Positions 1 to 38,686 of a stretch of 38,686 bases of DNA are shown here, one piece after another (position 1 is the first letter of the stretch; every line of letters starts with the position of its first letter). A model generated the notes under the pieces. That model had not been told where the DNA came from. It made no database searches and worked only from the letters and a program-made list of their open reading frames with translations. The position numbers were made by a program, and so were the translations under genes. The stretch is from Candidatus Microgenomates bacterium (GTDB lineage Bacteria; Patescibacteriota; Microgenomatia; UBA1406; GWC2-37-13): contig JBBILA010000001.1 of NCBI GenBank assembly GCA_037445105.1, forward strand, positions 1-38,686, given 5' to 3'.

Positions 1-201
1 TTATAAAAACGCGCTAAATAATTATTTTTGAGGCTATTTTTTTAAATATTTGCAATAAAATTATATTTAGTTTTAGATTATCTTATCAATCTAAATATTA
101 ATTTTTGAGGCTAAATTTTATCAGCATTATTTTAAAAATAAAAATAATATTTAGATTGTTAAATCAAGCTAAATAATCAAAAATAAAGCTAATTTATCAA
201 C

Positions 202-210
202 TTATCCACA
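202..210 (+). promoter_or_regulatory. Perfect DnaA box (TTATCCACA) in a 417-bp AT-rich non-coding region
   Basis: Exact match to the DnaA R-box consensus; only one perfect copy seen. Confidence 0.4.
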
Positions 211-417
211 AATAGATTGATATACTTTATGGAGTATAGTAACAATCCAAACTTTTATCTTTAGCTTCAATTTTTTGAAATTTTAATAAGTATCTTTAAA
301 TTTAAATTATTTAGATTAAATTTTATCCTATAGTTTTTTCACGTTCGTAGAAATAATTTACTATAGGATATTTATTCACGTCCGTAAAAAATCACACTTC
401 CCTCTTCCCTACATCTT

Positions 418-1230
418 TTACCAATTTAAAGAAAGCAAAACTACTATCAAAACAAATAAAAAAACAAAAATATATTCACGAATTGTTTCTTTAAAAAGTT
501 TTTCATCTAAAAAATGATAGATCAATCCGGAAATGGTATAAAAAGAAGCGGTCAAAAACAAAGCAGCAACTAAATTCTTTAAAGGAACAAAACTTACCAA
601 TACTCCTAACTCTAACATAATTAAGCTTGTCAAAAAGGCATTTTTTATCTCTTGAAACTCAAGATTTTTTTTAAGTTTAATACTCCAGTAAAGCTGAAGA
701 GATAAAAAATAAGAAATAATCCCTACTCCTAAGCCATTGATAAAAAATATCTGTTTAAAAGAAAAAAGAATGCTGTAGCCTAAAAAAGAGATTAAATTGA
801 TATAAAAATAATTGACAGAAAAAGCAGCTCGATAAAGCTGAAGACTCTTCTCTACTCCAATGTTAAAAATATTTGAAGAAAGCAAGACTCCATAATAAGA
901 AATTGCATAAAAAATGATAAAAGGCAGTCTTGTTAACCATCTGCTCGGTAGTAAAAAATAAGAAAGATAAAAAAACGAGGTCAAAACTATTGGTATAAAA
1001 AAAAGACCAAATAAATTAATTTTTTTTACTTTTTCTAAAATAGCTAAATAGCTTAATATAAAGCTAAAAAAAATTAAAAGAGGTAGAAAAAATAAAACCT
1101 TATCAAAATAAAAAAAAGTTGAGAAAAGCATTAATAAAGACAAAATTAAGACAGAAAAAACTAATCGAGTTCTTTTTTCTATCTTAATGATTTTTTTTTC
1201 AAAGATTAGTAAATACTTTTTGAACATCAT
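418..1230 (-). CDS. Multi-pass membrane protein of unknown function
   Basis: 270-aa ORF with many hydrophobic segments, overlapping the 3' end of yebC; start uncertain. Confidence 0.75.
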   Translation of the reverse strand: MMFKKYLLIFEKKIIKIEKRTRLVFSVLILSLLMLFSTFFYFDKVLFFLPLLIFFSFILSYLAILEKVKKINLFGLFFIPIVLTSFFYLSYFLLPSRWLTRLPFIIFYAISYYGVLLSSNIFNIGVEKSLQLYRAAFSVNYFYINLISFLGYSILFSFKQIFFINGLGVGIISYFLSLQLYWSIKLKKNLEFQEIKNAFLTSLIMLELGVLVSFVPLKNLVAALFLTASFYTISGLIYHFLDEKLFKETIREYIFVFLFVLIVVLLSLNW

Positions 1231-1909
1231 CTAAAGCCTCTAAATCCTCTATTAAAAGAGATAAACTTTCTAATTTTTTATCATCATCAATAACAATTGG
1301 TGATTGGGGCTTAAAATCAATATCAGCGGTATATTGATAATCTTTTAAAATATCTTTAACATGGCCAAGTTTGGAATAAGAAATATAGATATAAAAATTA
1401 TTTTCATCCTCATCAATATCAATAATCTCTAAGGCTTCAGCAAAATCTAAAATTTTTTCTTGAGTGATAGAAGATTTATTAATTGTGATTAAGCCGCATT
1501 TTAGAAAAAGATAAGAAACTGAGCCGTTATTACCCAACTTTCCCCCATGTTTTTCTAAAATATTTCTTATCTCACTTAAGGTTCTATTTTGATTGTCAGT
1601 ATGAGCTAAAATCATCAAACAAACGCCGTTTGGAGCAAAACCTTCATAAATCATCTCTTTAATCTCTGATTTATTTGGTCCTATTGCTCTATCAATTGCT
1701 CTTTTAATATTTTCTTTTGGCATATTAAAAGAATGGGCTTTTTCTATAGCTAAACGAAGTTTGACGTTGTTTTCCGGATCAGTAATTCCTCCGCCTTCTA
1801 AAACTGCTACAGTAATCTGGCGTGATAATTTAGAAAAAACATTAGATTTTAATTTATCATTGGCTTCTTTTTTTCTTTTGATGTTTGCCCATTTAGAATG
1901 ACCAGACAT
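1199..1909 (-). CDS. yebC: YebC/PmpR family protein
   Basis: N-terminal MSGHSKWANIKRKK, YEGFAPNGV, TDNQNRT and C-terminal LEALDDVQKVFTN motifs. Confidence 0.96.
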   Translation of the reverse strand: MSGHSKWANIKRKKEANDKLKSNVFSKLSRQITVAVLEGGGITDPENNVKLRLAIEKAHSFNMPKENIKRAIDRAIGPNKSEIKEMIYEGFAPNGVCLMILAHTDNQNRTLSEIRNILEKHGGKLGNNGSVSYLFLKCGLITINKSSITQEKILDFAEALEIIDIDEDENNFYIYISYSKLGHVKDILKDYQYTADIDFKPQSPIVIDDDKKLESLSLLIEDLEALDDVQKVFTNL

Positions 1910-1966
1910 AATATATAATTATACTTGACTTTTTCTAATTTTAAAATATACTAATCCTTAAACTCT

Positions 1967-2764
1967 ATGAATCAAAATAAAAATTTAGAACAAGTTGCCA
2001 TTGATGCCGCCATCAACTCAAATTGGGATGAAGCTATCAAAATCAATCAAGAGATAATTAAAAAAGATAAAAATAATCTTGAAGCTTATCTTCGCTTAGG
2101 CTTTGCCTACCTTCAAAAAAATAATATAAAAAAAGCTAAAAGTATCTATCAAAAAGCAAAAAAAATCCAACCAGACAATCATCTTATTATTGAAAATCTT
2201 GAAAAGATTAAAATTCTTGAGAGTAAAAAAATTAATTTTAATCAATCAGCAAATCTTAATCCTTATTTATTTTTAGATATTCCCGGAAAAACTAAATCAG
2301 TAGCTTTGGTTAATCTCGGACAAAAAGCGATTCTTGCCTCTTTATCAATCGGTCAAGAAGTCAATCTTCTTATAAAAAAAAGACGAATTGAGATAAGAAC
2401 TAAAAACAAAGAATATATTGGTTGCCTTCCTGATGATCTATCAAAAAGATTGATTATCTTTATTAAAGCCGGAAGCCGGTTTAGTTGTATTATCAAAGAA
2501 GCCAGTCTTAAAGAGGTAATTGTTTTTCTTAAAGAAGAAAAAAAAGGAAAAAAAGTGGCCCGATATGCCTCATTTCCTTTAAATATCCAAAATAATCTAA
2601 CCAACATTAACTCAGAAACTAATGAAGAAAAAACCGATGAAGAAACAGAAGAAATCTCTGATATTGAGTTAGAAAAACTGGCTGAGTCATTGTTAACCGA
2701 AGATAAAGAATACTTCTCTTACGAAAATATCAAAGAAGATGAAGAGGAAGATTATGAGGAATAA
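1967..2764 (+). CDS. TPR-repeat protein with C-terminal beta domain (HIRAN-like) and acidic tail
   Basis: TPR pattern (WDEAIKINQEII..AYLRLGFAY..AKSIYQKA); YIGCLPDDLSKRL resembles HIRAN; E/D-rich C-terminus. Confidence 0.75.
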   Translation: MNQNKNLEQVAIDAAINSNWDEAIKINQEIIKKDKNNLEAYLRLGFAYLQKNNIKKAKSIYQKAKKIQPDNHLIIENLEKIKILESKKINFNQSANLNPYLFLDIPGKTKSVALVNLGQKAILASLSIGQEVNLLIKKRRIEIRTKNKEYIGCLPDDLSKRLIIFIKAGSRFSCIIKEASLKEVIVFLKEEKKGKKVARYASFPLNIQNNLTNINSETNEEKTDEETEEISDIELEKLAESLLTEDKEYFSYENIKEDEEEDYEE

Positions 2765-2935
2765 TTAATTTTTCAATCTATAATGCTTTGGCTTATTTTT
2801 AAAAAAAATAATTGATCCTTTAATCTTGCTTATTGTTAAAAATTTTTCTATCTCTTTTGGCACTTGAAAATCTTTCATTGATCTTAAAGCTAAAATAAAA
2901 GAAAAAATAAAAATTAAAATAAACCAAAAAATCAT
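2765..2935 (-). CDS. Small single-TM protein (56 aa), not in ORF track
   Basis: Hand translation MIFWFILIFIFSFILALRSMKDFQVPKEIEKFLTISKIKGSIIFFKNKPKHYRLKN*; fills the gap and is co-oriented with upstream genes. Confidence 0.6.
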   Translation of the reverse strand: MIFWFILIFIFSFILALRSMKDFQVPKEIEKFLTISKIKGSIIFFKNKPKHYRLKN

Positions 2936-2951
2936 TTTAAAAAAAATTTTT

Positions 2952-3815
2952 TTAATTTACTGACCAAGATTTTTCTAAATCTCCTAATTTTATTATTATA
3001 TCAGAAATCTCGGGGTTCCCTATTTTAATCTGACAATCAAAAAATTTTTCAAATGTTTTACTAATTAATTTTTTATCTTTAGTGATTATCTGGCATTTTT
3101 GATAATCATTTTTATCATCTTTACTAATATCAACAACTTTTATCCCTTCACCGTCAATAATATTACTAATAAGAAAACTTGTTGAATAACTTTTCTGATA
3201 AAAGATTTGACATGTAAGAACATTTTGTCGGTTGCTTTTTTTGTAAAAAATTCCCTGATATTTTTGAAAAAACTCTTCTCTATCAAAAAATAGATCATTG
3301 TTTTTTCTAAAAGAAGGTAAAAAAGTAATTAATTTAAATTTTTTTTGATCCTTATTAATTAAATGAAAAAATAAAATCAATCTGTCAATAAAATTGGCAT
3401 TTGATCGGGAAAAAAAAACAAAAGAAAGCTCAGGAAAAATCTTTTGAGAAGAAGAATAATAAACCTCAGCCTTTCGTGGATAAAAATAAAGATTAACAAA
3501 AGAAGAAGTCGCTGAAGAAAAAGTTTTTCTAAAAATATCAGGATTTTTTTCTAAAAAAACTAATTTTCCTAAAGCGCCAATTCTATAATAACCATAACCT
3601 CCAGGAACAAGGATTTTGATGTTGTTAGAAAATTTAATAATATAGTTCAAATCATTTCTTGCTAAAGAAAAAACTAAAGGATTATCAGAATAAAAAACAA
3701 CATTGACCCTTTCCTTTTCGTTTAAAAAAACTGAATTTTGAAGATTTTTTATTAAAAAATAAAGAAAAAACAACAATAAAAAGATTAAATAATTGATTTT
3801 TTTAGACCAAGCCAT
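2952..3815 (-). CDS. Membrane-anchored protein, possible LytR C-terminal-like domain
   Basis: N-terminal TM; C-terminal GIKVVDI..C..C..SDIIIKLGD resembles LytR_C. Confidence 0.6.
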   Translation of the reverse strand: MAWSKKINYLIFLLLFFLYFLIKNLQNSVFLNEKERVNVVFYSDNPLVFSLARNDLNYIIKFSNNIKILVPGGYGYYRIGALGKLVFLEKNPDIFRKTFSSATSSFVNLYFYPRKAEVYYSSSQKIFPELSFVFFSRSNANFIDRLILFFHLINKDQKKFKLITFLPSFRKNNDLFFDREEFFQKYQGIFYKKSNRQNVLTCQIFYQKSYSTSFLISNIIDGEGIKVVDISKDDKNDYQKCQIITKDKKLISKTFEKFFDCQIKIGNPEISDIIIKLGDLEKSWSVN

Positions 3816-5529
3816 GTTCGATTTTTAATCTTTTAATTTTATTAACAATTGTTTCTTTATCTAAATTATGCCAACGATAAATTTTTTTAATAATTGACAA
3901 AGAAGCCTCAAATTCCGGATGAATAATTAAATTGACTCCTAAATCTTTCATTCTTTCCTGATCATTTTCTCTATGAATCCGGCTAATAATAAAAATATCT
4001 TTATTAAGTTTTCTCGCATTGATAATCACGGCTTCCTGAGTATTTTTATCAGGTAAAGCTAAAATTAAAATTCTTGCCTCTTCAATCTGAGCATAATCTA
4101 AAATATCAATATCTGAAGGATCACCATAGATAATATTTACGCCTTCTTTTTTTGCCTTTTCAACAACAGAAAAATTATAATCTATTGCCAAATAAGGAAT
4201 ATTAACCATCATTAATGATCGACCAATATACTTCCCTACTCTACCATAACCACAAATAACCACATGATCTTTAATTTTTATTTCATCAATCGGCGATTGA
4301 TTGCTATCAATCTTATAAAAAATAAAAGTATCCAAAAAAGAAAGATTTTTTTTAATGAAATCTCTAATTTTCTGATAAATAAGGTCTTTATTTTTGATAA
4401 TCAACGGAGTAATCATAAGACTAAAAAGAGTCGCTGAAATCACAAAAAGATAATCTTTGGAAGAAATAAGATTTTTTGCTAAAGCTGTTGACATCAAAAT
4501 AAAAGCATCCTCATCTATTTGAAAAAGATACAAACCTAAATTAAAACTTATTTTTGAATGAAATCTCAAAAAGATGAAAATAAATAAAATAATTAAAAAT
4601 TTAACCATCATAACTATAAAAGAAAATAAAAAAATAGAAGGAAGTAGATTAAAAATCTGTCCTAAATTAATATTAGTGCCAATAAAAATAAAAAAAATAA
4701 CCGCTAAAATATCTCTAATTGGCCTTATTTGAGTGAATATATGATGGTACTCAATTGTCTGGGCTAATAAAACACCGGCGATAAAAAAAGCAATAAGAGT
4801 GGGAATTTTTAAAAATAAAGAAAAAGAACTGATAAAAAAAATAAAAATAATAATAAAAAAATTTAAAAGCTCTCTTGATGACCGAGCTACTTTATCAAAT
4901 AGATAAGGAATAATTTTTTTTCCTAAATAAAAAAGAAATAAAATAATTAAAGACGATTCAATTAAACTAAAAAAAATATTTCCTGAGATTTTAAGAAAAG
5001 ATGTTTCACCAACAGTGATTGAATTAAAAATAATCAAATAAGGAATAAAAGCAATATCTTGAAAAAGAAGAATTCCCATTGCCAAACTACCCAAAAATGA
5101 CGACTCCTCTCCCCTATCTTGAATGATTTTAGCAATAATTGTTGTTGATGAAGAAGATAAAGCCATCCCAATTAAAACAGAGGTTAAAAAAGAAAATTTA
5201 AATAGTAAAGAGATTAAAAAAATAAAAATGATTGATAAAAGAAGTTGGAGACTGCCAGCAATCAAAATAATTCTTTTTAGATTAAAAATCCTTGAAAAGT
5301 TAGTCTCAAGACCAACAGTAAAAAGTAAAAACAAAATTCCAAAATAAGCAAAATTTTTTATTGGTTCAAAAATTGGAGAATGATTAATAAAACCACCTAA
5401 AAAAATTCCGCCGATTATATAACCGACTAAAACCGGAAGCTTTAATTTCTTAAAAATAACAGCAAATAAAAAAGGAATAAATAAAAAAACAAAAAAATTA
5501 AAAACAAGCTGAAAGGAAATCTCTTCCAT
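3802..5529 (-). CDS. CPA2 cation:proton antiporter with TrkA-N (RCK) domain (KefB/KefC-like)
   Basis: GILFLLFTVGLE, ALSSSSTTI, GILLFQD and C-terminal HVVICGYGRVG, IYGD motifs. Confidence 0.92.
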   Translation of the reverse strand: MEEISFQLVFNFFVFLFIPFLFAVIFKKLKLPVLVGYIIGGIFLGGFINHSPIFEPIKNFAYFGILFLLFTVGLETNFSRIFNLKRIILIAGSLQLLLSIIFIFLISLLFKFSFLTSVLIGMALSSSSTTIIAKIIQDRGEESSFLGSLAMGILLFQDIAFIPYLIIFNSITVGETSFLKISGNIFFSLIESSLIILFLFYLGKKIIPYLFDKVARSSRELLNFFIIIFIFFISSFSLFLKIPTLIAFFIAGVLLAQTIEYHHIFTQIRPIRDILAVIFFIFIGTNINLGQIFNLLPSIFLFSFIVMMVKFLIILFIFIFLRFHSKISFNLGLYLFQIDEDAFILMSTALAKNLISSKDYLFVISATLFSLMITPLIIKNKDLIYQKIRDFIKKNLSFLDTFIFYKIDSNQSPIDEIKIKDHVVICGYGRVGKYIGRSLMMVNIPYLAIDYNFSVVEKAKKEGVNIIYGDPSDIDILDYAQIEEARILILALPDKNTQEAVIINARKLNKDIFIISRIHRENDQERMKDLGVNLIIHPEFEASLSIIKKIYRWHNLDKETIVNKIKRLKIEHGLV

Positions 5530-5570
5530 AATAACTAGTATATCTACACCATCCCTTTTTTGCCAATCCT

Positions 5571-5591
5571 ATTTAACCGAGTCGGTTAAAT
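5571..5591. promoter_or_regulatory. Perfect palindrome ATTTAACCGA-G-TCGGTTAAAT (operator or hairpin)
   Basis: 10-bp perfect inverted repeat in the intergenic region upstream of the antiporter promoter. Confidence 0.45.
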
Positions 5592-5604
5592 AATTGGTGG
5601 CAAA

Positions 5605-5970
5605 TTATTTGCGAAGTTTTTTTTCACAATCAATGCAATATGCGGCTTCTGGAATTAGTTTTAATCTTGCTTGAGGAATAATTTTTTGACATTTTTCACA
5701 AACTCCATAACCACCTTTTAATATCTTTCTTAAAGCAATATCAATATCTTCAATCTTTTTTTCTAAATCTTTTATTTGAGCCTCAATTGTTTCATGACCT
5801 ACCTGTTCTCTTACGTCAGTATCAACTGCAGCATTGTCTGAAGCATGATCAGGATCGGTAAAAGGATCATCTTTTTTTAATTCTTCAATCTGTTGAAGAC
5901 TTTTCTCTTTTTCTTTCAATAACTTTTCTTTTTGCTCTAAAATAAATTTTTTCGATAATTTTTTGTCCAT
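5605..5970 (-). CDS. TraR/DksA C4-type zinc finger protein
   Basis: GYGVCEKC..IPQARLKLIPEAAYCIDC; start probably the ATG at 5970 (MDKKL). Confidence 0.9.
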   Translation of the reverse strand: MDKKLSKKFILEQKEKLLKEKEKSLQQIEELKKDDPFTDPDHASDNAAVDTDVREQVGHETIEAQIKDLEKKIEDIDIALRKILKGGYGVCEKCQKIIPQARLKLIPEAAYCIDCEKKLRK

Positions 5971-6745
5971 AATTTTTGCCAACTTTTAAAAAAGTTAAAA
6001 TATTGCTCCTAAAATAATAAACAAAATACAAGCTCGTTGTCAATAAGAAAAATCCGGAAACAATAAAATTAAAACTATATTTTAGAAAATATAAATGATT
6101 TTCCTTTAATTTGTCAAATAAAAAAGTCACTAAAGAAAAATACCAAATTGCAAAATAAAAAAGAAAACCTTTAAAAAACTTTTCTTTTCTTATCTCATAA
6201 AGAAGTCGCTGACTGATAAAAACACTAAATAAAAAAAATAACCCTTCATAAAAAGCTGTTAAATGACGAAAATTATCAAAACCTAAATATCTCGTTTTAA
6301 GAAAAAAATTGGTTATTGTTCCTACTTCTTCTCCAGAAAAAAAACTACCAATTTTTCCAAAAAAAAGCATCGTAAAAAAAGGAGTGATAAAATAATCTAT
6401 CGCTTCAAAAAAATTAATCTTTTTTGATAAGAAAAATAAATATAAAAAAAAGATAAAACCAAAAATAAATCCTATCAAAGATAGTCCCGGATAACCATTA
6501 ATCAAAATAAATTTTAAAAAATTAAAACCAAAGTCTTTAAAATTTAAAATCACATATACAAATCTTGAAAAAAACAAACCAAAAAAAATCGACAAAAAAA
6601 CTCCATCAAACATCTCTTCTTCTTTATAAGAAGTCAAACGGATATTTTTCCAAAAAACAAAAAGCGACCAAAAAAAACCCAATACTAAAAATACCCCAAA
6701 GGTATAAATTTTTATAAATTTAAAATCAAATAATACCGGCAACAT
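5885..6745 (-). CDS. lgt: Prolipoprotein diacylglyceryl transferase (Lgt)-like protein
   Basis: MLPVLF..IYTFG, SRFVYV, GLS, GKIGSFFSGEEVG, RHLTAFYE follow the Lgt pattern, but signature residues are divergent. Confidence 0.7.
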   Translation of the reverse strand: MLPVLFDFKFIKIYTFGVFLVLGFFWSLFVFWKNIRLTSYKEEEMFDGVFLSIFFGLFFSRFVYVILNFKDFGFNFLKFILINGYPGLSLIGFIFGFIFFLYLFFLSKKINFFEAIDYFITPFFTMLFFGKIGSFFSGEEVGTITNFFLKTRYLGFDNFRHLTAFYEGLFFLFSVFISQRLLYEIRKEKFFKGFLFYFAIWYFSLVTFLFDKLKENHLYFLKYSFNFIVSGFFLLTTSLYFVYYFRSNILTFLKVGKNYGQKIIEKIYFRAKRKVIERKREKSSTD

Positions 6746-6786
6746 ATTTTTTTAGTATAATTGATTGTTATCAAAAAGACAATCCT

Positions 6787-7800
6787 ATGAGAATTTTAAT
6801 TACTGGTGGAATCGGTTTTATTGGAACAAATACAGCAAAATATTTTGCTAAAAATAAAAATAATCAAATAACAATTATTGATAATTTTTCACGACCCCAA
6901 GTTGAAATTAACGCCTCATTTTTAAAGAAAAATTTTTCTAATATAGAGATTATTAAAACTGATGTGGGTGATATTAAAAAATATGAAAAAGAATTAAAAA
7001 AAACTGATGTCATTATTCATTTAGCTGGTCAAACAGCAGTGACAACCTCAATTAAGAATCCATTAAAAGACTTTCAAGACAATCTTTATCAATCATTTTT
7101 CCTTCTTGATTATCTAAGAAAAAATCATCCTCAGACAATTTTAATTTATTCATCAACTAACAAAGTTTACGGTGATCTAAAAAACCATCAATTAAAAAAA
7201 GATGTTAAAAATAAACGCTATTTTGATATCTGTCATCCGCAAGGAATTGATGAAAATACTAATCTAAATTTTATCTCTCCTTATGGTTGTTCAAAAGGAG
7301 CAACTGACCTTTATTTTTTAGATTACGCCCGAGTTTTTGATTTAAAAACCGTTGTTTTTCGCCAGTCATGTATTTATGGAGAACATCAATTAGGTGTTGA
7401 AGATCAAGGATGGGTAGCTCATTTTAGTAAACAATTTCTTTTTAAGAAAAAAATCAATATCTTTGGTGACGGTTATCAAGTAAGGGATCTTTTATATGTT
7501 GAGGATTTAATTGAAGCTTATGAAAAAGCAATAAAAAACATTAAAAAAGTAAAAGGAGAGGTCTTTAATATTGGTGGTGGAATAAAAAATAGTTTTTCTC
7601 TTCTTCAAGTAATTGATATTCTTGAAAAAAACTTCGGTTATAAAATAAAAATTAATTATTTTCCTTCTCGACTTGGTGATCAAAAATTTTTTGTTTCTAA
7701 TAATTCAAAAATAAAAAAACTTCTTAACTGGAAACCAAAAACTAATTTTAAAACAGGTTTAAAAAAATTAATCCACTGGCAAAAAGAAAACTTAAAATGA
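6787..7800 (+). CDS. NAD-dependent nucleotide-sugar epimerase, CDP-paratose 2-epimerase (RfbE)-like
   Basis: GGIGFIG, HLAGQTAVTTS, SSTNKVYG, SPYGCSKG, FRQSCIYG, GVEDQGWVAHF. Confidence 0.88.
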   Translation: MRILITGGIGFIGTNTAKYFAKNKNNQITIIDNFSRPQVEINASFLKKNFSNIEIIKTDVGDIKKYEKELKKTDVIIHLAGQTAVTTSIKNPLKDFQDNLYQSFFLLDYLRKNHPQTILIYSSTNKVYGDLKNHQLKKDVKNKRYFDICHPQGIDENTNLNFISPYGCSKGATDLYFLDYARVFDLKTVVFRQSCIYGEHQLGVEDQGWVAHFSKQFLFKKKINIFGDGYQVRDLLYVEDLIEAYEKAIKNIKKVKGEVFNIGGGIKNSFSLLQVIDILEKNFGYKIKINYFPSRLGDQKFFVSNNSKIKKLLNWKPKTNFKTGLKKLIHWQKENLK

Positions 7801-8921
7801 AGATTTTATTTTTTTCGCCATATTTTTATCCTTATACTTCTGGTTTAACTACTTACCCAAAAAAACTCTTACTTTATCTTTCAAAAAAACATCAAATCAC
7901 TGTTTTAACATTTCCTCACAAAAAAGATCTTAAAAATTTTTCTTTAAATCAAAATCTAAAAATTATCTATCTCCCCTATCTTTTTAGAATATCAAAAGGT
8001 TTTATCTCTTTTTGCTCTTTCTTTTATTTTTCAAAATATACTTTGAATAATGATTTAGTTATCATTAATCTTCCAAATTTTGAGGGATTTCCTTTGTCAA
8101 TTATCGCTAAACTTTTCAAAAAAAAAGTAATCACTCTTTTTCATTGTCAAGTATTTTTGCCAAAAAATTTCTTTAATCAAATTATTAATTTTTTTCTTAA
8201 TCTTTCGGTTTATTTACAATTATATTTTTCAAATAAAATTGTTGTTTATACCAAAGATTATTTTTTTTCTCTTTCTTTTTCAAAAAAATTTCAAAAAAAA
8301 GTTTTAGAAATTTTGCCGCCAATTGAAAAATTATCAGTTAATAAAAATTATTATCAAAAATTAAAAAAACAAAATCAGAAAAAAATTTTAATCGGGTTTT
8401 CAGGAAGAATATCTCAAGAAAAAGGGATCGAATATTTGATTGAAGCAATAAAAGATTTAAAAAATACTAAACTTTTATTGGCTGGTCCTTTTGGGAAAGA
8501 GGTTGTCGGTGAAGAAAAATATTTTGAAAAAATTTTAAAACTTTTAAAAAAATATCGAATCGACTATCAACTTTTAGGCAATCTTAAAAATTCTCACTTA
8601 GGCGCTTTTTATAAATCAATTGATGTTTTGGTTTTGCCTTCAGTCAATCAAACTGAGGCTTTTGGGATGGTCCAAGCTGAAGCGATGCTTTCTGGAACAC
8701 CGGTTATTGCCTCAAGTCTTGCCGGAGTCCGCCAACCAATAAAATTAACAAAAATGGGAATTATTGTCCCACCTAAAGATTCAAAAGCGATAAAAAATAC
8801 TCTTATTAAAATTATTAAAAATAGAAAAAAATACACTAATAAAAAACTTATTAAAAAAGCCCAAGAGATTTTTGATATTAATAAAGTTTTTCAATTTTGG
8901 GAAAAAATTATAAAATTATAA
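7797..8921 (+). CDS. Glycosyltransferase family 4
   Basis: GRISQEKG and EAFGMVQAEAMLSGTPVIAS motifs. Confidence 0.92.
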   Translation: MKILFFSPYFYPYTSGLTTYPKKLLLYLSKKHQITVLTFPHKKDLKNFSLNQNLKIIYLPYLFRISKGFISFCSFFYFSKYTLNNDLVIINLPNFEGFPLSIIAKLFKKKVITLFHCQVFLPKNFFNQIINFFLNLSVYLQLYFSNKIVVYTKDYFFSLSFSKKFQKKVLEILPPIEKLSVNKNYYQKLKKQNQKKILIGFSGRISQEKGIEYLIEAIKDLKNTKLLLAGPFGKEVVGEEKYFEKILKLLKKYRIDYQLLGNLKNSHLGAFYKSIDVLVLPSVNQTEAFGMVQAEAMLSGTPVIASSLAGVRQPIKLTKMGIIVPPKDSKAIKNTLIKIIKNRKKYTNKKLIKKAQEIFDINKVFQFWEKIIKL

Positions 8922-8943
8922 GGACAGTCCTTGAAAATAGTTT

Positions 8944-9726
8944 ATGAAAAAAAGTAAAAAATATTTTATTGAAAAATATCTTCAGAATCGACCATTATTT
9001 TTTTCTTTAATAAGACCTCTTGAAGCTGATTTTTTTCAAAAAACAAAAAAATTAATTCACTCCCCTTCTCTGGATTTTGGCTGTGGTGATGGTTTTTTTG
9101 CTCAAGTAACTTTTGGAAAAAGAAAAATTGATATTGGGCTGGATTTAGAAAAAAACCAACGGGTTAATGAGACAATAAAAAATAAAGTCTATAAAAAAAC
9201 AATTTTATATGATGGCAAAAAAATCCCTTTTAAAAATAATTATTTTAAAACCATTATTTCAAATTGTGTTTTGGAACATATTCCCGATCTTGAATTTTCT
9301 CTTAAAGAAATATATCGAGTGATGAAACAGAATGGTTTTTTTATTACCTCGGTGATGGCTGATAACTGGGAAAAATATCTTTTTGGAAAAAAAATTTTTG
9401 GAAAATTTTATCTTTCTTTTATGCGAAAAAAACAAGAACATTATCATCTTTTTTCTTTAAAAAAATGGCAAAAAATATTTGAAAAGACTGGTTTTAGAGT
9501 TGTTAAGGTTTATCCTTATCTTAATTCAAAACAAGCTATTTTTCTTGATCTTTTCCATTATCTTTCTTTTCCTTCACTTTTTTCTTATATTTTCTTTAAA
9601 AAATGGGTTATTTTTCCAAAATGGTATAAATTTTTAAAAGTAGAAAACTTTATTGATAAAATTTTAAAAGAAAAAACCACCGTTAAAAAATCCGCCGCGT
9701 TGTTTTTTGTTTTAAAAAAAATATGA
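8944..9726 (+). CDS. Class I SAM-dependent methyltransferase
   Basis: LDFGCGDG, SNCVLEHIPD. Confidence 0.88.
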   Translation: MKKSKKYFIEKYLQNRPLFFSLIRPLEADFFQKTKKLIHSPSLDFGCGDGFFAQVTFGKRKIDIGLDLEKNQRVNETIKNKVYKKTILYDGKKIPFKNNYFKTIISNCVLEHIPDLEFSLKEIYRVMKQNGFFITSVMADNWEKYLFGKKIFGKFYLSFMRKKQEHYHLFSLKKWQKIFEKTGFRVVKVYPYLNSKQAIFLDLFHYLSFPSLFSYIFFKKWVIFPKWYKFLKVENFIDKILKEKTTVKKSAALFFVLKKI

Positions 9727-10442
9727 AAGATAACTTTCTTTTATCTCAAAAAAAGCTTTTTAATCAGGAAAAATATCAGTATCAGATTGAAAAAATTATT
9801 AACCCTCCTTTTTATAATCAATTAGAAATTAATTATTTAATTAAAAAACTTAAGAAAAATAGAATTTTTAAAAAAAATAAAATCGCTGATTTTGGTGCCG
9901 GGACTGGCAGACTTACTATCCCTCTTTTAAAACATAAATTTAAAGTTGATGCCATTGATATCAGCGATCAATCATTAAAAAAACTTTCTCTTTTGGCTAA
10001 AAAATTAAAAATTAATAAATATCTTAATTTAAAAAATTCCCTTCCTAAAAAAGAAAAATATCAAGCGATTGTTGGTTGTGATATACTCCATCATGTTGAT
10101 TTAAAAACAATTCTTCCCCAAATCAAAAAATCTCTTGTGAAAAATGGCATCATCTGTTTTTCTGAACCAAACATTTTCAATCCAAGCTGGATAATCTATA
10201 TCACTTTTAAAAGGATCTGGCAATCAGAACAAAAAATCTGGCAAACTAATCCTTTTTACCTTAAAAAGATTTTAAAAGATAACGGTTTTAAAGAAGTAAA
10301 AATTGAACCTTTCGGTTTTTTTCCTCTTCCATTTTTCAATTTTTCAAAAAAATTATCTTTTCTTAATCTTTATATTGGAAAATTGCCATTTTTAAGCATT
10401 TTCTCATACCGAATAATCATCTTCGCTAAAAAAATAAAATAA
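9723..10442 (+). CDS. Class I SAM-dependent methyltransferase
   Basis: ADFGAGTG, AIDIS, ILHHV, FSEPN. Confidence 0.88.
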   Translation: MKDNFLLSQKKLFNQEKYQYQIEKIINPPFYNQLEINYLIKKLKKNRIFKKNKIADFGAGTGRLTIPLLKHKFKVDAIDISDQSLKKLSLLAKKLKINKYLNLKNSLPKKEKYQAIVGCDILHHVDLKTILPQIKKSLVKNGIICFSEPNIFNPSWIIYITFKRIWQSEQKIWQTNPFYLKKILKDNGFKEVKIEPFGFFPLPFFNFSKKLSFLNLYIGKLPFLSIFSYRIIIFAKKIK

Positions 10443-11891
10443 TTATTTTTCAATATAAATTAGATTAGCAATATAAAAATTTTTTTCCATAATTTTTGTT
10501 TTTTTTAAAGTATGAAAATCTTTTATTTGATTAATAAAAAAATCTTGAGAAAAAAATGGAGGAAAAATTATTAAAACTTTATTTAAATTAGAATTACTAA
10601 AAAAATTTAAAAAATTATCGTTATTAATAAAAAAGTATTTTCTTTTCTTTTTCATTTGAAAAACGATTCCCATCGGTTCTGGTTGCCCCCACTCTCCCCA
10701 ACAGCAATCAACAAGAACAAAAGGAATTTTTTTATCATAATTATCAAGTTCTTCGGCAATTATTTTATCAAAAGGAATATTTTGATTAGGAAGATTTTTG
10801 GGATAAACAAAAAAATAATAATAAAAATTAATAGAAAAAATTAATAAAGAAACAATTGAATAATAAAAAATTTTTTTATCACTGTTAAATTTTAAAGATA
10901 ATTGATAAATACCATAAGCAACAATCATATAAATTATGGAAACCATTCCCAATGTTCTTCCCATTGAAGGATTATTGAAATAATTTTTCACATCAAGAGA
11001 AGTAGGAAAAATCGAAAAGATAATTGTCAAAAATAAAAGATAAAAATTTTTTTTCTTTTTCCTTAATAAATCTTTTATAATCAATCCTAATCCAATAAAA
11101 AAGAAAATGATCATTATCCAATCAAGAGCAGGAAAAAAAGGGATATTATGGCGAAATACCCTATCTCCTTTTCCTGGAAAAAAAATCATCAAAATATTTC
11201 TTAAATAGTTATTAATAATTCCGAAAAAATAAGAAAAAAAATTATTTATTTTTAGAGAACCAATCAATTTTTCTCCTAAATAAGAAGAATTATTAAATAA
11301 TAAATCAGGTTTCTTTAAAAAATAGATAAATAAAGGCAAACTAATTATTAAAAATCCTATAAAGATAAAAAAGTTTTTAAAAGCAAAAAAACTGATTCCC
11401 CAAAAAGAAGCTTGAGTATACATACCTAAACCTAAAATTAAACCTGAAATAAAATATCTTTTTTTCAAAAAAAAATATAAAAATAAACTTGTCATCAATC
11501 CAACTAACAAATAAGGTTTTCCTTGCCTAGAAAAAGTCACTCCCCAAAATCCAACCGCTGTCAAAAAAGCAGTCAAATATCCTATTTTTTTGTTTTTAAA
11601 AAATTCTTTTCCTAAAAAATAATTGATTAATACCCAAATTGATCCTAAAACTGCGGTTGTTAATTTTATTGTGTAAAATGAAAGACCAAAAAACTTAGAA
11701 AAAAAAGCAATTATATAAGAGATTAAAGGTCCATCACCACCAAAATTATAATGGTAAAAAAATTTTTTATCTAAAATCAATTGGGCTAATTTATAATGCT
11801 CTATTACATCTCCCCACATCGCTGATGGCAAAGAATCTAAGTTAAAAAAACGGAAAAATAAACCAATAAAAAAAATCAAAAAAAGAATCAT
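10443..11891 (-). CDS. GT-C fold membrane glycosyltransferase (ArnT/PMT-like)
   Basis: FRFFNL..WGDV after the first TM, multiple TMs, extracytoplasmic C-terminal domain. Confidence 0.75.
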   Translation of the reverse strand: MILFLIFFIGLFFRFFNLDSLPSAMWGDVIEHYKLAQLILDKKFFYHYNFGGDGPLISYIIAFFSKFFGLSFYTIKLTTAVLGSIWVLINYFLGKEFFKNKKIGYLTAFLTAVGFWGVTFSRQGKPYLLVGLMTSLFLYFFLKKRYFISGLILGLGMYTQASFWGISFFAFKNFFIFIGFLIISLPLFIYFLKKPDLLFNNSSYLGEKLIGSLKINNFFSYFFGIINNYLRNILMIFFPGKGDRVFRHNIPFFPALDWIMIIFFFIGLGLIIKDLLRKKKKNFYLLFLTIIFSIFPTSLDVKNYFNNPSMGRTLGMVSIIYMIVAYGIYQLSLKFNSDKKIFYYSIVSLLIFSINFYYYFFVYPKNLPNQNIPFDKIIAEELDNYDKKIPFVLVDCCWGEWGQPEPMGIVFQMKKKRKYFFINNDNFLNFFSNSNLNKVLIIFPPFFSQDFFINQIKDFHTLKKTKIMEKNFYIANLIYIEK

Positions 11892-11913
11892 TTTAAAAAT
11901 ATAATAATTGAAT

Positions 11914-13608
11914 TCATATTTTCTTATATATCATCACTGTTGGATGATCATAAACAGTAAAAGTTTCTTCAATCCAATCATCAGGATAGTGAATAAATTG
12001 ATAATAATAAGGCTCAAAAGTTTTGATTTTTTGATAGCACACTCCCGCTATTTCTTTTTGTTTTTGACAATTATTGGTTAATAAAGCCTGATAAAATTTG
12101 CTCATTAAAGGATATCTTTCCGGAACTGTGGAAATACTCCCCCATCCCCTATTTGAAGACAAAACATAATAATCTCCTTTGTTTAATAATTCCGTCATTT
12201 TCACCCATTTTTCCTTTGTATCAAAATCAAAAATTGGCAATAACTCGATTTGATAAGGTTGGTTTAAATAATAATTTATTTGTAAAGGTAAAGGATCATC
12301 CCAATGTTCGCCTAAAATGATTCCTCCCGGAGGAAGATTTTGATAAATCCATTTTGAAGCAGCCACTCGCGTGTGAGAATGAAAATAAATGGTGATAAAA
12401 AGAAAAGGCCAGGCAAGAAGTGAAACGTATAACGTATAACGTATAACGTGGAACGGGAAACGGATAAGATAATTTTTTAAAAATTTTAAAACACTCTCAA
12501 TTCCCATTGCTCCTAAAATGGCAAAATAGGGATAAAGATAGATGGTGTAACGGATTGATTTGACAAAACTTAAAGATTGGTAAACAAAAATCAAAATCAC
12601 CCAAGAAAAAATCAAAAAAGAATAAATATTTTCTTTAAAAAATTTTTTTCGATTTTTTAAAAAATTTAAGAAAAAAGAGATTAAACCAAAAATCAAAAAA
12701 ATAAAATAAATTGGACCGACTCCCACCAGGGCTGTGGTTGTCAATAAAGCGTAAATTGGTTTATTGATCCATTGAACTGCTGGTGGATACCAAGCCTCAG
12801 GTTTTGTAAGCGCTGTCAAACTCTTAATGCTTTCAACAAAAAAAGAATTAAGTTTAAAATCAAAAAAAGAAACTGATTGAAAATAATAAGGATTAGTTAA
12901 TCGAAGAGTAAGATAAGTCAAGAGGGAAAAAATAAAAATTTTTAAAAAACTGTCTTTGAAAAAGACAGTTTTTGCCAAAATAATTAATAATATCAGTGGC
13001 AAGATGTATAAAGCACTGATTTTACAAGCTAAAGCAAAACCAAAAAAAACTCCTGATAAAACCAAATTTTTAAAAAACTGACTTTTCTTGATTTTTAAAG
13101 CAAAATACAAAGATCCGGTCATAAAAAAATTTAAAAAAGTATCCGTGGTAAAAAAATGCGCCGATTGGATCGGATAAACAGCAATTCCATAAAAAAAAGC
13201 TGCCAATAATGGTAATTCTTTGTTTTTGACAAATAACAACTTAGCAATTTTATAAACCAAAACTAAAGTCAAAAAATCAAAAACCGCTGATAAAAATCGG
13301 CCTAAAATGGTCAAACGGTTATAATCATCAAAATTTAAAATCACTGCCAAGCTTTTATTAAAAACAAGCGGCCACACTCCATAAACATAAAAATTAAAAC
13401 CAAGATTATAGGGATTAAGAAAAGATTTTTTTTGATCAAAATAATCTAAAAAATTTTCAGGAAATTTCATTGAAGTAGAAACCATTGTTAAAAATCTTTC
13501 ATCAGGATGAAGATGATAATTTTCATCCCAATTTAAATTAATCAAACGAAAAAACAAACTCAAAGATAAAATAAAAAAAATCAAAAAATAAGTTTTAACT
13601 TTTTTCAT
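11914..13608 (-). CDS. GT-C fold membrane glycosyltransferase (PMT/ArnT-like) with internal heptamer-repeat tract
   Basis: LHPDERF, YG.WP, GRFLSA, AHFFTTD, ALACK motifs; start probably MKKVK at 13608. Confidence 0.82.
   Translation of the reverse strand: MKKVKTYFLIFFILSLSLFFRLINLNWDENYHLHPDERFLTMVSTSMKFPENFLDYFDQKKSFLNPYNLGFNFYVYGVWPLVFNKSLAVILNFDDYNRLTILGRFLSAVFDFLTLVLVYKIAKLLFVKNKELPLLAAFFYGIAVYPIQSAHFFTTDTFLNFFMTGSLYFALKIKKSQFFKNLVLSGVFFGFALACKISALYILPLILLIILAKTVFFKDSFLKIFIFSLLTYLTLRLTNPYYFQSVSFFDFKLNSFFVESIKSLTALTKPEAWYPPAVQWINKPIYALLTTTALVGVGPIYFIFLIFGLISFFLNFLKNRKKFFKENIYSFLIFSWVILIFVYQSLSFVKSIRYTIYLYPYFAILGAMGIESVLKFLKNYLIRFPFHVIRYTLYVSLLAWPFLFITIYFHSHTRVAASKWIYQNLPPGGIILGEHWDDPLPLQINYYLNQPYQIELLPIFDFDTKEKWVKMTELLNKGDYYVLSSNRGWGSISTVPERYPLMSKFYQALLTNNCQKQKEIAGVCYQKIKTFEPYYYQFIHYPDDWIEETFTVYDHPTVMIYKKI
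12421..12462. repeat. Six heptamer units (TATAACG family) inside CDS
   Basis: tgaaacg tataacg tataacg tataacg tggaacg ggaaacg; 42 bp, encodes RFPFHVIRYTLYVS on the minus strand. Confidence 0.9.
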
Positions 13609-13634
13609 TCTCAATGTATAATTATACAAATTTT

Positions 13635-14213
13635 ATGAAAAATAAAAGAAAAAAAATTATTAAGGTTGGTTTTGATTTGGACGGAGTAATCCTTTATAAT
13701 CCAGTAAGAATTTTTCGTTATTTTATCACTGATTTTTTTAAACAAAAAATCAAAAAAACTAAAGAAAAAATTTTTTATATTCCTAAAAACTCTTTAGAAA
13801 AATTTTTTTGGCTTCTTCTTCATAAAACAAGTTTTATGGTTAATCCTGGTTATAATGATTTAAAAAAACTTTTAAAAACAAAAAAATTTAGATTTTATCT
13901 TATTACTGGCAGATATAGTTTTTTAAAAAAAGATCTTGATTATTGGTTAAAAAAAATTGATAGTGAAAAAATTTTTCAAAAATGTTTTTATAATAAAAAT
14001 GATCTTCAACCGCCTCTTTTTAAATCAAAAATGATAAATAAATTAAAACTTGATTTTTATGTCGAAGATAACTTTGATATTGTTCAAGAATTAAATAAAA
14101 AAACCAAAACCAAAATTCTCTGGCTAACTAATATCATTGATAAAAATATCTCCTACCCTTTCAAGTATCTTTCTTTAAAAGAAGTTGTCCAATTTTTGAA
14201 GACACTAGTTTAA
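13635..14213 (+). CDS. HAD-superfamily hydrolase (5'-nucleotidase-like)
   Basis: FDLDGV, ITGR, K, VEDN motifs; start probably MKNKR at 13635. Confidence 0.78.
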   Translation: MKNKRKKIIKVGFDLDGVILYNPVRIFRYFITDFFKQKIKKTKEKIFYIPKNSLEKFFWLLLHKTSFMVNPGYNDLKKLLKTKKFRFYLITGRYSFLKKDLDYWLKKIDSEKIFQKCFYNKNDLQPPLFKSKMINKLKLDFYVEDNFDIVQELNKKTKTKILWLTNIIDKNISYPFKYLSLKEVVQFLKTLV

Positions 14214-15027
14214 AAAAATCATTTTGATTTTTTTCTATATAAAATTTAAGAATATCCTGACTAGTAATAATATTAGTCGGTCTTTTATTATTATTATCGA
14301 CAATAACTACACTGCCTATTTTTTTATTAAGAATTACTTCTATAACATCAGTTAAGTATTTATCTTTATTCATTGTTAAAACATAATTTTTCATAAATTT
14401 TTTTACATGAAAATTATAAAAACTTCCCTTTATACCAATTCTATCGCCTTTTTTTTCTTTTTCTTTTGGAGCGACAATAAAATCAATCAGATCATAATAA
14501 CTTAAAATCCCTCTAAGATTTCCTTGAAAATCAACAACAACCAGTTTTGAAATTTTTTTTGTTTTAAAAAGAGTTAAGGCTTCTTTAATTGATGATTCTT
14601 GATTGATAGTTATCAGTGGTTTCCAATGTCTTTTGAAAAAATCATCAATTTTTATTTTAAAAATAGGTAAATTCTTAAAATAAGAAAAAAGTCTGCGGAC
14701 AGAGATTATCCCTAAAAATTTTTCATCAAGATTAAAAACTGGTAGATAATGAACTTTTGATTGAATAAAAAGATGACAGACCTTCACCAAAGGATAATTA
14801 AGATAGATTTTTGGCGGGTGAAATAAACATGAGGAAACCTTGGTGTTTCCCGGATAAGAATTTTTTATGGTGCAATAATAAGGATTAATCACTCCTAGAA
14901 ATTTATCTTTGTCAAAAATAAAAGCAGCATCATGAGAGGTAGTTAACTGAGATAAGGCTTTTGATAGATTAACATCAGGGGAAAGTTTAATAATATTTTC
15001 TGTTTTGAGGATGTTTAATAACCTCAT
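14161..15027 (-). CDS. CBS-domain protein (two CBS pairs)
   Basis: VHYLPVF..FLGIIS, ISKLVVVD..LRGILSYYD, IGSVVIVD..IITSQDIL. Confidence 0.88.
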   Translation of the reverse strand: MRLLNILKTENIIKLSPDVNLSKALSQLTTSHDAAFIFDKDKFLGVINPYYCTIKNSYPGNTKVSSCLFHPPKIYLNYPLVKVCHLFIQSKVHYLPVFNLDEKFLGIISVRRLFSYFKNLPIFKIKIDDFFKRHWKPLITINQESSIKEALTLFKTKKISKLVVVDFQGNLRGILSYYDLIDFIVAPKEKEKKGDRIGIKGSFYNFHVKKFMKNYVLTMNKDKYLTDVIEVILNKKIGSVVIVDNNNKRPTNIITSQDILKFYIEKNQNDFFKLVSSKIGQLLLKKDT

Positions 15028-15034
15028 ATATTTT

Positions 15035-16234
15035 TTATATCAAAAATAATCCGTCTTTGTAAATAAGTTTTTTTGAGCCGTCTTTCATAATCGCCTCAAC
15101 TGTCTTTGGATTGGTATTTATAATATCGCAATGCTCAACCGAATCATTAAACCCTAAATTCTCCCAATCTTTATCAGTTAATTTTTTAGAATCACCCGCA
15201 TAACAATCATGATAAGAAGAACCAATAGCTAAATGACTGTTACCATAGTCGCCGCCAAAATTTTCATCATATAAAGTATTAGCCATAAATTTGGATATTT
15301 TTGAAAATCTTTTATCTGTCAAAGAAAACTCGCCAATCTTATCAGCATTTTTTTGTTTTAACATCTCTTGCAAAAGTTTTTCATTTTTTAAAGCTTTTGC
15401 TTTAACTACTCTTCCTTCTTTAAACTCCAAATAAATATCTTTTATAATATTGCCATAACGATATAAAGGAAAATTAAAGTAGATTTTTCCCTCAACTCCC
15501 CGCCAGTCAGGTGAGGTAAAGATCTCAAATGAAGGGATATTAGCACCTCTTCCTCCTTGCCAAAGTCTTTTTTCACCAAGGGAAATATATAAATCAGTGT
15601 CTTTTGATAAGAGATGAAATTTTGAAACTGGCAGTTTATTAAGCTTTTCTCTTAATTGATTTATTTTTTCAAAAACACTTTGCCATTTAGCAATTGGGTC
15701 TTTCTCATCCAAAAAACACGCTTTGATAATCTCTTGCCAAAATTCTTCTAGTTTAAGCCCTGCTTCTTTAGCCATCCCTTTTGTCCCATAAAGACATAAA
15801 GTCCAAGTTAGCTTGCCTTGATCCTCTTTTTCAAAAATCCATTTTTTAATTTTTTGTTTTGACTGGTTAGCTAAAATAATTTTTTTTGAATCAACATTTT
15901 TTAAAAGTAAAGGATTTGTTGGTGCAATAAGATAAATCCGATGGTTAATAGTATCAACAAGACTTTTTAAATATTTTTCTGGAAAAAAAGTCAATTGATC
16001 ATCATTAGCCACCTCAAACATCACCTTTTCAAAATCTTCATCTGCTGATTTAACAATCGGATGACCGCCTTTTTCTAAAATCCTTTTGAAAATCGCTAAT
16101 GCTAAAGGTTTAGCTTCAAAATCATAAATTAAATAAACAACATCACCTTTTTTTATCCCTTTGCCCTTTCCCAAAGCAAAATCAACCATCACCTTAGCAT
16201 AGTTTTCAAGAAGTTCTTTATCAGGAATAAACAT
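15035..16234 (-). CDS. Aminopeptidase, M29 family (AmpS/AmpT-like)
   Basis: ANIPSFEIFTSP, GEFSL, NTLYDEN, HLAIGSSY, NDSVEHCD metal-site motifs. Confidence 0.93.
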   Translation of the reverse strand: MFIPDKELLENYAKVMVDFALGKGKGIKKGDVVYLIYDFEAKPLALAIFKRILEKGGHPIVKSADEDFEKVMFEVANDDQLTFFPEKYLKSLVDTINHRIYLIAPTNPLLLKNVDSKKIILANQSKQKIKKWIFEKEDQGKLTWTLCLYGTKGMAKEAGLKLEEFWQEIIKACFLDEKDPIAKWQSVFEKINQLREKLNKLPVSKFHLLSKDTDLYISLGEKRLWQGGRGANIPSFEIFTSPDWRGVEGKIYFNFPLYRYGNIIKDIYLEFKEGRVVKAKALKNEKLLQEMLKQKNADKIGEFSLTDKRFSKISKFMANTLYDENFGGDYGNSHLAIGSSYHDCYAGDSKKLTDKDWENLGFNDSVEHCDIINTNPKTVEAIMKDGSKKLIYKDGLFLI

Positions 16235-16241
16235 GAAAGTT

Positions 16242-16270
16242 ATTATAAAAATTAAAAATTAAAAAGTCAA
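16242..16270 (-). promoter_or_regulatory. sigma70 promoter TTGACT-17-TATAAT, 7 nt before the aminopeptidase ATG
   Basis: Near-consensus hexamers with 17-bp spacing. Confidence 0.7.
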
Positions 16271-16655
16271 AATTATATATCTTTTAAGCCACCAAAAGCT
16301 TTCGCATTATAATAGACAAGCCTGTTAAAAATAATAAATAACAAAAAAATTTTAATAACAAATAATAAATTTTTAATCAATTTTTAATAAATTAATAATA
16401 AATAATAAAAAAACTATAAAAATTTTAAATTGTAATTTTGAATTTTTAATTGAACTTTTGAATTTTGACTTTTGACTTTTGACTTTATTAAAGTATTTAT
16501 TATTGTTTAGAGTTTAGGATTTAGAATTTAGAGTTTAAATCAATTAGATCAATTAGGTTAATTAGGCTAATTAGAATAATTAGGTCAATTAGGTCAATTT
16601 TCTAAATATTTAATACTTTCTACTTACTTGTTAGACGTTATATGTTAGGTGTTAG
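16248..16655. repeat. Intergenic stack of short tandem repeat families
   Basis: TTTTGAC/TTTTGAA heptamers (~16421-16486, inverse at 16248-16274), TTTAGAG heptamers (16506-16533), AATTAGGTC 9-mers (16541-16599), TTAATAC-type and GTTAGA/CGTTATA-type heptamers (~16600-16655), AT-rich arm at 16367-16396. Confidence 0.88.
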
Positions 16656-17494
16656 TTGTTTAGAAGTAATATTAGTTGCTTCATCTTTTCTACTTCTTTT
16701 TTTGGCTCTTTGGCAAAAATAATTGACCGGGAAACATTGATGATTAATCCTTCTTTTTTTGAATTTAAACCAAATTTTAAAACCGACTTTAAATCACCTC
16801 CTTGAGCACCAACGCCGGGGACTAAAAACCAAAAATCATCCCCAACAATCTCTCGAATTTCTTTTAGCTCTTTTGGATAAGTGGCGCCAACAACCAATAA
16901 ACAGTTATTATTTTTATTCCATTTTTTAGCTACTTGATAAGCAACGTATTGATATAACTTAATTTTATTTTTAATACTTAATACTTTATACTTACTACTA
17001 TCTACTTGATACTTAATACTTAATTCTAAATCCTGAAACTCGCTACTTCCTGGATTTGAGGTTTTGCACAAAACAATAATCCCCTTATCTTTTCTTTTCA
17101 AAAAAGGCATCAACCCTTCTTCCCCGAGATAAGGATTAACGGTAACCGCATCGGCATTTAAATAGTCAAAAATAAAAGAGGCATAGGCTTCATTGGTATG
17201 ACCGATATCACCTCTTTTGGCATCAATAATGATTGGGATATAAGGATATGTGGCTTTAAGATAATCACAAGTCTCTTTCAGCCATTTGATTCCCTGATAT
17301 CCTATAGCTTCATAAAAAGCCGTGTTCAACTTGTATGAACAAACTGTCTGAAAAGTTTGCTCTATAATAAATTTATTAAACAAAAATTGACTGTTCCAAC
17401 CTAATGATTTTATTTTTTCCCACTCACTGTCCAAACCAACAGCTAAAAGAGTTTTATTCTTTCTAATGGCTTTTTTAAGTTTTTTAAGAAACAT
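16652..17494 (-). CDS. pyrF: Orotidine-5'-phosphate decarboxylase
   Basis: VGLD, YKLNTAFYE, IDAKRGDIGHT, TVNPYLG, KTSNPGS, VVGATYP, LVPGVGAQGG, INVSRSII. Confidence 0.95.
   Translation of the reverse strand: MFLKKLKKAIRKNKTLLAVGLDSEWEKIKSLGWNSQFLFNKFIIEQTFQTVCSYKLNTAFYEAIGYQGIKWLKETCDYLKATYPYIPIIIDAKRGDIGHTNEAYASFIFDYLNADAVTVNPYLGEEGLMPFLKRKDKGIIVLCKTSNPGSSEFQDLELSIKYQVDSSKYKVLSIKNKIKLYQYVAYQVAKKWNKNNNCLLVVGATYPKELKEIREIVGDDFWFLVPGVGAQGGDLKSVLKFGLNSKKEGLIINVSRSIIFAKEPKKEVEKMKQLILLLNN
16971..17026. repeat. Eight heptamer units (TTAATAC family) inside pyrF
   Basis: ttaatac ttaatac tttatac ttactac tatctac ttgatac ttaatac ttaattc. Confidence 0.88.
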
Positions 17495-17504
17495 AATTTA
17501 ATAA

Positions 17505-17628
17505 GAAATAATAAATAAATTAATAAATTAATTTTTAATCAATAACAAATATTTAAATTTTTAATATATTAAATTATTGATTTATTAAATATTGATTAAA
17601 AATTTATTATTGGTTATTTATTATTTTC
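17505..17628. repeat. AT-rich imperfect palindromic element (gene-less copy)
   Basis: ATTTTTAATCAATA (17531-17544) pairs with TATTGATTAAAAAT (17590-17603); outer AAATAATAAATAA/TTATTTATTATTT arms. Confidence 0.75.
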
Positions 17629-17665
17629 AACTGATTCCAACCGATTTTAACTGATTTTAACTGAT
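17626..17665. repeat. Four 10-mer units (TTTAACTGAT)
   Basis: ttcaactgat tccaaccgat tttaactgat tttaactgat next to the pyrE stop. Confidence 0.8.
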
Positions 17666-17667
17666 AT

Positions 17668-18264
17668 TTATTTTCTCCCCAAATAAATCATTAACTCCTG
17701 ATATTTATTCTCATCGATTTTTTTATTTTTCTTAAGAACATCTAGCCAATCAAAAATAGTAAAAGCCGAATGGAGTTGATATCCTTCTCTTTTTAATTCT
17801 TCTTCTCCTCCTTGCATTCGATCAAATAAAACAACAACATCTTTTACTTTTAATCCTAGACTTTCCAACAATCTAATGGTTTCCAATTTTGACCCACCAG
17901 TGGTAATCATATCATCAATCAAAACTACTGTCTCTCCACTTTGGTATTCACCTTCAACTGGCCTTTTAATCCCGTAACTTTTTACTTCTTTTCGTGAATA
18001 AATTAAGGGCTTTTTATTTAAAAGTGAAATTGCGGTAGCAATCGGAATGGCTGTGTAGGGAACAGCCATCATTCGGTCAAAACTTAATCGGTCAAGAATT
18101 TCCTTGTAAACAAAAGCTACGTCTTCAAGAACTTGCGGATAAGAAACAAGAATACGAAGATCAATATAAAAAGGCGATTTTAAACCTGATTTTAAGACAA
18201 AATGCCCAAACTTTAAAACTCCAATCTGAAAAAGATCAATCATCAATTTTTCTTTCTTGTTCAT
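17668..18264 (-). CDS. pyrE: Orotate phosphoribosyltransferase
   Basis: FGHFVLKSGLKSPFYIDLR, RKEVKSYG, PRPP motif VVLIDDMITTGGS. Confidence 0.95.
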   Translation of the reverse strand: MNKKEKLMIDLFQIGVLKFGHFVLKSGLKSPFYIDLRILVSYPQVLEDVAFVYKEILDRLSFDRMMAVPYTAIPIATAISLLNKKPLIYSRKEVKSYGIKRPVEGEYQSGETVVLIDDMITTGGSKLETIRLLESLGLKVKDVVVLFDRMQGGEEELKREGYQLHSAFTIFDWLDVLKKNKKIDENKYQELMIYLGRK

Positions 18265-18268
18265 ATAA

Positions 18269-19201
18269 TTAATCTAAAAATTTTAACTGGCCAATTTTTC
18301 TTGATAATTGACCAACTTTTTTTTCCTCTAAAATTTCGGTTAATTCTCTTTTTAATCGAGAAAAGATTTTTGGCCCCTCTTTCAAAAGACCAGTAGCCAC
18401 CCCAACCGCTTTAGCTCCGGCTAAAAGATATTCATAGATATCGCTCCCTTTCTCCACCCCACCAACGCCGATAATCGATAACCTGCCTTTTGAGAATTGA
18501 AAAAACAAAACTACTTGAGCCAAAGCAATTGGTTTTAAGACTTTTCCTCCCAAACCACCAATACCAAGATTTGGCTTAATCACCATCCTCTCTTTTTGAT
18601 AATCAACAATACATCCCAATGGATATGAGTTGATTAAAGTAACAAAATCGATCTTTAAGCGAACTAACTCTTGAGCAATCACCTTAATCTCTCCCCGATC
18701 AAAATAAGGGGGCAATTTTACTCCTAAAAGCTTTTTTGTTTTTTTCCTTAGATTTTTTAAAATTTTAAAGGCTTTTTTAAGATCATAAGCAAAAATCCCT
18801 TTTCCTTCGAGATTCGGACAGGAAAGATTGACTTCAATACCATCAAATGCTCCTTGATTCACTTTCTCCATTAAAAAATAAAACTCATCCTCTTTAAAAC
18901 CAGCAATACTGGCAATCAATGGTTTGTTAAATTTTTTTAAACTAAAAGAAATTTTTGTATAATAATCAACACCTAAATTTGGAAGACCCATACTGTTGAC
19001 TGAATACTCATCTTTGTAAAAAAGTCTTGGTTCTGGATTGCCGTCTCTTTTTTTAACTGTCATTGATTTAAAAACAATCGCTCCGGCTTCGCTTTTTCCT
19101 AACTCAACTAGTTCTTTCTTTTGAGTGCACCAAACCCCTGAGGCATTAAAAACAGGAAAAGCAAAAGAAAGACCATTAATTTTTGTCGCCAAATCAATCA
19201 T
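18269..19201 (-). CDS. pyrD: Dihydroorotate dehydrogenase, class 1A (fumarate-using type)
   Basis: NASG, GNPEPR, NSMGLPNLG, NLSCPN (catalytic Cys), GVKLPPYFD, GGLGG, IIGVGGV. Confidence 0.92.
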   Translation of the reverse strand: MIDLATKINGLSFAFPVFNASGVWCTQKKELVELGKSEAGAIVFKSMTVKKRDGNPEPRLFYKDEYSVNSMGLPNLGVDYYTKISFSLKKFNKPLIASIAGFKEDEFYFLMEKVNQGAFDGIEVNLSCPNLEGKGIFAYDLKKAFKILKNLRKKTKKLLGVKLPPYFDRGEIKVIAQELVRLKIDFVTLINSYPLGCIVDYQKERMVIKPNLGIGGLGGKVLKPIALAQVVLFFQFSKGRLSIIGVGGVEKGSDIYEYLLAGAKAVGVATGLLKEGPKIFSRLKRELTEILEEKKVGQLSRKIGQLKFLD

Positions 19202-20180
19202 TTTTTATCCCTAAAACTTTTAATCCATTTACAGTGGCGATTTTTACCAACTCTTTCAGATGGTAAAACCGATTGGCCTCAAGAAGAAGCCGCAATTCAT
19301 CCCACATCTCGCCATCGTTAAATGGTTTATAGATATCAACAATATTATCTGTCCCTAAAGCAACCAAAATTCCATTTTTAACCAGCTCATCAACCGGTGT
19401 AATTGAATTATGAGTAACTGACATTTCTTCACTTCTTTGACTGTCAATCCAAGCCCAAGGACAAGCAACAACCATTACTCCTGCTTTTTTCATTAAGCGA
19501 TAGACTTTTTCTCGATAGGCTTTTGGATGAGTGGCTAAAGAAATCGCATGAACGGCAACGACTTTTTTTTGATAACCAAACTCAATGGTTTTATTGGCTA
19601 AAAGTTCTGTCTCTTTTTCTTTTTGAGTATTAAGCTGATCAACATGAACATGGATCATTTTTTTTAATCTTTTTGCTTCGTTAAAAACAACCTCTAAATG
19701 CTTTTCCTCGAAAGGATGATCTTTTCCCGGAAGACTGCCGACAATATCGCAAAACTCCGCTCCAACCTTAAACCATTGATAAGCTTTTTTATCAATCACT
19801 CCTTTTAAAGTCTGATTGATAAATTTTATTTTTATTGTTTTTTGATAGCGATCTTTGATTCTAATTGCTGCTTTAATCGCTTTATCTCTTATTACCTCAT
19901 CAACATCAATAAAACTGCCAATCGCTTGAACATTTTGACTAAGCATCCTTTCAAGCGCATAAGCCATCCGATCATATATCTGAGAAACCGTTGATCTTTT
20001 TTTTAATTCATCAACCAACAACCATTTTTGATGAAGATGAACCTGTCCAAAAGAAAAACTTTTTTTTGTTAAAGTAAAGGCTCGGTCTAAATGAGCATGG
20101 GCATTAACAAAACCGCCATGTTTTTTTATTTTTTCCAAAAGGTAATCTTTTAAATCCAAATATTTAATTTTAGCGGCCAT
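19194..20180 (-). CDS. Metal-dependent amidohydrolase, cytosine deaminase-like fold, substrate unknown
   Basis: NAHAHLD, HVHVDQ, VHAISL, ALGTDNI metal-ligand pattern; lacks the N-terminal beta domain of CodA. Confidence 0.85.
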   Translation of the reverse strand: MAAKIKYLDLKDYLLEKIKKHGGFVNAHAHLDRAFTLTKKSFSFGQVHLHQKWLLVDELKKRSTVSQIYDRMAYALERMLSQNVQAIGSFIDVDEVIRDKAIKAAIRIKDRYQKTIKIKFINQTLKGVIDKKAYQWFKVGAEFCDIVGSLPGKDHPFEEKHLEVVFNEAKRLKKMIHVHVDQLNTQKEKETELLANKTIEFGYQKKVVAVHAISLATHPKAYREKVYRLMKKAGVMVVACPWAWIDSQRSEEMSVTHNSITPVDELVKNGILVALGTDNIVDIYKPFNDGEMWDELRLLLEANRFYHLKELVKIATVNGLKVLGIKND

Positions 20181-21792
20181 AACTTTCTGAAAGTCTTTGA
20201 ACTAATTTTTTAACCATCGATATTTCGGTAACAATTAAAGTTTTGTTTTTTATCGCATATTCGCGAATAATTTCACCATCGGTTTTTTCTTTTTCTTTTC
20301 GATGTCGGCCTGTTGGAATATTGATGATTAAATCGAAACGATTAGCCTGTAAAAGATCAAGCAAATTTGGCTTTTTGTGAGGTTCAGAAATTTTATGAAC
20401 TAAAATTGCCTCGATTCCTAATTTTTGTAAAAATTTAAAAGTTTTATAAGTGGCGTAGATTTTGAAACCAAGTTCTTTAAATTTGATAAATTCATCTTTT
20501 AGAAGCAGTTTATTTTTTCTCTTGCCAACAGTTAAAAGAACGGTTTTTTCTTTTTGTTGGGCCAGTCTCATCTGAAGAGTATAAAGCTCAATAAATCCAG
20601 CCGAAACATTTTGGTTAAAAGCAGTTGAGACATTAAAGGTGGCCAGTTTTTCTCTAAAAATCGTATTCGGCGTCTCAACTGCCATGATTGTCGCCTGACC
20701 TTTATAAAGTTTTATGGTAACTTTGCCGGTGACTTTTTGATTCACCTGATCGATATAGGCATTTAAATCATCCATCAAAGGTTCATACCACAAACCGCCA
20801 TAACAAAGATAAGCCCATTTAGTATCAACCAGTTCTTTAAATTCATTTTCCATTCTTGTTGAGACATATTTTTCTAAAACTTTATGAGCAGTAATGATAA
20901 TATGAGCCGCCGGGGCTTCATAAACACCTCTCACTTTCAAGCCAACTACCCTGTCTTCAAGATGAATGGTAACACCCACTCCATGACGGGCGCCGATTTT
21001 ATTTAATTTAATGATTAAGTCAGAAAGTTTCATCATCTTCCCATTTAAAGCCACCGGTAAACCTTTGACAAATTCCAGCTCAATCATCTCAGGTTTATCT
21101 GGCGCTTCCTCAGGAAGTGAACAAACTTGAAGGATTTTTTTCAGCGGCGGTACTAAGGCAGGATTTTCTATCTCTCCTCCCTCACCAGTTAATCCCCACA
21201 TATTATCATCCCACGAGTATGGAATATTAACTGTTTGTTTTATGGGGATACCATGTTTTTTGGCATATTCAATCTCCTCATCTCTTCCCATCGACCACTC
21301 ACGAACCGGAGCAATAATTTTGATATCGGGATTTAAAACTAAAGCTGTTCCTTCAATTCTCACCTGATCATTACCTTTTCCGGTACACCCATGAGCGATA
21401 CAGTCAGCGCCTTCAGAGGCGGCGATTTTTACGGCCCATTTGGCCAAAAGCGGCCGGCCAAGAGGAGTTGACAGATGATAATCCCCCTGATAAGAAGCAT
21501 TAGCTTTTATTCCTTTAGCGATATATTCATTGGCAAACTCATCTTTAGCATCAATAACATAGGCTTTGATTGCTCCTAATTTTAAAGCTTTTTGTCGAAT
21601 AGCTTCAAGATCATCAGCTTGCTGACCAATATCAATCGTTAAAGCAATTACTTGGGCTTTGTAAACATCCTGGATCCATTTTAAAATCACTGAGGTATCC
21701 AGTCCTCCAGAATACAAAAGAACGACTTTTTTAACCTCACCAATCCGACCCTCATAAGATGAGACTTTAAGATAATTAGTTTGTTTTTTCAT
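20170..21792 (-). CDS. argG: Argininosuccinate synthase fused to a C-terminal MGS-like domain
   Basis: YSGGLDTS, HGCTGKGNDQVR, EDRVVGLKVRGVYEAP; extra ~125 aa (GFKIYAT..V.KISE..P..LDLL..FDLIINIP..DG.IIREYA) match the CarB MGS pattern. Confidence 0.93.
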   Translation of the reverse strand: MKKQTNYLKVSSYEGRIGEVKKVVLLYSGGLDTSVILKWIQDVYKAQVIALTIDIGQQADDLEAIRQKALKLGAIKAYVIDAKDEFANEYIAKGIKANASYQGDYHLSTPLGRPLLAKWAVKIAASEGADCIAHGCTGKGNDQVRIEGTALVLNPDIKIIAPVREWSMGRDEEIEYAKKHGIPIKQTVNIPYSWDDNMWGLTGEGGEIENPALVPPLKKILQVCSLPEEAPDKPEMIELEFVKGLPVALNGKMMKLSDLIIKLNKIGARHGVGVTIHLEDRVVGLKVRGVYEAPAAHIIITAHKVLEKYVSTRMENEFKELVDTKWAYLCYGGLWYEPLMDDLNAYIDQVNQKVTGKVTIKLYKGQATIMAVETPNTIFREKLATFNVSTAFNQNVSAGFIELYTLQMRLAQQKEKTVLLTVGKRKNKLLLKDEFIKFKELGFKIYATYKTFKFLQKLGIEAILVHKISEPHKKPNLLDLLQANRFDLIINIPTGRHRKEKEKTDGEIIREYAIKNKTLIVTEISMVKKLVQRLSESYGR

Positions 21793-21827
21793 TTTTTATA
21801 AAAAATTAACTTTTAATAAAAAAATTT

Positions 21828-21859
21828 AAAAAAAAGAGGGGCAAAAGCCCCTCTTTTTT
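21828..21859. terminator. Intrinsic terminator hairpin GAGGGGC-AAAA-GCCCCTC with A/T tails on both sides
   Basis: 7-bp GC-rich stem at 21836-21853; on the minus strand followed by T8. Confidence 0.85.
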
Positions 21860-21893
21860 AAAAAAAATTCAAATTTTTAAGAAAAATTTTCAT
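21858..21893 (-). CDS. Candidate leader peptide MKIFLKNLNFF
   Basis: 11-codon ORF between a TTGACA-16-TATTCT promoter and the terminator; its stop abuts the hairpin. Confidence 0.45.
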   Translation of the reverse strand: MKIFLKNLNFF

Positions 21894-21904
21894 TCTAAAG
21901 AAAA

Positions 21905-21932
21905 AGAATAGCAGATCAAAAATTTTTGTCAA
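21905..21932 (-). promoter_or_regulatory. sigma70 promoter for the argG-pyr operon
   Basis: TTGACA (21932-21927), 16 bp, TGn-TATTCT (21910-21905). Confidence 0.6.
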
Positions 21933-22804
21933 GAGGGATTTTTCAAATTACGAAATCTCGCCACTAAAGAATTAAAATCTTCTTGTTTAATCTCGTTGGC
22001 TAAAGTCAACATTAATTGATAACTTTCATAAAAATTAGAAAACAATTCTCTTAGTCTATTCTTTTTTTCTTCATCAATTTCTTGTCCTTCAATCTCATTT
22101 TCAAAAAGCCCTTCTCTTCCTTGAACAAAATTAGCCTGCAAATTTATAAAATCCCTAAATTTTTCTAAATAAAAACCTTTCTCTTCAGCAGTCAATTCTC
22201 TTTCTCCTAAAATAAACTGATGAAAATCAGGATACTCTTCCAAAAATAAGTTAAAAGGATCGTTTAAATAATCTCTGGCGCTTATACCTGCTGCGCCGAG
22301 ATCAGCAAGACATAAAGCTCTTATTATCAGGTCACTATCTTTATTTAGTCCTTGCTGATAAACAGTTCCTTTTTCTTGATCCCAATCTGGTATAGTCGCC
22401 AATATTGCATTTTTTACTAAAGCGATTTCTTCTTCTAAATATCCTTTTTCTCCCATCCATCTTTCTGCCTCATTAGCGCTTTCTTTTTCATTATTCTCTC
22501 TTTTCATGGTTCTTTTTCTTACTTTAAGTTTTTTACCTTGATGTTCAACCTCAACTTCATCAAAATAAAAATCAGAAACCAGATCATGAAAAGAAGCAGC
22601 AATCTGTAAAAGTTCAAATTGCTTATCATTTAAACCTAAGGCTTGACCTATTAAAAAAGCTCTCTTAACAACTTTTCTTGTATGTTCCGAGTTATGATAG
22701 GGTAAAATTCTATCGTATTTATTCACAATTAAACTTAGTATCTCAGGTAAAGGTTGAGCAAAATTAGCATCTTTTTTTATTGATGACTCGCCAGTTGATT
22801 TCAT
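21929..22804 (-). CDS. HD-domain metal-dependent phosphohydrolase
   Basis: YHNSEHT, AASFHD, NEKESA, LCLADL; start probably the ATG at 22804. Confidence 0.82.
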   Translation of the reverse strand: MKSTGESSIKKDANFAQPLPEILSLIVNKYDRILPYHNSEHTRKVVKRAFLIGQALGLNDKQFELLQIAASFHDLVSDFYFDEVEVEHQGKKLKVRKRTMKRENNEKESANEAERWMGEKGYLEEEIALVKNAILATIPDWDQEKGTVYQQGLNKDSDLIIRALCLADLGAAGISARDYLNDPFNLFLEEYPDFHQFILGERELTAEEKGFYLEKFRDFINLQANFVQGREGLFENEIEGQEIDEEKKNRLRELFSNFYESYQLMLTLANEIKQEDFNSLVARFRNLKNPS

Positions 22805-22861
22805 ATTTATTAAAATTTTGACCTTTAACAATAAATTTTCTATAATTTTAACAAAATAATA

Positions 22862-22948
22862 GCCGCGGTGCTGGAATTGGCAGACAGGCAGGTCTCAAAA
22901 ACCTGTTCCCGATAATCGGGAGTGAGGGTTCAACTCCCTCTCGCGGCA
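22862..22948 (+). tRNA. tRNA-Leu(CAA)
   Basis: Acceptor GCCGCGG/TCGCGGC, anticodon arm CAGGT-CTCAAAA-ACCTG, long variable arm, T arm GAGGG-TTCAACT-CCCTC; CCA not encoded. Confidence 0.96.
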
Positions 22949-22997
22949 CTAAAAAAATCATTAAATAAATTGAAAACTTTCTTAAATATCAACACTA

Positions 22998-23669
22998 ATG
23001 AAGATAAAAAAATATTTAATTATTGATTTTGACAGCACTTTTATTCAAGATGAGGTTCTTGAAAAACTAGGAGAAATCACTCTTGAAAATCATCCTCAAA
23101 AAAAAATAATTCTTAAAAAAATTACTTCAATCTGTAAACTGGGAATGGAAGGAAAAATCGCTTTTCAAGATAGTCTTAACCAAAGATTAAAACTAATTCA
23201 AGCTAATAAAAATTCTCTTAAAAAATTGATCGGTAAATTAAAAAATCGGATTACTCCTTCTATTTTAAAAAATAAAAATTTTTTTCATCAAAACAGTCAG
23301 CAAATTTTTATTATCTCAGGCGGGTTTAAGGAAGTGATTACTCCTGTTGTCAAAGATTTTCAAATCCCAAAAAATCATATTTTAGCCAATACTTTCATTT
23401 ATGATAAAAATGGTAATATCATTGGTATTGATAAAAACAATCCTTTAGCCTACAATCAAGGAAAAGCCATAGCAGTTCAAAAATTAAAACTCTCAGGTAA
23501 AAAATATGTTCTTGGTGATGGTTATACCGATTATGAGATAAAAAAACTCGGTGTTGCTGATTATTTTATTGCCTTTACTGAAAATGTAAAAAGAGACAAT
23601 GTTGTTAAAAATGCTGACTGTGAAGCTAAAAATTTTGAAGAATTTTTAAAATTTTATCTATCATCATGA
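22998..23669 (+). CDS. HAD-IB phosphatase, phosphoserine phosphatase-like
   Basis: DFDSTF, GMEG..F.DSL..RL, ISGGF, GK, LGDGYTD. Confidence 0.85.
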   Translation: MKIKKYLIIDFDSTFIQDEVLEKLGEITLENHPQKKIILKKITSICKLGMEGKIAFQDSLNQRLKLIQANKNSLKKLIGKLKNRITPSILKNKNFFHQNSQQIFIISGGFKEVITPVVKDFQIPKNHILANTFIYDKNGNIIGIDKNNPLAYNQGKAIAVQKLKLSGKKYVLGDGYTDYEIKKLGVADYFIAFTENVKRDNVVKNADCEAKNFEEFLKFYLSS

Positions 23670-24211
23670 TTTTTTTACTTTTTTTATTTTTAGCCGGAAT
23701 AATTATTATTCTTCTTTTTTCCTCAAAAACCTTCTCGCCAATCCCCTATTTTCCATCAAACAAAAAAGATCTTCACTTAATTATTAAGGCTTTGAATTTA
23801 AAAAATAACCAGGTAGTGATTGATCTTGGCGCTGGTGATGGAATTGTTATTTTTGAAGCAGCAAAAAAAGCTTATCAAAAAGGGCTAAATACTCAGTTTA
23901 TCGCTGTTGAAATTAACCCGATTTTAATTTTAATTATGTTTTTCAAAAAACTCTTTCATCCAAATAAAAAAAATATTAAGATTGTTTTTGAAGATATTTT
24001 TAAATTTAATCCACCACCTCTCACGTTACACGTTATACGTTATACTTTTTACGTCTACCTTTCTCCCTGGTCTTTAGAGACAATAATTAAAAACTTAAAA
24101 TTAAAAATTAAAAAATTTAATCTTGTATCTTATATGTATCCAATAAAAACTTTAAAAAATAAGCAAAAAGTAATTAATGGATTAAAAAAAATTTATCTTT
24201 ATAAAATTTAA
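23666..24211 (+). CDS. Membrane-anchored SAM-dependent methyltransferase
   Basis: N-terminal TM, PYFPS, IDLGAGDG, VEINP. Confidence 0.85.
   Translation: MIFLLFLFLAGIIIILLFSSKTFSPIPYFPSNKKDLHLIIKALNLKNNQVVIDLGAGDGIVIFEAAKKAYQKGLNTQFIAVEINPILILIMFFKKLFHPNKKNIKIVFEDIFKFNPPPLTLHVIRYTFYVYLSPWSLETIIKNLKLKIKKFNLVSYMYPIKTLKNKQKVINGLKKIYLYKI
24017..24057. repeat. CGTTATA-family heptamers inside CDS
   Basis: cctctca cgttaca cgttata cgttata cttttta cgtcta; encodes LTLHVIRYTFYVY. Confidence 0.85.
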
Positions 24212-24232
24212 GCTTTAATTTTTTTTGCTTTT

Positions 24233-25303
24233 CTAAATTTTAATCTCTTCCCATTTTTGCCAATTATATTTAATATAATAAAGGTGATCTTTATAAATAA
24301 TCTTAAAAAGTCGCTTCAGCAAAAAACTATCAGTGTTGTCAATAATAAATTGGAAATAATTAATTACATAAACTGAAGAAATAATCCTCTCCCAGTAAAG
24401 ATTTTTTTTCTCTTCTAAAATTTTTATTGGCCATGAATCTTTAAAAAGAGAGATTTTTAGCTTTTCTATTTTTTCTAAAATAGTTAATCTGATCGATTTT
24501 TTAGAAATTATCTCTCCTTTATCATTAATTACTCGATTAGCAAATTTATCAGGATAAAGTAAAGCATCCTTTTGCAAGTCTAGCTCACTAAGAAGATAGA
24601 TTAAATTATAATAGTTAATTCGATTCTCTTTAAAAGCTTTATAATGAGATTCGATTTCAATCTTCGCTCCTAAATAATGCATTCCTTTATAAATTGTTTC
24701 TTGATTGTATTTTTCTAATTTTTTACATTCTAAATTAATTTTTTTTTGAACATCTTTTAGATCATCTCTTATTTTTTTCTTGAAACTTAAAAGAGTACCG
24801 TTTTCTAAATCTAAATTCAAATCGTCTTCTAAATGTTTTTTCTTTTTTGTAAAAAGATAAATATTTTCTAAAATGTCTTTAACTTCAATAATCTCGGATT
24901 TAAAAAATTTTTCATATTTTTTAATTAACAATTGAACAAGGAACGGATTGACTAAGTTAGTAAAAAGAAAAACGTAAATGATATAATCAATAAACTGACT
25001 TTTATATAAAAAATTATTGGGAATTTGATTAACCAAAATTAAAGGAATAATTCCCCTTAATCCAGAAAAATTAATGATATGCATCCACGATAAATAGACA
25101 TCTGGCTCATCGTAAAAAAATTTCAATTTATTAGTAATAAAAAAACTTAAATAAGTAGTGATCGCTCTTGCAAAAAGGATAATAAAAACGATATTAAAAA
25201 AATGATTAATTTCTTTTGAAAAAAGAGTCTTTAAGTTAATATTTAACCCTACCGAAGCGAAAAAATAAAAATTGATCAAAGTTGTTAAAGCGAGAAAAAT
25301 ATT
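24233..25303 (-). pseudogene. 5'-truncated CPA1 Na+/H+ antiporter (last TMs plus cytoplasmic tail)
   Basis: FARAI..Y and FSGLRGIIPLIL are the C-terminal TM motifs of CPA1 exchangers; no ATG start, in-frame stop just upstream, N-terminal TMs missing. Confidence 0.65.
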
Positions 25304-25351
25304 TTATTAATATAAAAATTAAAATTCAATAGTTTGTTAAAATATTAAAAT

Positions 25352-27931
25352 ATGAATCAAAAAAGTCCACAACAAAAAGAAATACCTCAATCTCAAGAAC
25401 AAAATCAACCTCATTTTATCGATGAGAAAATCATTGAAATTCAAAGCTATGCCTATAGATATCGACAACAGTTTGATAATTTTTTTAAAATGAAGCCAAA
25501 ATCTGGTTTTCCAATATTAAATTTTCTTGATCAAATAATAAAAATTGAACAGCTTCCTCAAAAAGATTTATCTTCTTTTCCTTTTCAACCTAAAAATTAT
25601 GAAGAGCTTTTTAATCTTCCTCCTCAAGATTTTATCTCTTATATCAAAACACTAAATCTCTCTGAACAAGAAAGAAGAAAAGTTATCAAAGGTTGGTTAG
25701 CTAATCGCTGTTTAAAAATCCATCGATTAAAAATGAAGGGAATAAGTTTTGAAGATGATAAAATTTGGCGATTAAAAAAAGCTAATCAATTAAGAAAAAT
25801 CTTGTCTGAGGCAGAAAGTCTTGGAATTGAAAACTGGGATTTTTTTTATCGTTTTGGAGAAGAGATTCAGCAAGCAAAAACAGAAGAAGAACTTTCAATT
25901 TTAGAAAAAAATCTTGCTAATCTGCCTCTTGAAAAAGAAGAATTAAGAAATCGATTAGCAGCCTTAATCCAAAGAAAAAGAAAATCAGAAACAAAAAAGT
26001 GGGCAATCCCAACCGAAAAATCAGATAGAAAAAGAAAAGAAGAATATCAAGAAGCCTTAAATCAAGTTTTAGAATATATGAGATATATTATTCCACAAAA
26101 AAATGAATCATTAAGAAAAATTCCTGAAGCAATTATCAAATTTTTAGAAAAAATTAGAGACCCAAATTGGACTCCTTTTATTCAAGCTTACAATTTATGC
26201 GAAAACTTCTGGCCGATCAGACTTCAGCGACCAATAAATTTTCAAAGATATGGAAAAATCGGTGAAGCAATCAAAAGATTTTTAGAAAAAAATCTTGATC
26301 GATCGCTTCAGACAGAATCAGCTGGATTTTGGATTGAAAAAAATTTTTCTTCAGTCTTTTACCTTAAAGATGATAGAGAAAAACTCTCTTTAGCAATTAG
26401 GTCTTTAATTTTAACCTTACAACCGAAAGGAAAAATAAAAATCACTGTCATCTTAAATGATGAAAAATTTTATAAATTAACAATCGATCCAAACCAAGAC
26501 TTAGAAAAACAAATAGTTTCTCAACTTGAAACACCAGTTTTTGAAGAACCCTCTGAAAACAATCTTTATCAACTAAAGCAAGATACCTATACTTTTGGTC
26601 CTATCTCTCAAAAAACACCTCTTTTTAGAGAAATTTTTGGCCACGAAAGAAAATTTTTCAATCTAATTCCCTTTTCTATTGATCCTAATGATTATTGTAT
26701 AAGAATCAGTACTAATCCAGAAGAAAAACCAAAAAATCATCCATTAAGTCTTTTTATTGTCGGAAATAGTCAACTAACGATCAACTTTGATTTTTATCCT
26801 GATCGTTTAAATCTAGGGATTAAATTTGCTCATAGATATTTTGATGGCATACCTGCAAAAGATTTTTTTAGAAAATATACTCGTCAATTAAATTTATCAC
26901 CTGATCAAGAAAATAAAATTTATCAAGAAAAACCAATTGATACTGACTTTCCTCTTTTTGAAGGAATAGCAAAAAGGATTATCTTTTCTGATGAGGTCTT
27001 AATTGAACCTTTTTCAGAAAAAGATCTTAAACAGTTTAATCCAACATTTGTTTATGCCTTAGCTGTTGCTTTAGCAAACGATATTGATTATTTTCATTTT
27101 TTAGTTGATGGACCAAATATCTTCTCTCAAGATAGCCCATACTATTCAAACGTCCAACCGATTGTTATCTCTTTTACTCCCATAAAAGATGTCATTGAAA
27201 AAATAAGAAAAAATCAACCCTTAAATAGTAAGGATAAAGAAAAATTAAAAATTTGGAGAGAAAATGTTATCGCTGAATATCAAAGAGGAAAAAAAGGTCT
27301 TGGAACTCCCGCGGTTTTATCAGCACCAGCAGGCACTCTTGAAAAGCCGTTGTCAGAAATTGGAAAAAGATTTCATAAAGGAATAAGAGCCTTAATTAAT
27401 GCTCAAGGAATGTTTTCCGGTATTCCTGATATTAATCCTCAAGAAAAAATTGATCCTTTGGTCTTTTTTACTGCTAAATCTGATGCTTATCAACAAGAAA
27501 TTAATCTTTTAAAAGATTCTAAATCAATGGGGGTAATCGGCTTTTATCAAAGTCAGGATGAAAATGGTAATATTGTATTAGTTTTTACAGTAAGAAAAAA
27601 TATCACTCAGTCTCAAAACGAGATTAACCAATGGATCGATATTTCTTTACCAGATCCAAAAGATAGGCAAAGAACAAAAAAACTGATTACTGCTCTTTTG
27701 AAATCATGGGAAAAACTCAATCAAGGCAAAATCGATCTAAATAATTATCAAAAAATTTTAGAAAAAATTTTTGAAAAACTTCCCCCCTCATTAAAAAGCA
27801 TCCTTAAAACCAAAGAAGGTTTGCAAAAAAAACTTAACTTACTTTTACAAGAAAGTGCCGGCAATACTGTTAATTTTAATTTAATCGAAAATATAAGGAT
27901 TGTTCAACAATTACTTTTAAATTCTTTATAA
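25352..27931 (+). CDS. Large hypothetical protein with HxxxDG motif
   Basis: 859-aa ORF; LGIKFAHRYFDG resembles the CoA-dependent acyltransferase active-site motif. Confidence 0.7.
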   Translation: MNQKSPQQKEIPQSQEQNQPHFIDEKIIEIQSYAYRYRQQFDNFFKMKPKSGFPILNFLDQIIKIEQLPQKDLSSFPFQPKNYEELFNLPPQDFISYIKTLNLSEQERRKVIKGWLANRCLKIHRLKMKGISFEDDKIWRLKKANQLRKILSEAESLGIENWDFFYRFGEEIQQAKTEEELSILEKNLANLPLEKEELRNRLAALIQRKRKSETKKWAIPTEKSDRKRKEEYQEALNQVLEYMRYIIPQKNESLRKIPEAIIKFLEKIRDPNWTPFIQAYNLCENFWPIRLQRPINFQRYGKIGEAIKRFLEKNLDRSLQTESAGFWIEKNFSSVFYLKDDREKLSLAIRSLILTLQPKGKIKITVILNDEKFYKLTIDPNQDLEKQIVSQLETPVFEEPSENNLYQLKQDTYTFGPISQKTPLFREIFGHERKFFNLIPFSIDPNDYCIRISTNPEEKPKNHPLSLFIVGNSQLTINFDFYPDRLNLGIKFAHRYFDGIPAKDFFRKYTRQLNLSPDQENKIYQEKPIDTDFPLFEGIAKRIIFSDEVLIEPFSEKDLKQFNPTFVYALAVALANDIDYFHFLVDGPNIFSQDSPYYSNVQPIVISFTPIKDVIEKIRKNQPLNSKDKEKLKIWRENVIAEYQRGKKGLGTPAVLSAPAGTLEKPLSEIGKRFHKGIRALINAQGMFSGIPDINPQEKIDPLVFFTAKSDAYQQEINLLKDSKSMGVIGFYQSQDENGNIVLVFTVRKNITQSQNEINQWIDISLPDPKDRQRTKKLITALLKSWEKLNQGKIDLNNYQKILEKIFEKLPPSLKSILKTKEGLQKKLNLLLQESAGNTVNFNLIENIRIVQQLLLNSL

Positions 27932-28569
27932 GCTAAAACAATCTTTAATATCTCTTGGGGGTTTTTTACCAAATAATCAATTTTTTTTTCTGTTAATCCT
28001 CTTTTTCCGGCTATCCCCCATAATACCCCAATCATCTTCAAACCAATTTTTTTACAAGCAATAAAATCACGAATCTCATCGGCGATATATAAAGTCTCTT
28101 CTTTTTTTAATTTCTCTTTTTTTAAAATTTTTAGCAAATCTTTATCTTTTCCCAAAAGATTACTTCCGGTGTAAATTTTTTTAAAATATTTTTTAAGATC
28201 GTTAATTTCTAAAAATTTTTCAATATTTTTCTTAATATTTGAAGAATAAATATAGCAAGAAATATTTTTTTTATTTAGGTTTTTAAGAAGAGTTTTTATT
28301 CCGGGAAAGACTCTGATTTTATCTAAATGAAAATATAATTCTTTTTGGGCTTTTTTTATCTCCCAGATAATTAAAGGTATTTTTAGCCATGATATTTTAA
28401 ATTCTTTTATTATTTCTTGATAATCCATTATCTTTATTTTTTCAATAACTTCTTTTTCATTCTTTTTAAAAATATTAAGTTTTTTATTGATCTCTAAAAT
28501 TTTTTTAAAAGTAAAAGGTAAAGTATTAGCAATTGTTCCGTCAAAATCAAAAATTAAAGTTTTTATCAT
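27904..28569 (-). CDS. HAD-IA hydrolase (phosphoglycolate phosphatase-like)
   Basis: IFDFDGTIANT, SSN, GK, YIADEIRD, VLWG. Confidence 0.88.
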   Translation of the reverse strand: MIKTLIFDFDGTIANTLPFTFKKILEINKKLNIFKKNEKEVIEKIKIMDYQEIIKEFKISWLKIPLIIWEIKKAQKELYFHLDKIRVFPGIKTLLKNLNKKNISCYIYSSNIKKNIEKFLEINDLKKYFKKIYTGSNLLGKDKDLLKILKKEKLKKEETLYIADEIRDFIACKKIGLKMIGVLWGIAGKRGLTEKKIDYLVKNPQEILKIVLAYKEFKSNC

Positions 28570-28595
28570 AAAGATAAATTATATAATAAGTTAAT

Positions 28596-29165
28596 ATGAC
28601 AAATATTTTAAAAATTGATTTTTTTCTTACTTTTTTTTTAAGAGATATTTTTCCTCACAACCTTTTTTTTCAACAATTTTTTTCTTTTTTTTCTTTAATA
28701 GGTTATTCTTTTTTTATCTGGTTAATAATCCTCATTCTTGTCATTTTTCTTGAAGAAAAAAAACATCCAGGCATCAGCAAAAAAGATAAACAATTTATTT
28801 TTTCATTTATTCTTGGATTTTTTTTAACTATCTTAATTGTTGAGTTTCCATTAAAAAATTTTTTTCATCGTCTTCGACCTTATGTCTCTGATTTTAAACA
28901 ATTTAAGATGATTTTTAATGATTATACCTGTTCTGGTTTTTCTTTTCCTTCAGGTCATGCGGCAACGGCTTTTGCCTCAGCAACAATCTTGGCTTTTTTT
29001 GATAAGAAAAGAAAATGGTTTTATTATTTTGTAGCCACTCTTATTGCCTATTCACGAATCTTTCTTTTGTGTCATTATTTTTTTGATGTTCTTATTGGAG
29101 GAATATTAGGATATACTCTTGGAAAAACTATCTTAAAATTCACTTCTCCACCCCATAAAACTTAA
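28596..29165 (+). CDS. PAP2 family membrane phosphatase (undecaprenyl-diphosphatase-like)
   Basis: K..FHRLRP, FSFPSGHA, SRIFLLCHYFFDV. Confidence 0.92.
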   Translation: MTNILKIDFFLTFFLRDIFPHNLFFQQFFSFFSLIGYSFFIWLIILILVIFLEEKKHPGISKKDKQFIFSFILGFFLTILIVEFPLKNFFHRLRPYVSDFKQFKMIFNDYTCSGFSFPSGHAATAFASATILAFFDKKRKWFYYFVATLIAYSRIFLLCHYFFDVLIGGILGYTLGKTILKFTSPPHKT

Positions 29166-31764
29166 CTCTATCACCTCTAAACATCAAGTCAATCTCCCCT
29201 ACTGGTCCATTGCGGTGTTTGGCAATTGAAAGTTTTACCAATCTTTTATTTTGATCCAAAATATCCTCTGATTCCTCTTCCTGATACAAAAACATCACCA
29301 CATCCGCATCTTGTTCAATACTATTATGAACAATGATATCATTAGCGATAAAATTATGGGTTCCTTCAACTGTAGCATCAAAAACCTCCTCAACACCTAA
29401 AGGTTTTATCTCAACAACCCGATCCCAAAAAACCTCTGATTTTGCCAAAAGCTCCAATTCTTTATCCTTTAAAACTTTGGCAATTTTCTCCATTCTTTTT
29501 CTGCTAACTCCGTTTTTAAAAATATTGCTTCCCGAATAAGAGACTCCAAGACTTTTGGCAAAATCCCGCCATGACAAATTAAGACGATTTTTTGAGGCCT
29601 CAATAAAATCTCGCCAAACCTCTTTTGGTATAACATCATTATTTGGATTTTCTTTAATCTTTTCTAAAGCCTTGATAAACTGAGAAATTTTTTTACCTCT
29701 TTTTCCAAAACAACCAATTTTATTTAAAAAATTTAATAAATCTTGTTTTCCTTGAATATGAAGTTGCCAATTTGGTCGATAGCCTTTTTTAACAGTCTTT
29801 CTTATTGTTGATAAAATCCCAAGTCTTAATAATAAGTGCTGAATCTGAACAATTAAATTTTTACTAGTTGAAGAATAATAAACTGCAATTGAAGATTGAC
29901 GATTTTTCTTTTTCTTCCAAGAGATATTACCATCAGTCGCCCATAAATGTCTTAAGAATAAAACTAATTTTTCATTTGATGATTGAAAAACAGTTATTGG
30001 CAATTCTTTTTCATATGAGCGGACCGGTTTTATCCCTAATTCCTGATACCAATTAATTATCGGATGATGTTTTCCCCGAGTCAAACGATATGGTGATGGC
30101 AAATAAAGATGATACCAGTTTTTTTGTTTAATAATTTTTCCTTCGATATTAAAAAGTTCTTTGGCGGTTTTTTTTACAATCTTGATATTTTCTAAATCAG
30201 CACTTGTATAATGAATCGGTTGTTTTGGCAAAACACAACCATCACCAATTAAATGAGCTAAAAGAATCAATTCGTTATCAGAAAGTGAGTTTGGTCGATA
30301 ATAATGGTTATAAATTCGAGGAAGAGCTACTCGATCATCAATTTTTAACTGATCAAGTCTTACCCAGCCTTTAAGAGTCCTAAATTTATGATTGGCTGAA
30401 GCTTTAATTACTCGGCCGCTTTGAGTTTTTAATTGAAAGACTTGTTTTTTTCCGCTAGAAAAAGCTTTAATCATTTTTTTAATAACTAATTTCCAGTCTG
30501 AATCTAATGAATAAACAGGAATAGGTTGAAAATTTTCCATTTTTGCCAATTGGCCAATTTTTACTAACTCGCCTGTATCAGCTCTCATAATTAAAGAGTC
30601 ATAGGCTAAACATCCCGATTCACGAAGATCAGAAAGCTGAGGTTTTTTTGATCCTCGCTGTTCAACTGCTCTTGAAAGCTGAGATATCGCCAAAACCGGC
30701 ACTCTTAATTCCCTGGCTAAATTTTTCAATCCCTGAGAAACAGCAGAGACCTCATTAACTCTTGATTCAAAATATCTGCCGGCATTAGCAAGCTGCAAAT
30801 AATCAACAATTATTAATCTAATATTTTTTTCCAGTTTTAATTTTCTTGCTTTTGTTCTCATCTCAAGAATTGATGCTCCCGGAGTATCATCGATAAATAT
30901 TGGGGCTTCAGAAAGCTCTCCCATCGCTTCAGTTAATCTTTTATAATCATCATCAGAAAGTCTTCCTGTTTTAAGTCGCCAAGCATCAATATCTGCCTGA
31001 CCAACCAAAAGCCTATCAACAAGCTCTTCTTTACTCATCTCCAAAGAAAAAAACCCCACCGGCATTTTTTCTTTTATTGCTACGTTTAAAGCGATATTTA
31101 AAGCAAAAGTGGTTTTACCAATCCCTGGTCTGGCTGCCAAAATCAGAAGATTTGACTCTTGCATACCGGCTAATTTATTATCTAAATCAGCAAATCCTGT
31201 TGGCACGCCTCGAAGATGAGATCCTTTTTTCATAAATTCCTCCAATCGTTCAAAACTTTCCGCTAAAATATCTTTTAGTTCAATAAAATCTCGATGAAGA
31301 TGCTGTTGGGATAAAGAAAAAATCTCTACTTCAGCCTCATCTAAAAGTTTTTTGACATCAGCTTTTTCATCAAAAGACTTTTCCACCAACCTTGATGACA
31401 GATCAATCAGTTTTCTCTTAACAAAATGGTTTTTGACAATTAAAGCATAAGTTTCAACATAAGCTGAAGTAGGTACAGAATTTATCAAATCAGCAAGATA
31501 TGATTTTCCACCAATTTTTTTTAAAGAATCAGTTTTTTTAAGTTCGTCTTGAATGGTGATAATATCAATCGGCTGTTGTTTTTCAAAAAGAGAAACCATC
31601 GCTTCATAAATAAGCTGGTGTTCTCTTTTGTAAAAATGCTCTGGTTTTAAAAACTCAATAACAAGATTGATCGCTTCCGAATCAATAAGCAATCCGCCTA
31701 AAACTGATTTTTCTGCATCCAGATCATGAGGAGGGATTTTAAGGGCATCTGAAGTTATTGCCAT
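29140..31764 (-). CDS. dnaB: Replicative DNA helicase DnaB with intein
   Basis: PPHDLDAEKSVLG, Walker A AARPGIGKT, FSLEMS, IVDYLQL, SQLSR, SDLRESG|intein|SIEQDAD. Confidence 0.97.
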   Translation of the reverse strand: MAITSDALKIPPHDLDAEKSVLGGLLIDSEAINLVIEFLKPEHFYKREHQLIYEAMVSLFEKQQPIDIITIQDELKKTDSLKKIGGKSYLADLINSVPTSAYVETYALIVKNHFVKRKLIDLSSRLVEKSFDEKADVKKLLDEAEVEIFSLSQQHLHRDFIELKDILAESFERLEEFMKKGSHLRGVPTGFADLDNKLAGMQESNLLILAARPGIGKTTFALNIALNVAIKEKMPVGFFSLEMSKEELVDRLLVGQADIDAWRLKTGRLSDDDYKRLTEAMGELSEAPIFIDDTPGASILEMRTKARKLKLEKNIRLIIVDYLQLANAGRYFESRVNEVSAVSQGLKNLARELRVPVLAISQLSRAVEQRGSKKPQLSDLRESGCLAYDSLIMRADTGELVKIGQLAKMENFQPIPVYSLDSDWKLVIKKMIKAFSSGKKQVFQLKTQSGRVIKASANHKFRTLKGWVRLDQLKIDDRVALPRIYNHYYRPNSLSDNELILLAHLIGDGCVLPKQPIHYTSADLENIKIVKKTAKELFNIEGKIIKQKNWYHLYLPSPYRLTRGKHHPIINWYQELGIKPVRSYEKELPITVFQSSNEKLVLFLRHLWATDGNISWKKKKNRQSSIAVYYSSTSKNLIVQIQHLLLRLGILSTIRKTVKKGYRPNWQLHIQGKQDLLNFLNKIGCFGKRGKKISQFIKALEKIKENPNNDVIPKEVWRDFIEASKNRLNLSWRDFAKSLGVSYSGSNIFKNGVSRKRMEKIAKVLKDKELELLAKSEVFWDRVVEIKPLGVEEVFDATVEGTHNFIANDIIVHNSIEQDADVVMFLYQEEESEDILDQNKRLVKLSIAKHRNGPVGEIDLMFRGDRVKFYGVEK
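29323..30612 (-). mobile_element. 430-aa intein with LAGLIDADG homing endonuclease
   Basis: Starts CLAYDS after RESG, block B ASANHKF, LAHLIGDG and LRHLWATDG motifs, ends IIVHN followed by Ser. Confidence 0.95.
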
Positions 31765-31837
31765 TTAAAAATTTCTAAATTTATAATTAATTTCTTAATT
31801 GGATGGTTTTTAAAAATTAGGCCTATCAAGTTAATTT

Positions 31838-32500
31838 TTAAATTTCAAGCACTATAATTCTCATCTCTTCATCAACCCCTTCTTTTTTATAGATTAATTT
31901 TGGTAAAACCTCTGGTTTTTCAATTCCAAATTTTTTAGTAAATTCTTCCACTGGCTGTAATTTTCCAAAAATTTCTTGATTTAATCTTGAATGATTAAAG
32001 TGCATAGGAATAATAATTGAAGGTTCAATTTTTTTTACCAATTCTGCTGCTTGAGATGAATCTATAGTATAAAAACCACCTGTAGGAACAAGAATAATAT
32101 CAACCTCGCCAAGACTTTCCAAAAAATTATCATCAGGCAAAAAACCTAAATCACCACAATGAAGCACCGATATTCCTTCCGCCTCTATCTTAAAAAGAGT
32201 ATTTTCTCCTCTTTCCTCGCCTTTTTTATCATCATGATAACTCGGAAATCCAAAAATTCTTACTCCCATTTTTTCATACTCTCCGGGAATATCAATAATC
32301 AAAGGTGGCTGACCTGTCTCTGGCAATTGCACATTGTCAACCTTATTGTGATCTTCATGTTGATGAGATACAGTGATAATATCAGCTTGGACTTTCGGGT
32401 ATTTTATACCCACCATTTGAGAGTCATAAGGATCAGTGACGACTTTTGCAGTTTTTGTTTTAATCAAAAATGATGAATGGCATAAATATTTTATTTCCAT
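31838..32500 (-). CDS. MBL-fold metallo-hydrolase
   Basis: HSSF, TDPY, SHQHEDH, HCGDLG, IIPMHF; start probably MEIKY at 32500. Confidence 0.9.
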   Translation of the reverse strand: MEIKYLCHSSFLIKTKTAKVVTDPYDSQMVGIKYPKVQADIITVSHQHEDHNKVDNVQLPETGQPPLIIDIPGEYEKMGVRIFGFPSYHDDKKGEERGENTLFKIEAEGISVLHCGDLGFLPDDNFLESLGEVDIILVPTGGFYTIDSSQAAELVKKIEPSIIIPMHFNHSRLNQEIFGKLQPVEEFTKKFGIEKPEVLPKLIYKKEGVDEEMRIIVLEI

Positions 32501-32560
32501 AAGTTTACTCCAATCGGATGTAAAAAAGAATAACAAATAGTTAACCAATTTTCAATTGGA

Positions 32561-32950
32561 TTATTGACACAAATCTTTTTTTATCCTTTCTTTTTGATCT
32601 TGAGGAAGCTTTTCAATCTGATCAATAATTTTTTTAAAAGAATTATCATAGATAATCTCGGAAACTGAAGAGGCAACTTTTTCTTTTGTTTCATCTAAAA
32701 ACTTGGTTGTCTCTCCTAAAACCGACTGACCAATATCTTTTGCTTGATTAATCTTTGTTTCAACAAAAGAATCAATCTCTTTTTTTAAATTTTTACTCTC
32801 TCCTAAAATTTTATTGTTTTGTTTTTTTGGAGAAAAACTGACTTTGTTCAAAAATACTCTGTCGGCTAAAACCCCAGTTAAAATAAGAAAAAAAATAAAA
32901 AATATCTTTAAAGAAACTAATTTGTTCGATAGATCAATTGGTTTGATCAT
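32561..32950 (-). CDS. Hypothetical single-TM protein
   Basis: 129-aa ORF with N-terminal TM, co-oriented with the MBL and dnaB genes. Confidence 0.7.
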   Translation of the reverse strand: MIKPIDLSNKLVSLKIFFIFFLILTGVLADRVFLNKVSFSPKKQNNKILGESKNLKKEIDSFVETKINQAKDIGQSVLGETTKFLDETKEKVASSVSEIIYDNSFKKIIDQIEKLPQDQKERIKKDLCQ

Positions 32951-32971
32951 ATAAAAAATGATAACAGAAAA

Positions 32972-33063
32972 ATAAGTAGTTAGTAGTAAGTATTTAGTAT
33001 TAAGAATTAAGAATAATTAACCTAATTGACCTAATTGATCTAATTGACCTAATTAACCTAATT
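32972..33063. repeat. Stacked heptamer (GTATTAA/GTAGTAA) and 9-mer (TAATTGACC) arrays
   Basis: Reverse complements of the families at 16971-17026 and 16541-16599. Confidence 0.85.
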
Positions 33064-33125
33064 TCTAATTTTTATATCTTCAGCTTAAATAAAAAAAACA
33101 AAAAATTTATAACTTATAAACTAAA

Positions 33126-33274
33126 AAATAATAAATAAACTAATAAACAAATTTTTAATCAATTTTTAATAAATTAATTTTTAATATATTAAAAATTAAA
33201 ATATTAAAATATTTATTATTGATTAAAAATTTATTTATTTATTATTAAAAATTTGTTATTGGTTATTTATTATT
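33126..33274. repeat. AT-rich imperfect palindromic element (gene-less copy)
   Basis: AAATTTTTAATCAAT (33149-33163) pairs with ATTGATTAAAAATTT (33218-33232); ends TTATTGGTTATTTATTATT as in the 17505-17628 copy. Confidence 0.75.
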
Positions 33275-33367
33275 CAATATTTATCAATCTTTATTTTGAT
33301 TAATAATGATTATATAATTTATAAATAAAACCAATTTTTACGGTTTTATAAACTCTCTAAGTTCTAA

Positions 33368-33439
33368 GCCGATGTAGTTTAGTGGTAAAACAAACCCTTG
33401 GTAAGGGTTAGAGTGCGGGTTCGATTCCCGCCGTCGGCT
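33368..33439 (+). tRNA. tRNA-Thr(GGT)
   Basis: GCCGATG/CGTCGGC acceptor, AACCC-TTGGTAA-GGGTT anticodon arm, GCGGG-TTCGATT-CCCGC T arm. Confidence 0.96.
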
Positions 33440-33511
33440 CATATAAATCCGGTAAGACACCCGAAGATAAAGATTAGATAGTGAGGTAAAATTCCCATTA
33501 AAACCTCAAAA

Positions 33512-34300
33512 ATGATAAAACCAATTATTTTTATCAAATATGGTGGTTCAGTAATCACCAACAAAGAAAAAGAAGAAGAGGTTATTGAAAAAAATATTGA
33601 TTTTATCTCCTCTCAAATCAAAGAAGTTTATAATCTTAAAAAATACTCTTTTATTATTGGCAATGGTGCCGGAAGTTTTGGCCATATTCAGGTTAAAAAA
33701 TATCATTTAAAAGATGATATCACAAGCGATTTTCAAAAACTTGGCTTTTCAAAAGTCTCTTTTCTTGTCTCAAAACTTAACTTTAAAGTTGTTTCATCTT
33801 TAATAAACTATAATCTCCCAGCAATATCAATAAAGCCATCATCAATCTATCTAAGTAAAAACAATAAAAAAAACAAATTCTTTATTGACTCAATTTTAGA
33901 ATTTCTAAACTCGGATTATCTTCCGGTTTTATACGGCGATATGGTTTTGGATAAAGAAAAAGGCGGTGTTGTTTTATCAACAGATAAAATATTTTTTGAA
34001 TTAGTAAAAATTTTTTATAAAAAAAATCTTAAAATTGAGAAAATAATATTTTGTGGAAAAACTTTAGGAGTCATTGATAAAAAAGGAAAAACAATTCCTT
34101 TAATAACTAAAAAAAATTACCCAAAAATAAAGTCAGTTTTTTTTGAAAACAGTTATGTTGATGTCACCGGTGGAATGAAAACCAAAGTTGAAACAGCTTT
34201 AAAAATCGCTAAATTTGGTATATCAAGCTATATTTTGGACAAAAACAATCTCAAAAACTGTCTGGTAAATAAAAATTTTCTGGGAACAAAAATCTTATGA
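33512..34300 (+). CDS. Isopentenyl phosphate kinase (amino-acid kinase family)
   Basis: IKYGGSVITNK, GAGSFGH (IPK His), PVLYGD, LSTD, DVTGGMKTK; overlaps uppS. Confidence 0.85.
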   Translation: MIKPIIFIKYGGSVITNKEKEEEVIEKNIDFISSQIKEVYNLKKYSFIIGNGAGSFGHIQVKKYHLKDDITSDFQKLGFSKVSFLVSKLNFKVVSSLINYNLPAISIKPSSIYLSKNNKKNKFFIDSILEFLNSDYLPVLYGDMVLDKEKGGVVLSTDKIFFELVKIFYKKNLKIEKIIFCGKTLGVIDKKGKTIPLITKKNYPKIKSVFFENSYVDVTGGMKTKVETALKIAKFGISSYILDKNNLKNCLVNKNFLGTKIL

Positions 34301-34992
34301 AAAAAACTAGCCAACATCTTTATCATCTCGCGATTATCCCTGACGGTAATAGACGTTGGGCTAAAAAAAATCATCTACCAATTTTTTTAGGCCATAAAAA
34401 AGGCCTTGATGTTTTAATTAAAATATCAAAAAAGGCTTTTAAAATGGGAGTGAAGATCCTCACTGTCTGGGGTTTTTCTACAGAAAATTGGCAACGAGAC
34501 AAAAAAGAGATTGACGATCTAATGAAACTATTCTTTCAAATGGCAAAAAAATTTTTACAACAAGCTTTAAAAAATAAAATAAGGATAATCCATCTCGGAA
34601 GAAAAGACCGGTTAGATAAAAAATTAATCAATCTTATAAAAGAGATCGAAGAAAAAACAAAAAAATTTAATGATTATTATCTTTGTGTAGCTTTAGATTA
34701 TGGAGGAAGAGATGAGATTTTAAGAGCGATAAAAAAGATTATTAGCTCAAAAGAAAAAAATATTGATGAAAAAAACTTTTTCCAATTTCTTGATACCAAA
34801 GATCTTCCCTATCCTTCTCCTGATTTAATTATAAGAACAAGCGGTGAAAAAAGACTTTCAGGATTTTTAAGTTGGCAAAGCGCTTATTCAGAACTTATCT
34901 TTGTCAAAAAATACTTTCCTGACTTTACGGAAAAAGATCTTGAAAGATGTTTTCTTGACTACTATAGAAGAAAAAGAAGATATGGAAAATAA
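34297..34992 (+). CDS. uppS: Undecaprenyl diphosphate synthase (cis-prenyltransferase)
   Basis: HLAIIPDGNRRWA, FSTENWQR, YGGRDEI, PDLIIRTSGEKRLSGFL.WQ.AYSE, RRYGK. Confidence 0.95.
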   Translation: MKKTSQHLYHLAIIPDGNRRWAKKNHLPIFLGHKKGLDVLIKISKKAFKMGVKILTVWGFSTENWQRDKKEIDDLMKLFFQMAKKFLQQALKNKIRIIHLGRKDRLDKKLINLIKEIEEKTKKFNDYYLCVALDYGGRDEILRAIKKIISSKEKNIDEKNFFQFLDTKDLPYPSPDLIIRTSGEKRLSGFLSWQSAYSELIFVKKYFPDFTEKDLERCFLDYYRRKRRYGK

Positions 34993-34998
34993 TCCTAT

Positions 34999-35058
34999 AA
35001 AAAAACGCACCGAGCCTTCGGACAATTTCCTCCGACCCGGTGGCGCATAAGTTTTTTT
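34999..35058. terminator. GC-rich hairpin with T-runs on both strands
   Basis: CACCG/CGGTG and TCGGA/TCCGA stems at 35006-35045; T7 follows on the minus strand. Confidence 0.6.
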
Positions 35059-35281
35059 ATCAAGAACTTTAGTCCACTTAATCTTTTATTTTCCTGCTTA
35101 TCCAGACCATAAACCTTTGAAAAAGTTTGCTTCTTGAAAATGCTTTTTCATAAGGTTTTTATTAATCCCGATTTATTATCGGGAAAAACTTTTAATCGGA
35201 TCCTTCTTTGCTTTCTTTAATTTTTAACCTTATAATTTTAGACTACAGGATATTTTTTATTTTGTCAAGAGGTATTTCACT

Positions 35282-35301
35282 ATTTCACCTCGGGGGTGAA
35301 A
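35282..35301 (+). repeat. REP-like palindrome, left
   Basis: TTTCACC-TCGGG-GGTGAAA; 35282-35298 is the exact reverse complement of 36167-36183. Confidence 0.85.
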
Positions 35302-35448
35302 AAGATTGATATATAAATCCAAAATATTATTTTTACTACTAATTCTTTATGATAAAACAATAAAAAATCAAGCTATATCAATCTAAAACATCAAAAATGT
35401 TGTCTATAGACTATTGAAAAAAATGAGATATCTTTTAAAAATCTTAAT

Positions 35449-36129
35449 ATGCCATATAGAAAAGAAAAATTTGTTAATGGATACTATTATCATATTTTTA
35501 ATAAAACTATAGACAGGCTTCCGGCATTTATCAATAGTTCTTTTTATAAATTATTTCTTAATCTTATAAAATACTATCGTTCTGAAAATGCTAAAATTCG
35601 TTATTCTTTCTTTATTAATTTAGAAAAAGAAGAAAAAAAACAAATAGAAGAAAAAATAAATGATAAAAAATCATTTTTAGTCGAGATCGTTTGTTTTTGT
35701 CTTTTAGAAAATCATTATCATTTTTTATTAAAACAAAAGAAAGATAATGGAATTGTAAAATTTATTAGTAATTTAACTAATGCTTTTACAAAAAGTTATA
35801 ATATTATCAATAAAAGAATAGGACCTCTTTTTTTGCCGAGATTTCATTCTGTCTTAATAAAAAACAGAGAGCAATTTATTCATCTTTCAAGATATATCCA
35901 TCTTAATCCTTACTCTCATGGCTTTATAAAAAATATTAATCAGTTAAAATATTATCCCTATTCTTCTTTTGGGCTCTTTTTTAAGAAAGATTTTAATTCT
36001 TTAATTAACAAAAAAATAATTCTTAGTGAATTTAATAATAGTCAAAAAAGATATCAAGAGTTTGTTTTAAATCATGCTGAATATCAAAAAGATCTTCAAA
36101 AAATCAAAAAGTTAATCTTAGAAAAGTAG
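35449..36129 (+). mobile_element. REP-associated tyrosine transposase (RAYT / Y1 HUH family)
   Basis: YYHIFNK, FCLLENHYHFLL (HUH), GPLF..RF, SRYIHLNP (catalytic Tyr), YPYSS; flanked by inverted REP-like copies. Confidence 0.9.
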
Positions 36130-36155
36130 TTGTTTTAAGATTTTAGAGCCTCAAA

Positions 36156-36701
36156 TCAACCCTTTGCACCCCCGAGGTGAAATGCGTAATAACTGACAAT
36201 TGAAGCGGCAACGATAACATTCAAAGATTTATTAATTCCATACATCGGTATCTCAACTATCTGATCGGCCATCTTTAAAGTCTCCTCTTTTACTCCAAAA
36301 GATTCATTGCCAAAAATTAAAGCTAAAGGAAATTGATAGTTTGCTTTTGTATAATCAATCGCTTTTGGATGTTGTTCAACAGCGATAATTTGGAACTTTT
36401 CTTCTGTTTTACGTAAAATCTCAATCGCCTCCTTTGTCGTTTTACAATATTCCCAAGGAACAATCTTGTAAGTCCCAATTGAGGCTTTTTTTATCCGACT
36501 ATTTGGCGGTGTCTCAGTCTGACCAACCAAATACATTTTCTCAACTGCCAAAGCATCAGCTAAACGAAATAATCCCCCGATGTTGTAAGTATCATAAATA
36601 TCCTCCAATATAAAATAGATTGGATTTCTTTTCACTTTTTTTATCACTCCCCGAGCCCGCTGTTCTTCAAGCTCCCGTAGTTGTTTAGCGTCTAATTTCA
36701 T
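36156..36701 (-). CDS. TrmH/SpoU family RNA methyltransferase
   Basis: LEDIYDTYNIGGLFRLADA, IFGNESFGV, EIPMYG..KSLNV. Confidence 0.92.
   Translation of the reverse strand: MKLDAKQLRELEEQRARGVIKKVKRNPIYFILEDIYDTYNIGGLFRLADALAVEKMYLVGQTETPPNSRIKKASIGTYKIVPWEYCKTTKEAIEILRKTEEKFQIIAVEQHPKAIDYTKANYQFPLALIFGNESFGVKEETLKMADQIVEIPMYGINKSLNVIVAASIVSYYAFHLGGAKG
36167..36183 (-). repeat. REP-like palindrome, right (within the trmH 3' end)
   Basis: CACCCCCGAGGTGAAAT. Confidence 0.85.
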
Positions 36702-36703
36702 AG

Positions 36704-36731
36704 TGTAACGTATAACGTATAACGTGGAACG
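36704..36731. repeat. TATAACG heptamer array, downstream flank of four-helix-bundle gene
   Basis: tgtaacg tataacg tataacg tggaacg; fills almost the whole 32-bp spacer. Confidence 0.9.
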
Positions 36732-36733
36732 TT

Positions 36734-37096
36734 TTATTTTTTTTCCTTTTTTGTTTTAATTTTTAAATATCCGTATAATAAACCAGCCAAGCGATTAATT
36801 TTCTTAATTATTTCTTCAAAAAAAATCTTTTCTATTAATTGAAAATCTTTAGCAAAATAAAGCAAATATTTAGTTTCTTTTAAAGACGAAAAAGCAAAGT
36901 TTAGAAATTGCCTTTTTTCTTTATCTGAAATTCTCGCCCCTCCTTCTACTATATTTAAAACAATTGATAATGATGCTCTCCTTATCTGGTCGCCTAAAGA
37001 ACTTTGAAAATTATGAGGAAAAGTTAAAGATTTTTTATAAATTACTCGACAAATATCATCACTCAGTTCAAAAAAAAGATTTTTTTTATCTTCCAT
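36734..37096 (-). CDS. Four helix bundle protein (23S rRNA IVP / TIGR02436-like)
   Basis: FP....LGDQIRRASLSIVLNIVEG..R...E..QFL..A..SL.ETKY; 120 aa. Confidence 0.92.
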   Translation of the reverse strand: MEDKKNLFFELSDDICRVIYKKSLTFPHNFQSSLGDQIRRASLSIVLNIVEGGARISDKEKRQFLNFAFSSLKETKYLLYFAKDFQLIEKIFFEEIIKKINRLAGLLYGYLKIKTKKEKK

Positions 37097-37161
37097 ATGA
37101 TTATTTAGAATTATAATCCTTTTTATTAATTTTTAAAACAATTTGCACGCCAAACATTTCT

Positions 37162-37203
37162 CGTTAAACGTTATACGTTATTCGTTATACGTTATACGTT
37201 ATA
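37162..37203. repeat. CGTTATA heptamer array, upstream flank (inverted relative to 36704-36731)
   Basis: cgttaaa cgttata cgttatt cgttata cgttata cgttata. Confidence 0.9.
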
Positions 37204-37218
37204 CTTTTATTCCTATAG

Positions 37219-37247
37219 TTGACAAACAAAATATCCTGTAGTATAAT
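37219..37247 (+). promoter_or_regulatory. Perfect consensus sigma70 promoter TTGACA-17-TATAAT
   Basis: TTGACA 37219-37224, TATAAT 37242-37247, ATG at 37254. Confidence 0.85.
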
Positions 37248-37253
37248 ATGGGC

Positions 37254-37907
37254 ATGAAAAAATTTATTTTTTCTCTTGTAGTTTTAATATTATTAACGTT
37301 ATACGTTCCACGTTACACGTTATTCGTTTATTCACAATACGGCCAATACGGCGGTGAAACTCCTTCTTATTCTATCATTGTTGATAAAATGGTTGGCAAA
37401 CCAGGGACATCAAATGACCCTCGTTCTTATGAGTATGTTGATAATCTTTCAGTTTCTGATCCAAGATTTAAACCTAATCAACTCGTTTTTTTCAAAATAA
37501 AAATCAAAAATACTTCAAGCACAAAAATCGTTGGTATGGAGGTGAGAGATACTGTCCCTCAATATCTTGATCCTTTGGAAGGACCAGGGACTTTTAACTC
37601 TCAAACTCGTGAGATCGTCTGGAATGCCGGCGATTTTGAAGTTGATGAGGAAAAAATCTTTTACATCAAAATGAAAGTATTACCACAAGCTAGTTTACCA
37701 GCTGATAGAGGATTATTTTGTGTTGTCAACTTTGTCAAAGCTACCTCTGCGAATGCTTATGATGATGACAGAGCTCAGCTTTGCATTGAAAAACAAGTGA
37801 CTGCCTCAAAAGTCCCCTCAGCTGGACCTGAGATGGGTCTGTTTTTACTTGGTGGAAATATTTTAGGAGTAGCTTTTGGAATAAGATTAAGAAAAGCGCA
37901 AAAATAA
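37254..37907 (+). CDS. Secreted DUF11-like Ig-fold surface protein with C-terminal sorting-signal-like tail
   Basis: Signal peptide; V.FKIKIKNT..V.DTVP..L DUF11-like pattern; VPSAG + TM + RLRKAQK. Confidence 0.75.
   Translation: MKKFIFSLVVLILLTLYVPRYTLFVYSQYGQYGGETPSYSIIVDKMVGKPGTSNDPRSYEYVDNLSVSDPRFKPNQLVFFKIKIKNTSSTKIVGMEVRDTVPQYLDPLEGPGTFNSQTREIVWNAGDFEVDEEKIFYIKMKVLPQASLPADRGLFCVVNFVKATSANAYDDDRAQLCIEKQVTASKVPSAGPEMGLFLLGGNILGVAFGIRLRKAQK
37297..37331. repeat. CGTTATA-family heptamers inside the signal-peptide region
   Basis: cgttata cgttcca cgttaca cgttatt cgtttat; encodes TLYVPRYTLFVY. Confidence 0.85.
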
Positions 37908-37961
37908 TAAATTAACCTAATTATTCTTTCTTATAATTTTTAATAATTAATAAACAAAAAC

Positions 37962-38396
37962 AAATTTTTAATCAATAATTAAATATCTTAATAATTAAAA
38001 TTAAGTTATTTTAGAAAGAATCTTAGAAAAAATTAAAACTAATTGATGCACCTCTTTCCAAATTAATCTAATTTTATCTTTTTCTTTAGAATTGGTGACT
38101 GCTAACATTCTAAGCCAATGAAGAGTTTCTTTTGCTTCTTTTTTACAAAGACTAATTTTATTTCTAAAATCTTTTTTAGAGTTACCTCCATTTGCTTCCA
38201 TATAATTAGCCCCAATTGAAGTTCCACTTCTTATTAGCTGTTTAATTAATACTTCATTAAAAATTGTTATCTTTAAGGATTGGCAAAATTTAATAACTTC
38301 TTCTCCTAATCTAGCAAGTTCTTTCTTCTAAATCAAATTTATCATTCATATTTTAAATTATTAATTTATTGAATATTAAATATTGATTAAAAATTT
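37962..38396. repeat. Perfect 16-bp inverted repeat bracketing the second four-helix-bundle gene
   Basis: AAATTTTTAATCAATA (37962-37977) and TATTGATTAAAAATTT (38381-38396). Confidence 0.8.
38001..38349 (-). pseudogene. Four helix bundle protein with a single-base frameshift
   Basis: ATG at 38349 gives MNDKFDLEERT, then an extra T (~38316). The other frame continues ARLGEEVIKFC..QLIRSGTSIGANYMEA..SKKDFRNKISLCKKEAKETLHWL; 115 aa when repaired. Confidence 0.88.
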
Positions 38397-38581
38397 ATTA
38401 TTAATTATTTATTATTTTTCTTAATATTGTCAATTGTCTATAACCTACAAAAATTCTTTAATTAAATTATTTTTTTACAATTATCTTCTACTTTCCAATT
38501 TTATCTTATATTTTCCCAATTTCGGCTATTTTTTATTGTCTGTGAATAAAAAAATTTAATTGATTATAATTAAAACTATAA

Positions 38582-38610
38582 TTGAAAAATAAGTTATTTT
38601 ATGATATACT
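38582..38610 (+). promoter_or_regulatory. sigma70 promoter TTGAAA-17-TATACT preceding a structured leader
   Basis: Near-consensus hexamers, followed by two hairpins (38623-38648, 38651-38668). Confidence 0.55.
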
Positions 38611-38686
38611 ATAGGTATATTTTCTCTAAGCTAAAGCTTGCTTAGAGATTGTCCCGAGAAATCGGGACCGCACCTTAAAATCGGGT

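Follow-up and report, generated by a model that had tools for sequence, protein, structure and literature searches.

An argG-amidohydrolase-pyrDEF operon in a Microgenomates bacterium and a putative route to pyrimidines via argininosuccinate

The Operon and Its Leader

The window analysed here is a stretch of 38,686 nucleotides from Candidatus Microgenomates bacterium (contig JBBILA010000001.1), and it carries five minus-strand open reading frames, argG, an amidohydrolase gene, pyrD, pyrE, and pyrF (Table 1). An earlier note on this DNA had described five co-oriented genes with overlaps of 11 bp between argG and the amidohydrolase gene and of 8 bp between the latter and pyrD, and a 4 bp gap between pyrD and pyrE; the coordinates agree with all of these, and pyrE and pyrF are 173 bp apart. 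As the note had also stated, carAB, pyrB, pyrC, and argH have no counterpart among the 34 window proteins scanned. The linkage is kept in relatives, and since the order argG-hydrolase-pyrD is found again in eight of 16 GTDB loci, the arrangement is not due to chance.

Table 1. Features of the operon and its leader in the window.
Feature	Position	Strand	Evidence
argG	20170-21792	(-)	540 aa; TIGR00032 470 bits vs cut-off 268
Argininosuccinate synthase domain of ArgG-MGS fusion	20548..21792	(-)	profile and structure-sequence matches, kept residues
C-terminal MGS domain, CarB-allosteric-like, predicted nucleotide feedback site	20170..20547	(-)	PF02142 E 7e-13
PRK06886-family mononuclear amidohydrolase, CodA/AtzC fold	19194-20180	(-)	328 aa; NF005365 441 bits vs 340
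pyrD, class 1A dihydroorotate dehydrogenase	18269-19201	(-)	NF002702 333 bits vs cut-off 301
pyrE, orotate phosphoribosyltransferase	17668-18264	(-)	TIGR00336 139 bits vs cut-off 107
pyrF, OMP decarboxylase	16652-17494	(-)	TIGR02127 231 bits vs cut-off 111
Predicted sigma-70-like promoter	21905..21932	(-)	TTGACA, 16 nt, extended -10; 10/12 matches
11-codon T-rich leader ORF, predicted attenuator part	21858..21893	(-)	read from sequence, ends at hairpin
Intrinsic-terminator hairpin in argG leader, candidate pyrimidine-sensing attenuator	21815..21862	(-)	z = -4.1

Two features, the MGS domain of ArgG and the predicted attenuator in the leader, had been overlooked in the earlier note. TTGACA is invariant in all six aligned leaders, three of which have different upstream genes, and the leader start codon lies 39-41 nt past it (five leaders by script, the sixth by eye). 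A terminator hairpin within 160 nt of the start is found at 24 of 49 argG-MGS loci vs 13 of 171 control genes. In a UTP-sensing attenuator of the pyrBI type, the first gene is preceded by a promoter, a leader ORF, a U-rich tract, and a terminator; all four elements are predicted and conserved in the argG leader, where the hairpin could also end the upstream HD gene. An Rfam search gave a tRNA as its only match.

The ArgG-MGS Fusion

ArgG of the operon matches argininosuccinate synthase of Thermus (1J1Z, E 3e-111) and resembles ordinary TIGR00032 members in scoring above the cut-off and in keeping the ATP-loop, citrulline, and aspartate residues, while it differs from them in being fused to an MGS domain, in heading a pyr operon, and in residing in a genome without ArgH or ArgF. 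In the human enzyme, citrulline is bound by Y87, N123, R127, S189, E191, E270, and Y282, and aspartate by T119, N123, and D124 (PMC13289927). All these nine residues are kept here, with the correspondence to human numbering taken from motifs and from the alignment with 1J1Z: Y105, N141, R145, E204, E279, T137, and D142 are present in 45 of 45 fusion sequences, T or S at 202 likewise in 45, and Y291 in 43. ArgG-MGS would form argininosuccinate from citrulline and aspartate. In a quick-version tree the fusions form the sister group of plain CPR ArgGs that come from arg operons and have the same motifs. An altered substrate pocket, suggested by Pro110, was rejected, as Pro110 is common to plain CPR ArgGs.

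The MGS domain (residues 437-519) also matches that of a CPR CarB (E 2e-14). It keeps counterparts of S948, K954, T974, T977, K993, N1015, and D1025 of E. coli CarB, of which K954, T974, N1015, and D1025 also count among the UMP/IMP-site residues; the counterparts of K954, T974, K993, and D1025 occur in all 48 ArgG-MGS fusions. For the UMP/IMP-site residues S948, T977, and K993 (PMC6245113), the counterparts are T421, T451, and K467. The domain is a predicted nucleotide feedback site.

The PRK06886 Hydrolase

The product of the second gene is the only PF01979 match in the whole genome. With a TIM barrel and a mononuclear site, in which the HxH, His, His, and Asp positions H28, H30, H179, H211, and D278 are invariant, it belongs to amidohydrolase subtype III, the CodA cluster fold. 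CodA is the top fold match, and comparison with AtzC (2QT3, 4CQB) and CodA (1K6W) gives TM values of 0.80-0.85 over the query at a structural identity of 20-24%. The hydrolase shares with these enzymes the fold, metal ligands of three His and one Asp, and the catalytic His; it differs in length (328 aa vs 400-430), in having Q at CodA E217, and in an invariant set of its own (K52, W53, D154, H177, D181, N184, and H257). On cytosine deaminase models it scores 80-91 bits, below the cut-offs of 403-483. CodA catalytic Glu217 corresponds to Q182 and Asp314 to N279, an assignment from sequence alignment in which one-residue shifts are possible, with D181 adjoining; Q and N occupy these positions in nearly all family members. 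The site keeps the metal ligands of CodA and is AtzC-like at R33, D92, and N279 (equivalent to K65, D127, and N304); the reaction of AtzC sets an alkylamine free from a substrate that is a cyclic amidine (PMC4577212).

No PyrC model is among the NCBIfam matches of the hydrolase, and G000 has no TIGR00857 match. PRK06886 is annotated as hypothetical, without assigned function, and is not mentioned in the literature searched; its more than 1,600 sequence clusters are at present mislabelled as cytosine deaminase. Cultured carriers are Saprospira grandis and Empedobacter. Support for the deep branches of the hydrolase tree is weak, and the tree does not show in which direction the gene was transferred. 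Plasmid and cultured-phage collections gave only distant AtzC/CodA-like matches, and PHROGs has no matching family.

What the Genome Lacks and How the Hydrolase Is Distributed

The source genome is tiny and 97% complete. A genome-wide search, which the earlier note had proposed, found CarA, CarB, PyrB/ArgF, PyrC, and ArgH all absent, with no matches to PF00185, PF02786, PF00988, PF00206, or PF02274; of the arginine pathway ArgF-ArgG-ArgH, ArgG alone is present. No arginine deiminase is encoded, and searches for PF02274, DDAH-like, ArgF, ADI-like, and CtlX proteins found no citrulline source; those for the importers CodB and PF13520 (APC permease) were also negative.

In a family sample of 121 genomes, in which kin genomes are not independent, the hydrolase is present in 29. 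All 29 have ArgG and 27 have PyrF. ATCase (PyrB) above cut-off is found in none of the carriers vs 52 of 92 non-carriers, and a PyrC-like protein in one vs 50. ArgH occurs in nine carriers and is absent from 20. Every genome having ArgG without ArgH has the hydrolase (20/20), and every one having ArgG without the hydrolase has ArgH (25/25); both states of the contrast exist within the genus of this bacterium. Three relatives (G009, G068, and G331) have pyrB-carA-carB-pyrC-pyrD-pyrE-pyrF at the same operon position. There are also deviating genomes: beside the hydrolase, G083 and G036 retain an entire pyrB-pyrC-pyrD operon and thus both routes, the carrier G306 retains PyrC, G015 combines ArgG-MGS with another kind of amidohydrolase and has no PyrD, and G345 and G351 have ArgG frames of 541-550 codons, read by length only, without hydrolase or PyrF. 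Neither route is found in eight of 86 pyrF-positive family genomes, nor in 37 of the 83 genomes of the class that have a PF01180 match; some of these matches are probably not PyrD. Therefore, pyrDEF can persist on scavenged precursors.

Outside the family, the hydrolase is fused to PyrD in six of seven long matches, one of them also with PyrE, and to an MGS domain in five of seven long representatives tested. Neighbours in 80 metagenome loci include ArgG (33), PyrD (23), ArgH (12), DDAH-like proteins (8), and PyrB (2). Five Melainabacteria-like carriers all have ArgG, and four have pyrK-pyrD-pyrE; in four the sole carbamoyltransferase is ArgF-like, as against an ATCase in 71 of 101 class-mates. 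PyrC-like matches in four of these carriers were set aside, the two classified being dihydropyrimidinases. About 40 viral copies have the same residue signature, with neither ArgG nor PyrD in the surrounding 5 kb.

A Putative Route via Argininosuccinate and Its Alternatives

How could such a gene set make UMP? We propose, with a probability of about 0.62, that the operon is a de novo UMP pathway via argininosuccinate. ArgG-MGS would join citrulline, presumably taken up from a host, and aspartate, and the hydrolase would split the resulting argininosuccinate into dihydroorotate and ornithine, a reaction that is balanced in mass (C10H18N4O6 = C5H6N2O4 + C5H12N2O2); PyrD, PyrE, and PyrF would then take dihydroorotate to UMP. 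By the chemistry we infer, the aspartyl beta-carboxyl would close on a guanidino nitrogen to a six-membered cyclic amidine, and only then would a metal-bound hydroxide displace ornithine at C2, in the way that AtzC removes isopropylamine from N-isopropylammelide. Nucleotide feedback on the first committed step may come from both the MGS domain and the leader hairpin. The idea of the earlier note that ArgG and the amidohydrolase make the ring precursor, still a putative activity, gains support from the gene absences, the conserved linkage, and the missing CodA Glu. Of the two products it had considered, dihydroorotate is more likely than carbamoyl-aspartate, because all but one of the 29 carriers lack PyrC. 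Independence from carbamoyl phosphate would hold in the genome of the operon and does not hold as a general rule, because CarAB, ArgF, or both persist in G346 and in the Melainabacteria carriers.

Several points count against the proposal. Cyclic anhydrides belong to the chemistry of argininosuccinate; no paper on them was found in the literature searched, and their enzymatic formation is an assumption. The rings on which enzymes of the CodA cluster act are reported to be conjugated (PMC12828455). To these are added the deviating genomes described above (G083/G036, G306, G015, and G345/G351), the partnerless viral copies, udk genes near the hydrolase, the missing citrulline source, and the eight genomes with neither route.

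Among the alternatives, it is unlikely, if the least so, that the hydrolase gives only N-carbamoyl-aspartate for an unrecognised ring-closing enzyme, or that PyrD oxidises cyclic argininosuccinate before the hydrolase releases orotate. The hydrolase-PyrD fusions are compatible with either order, an aromatic 2-amino-pyrimidinone would fit CodA-cluster chemistry (PMC12828455), and an AsnRS-like-MGS protein that adjoins pyrD in some carriers could in principle activate the beta-carboxyl; yet this protein has no match in the operon's genome, the operon has no further conserved gene, and PyrD looks unspecialised because at least three types of it follow the cassette. Somewhat less probable is a salvage deaminase of nucleobases, nucleosides, or nucleotides, with pyrDEF living on scavenged dihydroorotate or orotate and an incidental link to ArgG. 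CodA as the top fold match, udk at nine of 80 metagenome loci, guaB/GMP reductase at others, viral copies lying close to genes for thymidylate synthase and DNA polymerase, and invariant basic residues that could bind phosphate all speak for it. However, the exchanges at CodA E217 and D314, seen in nearly all members, do not, and it leaves unexplained the PyrD and MGS fusions, the lack of any overlap with PyrB (0/29), and the 20 of 20 genomes with ArgG and without ArgH. The earlier note had held that action only as a nucleobase deaminase would refute its idea; the catalytic Glu is missing, and the genome has no clear partner for uracil salvage, as Udk and Upp have no tblastn match and one 180-aa PRTase scores 29 bits on PF14681 vs a cut-off of 27.

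It is improbable that the substrate activated by ArgG-MGS is a different ureido or carbamoyl donor, such as urea, giving guanidinosuccinate, or carbamate, with the hydrolase deiminating or cyclising the product. The genome has no citrulline source and ammonia is what CodA-type enzymes usually release, but the residues for the amino-acid end of citrulline are kept, the sister position to arg-operon ArgGs with shared motifs points the other way, and DDAH-like, ADI-like, and ArgH neighbours indicate arginine and citrulline. Even less is to be said for a hydrolase that acts before ArgG, forming citrulline out of arginine or an arginine derivative, and has no role in ring formation: this would supply the missing citrulline, and argH, ADI-like, and CtlX genes are neighbours in Bacteroidota, but nothing would then consume argininosuccinate in the 20 carriers that lack ArgH, the PyrD fusion and the exclusion of PyrB and PyrC would be left unexplained, and several loci already have a DDAH-like gene between argG and the hydrolase gene. 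The alternative of the earlier note, in which ArgG and an ArgH elsewhere feed fumarate to PyrD, is hardly tenable: PyrD of the operon is of class 1A and nine of 29 carriers have ArgH, but 20 do not, many carriers have other PyrD types, and it fails in this genome, which has no PF00206 lyase, unless an assembly gap hides argH.

Relation to Known Pathways and Outlook

The proposed argininosuccinate route shares with the canonical pathway the last three enzymes, the operon position in relatives, the C-N bond between ureido carbon and aspartate nitrogen, and the MGS regulatory domain. It differs in lacking CarA, CarB, PyrB, and PyrC, and in that the carbon would come from ATP-activated citrulline, with ornithine leaving. 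Haemophilus influenzae is able to grow on citrulline in place of uracil, and a route through PRK06886 may explain this growth; citrulline is not mentioned in the H. influenzae literature examined, and the five supplement files of PMC9040583 gave no match for the link. In PMC13260591, carbamoyl phosphate is described as the pyrimidine precursor across all domains of life, and the arginine synthetase pathway of Thermococcus kodakarensis feeds arginine or citrulline into pyrimidines without CPS; that route still makes carbamoyl phosphate via ArcB, whereas the genome of the operon has no carbamoyltransferase. No description of an argininosuccinate route to pyrimidines was found in the literature searched.

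Beyond this operon, the odds seem slightly in favour of PRK06886 being a widespread, unrecognised enzyme that converts argininosuccinate to dihydroorotate and ornithine, and thus a second way into de novo pyrimidine synthesis, without ATCase or dihydroorotase. Putative feeds are ArgG from citrulline, an ornithine-carried ArgF-ArgG cycle, or ArgH in reverse; putative users are Patescibacteria together with part of the Melainabacteria and Bacteroidota. In large aquatic viruses, the hydrolase may serve as a single gene by which host control of pyrimidines is bypassed. If true, citrulline and aspartate would enter pyrimidines by two enzymes, one with a new activity, bypassing the standard carbamoyl-phosphate steps, and the mislabelled clusters of PRK06886 would gain a function. 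The route would be used by 27 of the 86 pyrF-positive genomes of the family, and pyrimidine auxotrophy, as now assigned to Patescibacteria and others, would need to be reassessed.

The operon and its genome

Re-reading of the open reading frames bore out the five genes, strands and spacings of the earlier note, and an HMM library names the five products ArgG, amidohydrolase (here, the hydrolase), class 1A PyrD, PyrE and PyrF. ArgG is 540 aa long because it ends in an MGS domain akin to the allosteric domain of CarB. The hydrolase scores above the cut-off of NF005365/PRK06886, a family without an assigned function and without mention in the literature searched. The source genome, whose nearest relatives carry the label Candidatus Roizmanbacteria, is 804 kb, 97% complete and in 76 contigs, of which the window is contig C1. 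The earlier note had proposed that argG and the hydrolase stand in for carAB, pyrB and pyrC, and a profile search of the whole genome agrees: no match was obtained to PF00185 (PyrB/ArgF), PF02786 (CarB), PF00988 (CarA), PF00206 (ArgH and other lyases) or PF02274 (arginine deiminase), and the only PF01979 protein is the hydrolase itself; control matches for these profiles occur in 14/14 genomes, except for PF02274 (3/14). A tblastn search with reference sequences from CPR and E. coli picked up PyrG, GlyA, Prs and Tmk, but PyrB, PyrC, CarAB, ArgH, Udk, Upp and a DDAH-like gene were not found. A 180-aa PRTase on contig C21 scores barely above the UPRTase cut-off. With 76 contigs a single absent gene may be an assembly gap; the argument leans on many genomes.

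Features of the window
Feature	Position	Remark
Operon argG-MGS, hydrolase, pyrD, pyrE, pyrF	16652-21792	minus strand
Hydrolase	19194-20180	328 aa
Short low-complexity AT-rich repeats	16235-16651, 17495-17667	intergenic
AT-rich repeat inside pyrF	near 16960-17030	gives a PyrF insert of ~20 residues
DnaB helicase	29140-31764	intein containing LAGLIDADG endonuclease
tRNA	33368-33439	
Amino-acid-kinase-fold protein	33512-34300	likely UMP kinase
IS200-like transposase	35449-36129	

The proposed route and its enzymes

How could such a gene set lead to UMP? The formula of argininosuccinate equals those of dihydroorotate and ornithine summed. Argininosuccinate, which ArgG would make from citrulline and aspartate, would close to a cyclic amidine, which would then lose the amine by AtzC-type expulsion; PyrB and PyrC would both become dispensable. 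The route might be fed by citrulline via ArgG, by ArgF-ArgG with ornithine recycled (genome G346 and Melainabacteria-like genomes), or by ArgH run in reverse in G036, where argH adjoins the hydrolase gene and the genome has no ArgG match. A DDAH-like gene between argG and the hydrolase gene in G130, L159, L174 and L184 fits the citrulline feed.

The structure model of the hydrolase (pLDDT 92.9) has CodA and AtzC as best fold matches, and its metal ligands are invariant in 149 family members. In the alignment of these members, E217, D314 and T66 of CodA correspond to Q182, N279 and R33, and the latter residues, with D92, match or resemble K65, N304 and D127 of AtzC, which bind malonate and substrate (PMC4577212). 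The family looks isofunctional, because the residue signature is identical across CPR, Melainabacteria-like, argH-linked and viral members. The residues that PMC13289927 gives for citrulline and aspartate in human ASS1 are retained in ArgG-MGS, which clusters with plain CPR ArgGs in a quick tree.

Distribution among genomes

Among 121 genomes of the family, the hydrolase occurs in 29, spread over 13 genera. ATCase exceeds the cut-off in 0/29 carriers versus 52/92 non-carriers, and a PyrC-like protein occurs in 1/29 versus 50/92; since kin genomes are not independent, p-values would overstate the significance of such contrasts. PyrF is found in 27 carriers, ArgG in all 29, and ArgF-like matches in two (G306 and G346). 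The 86 pyrF-positive genomes (89 less three weak matches) comprise 27 with the hydrolase only, 51 with ATCase only (two truncated matches included), none with both and 8 with neither. Each of the 20 genomes that encode ArgG but lack ArgH has the hydrolase; ArgH is in turn present in each of the 25 that encode ArgG but lack the hydrolase. Both states are found inside the genus of the source genome, and in relatives without the cassette pyrB-carA-carB-pyrC occupies the same position.

Linkage in other genomes, the further check proposed earlier, also held: argG-MGS, hydrolase and pyrD stand in this order in 8/16 GTDB loci, the PyrD that follows being of at least three types; the others (L015, six Melainabacteria-like and the remainder) have the hydrolase and no argG nearby. 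In the best 80 of 554 confirmed metagenome loci, many short and some redundant, the neighbours are ArgG (33), MGS (34), PyrD (23), PyrE (18), PyrF (15), ArgH (12), Udk (9), DDAH-like (8) and PyrB (2); ArgG, ArgH or a DDAH-like gene is present in 40 of the 56 among them of at least 5 kb. On Bacteroidota-like contigs the hydrolase gene lies ahead of an ADI-like gene and CtlX (L156, L157) or shares its orientation with argH, in one case immediately behind a pur operon (L143, L149, L152, L154, L158, L169). L004, L007, L011, L012, L014 and L016 are labelled Gammaproteobacteria; their gene content is Microgenomates- or Melainabacteria-like, and the labels look unreliable.

Five Melainabacteria-like carriers, whose assemblies may be incomplete, have plain ArgG (5/5), pyrK-pyrD-pyrE (4/5) and a single ArgF-like carbamoyltransferase (4/5; two typed by NCBIfam, four by BLAST); PyrC above the cut-off was found in none of the five. 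In a sample of their class, ATCase occurs in 71/101 genomes and the hydrolase in G204 only.

Predicted regulation and fusions

argG is preceded by a site resembling a promoter, a T-rich ORF of 11 codons and a strong hairpin. UTP-sensing attenuation is a known form of leader control, and these predicted elements resemble it. Of 49 argG-MGS loci, redundant ones included, 24 have a predicted terminator no more than 160 nt from the start, versus 13 of 171 control genes; it is found in 21/26 loci where argG heads pyr genes, as judged by eye on gene maps, versus 3/23 where argG is elsewhere, and it is still present where the upstream gene is divergent.

Among seven longer homologues, six join the hydrolase to PyrD and keep its active-site motifs intact; one of the six continues into PyrE. 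MGS-hydrolase fusions account for 5/7 long 50%-representatives tested (P0322, P0326, P0330, P0342, P0357; 473-487 aa); in these, residue 33 is K and the 244-265 loop differs somewhat. The MGS of ArgG retains the UMP/IMP residues of CarB (PMC6245113). Judging by the fusions, MGS moves between CarB, ArgG and the hydrolase, as would fit a feedback module on whichever step commits flux to PyrD. P0127, in which a tape-measure-like region precedes a hydrolase fragment, and P0374, in which PyrD is joined to a degenerate hydrolase half, are probably frameshifted or misassembled.

Observations against the route and possible other uses of its parts

Several observations count against direct formation of dihydroorotate from argininosuccinate. 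Searches of the source genome turned up neither a supply of citrulline nor an importer for it. Enzymes of the CodA cluster act, according to PMC12828455, on substrates with a conjugated ring; for the hydrolase family this would speak for an intermediate that is cyclic. In the class sample, 11/201 genomes carry the hydrolase (one split), all with a PF01180 match and ten with ArgG adjoining; two of them (G036, G083) retain pyrB-pyrC besides. Many genomes with pyrD or pyrF lack both front halves, and 37 of the 83 PF01180 genomes of the class sample (G067, marked unpublished, is in both tallies and is used for no other claim) have neither ATCase nor hydrolase. About 40 of 44 mapped viral hydrolase loci are without ArgG, ArgH or PyrD nearby, and several copies have thymidylate synthase, GMP reductase or DNA polymerase in their vicinity, which fits a role in nucleotide supply and equally a deaminase. 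The ~40 contigs of large aquatic viruses (L202-L242, L195) encode the hydrolase with the full signature, often close to these genes, and one Atlas cluster is 87% viral, Nucleocytoviricota being commonest. G015 also speaks against the route: behind its ArgG-MGS (L084:8223-9647) come an 8-oxoguanine-deaminase-like amidohydrolase in place of the hydrolase, a 404-aa ORF, upp and pyrG, and PyrD is absent; the front enzyme may serve another purpose there.

An AsnRS/AsnA-like catalytic domain fused to MGS adjoins pyrD at L087:5016-6527 (G163), L079:9180-10598 (G057), L147, L163, L179 and L262 (G308). In G057 it stands between the split hydrolase gene and pyrD, and in G308, which has neither ATCase nor hydrolase, it heads pyrD-pyrE. 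This fusion may be a third pyrimidine entry, e.g., by ATP-dependent ring closure.

Citrulline may relieve the uracil need of Haemophilus influenzae. HI0842 of this species is annotated as AtzC-like (PMC3877243) and uracil is modelled as essential (PMC9040583). In the nearest precedent, from T. kodakarensis, the route still passes through carbamoyl phosphate (PMC13260591), and carbamoyl-phosphate routes alone are described in the passages of PMC6022934 covered. An argininosuccinate entry to pyrimidines was not found in the literature searched, subscription papers being largely outside its coverage, and a term search of PMC3941224, PMC8794153 and PMC7673413 gave nothing further.

Taken as a whole, the operon is a real and conserved module with predicted regulation, and it probably replaces carAB-pyrB-pyrC. 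Some pyrimidine entry based on argininosuccinate is quite likely, and for the direct formation of dihydroorotate from argininosuccinate, the activity predicted for the hydrolase, we would put the probability at roughly 0.6.
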